Source: an uncultured delta proteobacterium (lineage in GTDB: Bacteria > Myxococcota_A > Polyangia > Palsa-1104). From it: a DNA stretch of 64,000 nt. Shown piece after piece: positions 1 to 64,000 of this stretch. The stretch lies in the NCBI GenBank assembly GCA_963785725.1, contig CAWAWS010000006.1:160001-224000 (forward strand), written 5' to 3'. The number at the start of each line of letters is the position of its first letter. Within the stretch, counting starts at the first letter, position 1. Below the pieces are notes generated by a model, which made no database searches, was not told the DNA's origin, and was given only the letters and a program-made list of their open reading frames with translations. A program made the translations under genes and the position numbers.

Positions 1-2
1 AG

Positions 3-1298
3 GAGGCCGCGGCGCACGCCGACGAGCCGTCGCCGGCCGATGGGCTGCTCGACGATCGCGTCGTGGTGCGACCGCTCGAGCAGGCGACACCGGCGAAAGC
101 GCCGACGACCCAGCCCGAGCGGCCGACGGCGAAGTTGGCGCCGGTGACGACTGCGCCGGTGAAGCGGTCGCCGAGCGCGCTGCTCGACGACGCGCTGTCG
201 GCGCGCGATGCGGCGCGCCGGAACGCGCCGGCGACGAACGGCGGAGCGAGCGCGCCGGCGCCGTCCGCGCAAGCGACGAAGCCGACGCCGGCCGCGTCGA
301 CGTCGGCACAAGACGCCGCGCCTGCAATCGCAAAACCGATGGCAACGCCCGCGGCTGCGAGCCCGACGGCGAAAGCGGCCGCGCCCGCAGCAGCTGCGCC
401 GGCGGCGACGAGCCCGACGGCGAAAACGGCCGCGCCCGCAGCAGCTGCGCCGGCTGCGACGAGCCCGACGGCGAAAGCGGCCACGCCTGTAGCAGCTGCG
501 CCCGTCGCAAGCACGTCGGCGACGGGGAAAACAGCGGCGCCAGCCGCAAGCCCTTCGCCGGCCGCGAAACCGGCCGCGCCCGTCGCAACTACGCCAGCTG
601 CGACGACAAAGCCTGTCGAGCCCGCAAAGCCGGCTGCCGCGCCCGCGCCGACGAATCATGTCGCCGCGCCTGCGAAATCCGCTGCGCCAGCCACACCCGA
701 GCCCACGAAGCACGCCGCGCCCGAACCGGCGAAGCCGGCTGCGCCCGTCGCCGCGCCCGCGAAACCGGCCGCGACGACCGCGCCTGCACCGACGAAACCG
801 GCGGCGACGCCCGTCGCGGCCGCGCCGCCGGCGAGACCGGTCGCGCCTGCCGCCGTGCCGACGAAGCCTGCCGCCGCGCCCGTCGCTGCCGCGCCGAAGC
901 CCGTCGCGCCCGCGTCACCGCCCGCCGAGGTCCTAGCGCGCGCGCTCGCCGAATCCGCGCGCAAACCGCAAGTCGACGCGAAGGCCAAGAAGAACAAACG
1001 CAACAAGCACAAGACGCCGACGACGACTCCGACGGCCGCCGCGCCTTATCACGCGCCGCCGCCGTCCGCCGGCAAACCGGCCGCCGTGTCAGGCAAGCTG
1101 TCGCAGCAGTCGACCGCGCAAGCGCACACCAAAGAGCCGGTGTTCGACGAGCTGGAAGAGGACTTCTTCGCGCGCGAAGCCGAGCATCTCCAGCATCCAC
1201 CGACGGTCGAAGACTTCTCCGACCTCGAGCACGACGCGCGCCGCAAGCTGTCGCCCAAGCGCAACTGGTTCGGCCTCCGCGACGATAAGAAGAAGTAG
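3..1298 (+). CDS. Pro/Ala/Thr/Lys-rich low-complexity protein, 5' truncated by window edge
   Basis: Frame open from base 3 to TAG at 1298; long PAAK-rich tract followed by short acidic/aromatic C-terminal motif (VFDELEEDFFAREAE...RNWFG). Confidence 0.7.
   Translation, partial: EAAAHADEPSPADGLLDDRVVVRPLEQATPAKAPTTQPERPTAKLAPVTTAPVKRSPSALLDDALSARDAARRNAPATNGGASAPAPSAQATKPTPAASTSAQDAAPAIAKPMATPAAASPTAKAAAPAAAAPAATSPTAKTAAPAAAAPAATSPTAKAATPVAAAPVASTSATGKTAAPAASPSPAAKPAAPVATTPAATTKPVEPAKPAAAPAPTNHVAAPAKSAAPATPEPTKHAAPEPAKPAAPVAAPAKPAATTAPAPTKPAATPVAAAPPARPVAPAAVPTKPAAAPVAAAPKPVAPASPPAEVLARALAESARKPQVDAKAKKNKRNKHKTPTTTPTAAAPYHAPPPSAGKPAAVSGKLSQQSTAQAHTKEPVFDELEEDFFAREAEHLQHPPTVEDFSDLEHDARRKLSPKRNWFGLRDDKKK
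359..505 (+). repeat. 51-bp in-frame tandem repeat (about 3 copies, SPTAKxAAPAAAAPAAT)
   Basis: gagcccgacggcgaaa recurs at 359, 410, 461. Confidence 0.85.
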
Positions 1299-1309
1299 CG
1301 CCGCGGAGC

Positions 1310-1954
1310 TTAGGGCGTTGAAGGCAGCAGCTGCCAGACGAGATCGATCGCGCCTTGCGGACCGGCCAGCCGCAGCGTCAGCGACTTCGTGTCACTGCCG
1401 ACCAACGGCGTTCCGTCGGCGCGGGCGCGCGGAAAACGAATGCGCCAGCCGCGCGAGAAGATGTCGGCGTAGGGATAAAACTCGGTCTCCAAGCGGCGCC
1501 GCTCGCGCACCGTCGAGATCTCGGTCGGCGTCACTTCGTGCGCCTGATCGTCGACGAGCGTCACGCGCCACACCGACTTGGTCCCCGTCAGATCGTTGAG
1601 CACGTAGTCGTGCGTCGCGCTCTCGACGTGGAATTCGTAGGTGTCGGCGCCATCGGACAGCAGATCGCCGCGCACCTTCGGCTGACTCTCGGGCGTGACC
1701 TTGTACATCGCGATGTATTTCGCCGCATAGGCCGCGCGAAACTCGGGCGAGCGCAGGGTGGCGTCGAGCTGGAGCGCCTGATCGAAGTCGTTCATCAGCT
1801 GCCCGTGCCGCGTCCAACGCTTCAGCTGCTTCTCGTAGTCTTTGCTGTCGGGCTGCACTTTCGGCTCGCCCAACGACACGCGCGGCGGTCCTGCGCAGCC
1901 GGCGAGCATCGTTCCGCTCGTCGCCACGAGGAGCGCCAGCGCCCACTGCTTCAT
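1310..1954 (-). CDS. Putative lipoprotein (214 aa)
   Basis: Start MKQWALALLVATSGTMLAGC (lipobox LAGC); ATGA overlap with pyrE stop. Confidence 0.8.
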   Translation of the reverse strand: MKQWALALLVATSGTMLAGCAGPPRVSLGEPKVQPDSKDYEKQLKRWTRHGQLMNDFDQALQLDATLRSPEFRAAYAAKYIAMYKVTPESQPKVRGDLLSDGADTYEFHVESATHDYVLNDLTGTKSVWRVTLVDDQAHEVTPTEISTVRERRRLETEFYPYADIFSRGWRIRFPRARADGTPLVGSDTKSLTLRLAGPQGAIDLVWQLLPSTP

Positions 1955-2502
1955 CGAAAGTCGCTCTTCTTGTACAGCGCCGTGAGCGGCACTTCTTTCT
2001 CGACGGCTTCCTTGCCGCCCTCTTCGCGATCGACGAGCGTGAACACGCGCTTGACGTCGAGCCCGTGAATACGCGCGCGCTCGATCGCCTTCAACGTCGA
2101 GCCGCCGGTCGTGCACACGTCCTCGACGATCGCCACGGGCGTGCCCGGCTTCACCGTCTTGTCACCTTCGAGCCACTTCTGCGTGCCGTGCCCTTTGGGC
2201 TCTTTGCGCACGTAAAACGCCTCGATGGGCCGATTGCGCGTCCACGACACCGTCGCCACCGCCGACGCGATCGGGTCGGCGCCCATCGTCAACCCACCGA
2301 CGGCGCGCACGCCCGGCTCCAAGTTCTCGAGCAGCTCGTTGATGATCGTGCCGACGAGGAAGTGGCCCTCCGCCGTCAGCACGGCCTGCTTGCAGTCGAT
2401 GTAAAAGTTCGACGGCTTGCCCGACGCGAGAATGACCTCGCGCTCTTCGTAGGCCAGCGTCTTCAAGATTTCCAGCAGTCGATTGCGCGGGTTCTGGCTC
2501 AT
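1951..2502 (-). CDS. pyrE: Orotate phosphoribosyltransferase
   Basis: LASGKPSNFYIDCK, VRKEPKGHG and PRPP-binding VEDVCTTGGS motifs. Confidence 0.95.
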   Translation of the reverse strand: MSQNPRNRLLEILKTLAYEEREVILASGKPSNFYIDCKQAVLTAEGHFLVGTIINELLENLEPGVRAVGGLTMGADPIASAVATVSWTRNRPIEAFYVRKEPKGHGTQKWLEGDKTVKPGTPVAIVEDVCTTGGSTLKAIERARIHGLDVKRVFTLVDREEGGKEAVEKEVPLTALYKKSDFR

Positions 2503-3224
2503 GAGCTCTTCCGAATCAGGGCCTTGCGTCCGGGCGAAGCCAGCGACGGGATCTCCCGCGTCGCCACGCTCGCCGGCGCGGCCGTTTGCGCGTGGGTTTG
2601 CTGCGGTTGCACTGGTTTCGCCGCCATCGGCGCGACCTCGCGGCGCGGCGGCGGCGCCGATCGCGGCGGCTCGCCACCGCGCGCGCTGCGGCTGTACTCG
2701 GTCGGCGCGCTCGGGATCGCGTGCGGCGCGGCTTTGGGCGCGCTCGCCATCGGCTGTTGCGCCGGCTTGGCGGCCTCGATAGGCGCGGGCGCGTGCGACG
2801 CTTTGGCGACGACGGGCGCCGCCGCTTTGACGGCGGGCGCGACCGCAGCCGCAGCCGGCGCCGCCGTCGAAACCGGTGCGGCCGTAGCGGTTGGCGTCGT
2901 CGCGGCCGTCGGCTTCCGCATCATGCGGATGCTGCCTTCGAAGACCGCGCCTTCGTCGATGGCGATGCGCGGCGCCTCGATGTCGCCGGTGACGCGCGCC
3001 GTCGCCGTCAGCCGCACGACGGCGCTGGCGATGACCGAGTGCTCCAATTCGCCGGCGACGATGACGTCGCGGCCGCGCACTTCACCGCCGATCTTGGCGC
3101 CGGCGGCGATGGTCACGAGCGCCTCGCCGTGCACCGGCCCGTCGACGGTTCCGTGGATTTCGAGGTCGTCCTTGCCGCTCAGCGCCCCGGCAATGCGGGT
3201 TCCGGGGGCGATCACCGTTTTCAT
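2499..3224 (-). CDS. Bactofilin (polymer-forming cytoskeletal protein) with Pro/Ala-rich C-terminal tail, BacP-like
   Basis: MKTVIAPGTRIAGALSGKDDLEIHGTVDG...GDIEAPRIAIDEGAVFEGSI beta-helix signature; ATG at 3224. Confidence 0.85.
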   Translation of the reverse strand: MKTVIAPGTRIAGALSGKDDLEIHGTVDGPVHGEALVTIAAGAKIGGEVRGRDVIVAGELEHSVIASAVVRLTATARVTGDIEAPRIAIDEGAVFEGSIRMMRKPTAATTPTATAAPVSTAAPAAAAVAPAVKAAAPVVAKASHAPAPIEAAKPAQQPMASAPKAAPHAIPSAPTEYSRSARGGEPPRSAPPPRREVAPMAAKPVQPQQTHAQTAAPASVATREIPSLASPGRKALIRKSS

Positions 3225-3294
3225 GTGAGCGACGACGCTACCATACCGAACGTTGACCTGCCACCAAGCGAACCCTACAGTCATCGAACGATTG

Positions 3295-4638
3295 ATGGCG
3301 GCCCATAAAGAAGAGAGACCAATCGCGGATATCGCGGAGCTGGTCGCGCATTTCGAAGGCGGCGCCAAGCCGACCTCGGCGCTGAAGATCGGCGTCGAAC
3401 ACGAGAAGGTGGGTGTGCTCAGCGACGGGCGCGCCCCCGATTACGAGACGATCGCCAAGCTGCTCGAGGCGATGGCCTCGCGCGGCTGGAATCGTGTCGA
3501 GGAAGCCGGGCGCCTCATCGCCCTCGAACGGCCCAAGTGCGGCACGATCACGCTGGAGCCGGGTGGGCAGCTGGAGCATTCGGGCGCGCCCTGGCCGACG
3601 GTGACGGCGGCGGTGCGCGACAACGACAAGCACATCGACGAGCTCTTGCCGCTGGCGGCGGCCTTGGGCGTGCGCTTCGTCGGCGTCGGCTTTCGCCCGT
3701 TCGGGACGCTCGACGACGTGCCGTGGATGCCCAAGGGTCGCTATCGCGTCATGCGTCAGTATTTGCCGACGCGCGGCTCGATGGCGCACGAAATGATGAA
3801 GCGTACGACCACGGTGCAAGCCAACCTCGACTACGAGAGCGAGGACGACGCCATGGACAAGCTGCGCGTCGCCATGGGCTTGTCGTCGCTGGTGACGTCG
3901 CTGTTCGCGGCCTCGCCGATGGTCGACGGGCGCGCCGAGCTGACCGACGGGCGCGCCGCCTGGCAGAGCTATCGCGCGCGCGCCTGGCTCGACACCGACA
4001 ACGATCGCTGTGGCCTCTTGCCGTTCGCGTTTTCGGACGCGGCGCGCTTCACCGACTACGTGCAGTGGGCGCTCGATGTGCCGCTCTTTTTCGTCAAGCG
4101 CGACGGCGAGTACAAGCCGGCGCCGGGGGTCACGTTCCGTCGGTTCTTGACGCAAGGTTGGCAAGGCGAGCGCGCATTGCCGAGCGACTGGGAGCTGCAT
4201 TTGTCGACGCTGTTCCCGGAGACGCGGCTCAAGACGTTCGTCGAGGTGCGGCAGGCGGACGCGTCGTCGCGCGAGCTGGTGCGCGCGCTGCCGGCGTTAT
4301 GGCGCGGCGTGCTCTACGACGCGACGGCGCGCCACGACGCCTGGAAGCTCGTCGCCGATTGGTCGCTCGACGAGCGGCTGCGCGTCTACAAAGCGACGCC
4401 GCGGCAAGGCATTCACGGCACGGCGCATGGTCGGCCGATGCAAGCGTGGTGTCGCGAGCTGGTATCGATCGCGCGTGATGGCCTGTCGCGTCTCGATGCC
4501 AGCGAAGAGATGGCGTTGCTCGCGCCGCTCGACAAGATCGCCGAGGAGGGCCGCAGCTTGGCCGACGGCGTCGCCGCCGAGTATCAGCGCGTCGGCGGCG
4601 ACATCGGCCGCATGATCGACTTCCTGCAGCTCCGTTAA
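3295..4638 (+). CDS. gshA: Glutamate-cysteine ligase (GCS2, plant/alphaproteobacterial type)
   Basis: IGVEHEK, ITLEPGGQLEHSG, WMPKGRY, TVQANLD, HLSTLFPETRLKTFVEVR motifs. Confidence 0.92.
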   Translation: MAAHKEERPIADIAELVAHFEGGAKPTSALKIGVEHEKVGVLSDGRAPDYETIAKLLEAMASRGWNRVEEAGRLIALERPKCGTITLEPGGQLEHSGAPWPTVTAAVRDNDKHIDELLPLAAALGVRFVGVGFRPFGTLDDVPWMPKGRYRVMRQYLPTRGSMAHEMMKRTTTVQANLDYESEDDAMDKLRVAMGLSSLVTSLFAASPMVDGRAELTDGRAAWQSYRARAWLDTDNDRCGLLPFAFSDAARFTDYVQWALDVPLFFVKRDGEYKPAPGVTFRRFLTQGWQGERALPSDWELHLSTLFPETRLKTFVEVRQADASSRELVRALPALWRGVLYDATARHDAWKLVADWSLDERLRVYKATPRQGIHGTAHGRPMQAWCRELVSIARDGLSRLDASEEMALLAPLDKIAEEGRSLADGVAAEYQRVGGDIGRMIDFLQLR

Positions 4639-4675
4639 CCTTACGATTCCCGACTACTATCGAAGGCTTACTAAA

Positions 4676-5974
4676 TTAGCGCGGCGGCGTGCCGTTGCGG
4701 TTGCGCCAGCGCGTCAGGATCGCCTCCAGCTGCGTCATCGCTTCGGCGAAGGTCGGCGTCGGCGGCTTGGGCGGCTTCAGCAGCAGGCGCTCGAGCTCGG
4801 CCGTCGCTTCGGCGATGCGCGGCCGGCGCCGCTTGAGCGCGCGCTGCAGCCGCTCCTCGGTCAAGCCCCACGCGGCGGCCAGCTCGTCGAGATCGTCGCG
4901 CGTGCGGCGAAAGCGCGACGACGTCGACGCCGTGAGCGCGATCTCGCGCGTCGTCTCGTACGGCGCGCGCCCGCCGCGCTCTTCGATGGCGATGGGTCGC
5001 GTCTCGCCGCGCCGCTCGGGTATGGGCGCGGTCGCCGTCGCCGCGGCCGGCGTCTCCGGCGGAATCGGCGGCGGCATGCGCGACGCCGACCGCGCGTGCG
5101 CGCTCTCGCGCGTCGGCAGCTGTCCGACGAGCGAGCCTTCGCGCGACGGCAGCTCGCCGTTGGCGCGCGGAAGCGGCGGCGGAATCGGCGGCGGCGCCAT
5201 CTGCCGCGCGAACAGCGGCGACTCGCGCCCGGCCACCGTCTCTTCGTTCGCGTCTGCCAACAGCTGCGGCACCTGCACGCGCTCGGTCGACTCGGCGCCC
5301 GCGATCGCCTCCGGCACGCCCACGCGCGCCGTCGGATCTTCCAAAGGCGCCGGCTTCACCGGCTCGTCGCTGCCACCGGCGCGCGCGAGCATCTCCGGCA
5401 GATCGACGCGCGCCGTGTCCGAGGCTTCGTCGGGCGGCAGCTCGCGCTGCGGCGTCCGCGCGAGCAGCTCGGGCACGTTGACGCGCGCCGTGCGCTCGGG
5501 ATCGTTGGCTTGCCCGTCGAGCGGCGGCGATTCGCTCGTGCGATCGTAGTCGTCGCGCGTGTTGATCATGTGCGCCGACGACACCGGCTGCTGCGGCAGG
5601 TTCACGTTCGGCGACGTCCCGTGATCGGCCCGCCAGCGCAGCGCCCGATCGACGACCGACTGCGAATCGGCGTCGAGGCGCATGAACTTGACGCCCATGC
5701 CGTGCGGCTTGCCCGGCGTCGTCGGATCGTAGTCCTTCGTCCACTGCACCTGACCTTCGCCGCGAATGATCGAGGTGCCGCTCTCGTCGGAGAGCACGAA
5801 CTCGAAGCGCACGTAGGTGCCGATTGGCTTGGGCGACTTGGTGGCGATGAAGATGCCGCCGCGCGAGATGTTCACCGCGTACTTCTGGATGAACGTGTCG
5901 ATGTCGGGGTACTTGAGCTTGATGCGCATCGACGCCGTTTGGCGATCGCCGACGCGACTATCCTGACCTGCCAC
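4676..5974 (-). CDS. TIGR02266-like (myxobacterial PilZ-like) domain protein with disordered C-terminal region
   Basis: FIQKYAVNISRGGIFIATKSPKPIGT...GEGQVQW...GMGVKF signature; GTG start supported by TGATATAGT 6 nt upstream. Confidence 0.85.
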   Translation of the reverse strand: MAGQDSRVGDRQTASMRIKLKYPDIDTFIQKYAVNISRGGIFIATKSPKPIGTYVRFEFVLSDESGTSIIRGEGQVQWTKDYDPTTPGKPHGMGVKFMRLDADSQSVVDRALRWRADHGTSPNVNLPQQPVSSAHMINTRDDYDRTSESPPLDGQANDPERTARVNVPELLARTPQRELPPDEASDTARVDLPEMLARAGGSDEPVKPAPLEDPTARVGVPEAIAGAESTERVQVPQLLADANEETVAGRESPLFARQMAPPPIPPPLPRANGELPSREGSLVGQLPTRESAHARSASRMPPPIPPETPAAATATAPIPERRGETRPIAIEERGGRAPYETTREIALTASTSSRFRRTRDDLDELAAAWGLTEERLQRALKRRRPRIAEATAELERLLLKPPKPPTPTFAEAMTQLEAILTRWRNRNGTPPR

Positions 5975-6213
5975 GTGGCCACTATATCATCAGCGGCAAC
6001 GGCGCCAGCAGCACAGTTTGCGGCGTGCCCGCGTCACGAAGTTGGCGTTTTGCGCGGCGAAGCGGGGGAGCGAATGTCGTGCGAAATGCGTACGACGACG
6101 TTGCGCTGGCTGTCCGGCTCGAATCCGGGTGCGGCTTGGTCGGGCTGCTCGCCGGCGCGAGTCGGGTCGCCCGCGTGCCGCCGGCCGCGTCATGTGTGTT
6201 CGTGCGTCGGCGA

Positions 6214-10339
<4,126 letters not shown>

Positions 10340-10359
10340 CGTGGCTCTATCTCTAGTCG

Positions 10360-11532
10360 CTATCGTCTGCGGTCGAGCTCGAGTGGAATGTCGGTCGCGT
10401 CGCGCGTCGGCGCCTCTTGGCGTTGCGCCCCCGCTTGGTTGATCTGCTGATCGCCTTTGGACACGCCGCGGAACTGTAGCGCAAAATCGTCCGGCGTCGT
10501 CGAAGTGCTGAGCGCCGTTTCGTAGGTAATCAATTGACGCATCACCAAATCCGCGAGGCTCTGGTCGAACGTCATCATTCCGTAAGGATTGCGGCCGTTG
10601 GCGATGGCGTCGCGGATCTCGCGCGTGCGCTTGGGATCCTCGAGCAGCTCGCGCACGCGGCCGGTCATGACCAGGATCTCGACCGCCGGCACCATGCCCT
10701 TGCCGTCGGCGCGCGGCACCAAGCGCTGCGAGACGACGCCTTTTAGGACCGCCGCCAACGCCAGGCGAATCTGCGCCTGCTGATGCGGCGGGAACATGCC
10801 GATGATGCGGTTCACCGTCTCCACCGCGTCCAGCGTATGGAGCGTCGACATGACCAAGTGGCCGGTCTCGGACGCGTGCAGCGCCGTCTCGATCGTCTCT
10901 TCGTCACGCATTTCGCCGACGAGGATGACGTCGGGATCCTGCCGCAACGCCGCGCGCAGCGCCGACGAGAACGACTCGGCATCGAAGCCGATCTCGCGCT
11001 GATTGACCACCGAGCGCCGATCGCGATGCATGAACTCGATCGGATCTTCGACGGTGATGATGTGGCTCGCGCGCTGCCGATTGATGTGATCGATCATCGC
11101 CGCCAGCGTCGTCGACTTGCCCGACCCGGTGATTCCCGTGACCAGGATGAGCCCGCGCTCTTCCTCGCACATCTTTTGCACGGCCGGCGGCAGGTTCAGC
11201 TTGTCGAACCCCGGCACTTCCGGCGGGATGATGCGCAAGACCATCCCCGTCTGCCCGCGCTGCTTGAAGACGTTGACGCGATAACGCACGCCATCCGGCG
11301 TCCCGTAGCTCAAGTCGGCGTCGTGATGGATGTCGAACTGCGCCCGCTGCTTGTCGTTCATGAGGTTGACGGCGAATGTTCCGATGACCTCGGCCGTCAA
11401 AGGAGGCGTGTCACGCAGCGTGCGCAGATCGCCTTTGATGCGAAAGACCGGTGGCAGCCCCGACTTCAAGTGCACGTCCGACGCACCCAGCTGGCGGGCC
11501 GCTCCGAGCACGTGGTCGAGAATCTGGTTCAT
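10360..11532 (-). CDS. pilT: PilT/PilU family type IV pilus retraction ATPase paralogue
   Basis: ASDVHL, Walker A GITGSGKST, TVEDPIE, ALRQDPDVILVGEMRD, GHLVMSTLHT. Confidence 0.9.
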   Translation of the reverse strand: MNQILDHVLGAARQLGASDVHLKSGLPPVFRIKGDLRTLRDTPPLTAEVIGTFAVNLMNDKQRAQFDIHHDADLSYGTPDGVRYRVNVFKQRGQTGMVLRIIPPEVPGFDKLNLPPAVQKMCEEERGLILVTGITGSGKSTTLAAMIDHINRQRASHIITVEDPIEFMHRDRRSVVNQREIGFDAESFSSALRAALRQDPDVILVGEMRDEETIETALHASETGHLVMSTLHTLDAVETVNRIIGMFPPHQQAQIRLALAAVLKGVVSQRLVPRADGKGMVPAVEILVMTGRVRELLEDPKRTREIRDAIANGRNPYGMMTFDQSLADLVMRQLITYETALSTSTTPDDFALQFRGVSKGDQQINQAGAQRQEAPTRDATDIPLELDRRR

Positions 11533-11572
11533 GGCTCCATCGTAGCGCATCATGCTACGATTTCGCTACTCT

Positions 11573-12673
11573 ATGTCTGACTTCCGCTGCCCGCACTGCC
11601 GCACGGCGCTGCCGGAGAAGGCGACGTTTTGCGCGGCCTGCGGCCGCCGCATCGAAGGCTGGAGCGCGGCGCCCGCCGACGTCACGCCGGCCGTGAATCC
11701 CGGCGCCGACGCGCTGGCCGGCGACGACGCCGCGACGCGGCAAGTGGAGCCGACCCCGTCGCTGATGCGGGCGGTGGCGCTGTCGAAGCAGCGCGATCGG
11801 CACGCGCCGCGCTGGTGGATCGCGGTCGGCATGCTGGTGGTGGCGTTGACGGGCGGGACGGCGGCGTTCTTCGCCGTGCGGCTGCACAAGCAGTCGCAGC
11901 CGCGGCCGCTGACGATGGTGGCGCAAGAGCCCGATCCCGTCGACGAGCCGGCGCCGGCGCCGCTGCCGAGTGTGCCGCCCGTCGCCACGCCGCAACCGGT
12001 GGCGCCGCCGGCGATGACGAAGCCGCAGCCGCCGAAGACGGTCGCCAAAGTGGCGACGACGCCGAAGCCGCAGCCGGCGAAGCCGCACCCGATCGCGAAG
12101 GTGACGACGGCGAAAGCGGCCGGGCCGACGCATTTGGCGGCGCCGAAGGTGCCGCACGCGGCCCTGCCGGCCGGCAACGGCTTGCCGCACAAAGCGGTGC
12201 ACACCGACTCGCAGTCGATCGCGCAGCTGACGGTGAAGCAGCAGAAGCTGGCGGCGGTGCAGGCGAAACAGGAGCAGCAGCAGGCCACGACGCAGTCGCC
12301 GGCGGCGAATCCGCAGCTGCAGCTGCCGACGGTCGCGCACGAAACCAGCGAGACGGCGGCCGACGACCGCGCCGAAGCGCAAGCGAGCCTCGACGCCGAC
12401 GGTGTCCGCTTCGTCGTCAAGACGCACCTGCCGCAAGTGCGCGCTTGTTACGGTCGCGCCTTCAAGGACGCGTCGCCCGGCGGCACCGTCGAGGTCGGCT
12501 TCGCCATCGACGGCAACGGCCGCGCCAAGAACGTCCGCACCGAGCGCAACAGCACCGACTCCGAGCCGCTGGCGCGCTGTCTCGAGACGCGCGTCAAGGA
12601 GTGGCAGTTCCCGCGCTCCGTCGGTGGTGACTTCGAGCTCATCTACCCGTTCGTGTTCGCGCCAGGAAGCTGA
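11573..12673 (+). CDS. Zinc-ribbon, TM, Pro-rich linker and AgmX/PglI-like (TonB-C-like) C-terminal domain protein
   Basis: CPHC...FCAACG; one TM helix; VRACY...GTVEVGFAIDGNG...CL...WQFP...YPFVF. Confidence 0.8.
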   Translation: MSDFRCPHCRTALPEKATFCAACGRRIEGWSAAPADVTPAVNPGADALAGDDAATRQVEPTPSLMRAVALSKQRDRHAPRWWIAVGMLVVALTGGTAAFFAVRLHKQSQPRPLTMVAQEPDPVDEPAPAPLPSVPPVATPQPVAPPAMTKPQPPKTVAKVATTPKPQPAKPHPIAKVTTAKAAGPTHLAAPKVPHAALPAGNGLPHKAVHTDSQSIAQLTVKQQKLAAVQAKQEQQQATTQSPAANPQLQLPTVAHETSETAADDRAEAQASLDADGVRFVVKTHLPQVRACYGRAFKDASPGGTVEVGFAIDGNGRAKNVRTERNSTDSEPLARCLETRVKEWQFPRSVGGDFELIYPFVFAPGS

Positions 12674-12693
12674 AGCTGATATTGTAACGGCCT

Positions 12694-13704
12694 ATGGCCG
12701 AAGCCGACGGACAAGAGGTCTTGGTCGTCGACACCGACGAGCGAGTCCAGCGCGGCATGACGCAGATGCTGACCGACAATGGGCTCGTGCCGACGGTGGT
12801 CTCCGATCCAGCCCGAGCGCGCGAGCTGGCGCGCGACAAGTACTTCGCGGTGGCGCTGCTCGACATCGACACGCCCGCGCCCAACGGCGGCATCGAGCTC
12901 GTGCGCTGGTTCAAAGAGCACGCGCCGACGACGTCGACGATCATGATGGCCTCGCGCAAGCTCTACGAATCGGCGGTCGACGCCTTTCGCGCCGGCGCCG
13001 CGGACATGATCGTGAAGTCGCCCGATCAAGTGCAGTATCTGCGGCAGCGCACGGTCGAGCTGGCGGCGGGCGTGCAAAAGACGGTGACCGACGATCGCCT
13101 GATGCAAGAGGTGATCGGCGTGCACGAGGATTTCCTGCGCCGCTTGATGGATTCGTCGCGGCGCACGGCCGAACTCGAAGAGCAGGTCGGCGGCGGCTCG
13201 CATCCGTCGGCCGCGGACGAAGAGTGCGCGCTGCTCGTCGTCGAAGAGGACGGCTGGCTGGCCAAGCAGCTCGGCGAGTCGCTGGCGGCGCGCGGCGGCT
13301 ACGCGGTCGTGACGACGTCGACGGGCGGCGAAGCGATCGATCGCGCCGGCGGACGCAACTTCCAGATCGCGATCGTGCGCGATTCGCTGCCCGATCTGCC
13401 GGGGACGATGGTGATCTCGGCGTTGAAAGGGCAGTCGCAGGAGACGCTGACGATCTTGTATTCGCGGCCGGGCGCGCAGCCGGGCAAGGCCGACGTCATC
13501 GAAGGCTCGAAGACCATCCCGCTCGTGCCCGAATTTTCGCAGGCGCAGCAGATGGTCGAGCGCATCGACGAGCTGCGCGAAGCCTTCCGTCGCAAGTCGC
13601 GTGAGCGGCGCTATCTAGCTGCATTTCGTCAGGAAAACTACGAGCTCTTGCGCCGCTACGCCGACATGAAGATTCGGCTGCAGCGCGCCTCTCAGAAGAC
13701 CTGA
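12694..13704 (+). CDS. Response regulator with a receiver and a pseudo-receiver domain
   Basis: VLVVDTD...ALLDID first REC domain; second REC-like domain LLVVEED...AIVRD lacks the aligned Asp. Confidence 0.8.
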   Translation: MAEADGQEVLVVDTDERVQRGMTQMLTDNGLVPTVVSDPARARELARDKYFAVALLDIDTPAPNGGIELVRWFKEHAPTTSTIMMASRKLYESAVDAFRAGAADMIVKSPDQVQYLRQRTVELAAGVQKTVTDDRLMQEVIGVHEDFLRRLMDSSRRTAELEEQVGGGSHPSAADEECALLVVEEDGWLAKQLGESLAARGGYAVVTTSTGGEAIDRAGGRNFQIAIVRDSLPDLPGTMVISALKGQSQETLTILYSRPGAQPGKADVIEGSKTIPLVPEFSQAQQMVERIDELREAFRRKSRERRYLAAFRQENYELLRRYADMKIRLQRASQKT

Positions 13705-13711
13705 CGGCGAC

Positions 13712-13993
13712 TTAGTCGTCTTCGGCGCGCCACACTTCGGCGCCGAGGATCTGCGGCTTGTCGGTCGGATCGAGATCGACGAGGAGCGGCATCGTCGTCG
13801 CGTCGCCGCCTTTTTTGTCGAACATGCCGACGCCGCGCACGACGCCCGTGCGCGCCGGCCCTTTGCCGCCGCGCAACTCCACGCGGTCGCCGACGGCGAC
13901 GCCGGGGTTGTCGCGATTGACGCCGGGCACGAGCACCCAGCCGTTGCCGCGCACGTTGAAGGCGTCGAAGACGCGAAAGAGCCAGCGCGCCAT
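13712..13993 (-). CDS. Small protein (93 aa) resembling EF-Tu domain II beta-barrel
   Basis: TAATG overlap with hpt stop; LFRVFDAFNVRGNGWVL...VAVGDRVEL...VRGVGMF. Confidence 0.65.
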   Translation of the reverse strand: MARWLFRVFDAFNVRGNGWVLVPGVNRDNPGVAVGDRVELRGGKGPARTGVVRGVGMFDKKGGDATTMPLLVDLDPTDKPQILGAEVWRAEDD

Positions 13994-14517
13994 TATTCGC
14001 TGAGGACGCCGATATACGGGAGATTGCGGTAGTTCTGCGCGTAATCGAGCCCGTAACCGACGACGAACAGGTCGGGAATCGTGAAGCCGAGATAGTCGAT
14101 CGTGCACGGCTTCTTCATGCGCGACGGCTTGTGCAAGAGCGCGCACAGCCGCACCGACGCCGGATGGCGCGTCCGCAAATTCTCCAGCAGATACTCCATC
14201 GTCAGCCCGGTATCGACGATGTCCTCGACGATGAGCACGTGCTTGCCGTCGATGGGCTTGGTCAGATCGAACGTGATCTGCACGACGCCCGATGACGACG
14301 TCTCGTCGCCGTAGCTCTGCACGCCCAAGAACTCGACGCGCATGTCGTTCTTGACGATGGCGCGCGCCAAGTCGGCCATGAAGATGAACGAGCCCTTCAA
14401 CACACCGACGAGCACCAGCTCCTTGTCGGCGTAATCACGCGTAATCTGCGCGCCCAATTCGGCGCAGCGGGCGGCGATCTGGGCCGCCGAGATCTGCTCA
14501 TGAATCTGCTTGTTCAT
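13993..14517 (-). CDS. hpt: Hypoxanthine phosphoribosyltransferase
   Basis: [39 protein letters not shown]. Confidence 0.96.
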
Positions 14518-14523
14518 TGTTCC

Positions 14524-15375
14524 TCACACGAAGCTGTTGTTCATGATCTCGCCCAAGCCGCCGCCGCCGGGCACGATGTAATGCTTCTCGGTCAAGCCGC
14601 GCTCGTCGTCCCAGCGCTCGCCCGGCACCGTCTGCAGCACGTCCGCCGGCGACAGCCCGCGATCGAGCCGGAGCGCGTAGACGCTCACTTCCGGGTGCTT
14701 CTTCGTCACGTGCCGCAAGTATTCGGGCGTGATGATGAGGTGCACGGCGATGATCTTCTCCGGTCGCCCGTAGGTCTCGGCGCCGTATTGCTCGATGACC
14801 TTGGAGATCGTCGCGCCGGTGGCGCCCATCGGATCGGGAATGAGCAGCATGGCGCCGTCGATGGGCCCGCCGATCTTCGACGCGTAGAGCCCGGCGCCGG
14901 TCACGCCGCCCTGCGCGTCGACGGTGCGCCCGAGCGCCAGATGATCTTGGCGAACGCCTTCCGGCTGTAACACTTGGTTCAAGAAGTCGTAGGTGTTCTG
15001 CGACGGCAACAGGCCCGCGCGCGCCACGGCCACGACCACCGCCGGCGTCGCGGCGGCGATGGCGTCGCCGCGCCAGACCCCGCGCGGCGTCACGTCGATC
15101 ATGCGCGTCGGCACCGCCATCGGCTCGCGCGGAAACTCCGCGGCGACGACCTCGTGCACCAGCATGCGGTACAGCTCACCGACGAGCCGATTGATCTCCG
15201 GCTGCACCGTGCCTTTGGCGCACAGCCGCGCCAGCATCGCCAGCGACAGCGGATCGGCGAGGATGTGCACGCGCTCGCCGTAGCGATGCACGATCTCGCA
15301 CGGACGATAGGGCACACTCTTGAACTGCACGTCGGCCGAGAGCTTGGCCTCGGCCGTTGTTGCGGGCGGCGTCAT
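14524..15375 (-). CDS. upp: Uracil phosphoribosyltransferase family protein
   Basis: VARAGL, PDPMGATG, LTEKHYIVPG.GGLGE motifs; ATG at 15375. Confidence 0.8.
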   Translation of the reverse strand: MTPPATTAEAKLSADVQFKSVPYRPCEIVHRYGERVHILADPLSLAMLARLCAKGTVQPEINRLVGELYRMLVHEVVAAEFPREPMAVPTRMIDVTPRGVWRGDAIAAATPAVVVAVARAGLLPSQNTYDFLNQVLQPEGVRQDHLALGRTVDAQGGVTGAGLYASKIGGPIDGAMLLIPDPMGATGATISKVIEQYGAETYGRPEKIIAVHLIITPEYLRHVTKKHPEVSVYALRLDRGLSPADVLQTVPGERWDDERGLTEKHYIVPGGGGLGEIMNNSFV

Positions 15376-15386
15376 CGCCGCGGATG

Positions 15387-16616
15387 CTACTTCGACCACA
15401 TCGCCGGATCCAGCGCTACGTCTTTGTCGACGTTGATGACGTCCACGTGCACCTTGTAATGCTCGTTCGTGTTGTCGATGTCGAAGCGCGTCTTGGTCTC
15501 GCGCACCTTCAACCCCGGCTCCTCGACGATGACCTCTTCGCCGACGCGACCGATGTGCCGCTCGGGCGGCCGCGGCAGGAGATCGTAGGTCGCCTCCAGA
15601 TCGCGCACCAGCGACTCCAAGATGCGTCCCATCGTCGGATCGTTGGGATCGCGCAGCGACTGCACGATGTTCACTTGGCCATTGACGACGATGACGTCGA
15701 ACAGCGTAATTCCCGCGGGTCCGAGCGCGCGCAGCCGAAAACGATCGGGCCGCTGCACCGCCAGTAAGCCGCGGATCGTCTTGGTCTCGACGCCGGACGC
15801 GGTCTTGACCTCGATGCGCACCTGATGCTCGGCGCGCATGGTCCGCCACGACTGCGTCACCGGCATCACCGGCGCCGAGCCATGCACGGGAACGACCTTG
15901 CCCGGCGCGTGCGCCGAGGTCGCGCAGCCGAGCGTCAAAAGCGAAGCCGCGAGCAGCAGCGACCACAGCGGCGAGAAGAACACGAGCTTGATGACGCGCA
16001 TCGTGTCGCGAAAGCCATGAAAGTGAGTCACGCGATTGGGACCATAGATCGTTCGAATCGGGACTTCCACCAAAGGCAGCTTCATCTTCGCCGCACGCAA
16101 CAGCAGCTCCGCCTCGGTATCGAACTTCGTCGAGCGCAGCGGCACAGCGAACAGCGCCCGCGGATAGACGCGATAGCCCGACTGCGTGTCGCGATAATTC
16201 TGCCCGGCGAAGCGCGAGATCCACCACGTCGAGATGCGATTGCCGATGCGGCTGCGGCGCGGCATGTCCTCGGCCGCGAAGCTGCGCACGCCGATGACGA
16301 GCGCCTGCGGTGACGCGTCGTGCGCCGCGCGTAACGCGGGAATCTCGGCCGGATCATGCTGTCCGTCGGCATCCATCGTCAGGACGGCGTCGACGTCGTG
16401 ACGCGCGGCCCAGGCAAAGCCGCTCGCCAGCGCCGCGCCTTTGCCGCGATTGCCGGGATGGCGCAGCACCGTCGCGCCGGCGGCTTCCGCCACTTTGCCC
16501 GAGTCGTCGCGCGAGCCATCGTCGACGACGACGACGTCGAGCCCGGCCGCGCGCGCGCCGCGAACGACCGCGCCGACCGTCGCCGCGCCTTCGTAGCAGG
16601 GAACGACGACGATCAT
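15387..16616 (-). CDS. Glycosyltransferase family 2 fused to a lipoprotein-like (DUF3261/LolB-like) domain
   Basis: VVDDGSRD, NRGKGAAL, MDADGQH, DTQSGYRVY; then internal lipobox LLTLGC and beta-rich domain. Confidence 0.85.
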   Translation of the reverse strand: MIVVVPCYEGAATVGAVVRGARAAGLDVVVVDDGSRDDSGKVAEAAGATVLRHPGNRGKGAALASGFAWAARHDVDAVLTMDADGQHDPAEIPALRAAHDASPQALVIGVRSFAAEDMPRRSRIGNRISTWWISRFAGQNYRDTQSGYRVYPRALFAVPLRSTKFDTEAELLLRAAKMKLPLVEVPIRTIYGPNRVTHFHGFRDTMRVIKLVFFSPLWSLLLAASLLTLGCATSAHAPGKVVPVHGSAPVMPVTQSWRTMRAEHQVRIEVKTASGVETKTIRGLLAVQRPDRFRLRALGPAGITLFDVIVVNGQVNIVQSLRDPNDPTMGRILESLVRDLEATYDLLPRPPERHIGRVGEEVIVEEPGLKVRETKTRFDIDNTNEHYKVHVDVINVDKDVALDPAMWSK

Positions 16617-16669
16617 GACCGCTTCCGTGACGTTTGCGTGCCGCTGCCGGCGCGCGTCAGGCTCTTCAT
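16613..16669 (-). CDS. Putative 18-aa leader peptide MKSLTRAGSGTQTSRKRS
   Basis: GGGAGG immediately upstream; stop overlaps GT2 start (ATGA). Confidence 0.4.
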   Translation of the reverse strand: MKSLTRAGSGTQTSRKRS

Positions 16670-16726
16670 GCCTCCCGCATAACAGGAATCGGCAGCGACG
16701 TCACGGTCAGGCCCGCGCGCCGTCGA

Positions 16727-17026
16727 TCACTGCGTGTCGGTGTCTGATGGCGTGACCGGCGGCGGCAGCGCGCGATCGGGCAGCGGCTTGGGCGGCGTCG
16801 CCGGCAGCTCGTCCGTCGCCGGCGTGCGATCGGGCGGCAGATCCGAGTCCGCCGGCACCGGCGACGACGAATCCTCCGTTCTCGCCGGCGTCGGCGTCGG
16901 CGCCGGCGCCGCGGCCGCGTAGTCGTTGCCGCAGCCCGTCGGCGGACAGGTCGCCACCATCTTCGTCTGCCCGTAGCCGCAACCCGCCACCGCGACCGCC
17001 AACCACAAGCCCATCGTCCACTTCAT
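16727..17026 (-). CDS. Small Pro-rich lipoprotein
   Basis: MKWTMGLWLAVAVAGC lipobox; ATGA overlap with FabZ-like gene. Confidence 0.7.
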   Translation of the reverse strand: MKWTMGLWLAVAVAGCGYGQTKMVATCPPTGCGNDYAAAAPAPTPTPARTEDSSSPVPADSDLPPDRTPATDELPATPPKPLPDRALPPPVTPSDTDTQ

Positions 17027-17427
17027 GGCGTCTCCTCGAGAGCGAACGTCAACTGACCTTGGGCGATCAGGCGCTCACCGACGAACGCTGTGCAGTCGAA
17101 GCGGTGCAATCGACCCAGCACCGCTTGCCGTACGGCCACGAGCCGTAGTGTCTCACCGGCGCGCGCTCGCTCTCTTGGATGAAACTGCGTCGCGGCCACG
17201 AGAAGTCCAGTGTGACGACCGAGCGCCTCGGTGGCCAAGCAAGCGGCCGCCTGTGCCAGCGCCTCGAGCACGAGAAAGTCGGGCAGCTCGAGCGTCGCGC
17301 GCACGAGCAGCGGGTCATCGGCCGCCAGCAGCTTGTGCGCCTCGACGGTCGTCTCCGTTTTGGCGACCACGCGATCGACCAGCAGCCACGGCGGACGATG
17401 CGGCAGCAGATCGATCGTCGTCCCCAT
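17023..17427 (-). CDS. FabZ/ApeP-like hotdog-fold 3-hydroxyacyl-ACP dehydratase
   Basis: LLPHRPPWLLVDRV and LEALAQAAA motifs. Confidence 0.8.
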   Translation of the reverse strand: MGTTIDLLPHRPPWLLVDRVVAKTETTVEAHKLLAADDPLLVRATLELPDFLVLEALAQAAACLATEALGRHTGLLVAATQFHPRERARAGETLRLVAVRQAVLGRLHRFDCTAFVGERLIAQGQLTFALEETP

Positions 17428-17460
17428 GCGTGGCAGTGAATAGCATGTTAAATTTTGCCG

Positions 17461-17853
17461 ATGACCACGATTGCGCTCGAGTCGCGTGCGCGCGAGCAGC
17501 TGCTCGACATCACCGACGAGGTGCGCAAGCTCGTCGGCCAAGTCAACGTCAAGACGGGCGTCGTCTGGCTACACTGTCCGCACACGACCGCGGCGCTGAC
17601 GATCCAGGAAAATACCGATCCGGCGCTGCGCAAAGACTACTTGGAGCATCTGGCGAAGCTCGTGCCGCAGCCCGGCTTTCGTCACGACGAGGGCAACGCC
17701 GACGCGCACATCAAGTCGTCGCTCATCGGCACGACTCAGCCGGTGCTCATCGACGACGGCGAGCTCGTGCTCGGCCGCTGGCAAGCGATCTATTTCGTCG
17801 AGCTCGATGGACCGCGTCATCGTCAAGTCCTGGCCCGCGTCGAAGGTCAATGA
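17461..17853 (+). CDS. yjbQ: YjbQ/UPF0047 family protein
   Basis: HTTAALTIQEN.DP, H.EGNADAHIKSSL, LGRWQAIYFVELDGPR. Confidence 0.93.
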   Translation: MTTIALESRAREQLLDITDEVRKLVGQVNVKTGVVWLHCPHTTAALTIQENTDPALRKDYLEHLAKLVPQPGFRHDEGNADAHIKSSLIGTTQPVLIDDGELVLGRWQAIYFVELDGPRHRQVLARVEGQ

Positions 17854-17854
17854 A

Positions 17855-19006
17855 GTGAAACACGCTCTAGTTTTTGCGTTGCTGCTCGGCGGCTGCGCGC
17901 ATCATCAGCCGATCGCGACGAAGCCGCCGGAGCGGCAGATCGCCATGGACCCCGTGCTGTTTCACGCGCAGCCGAGCGGCAACGTCGAGCTCGTCGATCC
18001 GGCGGCGCAGTTCGAGCGCGCGAACCAGCAATTCCGCGACAAGCAGTTCGCCGAGTCGGCGGCGTCGTTCGAGCGCATCGCGCACGACTATCCCGACTCG
18101 CACTTCGTCGTGCCCTCGCTGTACAACGCCGGCCTCGCGCTCGAGCAGGCGGGCGACTTGGGCGCCGCGATCGAGCGCTATCGCCGCATCACCGTCGAGC
18201 ACCCCGACGACAAGGACATCCTCGACGCCTGGTTTCGCATGGGCCGCATCCAAGCCGACGCCAAGCGCTTCACCGACGCCACGCAGACCTGGAACGAGGT
18301 GCTGGCGCGCAAAGATCTCGCCTTCGCCGATCGGCTGGAGGCGATGGCCCGGCGCGGCTACGCGCTCTTCGCGCAAAAAGATCTGATCCCGGCCGAGCGA
18401 ATGTTTCGCGAGCAGCTCGCCTACTACAAAGCGCACGAATCCGAGGAGCGCCTCGACTCCGACTTCTTCCTCGGCATGAGCGCCTATTACTTGGGCGAAG
18501 TGGCGCACGAGCAATATCGCGCGCTGCCCGTTCGCCTGCCCGAGAAGCAAATGTCGCGCGATTTAGAGGCCAAGGCGCGCCTCTTGCTCGTGGCCCAGGC
18601 GCGCTTCGTCGATGCCATGCGCGTCAACAACAGCGAGTGGGCGACGGCGGCCGGCTTCCAGATCGGCTCGCTCTATCGCGAATTCTATGACGATCTGGTC
18701 GGCGCACCGATTCCGCCGTCACTGAACGGAGAAGCGCGCGAAGTTTATCTCGATGAGGTAAAGAAGCACGTGCGCACGCTCTTGCAGAAGGCGATCAGCG
18801 TGCACGAAAAGAACATCATGATGGCCGAGCGCGTAGGCGAGAAGAACGACTGGGTGCGTCGATCCAACGAGCAGATGGATCAGCTGCGCAAATTGCTCGT
18901 GCCCGGTCCGGTTCCGCCCGTCGATGCCGCGCCCGCGCCGTCAGCGACGCCGGCGACGCCGATTCCGCGCCCCCGCGACGAGGTCCATGCCCCGGTGATG
19001 ATGTGA
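17855..19006 (+). CDS. Tetratricopeptide-repeat lipoprotein
   Basis: GTG start MKHALVFALLLGGC lipobox; TPR-like helices (YPDSHFVVPSLYNAGLALE). Confidence 0.8.
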   Translation: MKHALVFALLLGGCAHHQPIATKPPERQIAMDPVLFHAQPSGNVELVDPAAQFERANQQFRDKQFAESAASFERIAHDYPDSHFVVPSLYNAGLALEQAGDLGAAIERYRRITVEHPDDKDILDAWFRMGRIQADAKRFTDATQTWNEVLARKDLAFADRLEAMARRGYALFAQKDLIPAERMFREQLAYYKAHESEERLDSDFFLGMSAYYLGEVAHEQYRALPVRLPEKQMSRDLEAKARLLLVAQARFVDAMRVNNSEWATAAGFQIGSLYREFYDDLVGAPIPPSLNGEAREVYLDEVKKHVRTLLQKAISVHEKNIMMAERVGEKNDWVRRSNEQMDQLRKLLVPGPVPPVDAAPAPSATPATPIPRPRDEVHAPVMM

Positions 19007-19012
19007 AACTCC

Positions 19013-19041
19013 TTGACTCATTCCATATCCTGATCTATCAA
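19013..19041 (+). promoter_or_regulatory. Putative sigma70 promoter of the tRNA-tuf operon
   Basis: TTGACT-N17-TATCAA in an AT-rich patch upstream of tRNA-Thr. Confidence 0.55.
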
Positions 19042-19098
19042 ATCCTCCTTTTAAAATAAGCCAAGAGGCACACTGCGAACGAAAGACGTTTTGAATTC

Positions 19099-19171
19099 GC
19101 TGGCGTAGCTCACTTGGTAGAGCAGCTGACTTGTAATCAGCAGGTAATGGGTTCGATTCCCATCGCCAGCT
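19099..19171 (+). tRNA. tRNA-Thr(TGT)
   Basis: Cloverleaf, acceptor GCTGGCG/CGCCAGC, anticodon loop CTTGTAA, TTCGA T-loop. Confidence 0.96.
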
Positions 19172-19206
19172 CTTTGAAATTAAAGGTAGTAAGTAACAGC
19201 TCGTCG

Positions 19207-19288
19207 GGAGGGGTTCCCGAGCGGCCAAAGGGAGCAGACTGTAAATCTGCCGGCATTGCCTACGAAGGTTCGAATCCTTCCCCCTCCA
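19207..19288 (+). tRNA. tRNA-Tyr(GTA)
   Basis: Acceptor GGAGGGG/CCCCTCC, anticodon loop CTGTAAA, long variable arm. Confidence 0.96.
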
Positions 19289-19500
19289 CGAAGCAGTAGC
19301 AACAAGCGTCAGGAAGCGTTACTTAGCAGGGCTGCGGTATCGAGTTTGGTTGTAGGAAGGCGACATCGACGGGCAGTACAGGGCTGCGATATCGGGTGCA
19401 GATCGGCGCGCACCCCCGCAGTGACCGAGGGAGCGGGCTCGTGCCCGTGACCGAGGGAGCGAGGAGGTACGCGACGAGATGCGCCCGAGAGCGCAGCCAT

Positions 19501-19573
19501 GCGGGTGTAGCTCAGTTGGTAGAGCTCTAGCCTTCCAAGCTAGACGTCGCGGGTTCGAGCCCCGTCGCCCGCT
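19501..19573 (+). tRNA. tRNA-Gly(TCC)
   Basis: Acceptor GCGGGTG/CGCCCGC, anticodon loop CTTCCAA. Confidence 0.96.
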
Positions 19574-19648
19574 CTGATGTGGTATGCAGCGAAACGCTAC
19601 GGTTTCAGGCACCACATTTTGGCGAAGTAACAAAGTTAACTAAGATTT

Positions 19649-19721
19649 GCCCACGTAGCTCAGTTGGTAGAGCACGTCCTTGGTAAGGACGAGGTCTGCG
19701 GTTCAATCCCGCACGTGGGCT
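19649..19721 (+). tRNA. tRNA-Thr(GGT)
   Basis: Acceptor GCCCACG/CGTGGGC, anticodon loop TTGGTAA. Confidence 0.96.
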
Positions 19722-19755
19722 CAGTCAAAAATTTTCGAGCGAGAGGACATCGGTC

Positions 19756-20952
<1,197 letters not shown>

Positions 20953-21008
20953 CTCGTCCCGCTTCGCGTAACTGGTTTTTCCGAAATTCTGAGGTAAAGA
21001 GGTAGCTC

Positions 21009-21170
21009 ATGGCCCGTGGAAATCGCGCTCTCGTCACGCTCGAATGCACTGTGTGCCGCGAGCGTAACTACAACACCAATAAGAACAAACGGACGACTCC
21101 GGACAAGCTGGAGTTCTCCAAGTATTGCTCGCGCTGCCGCAAGCACCATCCGCACAAGGAAACGAAGTAA
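21009..21170 (+). CDS. rpmG: 50S ribosomal protein L33 (Zn-binding type)
   Basis: [21 protein letters not shown]...[16 protein letters not shown], translated by hand (not in the ORF track). Confidence 0.95.
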
Positions 21171-21302
21171 GCAGTACGAAGGCTGACAAGCTGGCCTTCT
21201 GGCGAGGCGACAAGGAGCGAAAGCGAAGGAGCGCACTCTATTGCGTGACTGAGCTGAGCGACGAAGGCAACGAAGCCAGAAGGACAGATCGTCAGCCGAT
21301 CT

Positions 21303-21376
21303 AGGCCAGTAGCTCTAATTGGTAGAGCAGCGGACTCCAAATCCGCGGGATGGGGGTTCGAATCCCTCCTGGCCTG
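21303..21376 (+). tRNA. tRNA-Trp(CCA)
   Basis: Acceptor AGGCCAG/CTGGCCT, anticodon loop CTCCAAA; rpmG-trnW-secE context. Confidence 0.95.
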
Positions 21377-21467
21377 CTGCCCCCCGGAAGATGTAGCGGC
21401 GAGCTGAGCGCGAGCTCGACGAGAAAACTCCGCCGAACGCAGTAACGGTGGATTGCCCGGAGAGAAA

Positions 21468-21821
21468 ATGGAACGGAAGTGGGTCCACGTCATGTTCGCA
21501 GTCGCCGGCATTCTGCTGGCGTGGCTGCTCTCCAAGTGCGGAGAGTGGGCGTGGAGCTATTTCGGCCGGCCGAACGGTTTTTACGTCGGCGCCGGCTCGA
21601 TTCTCGTCGCTGGCGTCGCCACGTACATCTGTTGGAAGAACGAGCAGATCTTTGCGCTCGCCAACGAGGTCACGACCGAGCTGAGCAAGGTCACCTGGCC
21701 GACCCGCAAAGAGACGGTGAGCTCCACGATCATCGTGATCATCACGACCATCGTCGCCGCGCTGCTGCTCGGCCTCTTCGATGCGACGTGGTCTTGGGTC
21801 ACCCGCATGATTTATGGGTAA
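21468..21821 (+). CDS. secE: Preprotein translocase subunit SecE (3-TM type)
   Basis: [13 protein letters not shown] motif. Confidence 0.95.
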
Positions 21822-21867
21822 TCAAACGATGGAATCGATCACCACCGGCGAGCGGGAAGGCAAGTCA

Positions 21868-22395
21868 ATGGCGATGAAGTGGTACGTGGTCCACACTTAT
21901 TCGGGCCACGAGAACAAGGCGCGCTTGTCCCTGCAGGAACGGGTCAAGCAGATGAATAAGGACGCCCAGTTCGGGCAGGTTCTTATTCCGACCGAGTCCG
22001 TTCTCGAGATGGTCAAAGGTCAGAAGCGCACCACCACGCGCAAATTCTATCCGGGCTACATGTTCGTCCAGATGGAGCTGAGCGAGGAGACCTTCCACCT
22101 CGTCAAGAACACGCCCAAGATCACCGGCTTCCTCGGCGGCACCAATCCCACGCCGGTGCCGGAAAAGGACATCGCCGCGATCAACTCGCAGATGTCCGAC
22201 GGTGCGCAGAAACCCAAGCCGCGCATCAGCTTCGAAGAAGGCGAGAACGTTCGCGTCATCGAAGGCCCCTTCGCCAACTTCTCCGGTCTGGTCGAAGAAG
22301 TGAAGCCGGAGAAGCAAAAATTGCGCGTCCTCGTCAGCATTTTCGGACGCGCAACTCCGGTCGAGCTCGATTTCGCCCAGGTCGAAAAAGCCTAA
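21868..22395 (+). CDS. nusG: Transcription termination/antitermination factor NusG
   Basis: [20 protein letters not shown] and [11 protein letters not shown]; start chosen from the GGAAGG RBS (upstream ATGs at 21814 and 21829 are possible). Confidence 0.97.
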
Positions 22396-22502
22396 CCCTC
22401 CACTTCATGGGAGCTTCGAAGCGGGTGAGAGCGCGCCCGTGACGATTCTCCTTGCAATTTTAGTGGAATTGGTCCAATAAAGCCGCTCCCCAAGGGTGCG
22501 TC

Positions 22503-22928
22503 ATGAAGAAGATTACAGGTCTCATCAAGTTACAAGTTCCGGCGGGTAAGGCAAACCCGTCGCCGCCGGTCGGCCCCGCGTTGGGTCAGCACGGCGTGAA
22601 CATTATGGAATTCTGCAAGGGCTTCAACGCCCGCACCCAAGCGCAGATGAAAGACGACCTGATCATTCCGGTCGTCATCACGGTCTATAACGATCGTTCG
22701 TTCACCTTCATTACGAAGACGCCGCCGGCGGCGATCCTTCTGAAGAAGGCCGCGAAGATCGAAAAGGGCTCGGGCGAGCCGAACAAGAACAAGGTCGGCA
22801 AGGTGACCAAAGCTCAGGTGCGCGAGATCGCGCAGCTGAAGCTGCCCGACCTGAACACCACCAATCTCGAGTCGGCGATTCGCACTGTCGAAGGTGCCGC
22901 CCGCTCGATGGGTCTCGAGGTCGTTTAG
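22503..22928 (+). CDS. rplK: 50S ribosomal protein L11
   Basis: [23 protein letters not shown]. Confidence 0.98.
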
Positions 22929-22930
22929 CC

Positions 22931-23644
22931 ATGGCGCACGGCAAGAAATACAAAGCGGCGGATTCGAAGGTCGACCGCGAGCAGAAGTACTCGATGGACG
23001 CGGCCTTCACGCTGCTGCCGGAGATGAAGATCTCGCAGAAGTTCGACGAGACCGTCGACCTGGCGATTCGTCTCGGCGTCGATCCGAAGCACGCCGATCA
23101 GATGGTGCGCGGCGCCGTCAACCTGCCGCACGGCACGGGCAAGACCACGCGCGTCATCGTCTTCGCCAAGGGTGACAAGGCGAAAGAGGCGCAGGACGCG
23201 GGCGCTGACGCCGTCGGTGCGGAAGACCTCGTCGACCGCATTCAGAAGGAAAACTGGCTCGACTTCGACTCGGCCGTCTCGACGCCGGACCTCATGGGTC
23301 TCGTCGGTCGTCTCGGTCGCGTCCTCGGTCCGCGCGGCCTCATGCCGAACCCGAAGGTCGGCACCGTGACCTTCGATGTCGGCAAGGCGGTCCGCGAGCT
23401 CAAGGGCGGTCGCGTCGAGTTCAAGGCCGAGAAGGCGGGCGTCGTTCACGCGCGCATCGGCAAGATTTCGTTCGGTGGCGACAAGCTGCGCGACAACGCG
23501 TGGTCGCTGCTGGAGCTGATTTACAAGCTCAAGCCGGGTACGGCGAAGGGCACGTACCTGCGGTCGATTGCAGTTTCGACCACGATGAGCCCGAGCATCA
23601 AGATCGACGTCAACGAGATCCAGGCGAAGTTCACGGAAGCTTAA
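22931..23644 (+). CDS. rplA: 50S ribosomal protein L1
   Basis: [22 protein letters not shown]. Confidence 0.98.
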
Positions 23645-23667
23645 GCACCGCCTAAGATCGAAGTCGC

Positions 23668-23721
23668 GTCGAAGACAGCAGGGGCGCACCCCGCGCTTAA
23701 TTCGATTGGCCCTGCCGAGAC
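23668..23721 (+). promoter_or_regulatory. Putative L10 leader autoregulatory RNA
   Basis: GAAGACAGCAGG...CTTAAT...CCTGCCGAG just upstream of rplJ resembles the L10-leader consensus. Confidence 0.7.
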
Positions 23722-23736
23722 AGGAGTGAAGAGAAA

Positions 23737-24267
23737 ATGGATCGCGTCACCAAAGAGGCACAGGTTAGCGAGCTGAAGGACAAGCTCGGCCGCGTCTCGT
23801 CGATCGTGCTCGCCGACTATCGTGGGCTCGACGTCCCGACCGTCACCGGTCTGCGCGACGAGTTCCGCAAAGTGCAGTGCGAGTACAAGGTCTTCAAGAA
23901 CACGCTCGTGAAGTTGGCGATCAAAGGCACCAAGCTCGAGGGGATGTCGCAGTACCTCGAGGGCCCGACGGCGATGATCCTCTCGTACGAGAGCCCATCG
24001 GCGCCGGCCAAGGTGGCCACGACGTTCGCCAAGACTCAAGAGAAGTTCGTCCTCAAGGGCGGCTACTTCGATGGCACGGTTCTCGACGTCAAAGGACTCG
24101 AGGGTCTGGCCACCATGCCCGGCAAGGACGAGCTACGGGCCAAGCTGTTGGCGACCTTCCAGGCGCCTGCGACGGATCTCGTGCGTACGCTTTCCGCGGG
24201 CGCGCAAAACTTCATGTACTTGCTGTCGGCCAAAGAACGTGCGGCCGGTGGCGAGGCGACCAAGTAA
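23737..24267 (+). CDS. rplJ: 50S ribosomal protein L10
   Basis: DYRGL, KVFKNTL, position in operon. Confidence 0.97.
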
Positions 24268-24284
24268 AGGAACGGAGAAAGACT

Positions 24285-24674
24285 ATGGCCGAAGTGAACA
24301 TTGAAACGATCATCGATTCGCTCTCGAACCTCACGGTCATGCAGATTGCTGACCTGACCAAGAAGCTCGAGGAGAAGTGGGGCGTCAAGGCGGCTCCGGT
24401 TGCGGTTGCGGCCGCGGGCGGCGGCGGCGGTGGCGCGGCTGCTCCGGCGGCGGCGGCTGAGCAGACGGAGTTCACCGTCATCCTCGCCAACGCGGGCGGC
24501 AACAAGATCCAGGTCATCAAGGCGATCCGCGAGATCACCAGCCTGGGCCTGAAGGAAGCGAAGGACCTCGTCGACGGCGCGCCGAAGGAGATCAAGGCCG
24601 GCGTCTCGAAGGACGACGCGGAGAGCATCAAGAAGAAGATTGCTGAAGCTGGCGGCACCGTCGAAGTCAAGTAA
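24285..24674 (+). CDS. rplL: 50S ribosomal protein L7/L12
   Basis: [35 protein letters not shown] at 24285. Confidence 0.97.
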
Positions 24675-24744
24675 AACCGAGCGAAAAGGTCGACGATCTA
24701 TCGCTCGCGTGTCATAGCAGTAGCTTTCGTGAGGCCGTGCGTTG

Positions 24745-24775
24745 GGCCCAAAGGGATGATCTCGCCCTTTGGGCC
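24745..24775 (+). promoter_or_regulatory. Hairpin in rplL-rpoB spacer (possible attenuator or processing site)
   Basis: GGCCCAAAGGG-N9-CCCTTTGGGCC perfect 11-bp stem. Confidence 0.5.
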
Positions 24776-24815
24776 TTGCGCGCTTTCCCGGCAGGCCACA
24801 AGTGAAAGGGTCTAA

Positions 24816-28963
<4,148 letters not shown>

Positions 28964-29041
28964 GCAAGAGCCGATCTCGACCGTCGCAGCTAGATGGTTC
29001 GCGACGATGCTCTGACGGTCCAAGACTTGAGAGCGTAACAC

Positions 29042-33267
<4,226 letters not shown>

Positions 33268-33274
33268 ACGAATG

Positions 33275-33312
33275 GTCGCCGTGGCTGATTTCGGTCAGCC
33301 ACGGCGGCTTTT
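33275..33312 (+). terminator. Intrinsic terminator after rpoC
   Basis: GTCGCCGTGGCTGAT-TTCG-GTCAGCCACGGCGGC followed by TTTT. Confidence 0.8.
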
Positions 33313-33337
33313 GATTTCGGTGTCGACCGAATTCAAG

Positions 33338-33365
33338 TTGACACACAGTCGAAGACAAGTAGAAT
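33338..33365 (+). promoter_or_regulatory. sigma70 promoter of the str operon
   Basis: TTGACA-N16-TAGAAT upstream of rpsL. Confidence 0.8.
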
Positions 33366-33427
33366 GCCAGCCTCTCGCGTCGGGGCGATTTGCGCTCACG
33401 CTGAGACAATTGGGACCCAGATAAAAG

Positions 33428-33799
33428 ATGCCGACGATTAATCAGCTCGTGAAGTCCGGCCGCGATAAGCAGAAGCGCAAAACTGCGGCTCCTGCGCTCA
33501 AGGCTTGCCCGCAAAAGCGCGGCGTGTGCATTCGCGTGTACACCTCGACGCCGAAGAAGCCGAACTCGGCACTGCGTAAAGTCGCTCGCGTGCGCCTCAC
33601 CAACGGGATGGAAGTCACCAGCTACATCCCGGGCGAAGGCCACAACCTGCAGGAGCACTCGGTTTGCCTGATTCGTGGCGGCCGCGTGAAGGACTTGCCG
33701 GGCGTTCGTTATCACATCGTTCGCGGTACGCTGGACACGGCGGGCGTGACCAACCGTCGTCAGAGCCGCTCGAAGTACGGCGCGAAGCGCCCGAAGTAA
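33428..33799 (+). CDS. rpsL: 30S ribosomal protein S12
   Basis: [21 protein letters not shown]. Confidence 0.99.
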
Positions 33800-33809
33800 G
33801 GACTAGCAG

Positions 33810-34298
33810 ATGCCGCGTAAGGGTGAAGTTCCGAAGCGTGACTCGCTTCCCGATCCGAAGTACACGGACGCTCCGATGGACGTGCGCAAGCGCGTCACGA
33901 AGTTCATGAACACGGTCATGAGCGACGGCAAGAAGTCGACGGCCGAAGCGATCGTGTACGGCGCGTTCAATCTCATCGAGAACCGCGCCAAGCAAGAGCC
34001 GCTCAAGGTCTTCGACACGGCGCTCAACAACGTCAAGCCGAAGCTGGAAGTCAAGTCGCGCCGCGTCGGTGGCTCGACTTACCAGGTTCCGGTCGACGTT
34101 CGCCCGGAGCGCAGCCAGGCGCTCGGCATGCGCTGGCTCGTGACCTACTCGCGCGATCGTGGCGAGAAGACGATGGTCGAGAAGCTCGCTGCCGAGATCC
34201 TCGATGCGTCGAACAACCGTGGCAACGCGGTGAAGAAGAAGGAAGATACGCACAAGATGGCGGAAGCGAACAAGGCGTTCGCCCACTATCGCTGGTAA
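33810..34298 (+). CDS. rpsG: 30S ribosomal protein S7
   Basis: [25 protein letters not shown]. Confidence 0.99.
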
Positions 34299-34306
34299 AG
34301 TAATCC

Positions 34307-34342
34307 GCGGCGCCGGGCGAGTGCTCGGCGCCGCTTGTTTTT
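34307..34342 (+). terminator. Terminator-like hairpin between rpsG and fusA
   Basis: GCGGCGCCGGGC-GAGT-GCTCGGCGCCGC followed by TTGTTTTT. Confidence 0.7.
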
Positions 34343-34497
34343 CGACATAGGGACTGAAGCAGCGAAGTCGTAGGGGTCCCGCTGGTTGATCGATGCGGTC
34401 TTTCGTCTAACGACGGCGGATCGCACCTACCAAGCAGCATCGCTCCTACCGCCTCAGCCCCGCCAAGACGTAAGGATTTCAGCGCGGCTGACGGCTC

Positions 34498-36603
<2,106 letters not shown>

Positions 36604-36627
36604 AGGGCGAAACAGGAGCCGCGAGAA

Positions 36628-37824
<1,197 letters not shown>

Positions 37825-37834
37825 GGGGTAACTG

Positions 37835-38143
<309 letters not shown>

Positions 38144-38151
38144 GGGACGTC

Positions 38152-38799
38152 ATGGCGAAGATCGAAGTCAAGAACCTGGAAGGCAAGAGCGTCGGATCGA
38201 TCGATCTCGACGACACCGTCTTCGGCGTCGACGTCAACGAGCATCTCCTTTGGGAGGTGGTCAAGGCTCAGCGCGCCAAGCGCCGCGTCGGCACGCACAG
38301 CACCAAGCGTCGTGACGAAGTCCGCGGCGGCGGCAAGAAGCCGTTCAAGCAGAAGGGCACCGGCAACGCCCGTCAGGGCTCGTCGCGCGCTCCGCATTGG
38401 GTCGGCGGCGGTAAGGTGTTCACGCCGAAGCCGCGCGACTACGAGTATCACGTGCCGAAGAAGGTGATGGCCGGCGCGTTGCGCTCCGCGCTGTCGCTGC
38501 GCGCCAAGGAGTCGAAGCTCGTCGTCATCGACAGCTTCACGCTCGACGCGCCCAAGACGAAGTCGGTCGTCAAGGTCATCGGCGCGCTCGGTGGCGGCTC
38601 GGCGCTCATCGTCGACGCGAAGAACGAGACGTTGAAGAAGTCGACGCTCAACCTGCCGAACGCCAAGTACCTGGCGACGGAAGGCCTGAACGTCTACGAC
38701 GTCCTCGATCACGAGACCCTGATCGTGACGCGCTCGACGCTGGACACGATCACCGCGCGCCTCAAGACGGTGCCGCGGTCTGAGGAAGGTGCAGCATGA
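38152..38799 (+). CDS. rplD: 50S ribosomal protein L4
   Basis: [19 protein letters not shown]. Confidence 0.98.
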
Positions 38800-39128
38800 A
38801 CCGCCCCGCGCATCAGATCGTCAAGCGCCCGCTGCTGACGGAAAAGGGAACGCGCCTGAAGGACAACGGCGGCGCGCCCCCCGGCACGTTCAGCGAGGAA
38901 GCGCTCAAGCCGCAAGTGCTCTTCGAGGTCGCGTTGACGGCCAACAAGATCGAAATCAAGCAGGCGATCGAGTCGCTGTTCAGCGTCAAGGTCGTCGACG
39001 TCCACACGCAGATCATGCGTGGCAAGGACAAGCGCGTCGGTCGCTTCATGGGACGCCGTCCGAACTGGAAGAAAGCGATCGTGACGCTCGCCGCGGGCAA
39101 CAAGATCGAATTCTTCGAGGGAGTCTAG
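38796..39128 (+). CDS. rplW: 50S ribosomal protein L23
   Basis: [25 protein letters not shown]. Confidence 0.96.
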
Positions 39129-39131
39129 GCT

Positions 39132-39959
39132 ATGAAAATCTACAAGCCAACGTCGCCCGGTCGTCGTGGCATGACCGGTTTCGACTTCGACGAGCTGACG
39201 CCGAACAAGGCGCCGGAGAAGTCGCTGCTCGAGCCCGCGCCGCGCACCGGCGGTCGTAACAACTACGGCCGCATCACGTCCCGTTTCATGGGCGGCGGTC
39301 ACAAGCAGCGCTACCGCATCATCGACTTCAAGCGCAACAAGACCGGCGTGCCGGCCAAGGTCGCCTCGATCGAGTACGACCCGAACCGCACCTGCCGCAT
39401 CGCGCTCTTGCATTACGCGGACGGCGAGAAGACGTACATCCTCGCGCCGGACAAGCTGGAAGTGGGCGACACGGTCATCAGCGCGTCGTCGGCCGACATC
39501 AAGCCGGGCAACTCGCTGCCGCTGCGTCACATTCCGCTGGGCACGACGATCCACAACGTCGAGCTGCAGATCGGCGCCGGCGGCCAGCTGGCGCGCTCGG
39601 CCGGCACCTCGGCGCAGATGATGGCCAAAGAAGGCGAGTGGGGCACCATCCGCTTGCCGTCGGGCGAAATGCGCCTCGTGCACCTCAACTGCCGCGCCAC
39701 CATCGGCGCGATCGGCAACTCCGACCACGCCAACGTGCAGTGGGGCAAGGCCGGTCGTATGCGCTGGATGGGCCAGCGTCCGCACAACCGCGGCGTCACG
39801 ATGAACCCGGTCGATCACCCGATGGGCGGCGGCGAAGGTCGCAGCTCCGGTGGTCGTCATCCGTGCTCGCCTTGGGGCATGCCGACCAAGGGCTACAAGA
39901 CGCGCACGAACAAGACCACGGACAAGTTCATCGTCCGTCGTCGTGGCCAGAAGGGTTAA
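39132..39959 (+). CDS. rplB: 50S ribosomal protein L2
   Basis: [19 protein letters not shown]. Confidence 0.99.
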
Positions 39960-39968
39960 GGGTAAGCC

Positions 39969-40292
39969 ATGGCTCGCAGTGTAAAAAAAGGTCCGTTCAT
40001 CGATAAGAGCCTCCTGAACAAGGTGCTCGAAGCGCAGCGGACGAAGTCGAAGAAGGTCATCAAGACCTGGTCGCGCCGCTCGACGGTGTTGCCGGAGATG
40101 GTCGGCCTCACGTTCGCGGTGCATCAGGGCAAGAAGTTCGTGCCCGTGTTCGTCACCGAGAACATGGTCGGTCACAAGATGGGCGAGTTCGCCCCGACCC
40201 GTACGTTCCACGGCCACTCCGGCGACCGCAAAGCGGCCAAGCCGGCGGGTGGTGGCGCGCCGGGCGGTGCCAAACCCGCGGCAGCTAAGTAA
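39969..40292 (+). CDS. rpsS: 30S ribosomal protein S19
   Basis: [20 protein letters not shown]. Confidence 0.98.
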
Positions 40293-40404
40293 CCAAGTAG
40301 CGAATTGGCTTGCCCCGACAGGGGTGTTGTGATAATAGCAACGCCCTTGTTCCCGTATCCCCATTGGATGCGGCAAGCGTTTGACTGGAAAAGGATTTTT
40401 CACG

Positions 40405-40737
40405 ATGGAAGCGAGAGCTGTCGTTCGCCACGTTCGCATGTCGCCGCGCAAGATGCGTGTCGTCGCCAACTTGGTCCGCGGCAAGCGCGTGGATGAGGCG
40501 ATGTCGATGTTGAAGCTGATGCCGAAGAAGGGCGCTACGGTCATCCGTAAGCTTCTCATCTCGGCCGTGGCCAATGCCGAGCACGCCGGCATCAACGACG
40601 TCGATCAGCTCACCATTAGCGACTGCAACGTGGACAACGGGCCGATTCTGAAGCGGTGGATGCCGCGTTCGATGGGCCGCGCCAACCGCGTCAACCACCG
40701 CACCAGCCACGTCACCGTGCGCGTGGTCGAGGCCTAA
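40405..40737 (+). CDS. rplV: 50S ribosomal protein L22
   Basis: [29 protein letters not shown] at 40405. Confidence 0.97.
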
Positions 40738-40746
40738 GGAAATCGT

Positions 40747-41409
<663 letters not shown>

Positions 41410-41424
41410 AGGGTACGTGCTGCC

Positions 41425-41841
41425 ATGATGTCCCCTAAGCGAACTAAGTTCCGCAAAGCGCACAAGAGCCGTATGCGCGGCGCTGCCAAGGGCGGCGACA
41501 CCATCGCGTTCGGCGACTTCGGTCTGCAGGCGATGGAATGCGGTTGGATCACGTCGCGGCAGATCGAAGCCGCGCGTATCGCGATGACCCGCCACATCAA
41601 GCGCGGTGGCAAGGTCTACATCCGCATCTTCCCGGATAAGCCGATCACGAAGAAGCCGGCCGAGACCCGAATGGGTAAAGGTAAGGGCGGTAACGAGGGC
41701 TGGGTGGCCGTCGTTCGTCCGGGCCGCGTGATGTACGAGATCGAAGGCGTCGACGAGAAGCTGGCGCGCGAGGCGTTCCATCTCGCGCACCACAAGCTGC
41801 CGATCCCGACCCGCATGGTCTCCCGCGAAGGTGTGTTGTAA
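41425..41841 (+). CDS. rplP: 50S ribosomal protein L16
   Basis: [18 protein letters not shown]. Confidence 0.99.
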
Positions 41842-42089
41842 TGAAGACCGCGGCATTGATTTCGGGCATTCGCGAGTCGAGCGACACCGAGCTCAAAGAG
41901 CGTATCAAGCGTCTCGAGGAGGAGCTGTTTCAGCACCGCCTCAAGCGCTTCACGAATCAGCTCGAGAACACGAACTTGATCCGCAGCGCGCGTCGCGAGA
42001 TTGCCCGCTGCCGCACCGTGCTGTCCGCGCGCGCCCTCGGAAACGACTCGGCGCAGGCCAAGACCGCGACGGCAGAGGTGGAGAAGTAG
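41841..42089 (+). CDS. rpmC: 50S ribosomal protein L29
   Basis: ELFQHRL...[15 protein letters not shown]; position in operon. Confidence 0.93.
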
Positions 42090-42091
42090 CC

Positions 42092-42388
42092 ATGGCCGAT
42101 ACTACCAATCAGCCTGCCGAGTCGAAGCGTAACTCGGCGCGCCGCGAGCTTGTCGGGACGGTCACGTCGGACAAGATGCAGAAGACGGTCGTTGTCATCG
42201 TCACGCATCGCGTTCGCTCGACGCAGTACAAGAAGTACATGACTAAGCGCGTGAAGTACAAAGCGCACGACGAGAAGAACGAGTATCACGTGGGCGACCG
42301 CGTGCTGATCGCCGAGTCGCGCCCGCTGTCGAAGGACAAGCGGTGGCGCGTCGAGAAGTTGGTCGAGCGCGCGCGCGAAGCGCAGTAA
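42092..42388 (+). CDS. rpsQ: 30S ribosomal protein S17
   Basis: [27 protein letters not shown] at 42092. Confidence 0.97.
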
Positions 42389-42405
42389 GCGACGGAGACG
42401 AGACT

Positions 42406-42774
42406 ATGGTTCAGATGCAAACGGTCTTGGACGTCGCCGACAACTCGGGCGCCAAGAAGGTCATGTGCATCAAGGTCCTCGGTGGCTCGAAGCGTAAGTA
42501 CGCTTCGATTGGCGACGTCATTGTCGTCTCCATCCGTGAGGCGATTCCGCAGGCCAAGGTCAAGAAGGGCGACGTGGCCAAAGCGGTGATCGTTCGGACC
42601 AAGAAGGAAATCGCCCGCGCCGACGGCAGCTACATCCGCTTCGACGGCAACTCGGCGGTTCTCATCAACAAGGACAACGAGCCGATCGGGACGCGTATCT
42701 TCGGACCCGTTGCTCGTGAATTGCGCGCGAAGAAGTTCATGAAGATCATCTCGCTCGCTCCTGAGGTGCTCTAA
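42406..42774 (+). CDS. rplN: 50S ribosomal protein L14
   Basis: [23 protein letters not shown] at 42406. Confidence 0.99.
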
Positions 42775-43091
42775 TGGATCGCATTCGCAAGGGCGACACG
42801 GTCGTCGTCACGGCCGGCAAAGAGAAGGGCAAGCGGGGCAAGGTCCTGCAGATCCTTCAGAAGTCGAACCGCGTCGTGATCGAGCGTCTGATGATGGTCA
42901 AGCGGCACACGAAGCCGTCGCAGACGAATCCGCAGGGCGGCATCATCGAGAAGGAAGGTTCGATCCACATCTCGAACGTGATGCCGGTCGACCCGGGCTC
43001 GGACAAGCCGACGCGCGTCAAAGTGAAGATCGAGAACGGAGTCCGCAGCCGCGTTGGCAAGTCGGGCACCGTGATCGAGGCGGCGAAGTAA
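42774..43091 (+). CDS. rplX: 50S ribosomal protein L24
   Basis: KGDTVVV.AGKEKGKRG, EGSIHISNV. Confidence 0.98.
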   Translation: MDRIRKGDTVVVTAGKEKGKRGKVLQILQKSNRVVIERLMMVKRHTKPSQTNPQGGIIEKEGSIHISNVMPVDPGSDKPTRVKVKIENGVRSRVGKSGTVIEAAK

Positions 43092-43157
43092 GCGTTTCAT
43101 TAACCGGTCCGAGACCTGCTGCGGGTTGGCTGCGGCGGAAACGGACGGAGTGAGAGA

Positions 43158-43886
43158 ATGGCGGACGATAAGAAGAAGAAAGGCGGCGGCGGCGACGACG
43201 GGGCCAAGCAGGCGCCGAAGGCCAAGCCGCAGCTGGACGAGGCGGAGATCGCCAAGAAGCGCGCCGAGCGCGCGGCGAAGAAGTCGGGCAAAGGCGGCGC
43301 CGCCGGCGCCGAGGCTGCCGAAGTCCAGCAGGGCGAGAAGCCGGGTCCGGCCCGTCTGCGCCTCCAGTTCGAGAAGGAGATCCTGCCTGCGCTGCAGAAG
43401 GAGCTCGGTCTCAAGAACGTGATGGAAGTGCCGCGGCTCAAGAAGATCACCATCAACATGGGCTTGGGCGAGGCGATCTCGAACCCCAAGATCATGGACA
43501 GCGCCGTCGAGGAGCTCCGCGCGATCTCCGGCCAGTCGCCGGTGGTGACGAAGGCGAAGAAGTCGATCGCCACCTTCAAGCTGCGTGAAGGCCAGAAGAT
43601 CGGCGCCATGGTCACCCTGCGCCGCGAGCGTATGTGGGAGTTCATGGATCGCCTGGTCACGCTGGCTCTGCCGCGCGTCCGCGACTTCAAGGGCGTCTCG
43701 CCGAAGGCGTTCGACGGCCGTGGAAATTACTCGCTCGGTGTTCGCGAGCAGATCATTTTTCCCGAGATCAACTTCGACCAGGTCGACAAGATCAAGGGTA
43801 TGAACATTTCGATCGTGACCTCCGCGCGCACCGACGATCAGGGTCGGGCGTTGTTGAAGGCACTCGGAATGCCGTTTAGGAGCTAG
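43158..43886 (+). CDS. rplE: 50S ribosomal protein L5 with N-terminal extension
   Basis: [26 protein letters not shown]. Confidence 0.97.
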
Positions 43887-43888
43887 TC

Positions 43889-44068
43889 ATGGCGCGTCTG
43901 TCTCAGATGATCGAGCGTAAGCGGAAGTTCAAAGTCCGCGAGCGCAATCGTTGCCCGCAGTGTGGCCGGCCCCGTGCGTTCATTCGCAAGTTTCGGCTGT
44001 GCCGTCTGTGCTTCCGTCAACTCGCGCTGCGTGGTGATATCCCCGGCGTCGTGAAGTCGAGCTGGTAG
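43889..44068 (+). CDS. rpsN: 30S ribosomal protein S14 (type Z, Zn-binding)
   Basis: [25 protein letters not shown]...PGVVKSSW, translated by hand. Confidence 0.96.
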
Positions 44069-44071
44069 ACC

Positions 44072-44463
44072 ATGACTGATCCGATCGCAGATATGCTCAC
44101 GCGCATCCGCAACGCCATCACGGCGCGGAAGGCGAAAGTTCTGATGCCGTCTTCGAAGATGAAGCAGCGCATCGCCGAGGTCCTCCACGCGGAGGGCTTC
44201 GTCGGCGCGATTGCGCACGAAGAAGACGACAAGCAGGGCGTGCTCTCCATCGAGCTGCGCTATGACTCCAACAACGACAACGCCATCCAGGGCCTGCGTC
44301 GCGTTTCGAAGCCGGGACAGCGCAGCTACGTGCGGCACACGAACCTGCCGCGCGTTCGCTCGGGGCTCGGCATCGCCATCGTCACGACGTCCAAGGGCGT
44401 CATGACGGGCGCCGAAGCGACGAAGCAGGGGCTCGGCGGCGAGCTCCTCGCAGAGGTCTGGTA

Positions 44464-44464
<1 letters not shown>
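44072..44464 (+). CDS. rpsH: 30S ribosomal protein S8
   Basis: [13 protein letters not shown]. Confidence 0.99.
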
Positions 44465-45000
<536 letters not shown>

Positions 45001-45009
45001 GGACTAGTC

Positions 45010-45372
45010 ATGCCGAAAACGCAAATCGAGAAGCGCGAGCGGCGCAAGCACAGCATCCGCAAGAAGGTCTCGGGAACGGCCGAGCGTCCGCGGTTGACGG
45101 TGTTCCGCTCGTCGAAGCATATGTACGCGCAGGTCGTGAACGACGACTTGCATCAGACGATCGCGACGGCCTCCACCCTCGACGAGCAGCTCAAGGGCTC
45201 GCTGACGGGGCTCAAGAAGTCGGAGAAGGCGAAGAAGATCGGCGCGGCGATTGCCGAGCGGCTCAAGGCCAAGGGCATCGACAAGGTGGTCTTCGATCGC
45301 AACGGGTACATCTACCACGGGCGCATTCTCGCCCTCGCCGATGCCGCTCGCGAAGCGGGCCTGAAGTTCTAA
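45010..45372 (+). CDS. rplR: 50S ribosomal protein L18
   Basis: [21 protein letters not shown]. Confidence 0.98.
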
Positions 45373-45385
45373 GGGAGCCGACTGA

Positions 45386-45886
45386 ATGGCAATCAACATG
45401 AATGACGTCGGCGAGCTCGTCGACCGCGTGGTCTACATCAACCGCGTCGCCAAGGTCGTCAAGGGCGGCCGTCGCTTCTCGTTCTCGGCGCTCGTCGTCG
45501 TGGGCGATCAGAACGGCTACGTCGGCGCGGGCCTCGGCAAGGCGAACGAAGTGCCGGAAGCGATCCGCAAGGGCACGGAGCAGGCCAAGAAGAACCTGTT
45601 CAAGATTCCGCTGTCGAAGGGCACGATTCCGCACGAAGTGCTCGGCAAGTTCGGCGCCGGCAAGGTTCTGCTGAAGCCGGCCACCGAAGGTACCGGCGTC
45701 ATCGCCGGCGGCGCGGTGCGTAACGTGCTCGAAGTGGCGGGCGTTCAGAACATCCTGTCGAAGTGCATCGGCACGTCGAACCCGCACAACGTCATTCACG
45801 CGACCGTGCAAGCGCTGGAGCAGCTGCGCTCGCCGGAAGAGGCCTTGCGCGCGCGCGGCAAGACTCTCGAGTCGCTGCAAGCGTAA
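45386..45886 (+). CDS. rpsE: 30S ribosomal protein S5
   Basis: [19 protein letters not shown]. Confidence 0.99.
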
Positions 45887-45898
45887 CGGAGAACTACG

Positions 45899-46084
45899 AT
45901 GGCGCTCAAGCTCAAGCTCACGCTGGTCCGTTCGGGAATCAATCGTCCCGAGCGCCAGAAGTTGACGATCAAGGGCCTCGGCCTGACGCGGATGAACAAG
46001 ACGGTCGTGCTCAATGACACGCCGGCGATCCGCGGAATGATTCGTAAAGTCTCGCACCTGGTGAAGGTCGAGGCCGCGGAGTAA
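45899..46084 (+). CDS. rpmD: 50S ribosomal protein L30
   Basis: LGL..MNKTV...[16 protein letters not shown]. Confidence 0.97.
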
Positions 46085-46086
46085 TC

Positions 46087-46575
46087 ATGGGAACGACACT
46101 GCATACGCTGAAGCCCAACGAGGGCGCAGTTCGCAACAAGAAGCGTCTTGGCCGCGGTCACGGCTCGGGTCTGCACAAGACCTCGGGTAAGGGCCAAAAA
46201 GGTCAGAAGGCGCGCACCGGCCACCACGGCATCCCGAAGCCGGGGTTCGAGGGTGGTCAGACGGCGATGTCGCGTCGTCTGCCGAAGCGCGGCTTCACCA
46301 ACGCGCGCTTCAAGAAGGACATCACGTCGGTGAACATCGGCGACATCGGCGCTCGTTTCGAGAGCGGCGAAGTCACCATCGAGGCGCTCAAAGAGAAGGG
46401 GCTGGTTCGCCGGTCCGCGACGCTCGTCAAGGTCTTGGGAGATGGGGACTTTTCCGCCAAGCTGACGATTGTTGCGCACTATTTCTCTTCCAGTGCTAAA
46501 GAAAAGCTCGAGAAGGCGGGCGGTACTGCGCGCATCCTCGAGCAGGTCAAGGAAGCCGCACCCGCCGCACGGTAA
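46087..46575 (+). CDS. rplO: 50S ribosomal protein L15
   Basis: GRGHGSG, GFEGGQ, RLPKRGF. Confidence 0.98.
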   Translation: MGTTLHTLKPNEGAVRNKKRLGRGHGSGLHKTSGKGQKGQKARTGHHGIPKPGFEGGQTAMSRRLPKRGFTNARFKKDITSVNIGDIGARFESGEVTIEALKEKGLVRRSATLVKVLGDGDFSAKLTIVAHYFSSSAKEKLEKAGGTARILEQVKEAAPAAR

Positions 46576-46589
46576 CGTAAGGAGTCGCG

Positions 46590-47930
46590 GTGGCCTCGAG
46601 CATCAGCAATATCATCAAGATCCCGGAGCTGCGTAAACGCATTGCGTTCACGCTCGGCCTGCTGGCGGTCTATCGTGTAGGCATCTTCGTCTCCACGCCG
46701 GGCGCAAACCGCTCGGTGATGAAGCAGGTCATGCGTGCCTCTTCGGGCACGTTCCTCGGCCTCTTCAACATGTTCTCGGGCGGCGCGCTCGAGCAGCTGT
46801 CGATCTTCGCCCTCGGCATCATGCCGTACATCTCGGCGTCGATCATTTTGCAGCTGCTCACCGTCGTCGTGCCGGCGCTCGAGCGGCTGCAGAAAGAAGG
46901 GCAGCAAGGGCAGAAGAAGATCAACCAGTACACGCGTTACGGCACGATCGTGCTGTCGCTGGTGCAGGCGTACTTCATCGCCCGGCTCTTCGAATCCTAC
47001 AATCGCACGTACGGTCAGTTCGGCACCGTCGTCGCGCATCCGGGGCTCAGCTTCGAGCTCTTGACGATGATTTCGCTCACCACCGGCACGGCCTTCATCA
47101 TGTGGCTGGGCGAGCAGATCACCGAGCGCGGCATCGGCAACGGCATCTCGCTCATCATCTTCGCCGGCATCGTCGCGGGCTTCCCGGACGCCGTCGTGCG
47201 CTTGATGCAGAAGTCGACGCAGACGGGCGATCTGAACGCGTTCGATCTCTTCTTGATCCTCGCCATCGTCGTCGGCGTGATCATGGTGATCATCTTCTTC
47301 GAGCGCGGGCAGCGGAAGATTCCGGTGCAGTACGCCAAGCGCGTCGTCGGCCGCAAGATGTACGGCGGTCAGTCGACGCACTTGCCGCTCAAGGTGAACG
47401 TCGCCGGCGTCATTCCGCCGATCTTCGCCTCGTCGATCTTGATGTTCCCGGCGCAGCTCGCGAGCTACGTGCAGACGCCGTGGATGCAGAAGATCACCGA
47501 CGTGCTGCAGCCGGGCGACTGGCGCTACAACCTCATGTACGTCGGCTTGACCGTGTTCTTCTGCTACTTCTACACGGCCGTCACGTTCAATCCCGTCGAC
47601 GTCGCCGACAACATGAAGAAGTACGGCGGCTTCATCCCCGGTATTCGCCCGGGTCGCGCGACGGCGGAGTACATCGACAAGGTGCTGACGCGCTTGACGT
47701 TCGGCGGCGCGCTCTATATCTCGGCCGTGTGCGTGTTGCCGTCGTTCATGCAGCAGAAGTTCCACGTGCCGTTCTCGTTCGGTGGCACGGGTCTGCTCAT
47801 CGTCGTCGGCGTGGCGCTCGATACCGTGCAGCAGATCGAGTCGCACCTCATCACGCGTAACTACGAAGGCTTCACCGGGCCGAAGGGACCGCGCATTCGC
47901 GGCCGCGCTACGGCAAGGCAGCGGGCGTGA
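46590..47930 (+). CDS. secY: Preprotein translocase subunit SecY
   Basis: [31 protein letters not shown]. Confidence 0.99.
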
Positions 47931-48592
47931 GCGCGAACGTCGGGGAGCGCAACCTGATCCTGCTCGGCGCCGCGGGCGCGGGCAAAGGAACTCAGGCGCA
48001 AAAGCTGGCTGCGCGCTTCGGCATTCCGCAGATCTCGACCGGCGACATGTTGCGGGCGGCGCGTCGCGAAGGCACGCCGCTCGGCCGTAAAGCCGAAGAA
48101 TACATGAACGCGGGCAAGCTCGTTCCCGACGAGGTCGTCATTGGCCTCGTCGAGGAGCGTTTGCAGCAGCCGGACGCGCAAGGCGGCTTCATCCTCGACG
48201 GCTTTCCGCGCACGATTCCGCAGGCCGAAGCGCTCGACGCCGTGCTGCAGAAGCTCGGTCGGGCGCAGCTGCGCGTCATCGACGTGCAGGTCCCCGAAGC
48301 GACGCTCAAGGAGCGGCTCGGCGGTCGGCTGTCGTGCCCGAAAGACGGCGCGTCCTACCACCTCAAGTTCTCGCCGCCGAAGCAGCCGGGCGTGTGCGAC
48401 ATCGACGGGACGGCCCTCATCGTGCGCGCCGATGACCAGCCGGAAGCGATCGCCAAGCGGCTCGCCGAGTATCACGAGAAGACGGCGCCGCTCGCGGGCT
48501 ACTACCAGAAGGCGGGCGAGCTGCGCGTCGTCGATGGCGTCGGTGAAGTCGAGGTCGTGCTCGACCGCATCGTCCGCGCGCTTGGCGAATAA
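47927..48592 (+). CDS. adk: Adenylate kinase
   Basis: [27 protein letters not shown]. Confidence 0.98.
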
Positions 48593-48595
48593 TCG

Positions 48596-49348
48596 ATGAA
48601 GATCTTCCACAAGACGCCGGACGAGATCGAGAAGCTGCGCGCGGTCAATTTGATCGTGGCGGCGGTGCTCGATGCGTGCGAAGCCGCGTGCAAGCCGGGC
48701 GCGACGACGTGGGATCTGAATCAGATCGCCGACGCGAAGATGAAAGAGCTCGGCGGAACGTCGGCATTCTTGGGCTATCACGGCTATCCGGCGGTGTTGT
48801 GCACGTCGGTCAATGAAGTCGTCGTGCACGGTATTCCGCGCAAGGACCTCGTCCTCAAGGACGGCGACGTCATCGGCGTCGACTTCGGCTGCTTCCGCGA
48901 AGGCTTTTGCGGCGACTCCGCGCGCACGATCCCGATCGGCAAAGCGACGGACGAGGCGCTCAAGCTGCTGGCGGCGACCAAGCAGTCGCTCGAGCTGGCC
49001 ATCGAGCAGTGTAAGCCGGGCAATCGGCTGCAGGACATCGGCTGGGCGGTGCAGTCGCACGTCGAGCCGCTCGGCTACTCGGTGGTGCGCACGTTCGTCG
49101 GTCACGGCATCGGGCGCGCGATGCACGAAGATCCGCCGGTCCCGAACTACGGCTCGCCGGGCAAGGGGCTGCGGCTGAAGCCGGGTTGGGTGTTGGCGAT
49201 CGAGCCGATGGTGAACGCCGGCAGCCACGAAGTAGAAGTGCTCGCGGACGGGTGGACAGCGGTCACGAAAGATCGCAAGTTATCTGCGCATTTCGAGCAT
49301 TCGGTGGCGATCATGGAAGACGGCCCGCTGGTGTTGAGCCGGCCGTAG
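48596..49348 (+). CDS. map: Methionine aminopeptidase type I
   Basis: [27 protein letters not shown]. Confidence 0.98.
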
Positions 49349-49360
49349 GTTCGGAATTGG

Positions 49361-49389
49361 CTGGCATAGCTGATTCCACTTGCTATTCT
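49361..49389 (+). promoter_or_regulatory. Putative promoter for the rpmJ-alpha operon
   Basis: CTGGCA-N17-TATTCT with extended TG. Confidence 0.5.
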
Positions 49390-49456
49390 GTTCGGCTCGC
49401 TGTATTGGTGGCGGCCCTGTGAAAACAGGTTTAGGCCGGTTTTTCGGAGTGAACTC

Positions 49457-49570
49457 ATGAAGGTCCGGGCTTCGGTGAAGAAGATTTGTACGAAGTGCAA
49501 AGTGGTGCGCCGCAAGGGCGTCGTGCGCGTCATTTGCGAGAACACGAAGCACAAGCAGAGGCAGGGGTAA
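49457..49570 (+). CDS. rpmJ: 50S ribosomal protein L36
   Basis: [37 protein letters not shown], translated by hand. Confidence 0.97.
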
Positions 49571-49960
49571 ATGGCTCGTATCGCCGGCATCGACCTTCCG
49601 CGCAACAAGCGGATGGAGATCGCACTGACTTACATCTACGGGATTGGCAAGACGACTGCTGCCAAGATTCTCGAGACCAGCAAGGTCTCTCCCGATAAGC
49701 GTACTGACGATCTCGATGAGAACGACGCGCGCGTCATCCGCGACGCCATCGAGGCGCTCGGCGTCAAGGTCGAGGGCGATCTTCGTCGTGATACGTCGAT
49801 GAACATCAAGCGCTTGATGGACCTCGGCTGCTACCGCGGCCTGCGCCATCGTAAGGGCCTGCCTGTTCGCGGACAGCGTACGCATACGAACTCGCGCACG
49901 CGCAAAGGTCCGCGCAAGGGTCAGCTCCGTCGCGTCGCGGCTCCCGCGGCGAAGCCGTAA
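49571..49960 (+). CDS. rpsM: 30S ribosomal protein S13
   Basis: [21 protein letters not shown]. Confidence 0.99.
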
Positions 49961-49969
49961 AGGATCATC

Positions 49970-50350
49970 ATGGCCAAGGCAGCGAAGAAGAAGGTCAAGA
50001 AGAACGTCCAGAGCGGCATCTGCCACATCCAGTCGACGTTCAACAACACCATCGTCACCATCACCGACGTCAGTGGCAACACGGTGTCGTGGTCGTCGGC
50101 GGGCGTTCGTGGTTTCAAGGGTTCGCGTAAGTCGACGCCGTTTGCGGCGCAGCTCGCGGCCGAAGACGCCGCCAAGAAGGCGATGGACCACGGCATGCGC
50201 ACCATCTCGGTGTTCGTGAACGGTCCGGGCTCGGGTCGTGAGTCGGCGCTGCGCGCGCTGCAGGCCGCCGGGTTCAAGATCTCGCTGATTCGCGACGTCA
50301 CGCCGATTCCGCACAACGGCTGCCGTCCGCCCAAGCGCCGCCGCGTCTGA
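49970..50350 (+). CDS. rpsK: 30S ribosomal protein S11
   Basis: [24 protein letters not shown]. Confidence 0.99.
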
Positions 50351-50386
50351 TCCATTGCTGCTTCTGATCAACTGAGGATTATTTGA

Positions 50387-51016
<630 letters not shown>

Positions 51017-51119
51017 TCAGCACGAAAGTTAGGGACATCGACGGTCCGGCTAGTCCGGCAAGCCGTCCAGGAGCTGCGCACACAGCTTCGCCTTTTCCGT
51101 CAGGAGCAAAGGAGCCCAC

Positions 51120-52139
51120 ATGGCCTCGACGAGCCCCGCAGTGTTCGCCAAGAATTGGCGCGATCTCATCAAGCCGAAGACGCTGGAGATCGAAAAAGAG
51201 ACGCTCACCTCGATGTACGGCAAGTTCAGCTGCGAGCCGCTCGAGCGTGGCTTCGGTACGACGCTGGGCAACAGCCTGCGTCGCGTGCTGCTGTCGTCGC
51301 TGCAGGGCGCCGCGGTCACCGCCGTCAAGATCGACGGCGCGCTCCACGAGTTCCAGACGCTGCCGGACGTCGTCGAAGACGTCACCGACATCGTCCTGAA
51401 CTTGAAGGAAGTCCTCATCAAGATGGATGACCCGAAGCCCAAGGTCATTCGCATCGATAAGGAAGGCGAAGGCAAGGTCACGGCCGGCGACATCTCGGTC
51501 GTCGACGGCGTGCGCATCCTGAATCCCGAGCATCCGATCGCGACGCTGGCGCGCGGCGGCAAGCTGCACATGGAGCTGCTCGTGCAGATGGGTCGCGGCT
51601 ACGTTCCCGCCGAGCGCAACAAGACGGCGACGATGAGCGTCGGCACGATCCCGATCGACGCGCTGTTCGCGCCGGTCAAGAAGGTCAACTACACCGTCAC
51701 GCACGCTCGCGTTGGTCAGCAGACCGACTTCGACAAGCTGACGATCGAAGTGTGGACCGACGGCTCGGTCTCGCCGGAAGACGCGGTCGCGTTCTCGGCG
51801 AAGATCATGAAGGACCAGCTCTCCATCTTCATCAACTTCGAAGAGACGGAAGAGCCGATCGAAGAGACGGTCTCGGAAGAGGCCGCCAAGATGAACGAGA
51901 ACCTCGACAAGTCGGTCGATGAGCTCGAGCTGAGCGTCCGCTCCGCCAACTGCTTGCAGAACGCCAACATCCGTTACATCGGCGAGCTCGTGCAGAAGAC
52001 GGAAGCGGAGATGCTGAAGACCAAGAACTTCGGTCGTAAGTCGCTCAAGGAAATCAAAGAAATCCTGGCCGAGATGGGCCTTAGCCTCGGCATGAAGCTC
52101 GACGGCTGGGTTCCGCCGACGATGCGCGGCAAGGCGTAA
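51120..52139 (+). CDS. rpoA: RNA polymerase alpha subunit
   Basis: [31 protein letters not shown]. Confidence 0.99.
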
Positions 52140-52175
52140 TCGTAACTCGGTTGCACCAGTAAAGAGGACACGGCA

Positions 52176-52760
52176 ATGCGCCATCAGAAATCGGGTCGTA
52201 AATTTTCGCGCAAGTCGGGACCGCGTCATGCGCTCCTGTCGGGTTTGGTGACGTCGCTGATCGAGTACGAGTCGATCAAGACGACCGATGCCAAGGCCAA
52301 AGAGCTGCGCAAGGTCGCCGAGCGGACGATCAGCTGGGCCACGTCGGTCGGCACCATCGTCGGCAAGGAAAAGGCTGACGCGGCGGACAAGGCCAAGATC
52401 GTTCACGCCATGCGCATGGCGCAGCGGATCGTCAAGCACAAGCCGACGCTGCACAAGCTGTTCGAGGAGATCGGTCCGCGTTTGGTCGGTCGTCCGGGCG
52501 GCTTCTTGCGCATCATGAAGCTCGGCTATCGCAACGGCGACGCGGCTCCGGTGTCGATCATCCAGTTCGTCGACCGCGCAGCGCCGGAAGCGGCGCACGA
52601 TGCGACGGCGGACGAGGCGCCGGCGGCCAAGGGCAAGAAGGCGGCGGCGCCCAAGGCTGAAGCGAAGGCGGCGGCGCCGAAGGCGGCCAAGAAGCCGAAG
52701 GCGGAAGCCGCGGGCGAGGCCAAGCCGAAGGCGAAAGCCAAGGCTAAGAAAGACGAGTAG
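52176..52760 (+). CDS. rplQ: 50S ribosomal protein L17 with Ala/Lys/Pro-rich tail
   Basis: [29 protein letters not shown]. Confidence 0.97.
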
Positions 52761-52805
52761 TCCGCCGCTCGGCGAACGCGCCGAGCCGCCATGACGAGCA
52801 CTTCG

Positions 52806-52839
52806 AGCCCCATCGCGAAAGCGGTGGGGCTTTTTTTTT
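52806..52839 (+). terminator. Intrinsic terminator ending the ribosomal superoperon
   Basis: AGCCCCATCGC-GAAA-GCGGTGGGGCT followed by a T run. Confidence 0.9.
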
Positions 52840-52884
52840 GCCCGAAAGTTTGCGTAGCGCCCGTCGCGGGGTTGGAATCAGGCC

Positions 52885-53235
52885 GTGGGGCTGCTCATCG
52901 GGTTGACGCTGGCGTCGGCGGCGCTGTTGGTCGTGTTGCGCCTGGCGGCGCGTTCACCGTCGCTGACGGCGGGCATGCGCGTCGTCGGGCGGCTGACGCT
53001 GGAGCCGCGGCGGTCGATCTATCTGGTCGAGGTCGGTGGTCGCTGCCTGGTGGTGGGCGTGGGCGAGGGGCCGATGGCGCTGCTGAGCGAGCTGCCCGAG
53101 CTTCCGGCGGCGGGGACGACGAACGTCGCGCCGTCCGAGGCGCTGGCGCGGCCGGAGCGGTGCTGGCCGGCCGTCGACGATTGTCGCCGCGCGTGGCGGC
53201 GAGTCATCCACGGCGGCAGCGGAGACGGCGCGTGA
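52885..53235 (+). CDS. fliO: FliO/FliZ-like export-gate assembly factor
   Basis: N-terminal TM then MRVVGRLTLEPRRSIYLVEVGGRCLVVGVGEGPMALLSEL, a FliO-like beta domain. Confidence 0.7.
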   Translation: MGLLIGLTLASAALLVVLRLAARSPSLTAGMRVVGRLTLEPRRSIYLVEVGGRCLVVGVGEGPMALLSELPELPAAGTTNVAPSEALARPERCWPAVDDCRRAWRRVIHGGSGDGA

Positions 53236-53861
53236 AGGACCTGGGCGCCTGGGTGACGCTGCTCGTGGCCGTGCCGTTCGCGATCGTGGTCGCCGGCGCG
53301 TTCCTGAAGTTCGCGGTGGTGCTGGCGATCTTGCGGCGCGCGCTCGGCGGCTCGGCGCTGCCGCCGGCGTCGGTGGCGGCGGGCTTGGCGCTGTTGTTCG
53401 CGCTCTTCGTGACGGCGCCCGTCGCGCAGCGCGTGTGGGACGCAGCGCAGGCGGGCGCGCGCAAGGGAGATGCGACGGCCGCGGCCACGGCAGCCGCCGG
53501 CACGCTCGAGCCCGTGCGCGAGTTCTTGGCGCGCCACGCGCCGGCGCGCGAGCGGCAGAGCTTCCTCGAGCTGCAGCGGCAGCTGCGCCCGGCGGCCGAG
53601 CGCGCGGCGGTGAGCGACACCGATCTCGTCGTGCTGGCGCCGGCGTTCGCGACGGCGGAGCTGAAGTCGGCCTTCGAGATCGGCTTCTTGCTGTTCCTGC
53701 CGTTCCTCGTGATCGAGCTGTTGACGGCGATGGTGCTGACCTCGCTCGGCATGAACACGGTGGCGCCGGAGATGGTGTCGCTGCCGTTCAAGCTGCTGCT
53801 GTTCGTGCTCGCCGACGGTTGGCACCTGCTCTTTCGCGGGCTCATTTTGGGCTACACGTGA
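53232..53861 (+). CDS. fliP: Type III export gate protein SctR/FliP (diverged)
   Basis: FLKFAVVLAILRRALG...PP, PAFATAELKSAFEIGFLLFLPFLVI, SLPFKLLLFVLADGW; GTGA-coupled start at 53232. Confidence 0.92.
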   Translation: MKDLGAWVTLLVAVPFAIVVAGAFLKFAVVLAILRRALGGSALPPASVAAGLALLFALFVTAPVAQRVWDAAQAGARKGDATAAATAAAGTLEPVREFLARHAPARERQSFLELQRQLRPAAERAAVSDTDLVVLAPAFATAELKSAFEIGFLLFLPFLVIELLTAMVLTSLGMNTVAPEMVSLPFKLLLFVLADGWHLLFRGLILGYT

Positions 53862-54124
53862 CGGCGCTGGCGTCGGCGCTGCGCGAGGCGCTGCTGCTGC
53901 TCGTGACGCTGGCGCTGCCGCCGCTCGGCGCCGTGCTGCTCGTGGGCGTGGCGTCGGCGCTGTTGCAGACGGTGACGCAGGTGCGCGAACGGACGCTGTC
54001 GACGGTGCCGCGCATCGCGGCCGCGCTCGTGGCGCTGGCGCTGGCGGGGCCGTGGATCGGCGCGCGGCTGACGGCGTTCATGCGCGCGGTGCTGGAGGCC
54101 GTGCCGTCGCTCGGGCATTCGTGA
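53858..54124 (+). CDS. fliQ: Type III export gate protein SctS/FliQ (diverged)
   Basis: 88 aa, LQTVTQVRERTLSTVPR resembles QAxTQIxEQTLSFxPK; GPW motif; GTGA-coupled. Confidence 0.88.
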   Translation: MTALASALREALLLLVTLALPPLGAVLLVGVASALLQTVTQVRERTLSTVPRIAAALVALALAGPWIGARLTAFMRAVLEAVPSLGHS

Positions 54125-54819
54125 CAGCAGGCACGGTGACGACGGGGACGGCGGCGGCGTTCGCGGCCGCGCGCATGGTGCCGCTGGCGCTGGTGGCGAC
54201 GCCGCTGACGGGCCGCGCGTGGCCGGCGCGCCTCGTGGTCGCGGCGCTGCTCGTCGCCGGCACGACGCCGATCGTGCTGCAGCAGTCGCCGATGACGGGC
54301 TGGACCACGGAGCCGCTCGTCGGGCTGGCGCTCGGGCTCGTCGCGGCGCTGCCGTTCGCGGCGGCCGAGGCGGCGGGCGCGCTCATCGACGCCGGGATCC
54401 AGCCGTGGCGAGCGCGCGCGTCGACGCGCCCGGGGCCGCTGGCGGACGCCTACGCGCTCTTGGCGTTGGCGCTGTTCGCCGCGCTCGACGGTCCGGCGGC
54501 GACGTTGCGCGCGGCGCTCGGCAGCTACGTCGCCTGGCCGTCGGGCGCGCGGCCGACCGATGCGGAGCTGCTGGCGATCGGCGCCCGGCTCGTCGCCACG
54601 GCCGCGGAGCTGGCGGCCCCGGCGTTGGCGGCGCTGCTGCTCGCGGACCTGGCGCTGGCGCTCGTGGCGCGCGCGCAGCCGGCGTTGGCGCGCGCGGTCG
54701 ACGCCGCGCCGTTGCGCACGTTGGCGGCGCTGCTGGTGCTGGCGGGCGGCGTCTACGCGACTGCGCGCGCGCTCGGCCCGTCGCTCGAGGCGGCGGCGAC
54801 GCTGCCTCGGCTGCGCTGA
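54121..54819 (+). CDS. fliR: Type III export gate protein SctT/FliR (highly diverged, Ala-rich)
   Basis: PFAAAEAAGALID, LFAALDG, AAPALAALLLADLALALVARAQPAL; GTGA-coupled. Confidence 0.8.
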   Translation: MTAGTVTTGTAAAFAAARMVPLALVATPLTGRAWPARLVVAALLVAGTTPIVLQQSPMTGWTTEPLVGLALGLVAALPFAAAEAAGALIDAGIQPWRARASTRPGPLADAYALLALALFAALDGPAATLRAALGSYVAWPSGARPTDAELLAIGARLVATAAELAAPALAALLLADLALALVARAQPALARAVDAAPLRTLAALLVLAGGVYATARALGPSLEAAATLPRLR

Positions 54820-54904
54820 ACGCGATGCGTCGTGAACGTTTTGCGCGCTGTCGCGAGGCGTGGCTGCGATCGCGCTATTGCCCATCGTGCTACGCTGACG
54901 ACGG

Positions 54905-55570
54905 ATGCGTCTCGTCGCTGCGATCGGGTTGCTGCTGGTGACCGCGCGCACGACGATGGCCGATCCGCAGCCGCCGCAAACGCCGACCGTCGCGCCCGCG
55001 CCCTGGATCTGGCCCGACGAGGATGACCCGAAGCTGGCGCGCGGCGCCGCGCAACGGCCGCGCGACTGGCTGCACGTCACCCATGACGTCCCGCGCTTTG
55101 CCCTCAGCTATCGACTGCTGTGGACGGCCAGCCTCACCGGCGGCAAGCTGCCCTTCGACGTCGGCGAGCTCGAGTATTTCCCGGTGTCCAACCTGATCCG
55201 CTTCGGCGTCGAGGGCGAGCTCGGCTGGGCCGGCGGCACCTACGGCCAGTGGTACACGCTCTTCGGCGCCACGCTCGGCCTGCAATACCCGGCGCGCGTC
55301 ACGCCGTTCCTCGAGGGCCGCTTCGTCGCCGGCCTCTCTGGCGGCAGCTACCTCGGCCAGAGCGTCTTCAGCTGGATGTACCAAGGCGGCCTCGAAGGCG
55401 GCGCCGAGATCTACTACGCGCGGCGCTTCTACGTGTCGCTCGCCATCGGCTGGGTGCATCCGGTGTATGCGGCCGTCGACGTCGCGGCGCTGATGGAAAA
55501 GCCGGCCAAGATCATCCATAAGAGCCTCAGCGACGACACCTTCACGTTCAAGATCGGGCTCGGCCTATGA
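54905..55570 (+). CDS. Secreted, probable small outer-membrane beta-barrel protein
   Basis: Signal peptide; Gly/aromatic amphipathic strands; ends FTFKIGLGL; ATGA overlap with sctU. Confidence 0.7.
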   Translation: MRLVAAIGLLLVTARTTMADPQPPQTPTVAPAPWIWPDEDDPKLARGAAQRPRDWLHVTHDVPRFALSYRLLWTASLTGGKLPFDVGELEYFPVSNLIRFGVEGELGWAGGTYGQWYTLFGATLGLQYPARVTPFLEGRFVAGLSGGSYLGQSVFSWMYQGGLEGGAEIYYARRFYVSLAIGWVHPVYAAVDVAALMEKPAKIIHKSLSDDTFTFKIGLGL

Positions 55571-56523
55571 GCGGGCCGCTCTCGCCCTCGCCGCGACGGC
55601 TGCGCGAGGCGCGGGCGCGCGGCGACGTGGCGCATGCGCCGCTCTTGTCGACGACGGCGGCGCTGGCGGCGGCGGCGCTGGCGATCGTCTGGACGGCGCC
55701 GTCGGCGGCGGCGCGGCTGGTGGCGTTGGCGCGCGCGGCCTTTGGCGGCGCCGAGTCAGCGACCGCGTTGTCGGCGACGGCGCTGGCGACGCTCGCGCTG
55801 CTGTTCGCGCCTGTCGCCGCGGCGGCTTTCTTGGCGGCGGTCGTCGCCGGCCTCGCGCAAACGCGCTTTGCGCTCGCGTGGGGCGCGCTCGGTCGGCGGA
55901 CGCGCGGTGACGACGAGCCGCTGCCGCTCATTGGCTGGGTGGCGGCCGCGGCGACGGCGTTGGCGGCGTTGACGTGCGCGCGCGCGGCGCTGGCGGCGTT
56001 GGCGCGCAGCGACGGCACGAGCGCGGCGTTGACGGCGGCAGCGACGGCGTTGGCGGCCTTCGTCCCGCGCGCGCTGACGTTGTTGGCGCTCGGCGGCGTC
56101 GGCGAGCTGGTGCTGCGGCAGGCGCGGCTGACGGCGTCGCTGGCGATGACGCGCGCCGAGCGCGAGCGCGAGCGACGCGAGGACGAGGGCGATCCGCGGC
56201 TGCGTGCCGAGCAGCGCCGGCGCCAGCGCGCGCTCGGCCGCGACGGGCTCGCCGACGAGCTGGCGCGCGCGCAGGTCGTCGTCACCGCCGAGGGCGTGGC
56301 GGTGGCGCTGCGCTTCGTCGACGGCGCGGCGCGCGTGGCGGTCGCCTCGGGCGACGATCGCCTGCGCGCCCAGCGGCTGACGGCGATCGCGCGTCGCCTC
56401 GGTCTGCCCGTGCGCGCCGACGACGAGCTGGCGCTGGCCCTGTCGGCGCTGCCGCCCAATAGTCTCCTGACACCACGGTGGCAGCAACGTGCACAGGCGG
56501 CGTTGCGATCGCGTCGACGCTGA
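55567..56523 (+). CDS. flhB: Type III export switch protein SctU/FlhB (diverged, lacks NPTH)
   Basis: PSPRRLREARARGDV, LAMTRAERERERREDEGDP, VVVTAEGVAVALRF. Confidence 0.85.
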   Translation: MSGPLSPSPRRLREARARGDVAHAPLLSTTAALAAAALAIVWTAPSAAARLVALARAAFGGAESATALSATALATLALLFAPVAAAAFLAAVVAGLAQTRFALAWGALGRRTRGDDEPLPLIGWVAAAATALAALTCARAALAALARSDGTSAALTAAATALAAFVPRALTLLALGGVGELVLRQARLTASLAMTRAERERERREDEGDPRLRAEQRRRQRALGRDGLADELARAQVVVTAEGVAVALRFVDGAARVAVASGDDRLRAQRLTAIARRLGLPVRADDELALALSALPPNSLLTPRWQQRAQAALRSRRR

Positions 56524-56538
56524 CGTATCACTCTCGAC

Positions 56539-57429
56539 ATGCAAACGCGCGTTCGCAAAGCGGTCATCCCGGCCGCCGGGCTCGGTACGCGGTTTCTCCC
56601 GGCCACGAAGTCGGTGCCGAAGGAGATGCTGCCCATCGTCGATGTTCCGACCTTGCAGCTCATCGTCGAGGAGGCGGTGGCGGCGGGGATCGAGCAGATC
56701 GTCGTCGTCACCGGTCGCGGCAAGAGCTCGATCGAAGACCACTTCGACATGAGCTACGAGCTCGAGCGCACGCTGCGCGACCGCGGCAAGACCGAGCTGC
56801 TGGCGGGCGTCGAGCGTATCTCGCAGCTGGTGCGGCTGGTGTCGGTGCGACAAAAAGAGCCGCTCGGCCTCGGTCACGCGGTGCTGGTGGCGCGGCAGAT
56901 CATCGGCGACGAGCCGGTCGCGGTGCTGCTCGGCGACGATCTGTTCGACTGCGACGGCCGCCGTCCGGCGATCGGGCAGCTGATGGACGAGTCGGAGCGG
57001 CTCGGCGGCAAAGGCGTCGTGTCGCTGATGGAAGTGCCCGTCGGACAAGAGCAGCTGTACGGCATCGTGTCGGGCAAGCCGGAGGGCGCGCGCGGCTTCA
57101 AGATCGACGACATGGTCGAGAAGCCGGCACCGGGGACGGCGCCGTCGCGGCTGGCGATCGTCGGGCGCTATGTCTTGCCGGCGGAGATCTGGGAGATCTT
57201 GGCGCACACCAAGCCGGGCAAAGGCGGCGAGATTCAGCTGACCGACGCGCTCAAGGAGCTGGCGCAGCGCGGCTCGGGCTGTTACGGGCTGACCGTCGAC
57301 GGCACGCGCCATGATGCCGGCGACAAGCTCGGCTATTTGGGCGCGAACTTGGCGTGGGCCCTCAAGCGCGACGACTTGCGGCCGGGGCTGTTGGCGCTGA
57401 TGCGACGGCTGATCGCAGAGCAGAATTGA
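56539..57429 (+). CDS. galU: UTP-glucose-1-phosphate uridylyltransferase
   Basis: KAVIPAAGLGTRFLPATK..PKEMLP, VEKP, GEIQLTDAL. Confidence 0.97.
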   Translation: MQTRVRKAVIPAAGLGTRFLPATKSVPKEMLPIVDVPTLQLIVEEAVAAGIEQIVVVTGRGKSSIEDHFDMSYELERTLRDRGKTELLAGVERISQLVRLVSVRQKEPLGLGHAVLVARQIIGDEPVAVLLGDDLFDCDGRRPAIGQLMDESERLGGKGVVSLMEVPVGQEQLYGIVSGKPEGARGFKIDDMVEKPAPGTAPSRLAIVGRYVLPAEIWEILAHTKPGKGGEIQLTDALKELAQRGSGCYGLTVDGTRHDAGDKLGYLGANLAWALKRDDLRPGLLALMRRLIAEQN

Positions 57430-59831
57430 TCGCACGCGTCGCCGTCTTCGCGCCGGTACCGCGGGCGTTCGACTACCGCGTACCGCCGGCGCTGGCGACG
57501 GGAATGACGGTGGGCGCGCGCGTGTGGGCGCCGTTCGGCGGACGCGCGCTCGAAGGTGTCGTGGTGGCGATCGATCCGGCGGACGCGCATGGCGAGGCGC
57601 GCCCGTTGTCGCGGCGAGTGGAGGCGCCGCCGGTGTCGCCCGAGCTGATGCAGTTGGGCGCTTGGATCTCCGACTACTATTGCGCGCCGCCGGGTGAGGT
57701 CATGCGCTTGATGTTGCCGGCGGGCGGCAAGGCGCGGGCGCGACGACGTGTGACGTTGACGGCGGCGGGGCACGACGCAGCGGCCGGGCTGACGGCGGCG
57801 CTCGAGCCGATGTCGCTGCAGGGGCTCGATGGCGAAGCGCGCGGGCTCTTGCAGCAGCTCTTTGACAATCCTAAAGGTGGCGATGAAAAGGCGCGCGGGC
57901 TGCCGGCGCTGATCGAGCGTGGGCTCGTCGACGTGGCTGAGTCGGTGTCGACGCGCGGGGCGCAGATGGAGACGATCTTGCGTCCCGCCGGCGCGCTCAC
58001 GCCCGAGGCGCAGGTGACGCTGTTCGGGCGCGCCAAACGACGCGGCGAGGTCTACGCGCGCATCGCGGCGGCGGGCGAGATCTCGTTGTCGGCGTTGAAG
58101 GCGGAGGATGCGCGCGCTGGCGAGCATGCGCGCGCGCTCGTCGAGGCGGGGCTGGCGACCGCGGAGCTGCGCGAGCAGGCGGTGGCCGATCCGTTCGAGG
58201 ACGCCGCGCCCGACGCGCCGCCCGCGGCGTTGACGGCGGCGCAGCTGGCGGCGCTCGACGCCATCGAGCCGGCGTTGACGGCCGGTCGGTATGCGCCGTT
58301 CCTGCTGCACGGCGTGACCGGTTCGGGCAAGACCGAGGTCTACTTGCGCGCGATCGCGTCGGCCATCGCGCTCGGCAAGCGGGCGCTCGTGCTCGTGCCC
58401 GAGATCTCGCTGACGCCGCAGCTGGCGGCGCGCTTTCGCGGACGGTTCGGCGATCGCGTGGCCGTCTTGCACAGCGGGCTCAGCGATGCGGCGCGCGCGG
58501 ACGCGTGGCGGCGCATTCAGCGCGGGCAGGTCGACATCGCGCTCGGCGCGCGCTCGGCGGTGTTCGCGCCGCTCGAGCGGCTCGGCATCGTGGTCGTGGA
58601 CGAGGAGCACGATCCGTCGTTCAAGCAGGAGGAGGGCGTGCGCTACCACGGGCGCGACGTGGCGATGGTGCGCGCGCGTAACGCCGGCGCAGTCGTGCTG
58701 CTCGGCTCGGCGACGCCGGCGCTGGAGACGTTCGTGGCCGCCCGCGACGGGCGACTGACCCGGCTGGCGCTGCCGGAGCGCGCGACGCCGCGACCGCTGC
58801 CGACGGTGGAGATCGTCGACCTGAAGCAGCACAAAGGCGTGCTGACACACGTGCTGTTGCGCGCGATCGAGGACACGCTGAAGGCGGGCGAGCAGGCGAT
58901 CCTGTTCCTCAATCGCCGCGGCTTTGCGACGTTTTCGCTGTGTAAAGGCTGCGGCGAGGCGGTGCGTTGCCGGCACTGCTCGGTGTCGCTGACGTTCCAT
59001 CGCGGCGACGGGCGTCTCGTCTGTCACTACTGCGGCTTCTCGATGGCGCCGTCGAAGACTTGCAGCGCCTGCGGCAAGCCGGCGGTCGAGCAGCTCGGCT
59101 ACGGCACGGAGCAGCTCGAGGACATGCTGCGGCAGCAGTTTCCGGCGGCGCGCGTGGCTCGGCTCGACCGCGACACGGCGGCTGGTGATGGCCTGCGCCA
59201 GATGCTCGACGACTTCCGCGCGCGCAAGATCGACCTGCTCGTCGGTACGCAGATGGTGACGAAGGGGCACGATTTTCCGGGTGTGACGCTCGTCGGTGTC
59301 GTGCTCGCCGATCAGGGGCTGAACTTGCCCGACTTTCGCGCGATGGAGCGGACGTTTCAGCTGCTCGAGCAGGTCGCCGGACGCGCTGGACGTGGCGAGC
59401 GGCCGGGTCGCGTGATCTTGCAGACGTTCCGGCCGACGGCGGAGGCGATCACCTGCGCGCGCGATCATGACTACGAGCGCTTCGCCGACATCGAGCTGCG
59501 TTCGCGGCTGGAGCCAATCTATCCGCCGCATACGCGGATGGCGTGCGTGCGCGTCGACGGGGCCGATCCGCTGATGGTGCGCGACGCGGCGACGCGGGCG
59601 GCGGCGGCGGCCGCGAAGCTGGCCGAGCGGGCGCCGCCGGAAGCCAAGGCGACGGTGTTGGGACCGGCGGAGGCGCCGTTGTCGCGGTTGAAGGGGCGCA
59701 CGCGCTGGCAGCTGTTCACGCAGGCGACGCAGCCGAGCGTCGTGCGGGCGTTGGCGCGGGCGGCGACCGAGGTGGGTGCGCCGTCCGGGGTGCGCTTCAG
59801 CGTCGACGTCGATCCCATCTCCATGTTGTGA
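57426..59831 (+). CDS. priA: Primosomal protein N' (replication restart helicase)
   Basis: GVTGSGKTE, DEEH, Cys clusters, GTQMVTKGHDF, QVAGRAGR; TTG start overlapping galU stop. Confidence 0.96.
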   Translation: MIARVAVFAPVPRAFDYRVPPALATGMTVGARVWAPFGGRALEGVVVAIDPADAHGEARPLSRRVEAPPVSPELMQLGAWISDYYCAPPGEVMRLMLPAGGKARARRRVTLTAAGHDAAAGLTAALEPMSLQGLDGEARGLLQQLFDNPKGGDEKARGLPALIERGLVDVAESVSTRGAQMETILRPAGALTPEAQVTLFGRAKRRGEVYARIAAAGEISLSALKAEDARAGEHARALVEAGLATAELREQAVADPFEDAAPDAPPAALTAAQLAALDAIEPALTAGRYAPFLLHGVTGSGKTEVYLRAIASAIALGKRALVLVPEISLTPQLAARFRGRFGDRVAVLHSGLSDAARADAWRRIQRGQVDIALGARSAVFAPLERLGIVVVDEEHDPSFKQEEGVRYHGRDVAMVRARNAGAVVLLGSATPALETFVAARDGRLTRLALPERATPRPLPTVEIVDLKQHKGVLTHVLLRAIEDTLKAGEQAILFLNRRGFATFSLCKGCGEAVRCRHCSVSLTFHRGDGRLVCHYCGFSMAPSKTCSACGKPAVEQLGYGTEQLEDMLRQQFPAARVARLDRDTAAGDGLRQMLDDFRARKIDLLVGTQMVTKGHDFPGVTLVGVVLADQGLNLPDFRAMERTFQLLEQVAGRAGRGERPGRVILQTFRPTAEAITCARDHDYERFADIELRSRLEPIYPPHTRMACVRVDGADPLMVRDAATRAAAAAAKLAERAPPEAKATVLGPAEAPLSRLKGRTRWQLFTQATQPSVVRALARAATEVGAPSGVRFSVDVDPISML

Positions 59832-62518
59832 AAAAGGCGCTACCATTGCGGGTCGTGCAGCCGCCGTCCGTCGTCATCGCCGCCAACCCGTACGAGGCCG
59901 AGCTGTGCCGGCGAGCGCTCGTCGACACCGGCCTGCAAGTGCTCGTGGCCGACGGTGGCGAAGGCGCGCTCGAGATGGTCCTTAAGACGCGTCCACTGGT
60001 GCTGGTGGTGGCGCTTGGCCTCCTCGACGTCGATTCGCTCGATCTCGTGCGCGATGTGCGTATCGGCGACTCCAAGCTGCCCATTTTCCTGCTCGGCGAT
60101 CGCGAAGGCGAAGTGCGCGACGAGGATGCTGCGGCGCGGCTGGGTGCGACGCGGCTGTTCTTGCGGCCGATCGAGATCGACGCGCTGGCCGACGCCATCG
60201 AGAAGCGCGCGGTCGAGGCCGAAATTCACGACGAGGTGTCGGAGGCGATCGAGGAATTCAGCGTGCGGCCGCCGACGATCGATGCGGCGCCGCTGGTCGA
60301 GGAGTCGATCGTCGAGCTGGAGGCTGATTACGGCGACGACGAGTCGGACGACGAGCCGCTGAACGCGCCGCCGCAGCGCGTGCCGCGCGAGCCGACGCAG
60401 GTGCTCGGGCGCGACAGCGAGCCGGTCGCGCCGAGCTACGCGCGCGACGCGGTGCGGTCGGACGACGGGCTGCGCGGCGAGGCGCGCGCTTCGTTCGATG
60501 GACTGCGCGCCGCCGGTGCGCGCGATGCCCACGATGGCGGTCGCGATGCGCGCGATGGCGGTCGCGAAGCGCGCGATGGCGGTCGCGAAGCGCGTGACGC
60601 CGGCGGCGAGCGCGACGCGAACGGCACGGCGCGCACGGAGTTGGCGAGCGGCCGGCCGTCCAATGCGGGCAACAGCGACGGGCGCGCGTCGCTGCCGACC
60701 GAGACGGTGCCGCTGCGCGTGGAGCTGAAGGCGCCGTCGTCGGTGACGCTGACGGAGCCGCTGTTGCGCGCCGATGACGCGCTCGATGGCGTCGGCTTGC
60801 AGTCGCTGGTCGGCTCGCCCGATTTCGTACGCCGCGGCGAGCGTCCGGTCGACGCCGCCGACGCAGGCGCGCGTACGGCCGACGGCGAGCGCGCGGTCAA
60901 TCGCGGCGCCAGCAATCGCGCGGCCGTGACGAATCTCGCGGCGGGCGAGCGCCTCGCCACGAAGGACTATGCGGCGAGCGATCGCGCGGGCAGGGCCCCT
61001 CGCGCGACGGGCGAGCGCGCCGACGACGCGCACGGCGACGGCGAGCGTGGGCGAACGGAGTTCGACGAGCGCGGCAGCTTCGCGCGTCGCCTCGAGAACG
61101 AGCTGTCGGCGGCCGAGCGGCGCCTTTTTCCCAACACGCCGTCGACGGCGAGCGGTCGCGCCGAGCGGTACGAAGACGCGCTCGGCGACATCGATCTCGA
61201 CGCGCTCGGCATCGACACGATTCCCGGCATCGGCGCCGACGCGTTCGAAGGCATCGAGCCGCGCAACGGCAAGCCGCGCGCGACGTCGCAAGCGACGCCG
61301 GAGCCGCCGATCGTCAACAGCGGTGCGCGCGCCGACGCCATCGATCGACGCGCCGACGCCGTCGAGCCGCGCGGCCACATCGACGATCGCGCCGCGCGTC
61401 CGCCGCTGCCCGACGACGAAGGCGATCTCGCCGAAGCCGACCTGGCCACGCTCGTCGCCGCGCTGCATTCGGGCGGCTTCTCGGGCGCGCTGACGCTCGG
61501 ACGCGGCGACGGCGAGAAGACGCTCTTCTTCGACGATGGCCTGCTCGTCGGTGCGCGCTCGATGTTCGTGCACGATCGCCTGGCCGACCTGCTCGTGCGC
61601 GAGGGCACCATCGGCCGCGAGGCGCAGACGCGCGTGCGCGACATCGCGGACGGGGGCCGTCGCGCGGCGCTGCAGCTGGTCGAGCGCGGGCTCATCAAGT
61701 CGAGCGAGCTGTTCGCTGTTTTGCGCCGCCACGTCGAGGAGATCTTCTTCTCCTGCTTTGCCTGGGAGCGCGGTCATTATCGGTTGGGGCGCGAGCAGTC
61801 GGCGCCGGAAGATCGCGTGCGCATGGGGAGCCATCCGTGGGCGCTGGTCGTCGAGGGTGTGCGGCGGAAATACAGCCTCGAGCGGCTGGTCGAGCGTGTC
61901 GGCCCGCCCGAGACGGTGTTGACGCCGACGACGGCGCTGACGCGTGCGCTCGAGGACTGCGCGCTGACGCCGCCCGAGCGCGATCGCGCCGAGTTGCTCG
62001 ACGGCGAGCGTTCGTTGGCCGAGCTGCAGCTGGGCGCCGTCGGTGCGCCGCTGGCCGAGGCGGGCTTGTATGCGCTGGCGTGGGGCCTCATCGCCGTCGG
62101 CGCCGCGCGTTTCGACGGCGACGAGCCGGTGGCGGGCGTCGGCGTGCGCGCCGTGCCGACGCTGGTGACGACGTCGTACGATCGCCGCCGCCGGCCGCGT
62201 CCGCTCGAGCGCGCGCGCGATCGCGATGCCGACCGTGCCGTCGACAAAGAGCGCGTCCTCGCCAAGCGCGCGCAAGTGCAAGACGGTGACTATTTTGCCG
62301 TGCTCGGGTTGGCGCGGGATGCATCGCCGCACGAGGTGGCGCGGGCGTTCGAGCGGCTGAAGCGCGAATATGCGCCCGAGCGCTTCGCCGAGCCGTTGCG
62401 CGCGGAGCTGGCGTCGGCGTTGGCGGAGATCAGCGCCGTCCTCGACGAGGCCCACCGCGTGCTTGCCGACGACCGCGTGCGCAAGAGCTATCGCGACCAC
62501 CTGCCGCCGCCGGCCTGA
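59828..62518 (+). CDS. Receiver-like, long acidic linker, DUF4388-like and DnaJ-like domain protein
   Basis: Degenerate REC at the N-terminus; GDL...L..L...FSGALTL...KTLFF..G; C-terminal DYFAVLGL...YAPERF. Confidence 0.8.
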   Translation: MKKALPLRVVQPPSVVIAANPYEAELCRRALVDTGLQVLVADGGEGALEMVLKTRPLVLVVALGLLDVDSLDLVRDVRIGDSKLPIFLLGDREGEVRDEDAAARLGATRLFLRPIEIDALADAIEKRAVEAEIHDEVSEAIEEFSVRPPTIDAAPLVEESIVELEADYGDDESDDEPLNAPPQRVPREPTQVLGRDSEPVAPSYARDAVRSDDGLRGEARASFDGLRAAGARDAHDGGRDARDGGREARDGGREARDAGGERDANGTARTELASGRPSNAGNSDGRASLPTETVPLRVELKAPSSVTLTEPLLRADDALDGVGLQSLVGSPDFVRRGERPVDAADAGARTADGERAVNRGASNRAAVTNLAAGERLATKDYAASDRAGRAPRATGERADDAHGDGERGRTEFDERGSFARRLENELSAAERRLFPNTPSTASGRAERYEDALGDIDLDALGIDTIPGIGADAFEGIEPRNGKPRATSQATPEPPIVNSGARADAIDRRADAVEPRGHIDDRAARPPLPDDEGDLAEADLATLVAALHSGGFSGALTLGRGDGEKTLFFDDGLLVGARSMFVHDRLADLLVREGTIGREAQTRVRDIADGGRRAALQLVERGLIKSSELFAVLRRHVEEIFFSCFAWERGHYRLGREQSAPEDRVRMGSHPWALVVEGVRRKYSLERLVERVGPPETVLTPTTALTRALEDCALTPPERDRAELLDGERSLAELQLGAVGAPLAEAGLYALAWGLIAVGAARFDGDEPVAGVGVRAVPTLVTTSYDRRRRPRPLERARDRDADRAVDKERVLAKRAQVQDGDYFAVLGLARDASPHEVARAFERLKREYAPERFAEPLRAELASALAEISAVLDEAHRVLADDRVRKSYRDHLPPPA
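60532..60594 (+). repeat. 21-bp in-frame tandem repeat x3 (DGGR[D/E]AR)
   Basis: cgatggcggtcgcga[t/a]gcgcg repeated. Confidence 0.75.
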
Positions 62519-62524
62519 CGTCGC

Positions 62525-62623
62525 CGAGCGCGGCAAGCCCGGGAGCCGGCGAGCGCGGCAAGCCCGGGAGCCGGCGAGCGCGGCAAGCCCGCGTGCCGGC
62601 GAGCGTGGCAAGCCCGCGTGCCG
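62525..62623. repeat. Intergenic 25-bp tandem repeat x4
   Basis: cgagcgcggcaagcccgggagccgg units start at 62525, 62550, 62575 and 62600, with progressive divergence. Confidence 0.9.
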
Positions 62624-62876
62624 TCGACTGCGGCGTTCGGTGTTGCCGCGCGGCACGCCGTGCGTGTCCTGCAGCGTGGAATGCCCGTGCGTCGCCGAGC
62701 AGAAATGCCCGCAAGAGGCATCGTGGCGAAAGGAGGCCGCGGCCGCGCGTGTGGCCGGGCCGTCTTCGGCCGCGCGACGGCCCGACGGCACCGGCGGCGC
62801 GGCACGGCGCGAAAAGATCGGGCCAGCGCAAGAGCTTGCGCGACCGGTCGGCGCGGTCCTGCTAGATTCCCCGGCC

Positions 62877-63857
62877 ATGAGCAAGCTGCGTGTCGTCTTC
62901 ATGGGCTCGCCCGAGTTCGCCGTGCCCTGTCTGGAGGCGCTGTTGGCGACCGAGGAGGTCATCGCCGTCGTCACGCAGCCGGACAAGCCGGCCGGGCGCG
63001 GCCTCGGCATGCAGGCGCCGGCCGTCAAAGTGCGCGCGCTCGCGGCCGGGCTGCCCGTCTTGCAGCCGCAGTCGGTGCGCAAGCCGCCGTTCGTCGACGT
63101 GCTGGCGCCGCTGCAGCCGGACCTGTGCGTCGTCGTCGCCTACGGCAAGATCCTGCCGCCGGAGCTGTTGGCGCTGCCGCGGCTCGGCTGTCTCAACGTG
63201 CACGCGTCGCTGTTGCCGAAATATCGCGGCGCGGCGCCGATTCAGTGGGCCATCATTCGCGGCGAGCACGAGACCGGCGTGACGCTGATGCGCATGGACG
63301 TCGGCATGGACACGGGCGACATGCTCTTGACCGGCCGGCTGCCCATCGACGAGGAGGTGACGTCGGGCCAGCTGCACGAGCAGCTGTCGCGGCTGGGCGC
63401 GAGCGTGCTCACCGACGGTCTCGCGCGGCTGAAGGCGAACGCCCTGCCGGCCACGCCGCAAGATCCGGCGCTGGCGACGATGGCGCCGATGCTGACGAAG
63501 GAGACGGGGCGCGTCGACTTCGCGGCGGGCGCGCGGGCGGTGTGCGATCTCGTGCGCGGCTGCGATCCGTGGCCGCACGCGTATACGACCGTCGACGGAC
63601 AGCCGCTCAAGCTCTTTCGCGCCAAAGTGGTGAGCGGTCGCGGCGAGCCGGGCGTGGTGCTCGGCGCCGATCGCGACGGCCTGCTCGTCGGCTGCGGTGA
63701 CGACGCGGTGGCGTTCGCCGAGCTGCAGCTGCCGGGCAAGAAGCGCCTGCCGGCGCAGGCGCTGCTCGCGGGGCGCGCGATTCCGACGGGCACGCGCCTC
63801 GGCGTCGCAGCCGTCGACAGCGCCGGCGGCTCCGGCGGCGAAGTGGGTGAGCGGTGA
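62877..63857 (+). CDS. fmt: Methionyl-tRNA formyltransferase
   Basis: VFMGSPEFA, VVTQPDKPAGRG, NVHASLLPKYRGAAPIQ; ATG at 62877. Confidence 0.97.
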   Translation: MSKLRVVFMGSPEFAVPCLEALLATEEVIAVVTQPDKPAGRGLGMQAPAVKVRALAAGLPVLQPQSVRKPPFVDVLAPLQPDLCVVVAYGKILPPELLALPRLGCLNVHASLLPKYRGAAPIQWAIIRGEHETGVTLMRMDVGMDTGDMLLTGRLPIDEEVTSGQLHEQLSRLGASVLTDGLARLKANALPATPQDPALATMAPMLTKETGRVDFAAGARAVCDLVRGCDPWPHAYTTVDGQPLKLFRAKVVSGRGEPGVVLGADRDGLLVGCGDDAVAFAELQLPGKKRLPAQALLAGRAIPTGTRLGVAAVDSAGGSGGEVGER

Positions 63858-64000
63858 ACGCGCGCGACGTCGCTCGCCGCGTCCTCCAGCGCGTCGATGA
63901 AGGCGCCTACGCCACGCTCGCGCTGTCGGGCGAGCTCGGGCGCGGCCTCGCGCCGGCCGATCGCGGCCTCGCCACCGAGCTGGTCTACGGCGTGCTCAAA
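63854..64000 (+). CDS. rsmB: 16S rRNA m5C967 methyltransferase RsmB, N-terminal NusB-like part (3' truncated)
   Basis: MNARDVARRVL...GAYA...DRGLATELVYGVL directly after fmt (GTGA overlap). Confidence 0.85.
   Translation, partial: MNARDVARRVLQRVDEGAYATLALSGELGRGLAPADRGLATELVYGVLK

Follow-up and report, generated by a model that had tools for sequence, protein, structure and literature searches.

A diverged type III export-gate operon, probably part of a scattered needle-less system, in a genome of the class Polyangia

The six-gene operon fliO-sctR-sctS-sctT-X-sctU, which lies complete between the terminator of rplQ and galU in a genome whose class was assigned as Polyangia via its closest named relatives, is very probably one part of a scattered type III system of the Myxococcota type. 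Together with genes at four other loci, it quite likely forms a non-flagellar system without a needle that would export proteins into the periplasm, the operon providing the export gate. Judging from the sequences, the system probably remains a working protein exporter, and a part in predation seems doubtful. A sequence-only reading of this DNA had described the gate as an orphan, a description that falls because the usual partners sctV, sctL-sctN, sctJ and sctQ exist in the genome; its alternative suggestion, that the gate belongs to a type III system whose genes are dispersed over the genome, is borne out by those same four loci.

The gate operon and its surroundings

The operon occupies positions 52885..56523 of the window, that is, of the whole 64,000-nucleotide stretch of DNA analysed, with all six genes on the + strand and all six reading frames open. 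Five of the products passed the curated Pfam cut-offs, in agreement with the five gate homologues recognised earlier between the rplQ terminator and galU: a FliO-family chaperone for SctR assembly (52885..53235; FliO, PF04347, E 6.8e-12); the export-gate core SctR (53232..53861; FliP, PF00813, E 1e-55), which also scored above the cut-off of NF009438; SctS (53858..54124; Bac_export_3, PF01313, E 1e-20, and alignment); SctT (54121..54819; Bac_export_1, PF01311, E 7e-22); and full-length SctU (55567..56523; Bac_export_2, PF01312, E 1e-33), with FlhB/EscU/YscU matches over residues 8-294. The remaining protein, X (54905..55570), for which a Pfam search found no family, begins after 85 nt that separate it from sctT. 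The GTGA/ATGA overlaps reported between genes at 53232, 53858, 54121 and 55567 were recovered, and the earlier view that these are not pseudogenes was upheld by the open frames, a GC3 of 0.91-0.97 and dN/dS values far below 1, values near 1 having been named as the contrary sign. The description of the proteins as extremely Ala-rich held for SctT (29.6%, a content reached by 0.06% of 6,990 called genes) and SctU (27.3%, reached by about 0.3%), was too strong for the moderate SctR and SctS (20%, reached by 5.9%), and failed for FliO (12.8%) and X (10.4%).

The conserved upstream neighbour rplQ (52176..52760, + strand; gene call and neighbour comparison) is followed by an intrinsic terminator (52805..52841, + strand) with a 12-pair stem and a T-run, its hairpin at 52805-52832, which closes the ribosomal-protein/rpoA/rplQ operon; comparable hairpins were seen in relatives of the host's own family. 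The conserved downstream neighbour galU (56539..57429, + strand; family match and neighbour comparison) begins 15 nt past sctU, is possibly co-transcribed with the gate operon and is followed by priA. Adjacency to rplQ/rpoA was found in 15 of 36 non-flagellar loci, spread over seven families of the class. A predicted sigma70-type promoter, read from the sequence (52850..52878, + strand; -35 TTGCGT, 17 nt, -10 TGGAAT), lies 6 nt ahead of the fliO start, so that a leaderless mRNA is implied. The same geometry, a pattern picked after the sequences had been inspected, lies ahead of 16/34 non-flagellar fliO genes versus 0/4 flagellar ones, with a background of 97/6,613 called genes; the strict scan found nothing. 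A shared sigma28 promoter, considered on a partial by-eye likeness upstream of fliO, was abandoned for the sigma70-type pattern.

Partner genes at other loci and their placement in trees

Whole-genome profile searches identified a second, non-flagellar set at four further loci (sctV; sctL-sctN; sctJ; sctQ), which gives five loci in total on three contigs, and the top score of the second SctV, SctN, SctL, SctJ and SctQ was in each case to an Sct-named model. The flagellar cluster is complete on contig C29, with its own fliOPQR-flhB-flhA. All matches for SctV, SctN, SctJ, SctQ and flagellar homologues lie outside the window, as had been claimed for SctV, ATPase, ring and flagellar genes; of the whole-genome HMM search that had been proposed, SctV, SctN, SctJ, SctQ and the flagellar cluster were the yield, and SctD was not found above its cut-off. 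The scatter does not stem from the assembly, since 109 kb separate sctQ from sctU within a single contig and 273 kb separate sctN from sctV within a second one; the same split was present in the one-contig genome G156 and along one contig of G118. The SctV cytoplasmic loop is intact in the alignment, and Walker-type motifs were read in the SctN sequence.

In this 88% complete genome the needle SctF gave no PF09392 match at E 0.1, and the best E for the inner rod SctI was not below 0.14 with a relatives-derived profile that does find SctI beside sctJ at 15 or more loci of the class. For the large ring SctD, TIGR02500 returned 10 matches with none over the cut-off, nine of them within the first 59 positions and one extending to 138 (E 4e-4). 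Four secretins are present: for two the top score was to GspD (414 and 349 bits against a cut-off of 351), for another to PilQ, and the fourth, in a Tad-like context, had its best NCBIfam score as SctC (80.7 bits versus a cut-off of 238). Of two further candidates, C7:484021 was unsupported as SctK (profile comparison probability 1.5%) and C26:207778 was rejected as SctO (weak, E 8e-4; by eye a TPR lipoprotein).

The flagellar/non-flagellar split had support of 100/100 in the SctV tree, and injectisomes 100/99; in the SctR tree, which was a quick tree, the SH-aLRT values were 100 and 99, respectively. SctR and SctV of the second set fell with the non-flagellar sequences and not within the injectisome clade. 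In neither tree, both built without named Myxococcus xanthus, Stigmatella, Anaeromyxobacter or Chlamydia sequences, were the Myxococcota rows a clade; they branched as a grade. A complete flagellar set elsewhere, the other outcome that the earlier reading had asked about, is present, but the gate genes do not cluster with it, and flagellar paralogues were rejected on the two trees. SctJ-type full matches occur in 63/121 genomes of the class (hand count). The same-genus genome G003 (99% complete, 430 contigs) keeps sctV and sctJ and gave no match for SctR, SctU or X, and genome G015 gave none for SctR, SctV, SctJ or SctU. No clustered M. xanthus-type locus was recognised among the loci fetched from phylum and other-class samples.

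Diverged residues, selection and the barrel protein

The loss of hallmark residues noted earlier was confirmed by alignment. SctU has TAEG at the position of the autocleavage motif NPTH, which occurs in 0/14 SctU copies of the class versus 7/7 in another class of the phylum; SctU stops ahead of the cytoplasmic domain in 4/14 class copies, frames of family f4 match the profile only to about position 238, and nine of ten genomes of family f3 gave no SctU/FlhB match. The SctR gasket reads MNT for MMM, one Met of three being kept, and the mean gasket Met count is 1.0 in the host's family and 0.18 in families f2 and f3 versus 2.3-2.5 in flagella and injectisomes. The SctT plug, counted from the alignment, spans 17 residues versus 22, and gasket and plug are eroded across the host's order. 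In SctS, both glutamines seen in the reference rows are retained, as is their acidic/basic pair (K to R). Reference injectisomes deviate too: the gasket of a Burkholderia Hrp2 SctR reads MNQ, and the SctU of S. fredii NGR234 lacks NPTH; a literature search found nothing for RhcU with NPTH or for MXAN_2437. In Salmonella, the gasket is important for export and triple M-loop substitutions almost abolish function; the plug is weakly conserved and export is possible without it (PMC8239009). A predicted complex of two SctR with SctT scored 0.04, a value that counts neither for nor against such a complex.

Purifying selection acts on each of the six genes. Omega was 0.02-0.16 where estimable, and omega = 1 was rejected for every gene (2dL 23-177), in pairwise GY94 fits against two same-genus relatives for which dS is near saturation and many fits, chiefly with F61 frequencies, hit saturated dS. 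SctT, SctU, FliO and X evolve faster (omega 0.10-0.16, with FliO at 0.12-0.16, versus 0.03-0.05 for controls), and their Nei-Gojobori values were 0.49-0.62 versus 0.17-0.18 for galU.

The model of X has 8 strands (pLDDT 88.7), and the protein is a predicted outer-membrane beta-barrel whose N-terminal hydrophobic helix reads as a signal peptide. Its best fold match was NspA (E 6e-6), followed by OmpA and OmpW; it shares the predicted 8-stranded fold with NspA and the OmpA/OmpW transmembrane domains and differs from all three in its <=15% identity, its lack of a Pfam family and its tie to a type III gene, a linkage for which literature searches found no description. Its Atlas neighbours come from Myxococcota, and 27% of one cluster carries OMP_b-brl. 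X adjoins sctU or sctT in 15 of 39 X-bearing genomes, across seven families; a paralogue elsewhere in the genome is unlinked, as is X in the five f4 loci looked at. With 8 strands the predicted barrel would be too narrow as a protein exit, and X as a secretin substitute was ruled out on this ground. The earlier idea of a repurposed, stripped-down gate with a new partner set survives in part, in the linked barrel, and not in the orphan status.

Competing explanations and known systems

From established type III biology, FliO would assist SctR assembly, SctR5-S4-T1 with SctU would sit inside a SctV ring, itself within a SctJ ring, and SctN, SctL and SctQ would deliver unfolded substrates to the gate, through which proteins would cross the inner membrane into the periplasm. 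Lacking needle, rod and large ring, such a system would have no length control left to switch, so that SctU cleavage, and often the whole cytoplasmic domain, would be dispensable. Separate housekeeping promoters may have permitted the cluster to break up, and X could be a surface or anchoring partner that itself takes the Sec/BAM route.

The graded erosion could also mark a vestige in slow decay, or a membrane scaffold that exports nothing, in which SctR, SctV and SctN are kept structurally as SctT, SctU and the seals drift. The truncated SctU copies and f4 frames, the low gasket Met means, and the relatives G003, without the gate operon yet with sctV and sctJ, and G015 all fit such decay. We nevertheless regard it as improbable, since omega = 1 was rejected for SctT and SctU as for the other four genes, the frames are open at high GC3 and the rplQ position is kept in seven families; the dispensable Salmonella plug and the deviating reference injectisomes also count against it. 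The CORE model, by which the gate would be a platform for membrane tubes or envelope remodelling and not for export, is highly improbable here: its requirement, a FliOPQR-FlhB-FlhA-like set, is present, Myxococci are named as CORE carriers without the rest (PMC6456723) and eroded seals would be less important in such a role, but SctN, SctL, SctQ and SctJ are retained too, and the model is reportedly disputed in 'Bacterial nanotubes as a manifestation of cell death' (PMC7532143). Spare or auxiliary gate copies for the genome's own flagellum are scarcely credible; FliO is classically flagellar, and SctS scores marginally better against the FliQ model than against its Sct model (70.1 vs 58.3 bits), as does SctU against that of FlhB (89.1 vs 86.2 bits), yet the flagellar cluster carries its own gate genes, the two sets separate with full support and numerous relatives carry the non-flagellar set only.

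A special case of the needle-less exporter, which we consider unlikely, would be a functional equivalent of the M. xanthus system T3SS* (MXAN_2434-2464; Thiery et al. 2022) that acts with Tad/Kil at prey contact, its substrates leaving via the Tad secretin and the prey being lysed. As described, T3SS* shares with the present set SctRSTUV, SctN, SctL, SctQ and SctJ and the absence of a needle (PMC10433427, PMC10196010), and takes part with Kil in the lysis of prey (PMC10433427). The genome analysed here also has a Tad-like cluster (C15:211-224 kb; TadB/C-type PF00482 and FHA matches, pilin-like genes by eye), which adds to the likeness, as does a secretin followed by a by-eye TPR protein and prepilin peptidase at C4:103-106 kb. 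However, T3SS* is a single cluster with SctD, SctI and LcrH-type chaperones (PMC10433427), whereas here the genes are scattered and neither SctD nor SctI was found in the genome; no Tad gene was recognised adjoining the type III loci, M. xanthus T3SS(2) is reportedly not active in killing (PMC10196010), and the gene set is closer to the 'short' Myxo description (PMC3459982).

That short variant of the 'Myxo' T3SS (Abby and Rocha 2012, PMC3459982), likely M. xanthus T3SS(2) (MXAN_5643-5654), resembles the present set in gene content, with export apparatus, ATPase and SctJ but neither needle nor large ring; both branch on the non-flagellar side and fall outside the injectisomes, and the defining SctR, S, T, U, V, SctN and SctJ are all present. 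Myxo systems were found in Cystobacterineae only, with conserved gene order (PMC3459982); unlike them, the present system has a Polyangia host, five loci, no detected SctI, a lost NPTH and barrel X. FliO is shared with both M. xanthus systems and was already reported for Myxococcota non-flagellar type III systems (PMC12403147), whose 2025 supplement tabulates a non-flagellar 'T3SS' FliO for Nannocystis, Plesiocystis and Enhygromyxa and lists as 'T3SS' a fliO orthologous to the host's; the system is accordingly less unprecedented than the sequence-only reading implied. The Chlamydiales injectisome also has core genes at several loci, a scatter tied to constitutive expression (PMC3459982) that the predicted housekeeping promoter here parallels; Chlamydiales systems differ in bearing a secretin and injecting eukaryotic cells. 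The flagellar gate FliOPQR-FlhB has homologous proteins in the same order, O-P-Q-R-B, and differs in its separate, fully supported clade and in the SctJ, SctL, SctN and SctQ type of the partners found here. SctD and SctF of canonical injectisomes were not found, and the placement is outside their clade. As far as the literature was searched, the five-locus scatter, the switch loss and the barrel are undescribed.

Myxobacterial needle-less type III systems, a proposed living flagellum-injectisome intermediate, are known from descriptions of clustered loci in a single subgroup; the present set extends them to a second class in a fragmented form, which would escape cluster-based searches. We offer only tentatively, as a proposal that may well fail, that Polyangia have a constitutive housekeeping exporter that would rank among the most reduced forms still at work (genes in five separate transcription units; needle, rod, large ring and secretin all missing; a switch protein without its cleavage or, in several lineages, without the entire cytoplasmic domain; a seal that does without the methionine gasket; an 8-stranded outer-membrane barrel as new partner), descended from that intermediate, with injectisomes arising within this Myxococcota diversity and not beside it. 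Natural losses under purifying selection (NPTH, the SctU cytoplasmic domain, gasket Met, plug and SctI) would mark features that are perhaps required only where a needle or filament is built. The export substrates and sealing without a gasket become testable questions, for which cultured carriers likely exist in Nannocystis, Plesiocystis and Enhygromyxa.

The export-gate operon, its constraint and the predicted barrel gene

The operon between rplQ and galU is real, conserved and under selection. Its six frames, fliO (52885-53235), sctR (53232-53861), sctS (53858-54124), sctT (54121-54819), X (54905-55570, encoding a predicted outer-membrane barrel) and sctU (55567-56523), were all open where the sequence-only reading had placed an intact export-gate operon, with four-base overlaps at 53232, 53858, 54121 and 55567. 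Five products passed Pfam cut-offs (FliO, FliP, Bac_export_3, Bac_export_1 and Bac_export_2, in gene order), and X was without a Pfam or NCBIfam match. Upstream of fliO lie rplQ and then a terminator-like hairpin, and 15 nt separate sctU from the galU start. The extreme alanine richness claimed for these proteins held for SctT (29.6%, reached by 0.06% of 6,990 called genes) and SctU (27.3%, about 0.3%) but not for the others. Downstream of the operon, close relatives keep the receiver-DUF4388-DnaJ protein that is encoded after priA here (59822-62518).

Omega was estimated by pairwise GY94 fits to two relatives from the same genus, with values of 0.157 and 0.122 for fliO, 0.018 and saturated for sctR, 0.060 and 0.034 for sctS, 0.100 and 0.116 for X, and 0.153 and 0.105 for sctU, the sctT fits being saturated; the controls gave 0.044 and 0.032 (rpoA) and 0.031 and 0.045 (galU). 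The possibility of a dN/dS near 1, raised beforehand against the operon, can be set aside, with omega = 1 rejected for all six genes (2dL 23-177). Within the genus, Nei-Gojobori values were higher than those of GY94 (0.27-0.62; galU 0.17-0.18, priA 0.35-0.37), likely because GC3 >0.9 compresses dS. All six operon genes are under constraint, which is weaker for FliO, SctT, SctU and X than for housekeeping genes.

A predicted sigma70-type promoter (52850-52878) precedes fliO in the window, and sctV has a similar putative site. This pattern, defined after inspection, ended 5-8 nt before an in-frame start at 16 of 34 non-flagellar fliO versus 0 of 4 flagellar ones, and in a slightly different form at 97 of 6,613 called genes of the genome as background; a strict promoter scan found none.

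X had 132 relatives at E 0.001, and the 120 listed were all unnamed or named hypothetical. Its model (pLDDT 88.7) comprises an N-terminal helix and a predicted barrel, 8-stranded by our reading, with the best fold matches to NspA (E 6e-6), then OmpA and OmpW. Of the 121 class genomes, 39 had a match to X. Fifteen of them, spread over seven families, have X at most about 1.5 kb away from sctU or sctT and on the same strand (12 seen among 30 loci examined, 3 from coordinates). In two further genomes it lies within 3 kb, and none of five loci examined in family f4 linked X to gate genes. Second copies occurred in this genome and three others, the paralogue here (221 aa; C20:107864-108529, locus L403, C numbers denoting contigs of this genome) being unlinked and surrounded by unrelated genes. 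Proteins do not fit through a barrel of 8 strands, so X more probably acts as a surface or anchoring partner, or is just a co-transcribed gene.

A second type III set scattered over the genome

The sequence-only reading had taken the gate for an orphan, which is contradicted by a second non-flagellar set at other loci of the same genome. The whole-genome search for type III partners and flagellar genes that it had proposed (8.89 Mb, 47 contigs, 88% complete) located SctV, SctN, SctJ, SctQ and a full flagellar cluster: FlhA/SctV, FliP/SctR and FliF/SctJ had two matches each, FliI/SctN two above the cut-off, and FliMN_C three. The flagellar cluster, complete with its own export gate, motor, hook and flagellin, occupies C29:27000-67500 (L018, L019), its genes outside the searched families being read by eye; flagellar clusters were seen in many relatives of the class too. 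The non-flagellar partners lie in housekeeping-gene surroundings at C7:204881-206857 (sctV), C7:479758-481827 (sctL-sctN), C15:308370-309155 (sctJ) and C6:325589-326701 (sctQ). Each of these products scored best against an Sct-named model, and among them only SctQ passed an equivalog cut-off. Because two of the separations (109 kb and 273 kb) fall within single contigs, the scatter is real.

In the 88%-complete genome SctF had no match and SctD none above the cut-off, and profiles built from relatives returned nothing convincing for SctI, the SctJ-SctL spacer protein or SctO. GspD was the best-scoring model for two of the four secretins and PilQ for another; the remaining one, in a Tad-like context, scored best as SctC, far below the cut-off. 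The second GspD-type secretin (C2:235495-237744, L401) stands alone, apart from the type II secretion operon. An Ala-rich protein of 284 aa that belongs to no family (C7:484021-484875; L015:13022-13876) is encoded three genes upstream of sctL here and immediately upstream of it in the relative G048; it did not match the J-L spacer protein known from another class of the phylum. The short intergenic region upstream of sctL (C7:481828-481927) holds three near-repeats of a ATGCAAATGCATAAT-like word, possibly an operator. Just upstream of the solo sctJ is a second FliA/WhiG-like sigma factor (C15:309600-310364; L016:9601-10365), a pairing found in 3 of 20 regions examined (genomes G044, G148 and G050).

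Distribution, descent and altered motifs

The nearest relatives that bear a name are MAGs of Polyangia, which suggests this class for the genome. Counting flagellar copies, 53 of 61 relatives had a match to SctR or FliP. Of 70 listed SctR/FliP places, 40 were fetched, picked non-randomly for score and spread, and four of them were flagellar. Fifteen of the 36 non-flagellar loci, from seven families, immediately followed rplQ or rpoA or lay a single gene away. Among all 36, the order fliO-sctR-sctS-sctT-X-sctU was complete in ten; four had fliO-sctRST with sctU and without X, nine fliO-sctRST, three fliO-sctRS, seven fliO-sctR or sctR alone, and one fliO-sctRS with X further on, and in two a contig end cut the operon. 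Across the class, 106 of 121 genomes had a SctV or FlhA match, 95 SctJ or FliF (63 full SctJ-type by hand count) and 88 SctU or FlhB; another class of the phylum (below, the other class) follows the same plan with fewer pieces. There, the one-contig genome G156 carries sctI-J-(unknown)-L-N (0.88 Mb), sctV (2.72 Mb) and fliO-sctRSTU (4.59 Mb) far apart from one another. Obligate linkage of the set is disfavoured, since in the same-genus G003 (99% complete, 430 contigs) sctV and sctJ are present and SctR, SctU and X unmatched, and G015 had no match to SctR, SctV, SctJ or SctU. Immediately upstream of sctI-sctJ, two genomes from family f30 encode an L,D-transpeptidase that carries a peptidoglycan-binding domain (L343:4827-6929, L345:12805-14853).

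The SctV tree (LG+C20; 43 of 54 rows, near-duplicates and one long branch dropped) split 14 flagellar rows from the remainder (support 100/100), placed the solo SctV on the non-flagellar side and joined seven injectisome rows in a clade (100/99) within a grade of 22 Myxococcota rows, and the SctR tree (58 of 75 aligned rows, near-duplicates dropped; quick search) gave the same three-part picture; both were built without named Myxococcus or Chlamydia sequences. Clustering as ordinary flagellar orthologues, a further possibility raised beforehand, is contradicted by this separation of flagellar from non-flagellar sets in both trees. The Myxococcota grade may be an effect of long branches and compositional bias, for which the tool gave warnings. 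As SctR methionine gasket motif, MHM is shared by 10 of the 23 rows from the rest of the class and 7 of the 10 from the other class, which supports common descent across both.

The SctV cytoplasmic loop was intact when aligned with flagellar and injectisome rows, Walker-type motifs were read in SctN, and SctS retained both glutamines of the reference rows. None of the 14 non-flagellar SctU compared from the class had the autocleavage motif NPTH (a fifteenth, truncated at the end of its contig, was left out): two retain Asn-Pro (NPDH, NPEH), four stop short of the motif, and in eight unrelated residues take its place. All 7 rows from the other class kept NPTH, as did 11 of 13 flagellar and 7 of 8 injectisome rows. 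Short frames of SctU were seen repeatedly in family f4 and also among f12 and f24 members, and SctU was unmatched in 9 of 10 f3 genomes. Gasket methionines averaged 1.0 in the genome's own family (n = 10), and 0.18 in f2 and f3 together (n = 11); the remaining Myxococcota rows averaged 1.4, flagella 2.3 and injectisomes 2.5. The span of the SctT plug loop was 8-22 in the own family versus 21-23 in flagella and injectisomes. In the accessible text of Huesing et al. (PMC8239009), gasket and plug seal the pore and triple gasket changes nearly abolish export, the plug being poorly conserved and dispensable. Neither NPTH nor gasket loss proves inactivity, because reference injectisomes deviate too (gasket MNQ in a Burkholderia SctR; NPTH missing in the aligned SctU of Sinorhizobium fredii NGR234, L248:4206-5243).

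Known systems and predicted function

One relevant paper, whose first author we take to be Andrianova, treats FliO. Its accessible parts (PMC12403147) record FliO in Myxococcota non-flagellar systems, both of those of M. xanthus included, and label many Polyangia FliO 'T3SS' (Dataset S2), for example PNAM01000092.1_41, whose contig bears the same operon (L094). The accessible text of Abby and Rocha (PMC3459982) describes their Myxo systems as clustered and in Cystobacterineae only, and scattered type III systems in Chlamydiales; excerpts of PMC10196010 place myxobacterial T3SS chiefly in Myxococcales, and those of PMC11509652 report SctV and SctR in Polyangia (cited alongside, likewise in part: PMC10433427, PMC12075869, PMC11821767, PMC9380563, PMC6456723). 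FliO-bearing Myxococcota non-flagellar systems are already known; the five-locus scatter, SctU loss and barrel are apparently undescribed, no description having been found in a literature search with most subscription papers outside its reach.

The genome also carries a Tad/Kil-like cluster (C15:211000-224700; pilin-like genes, FHA proteins, TadB/C-type proteins and an ATPase) and, on a different contig, a secretin-TPR-prepilin peptidase operon (C4:103100-105615), the family matches being PF00482, FHA and secretin.

The scattered set is likely a needle-less exporter delivering to the periplasm. Judging from type III biology, it would assemble and export as follows: FliO would assist the SctRST gate with SctU uncleaved, the gate would join a SctV ring and a SctJ ring, and SctN, SctL and SctQ would supply substrates to it. 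It would work like the needle-less T3SS of Myxo type, whose core it shares, although here SctI was not found and the genes are not clustered. The Tad-like cluster in the genome makes a role in predation possible, but the genes present resemble the 'short' Myxo variant more closely.
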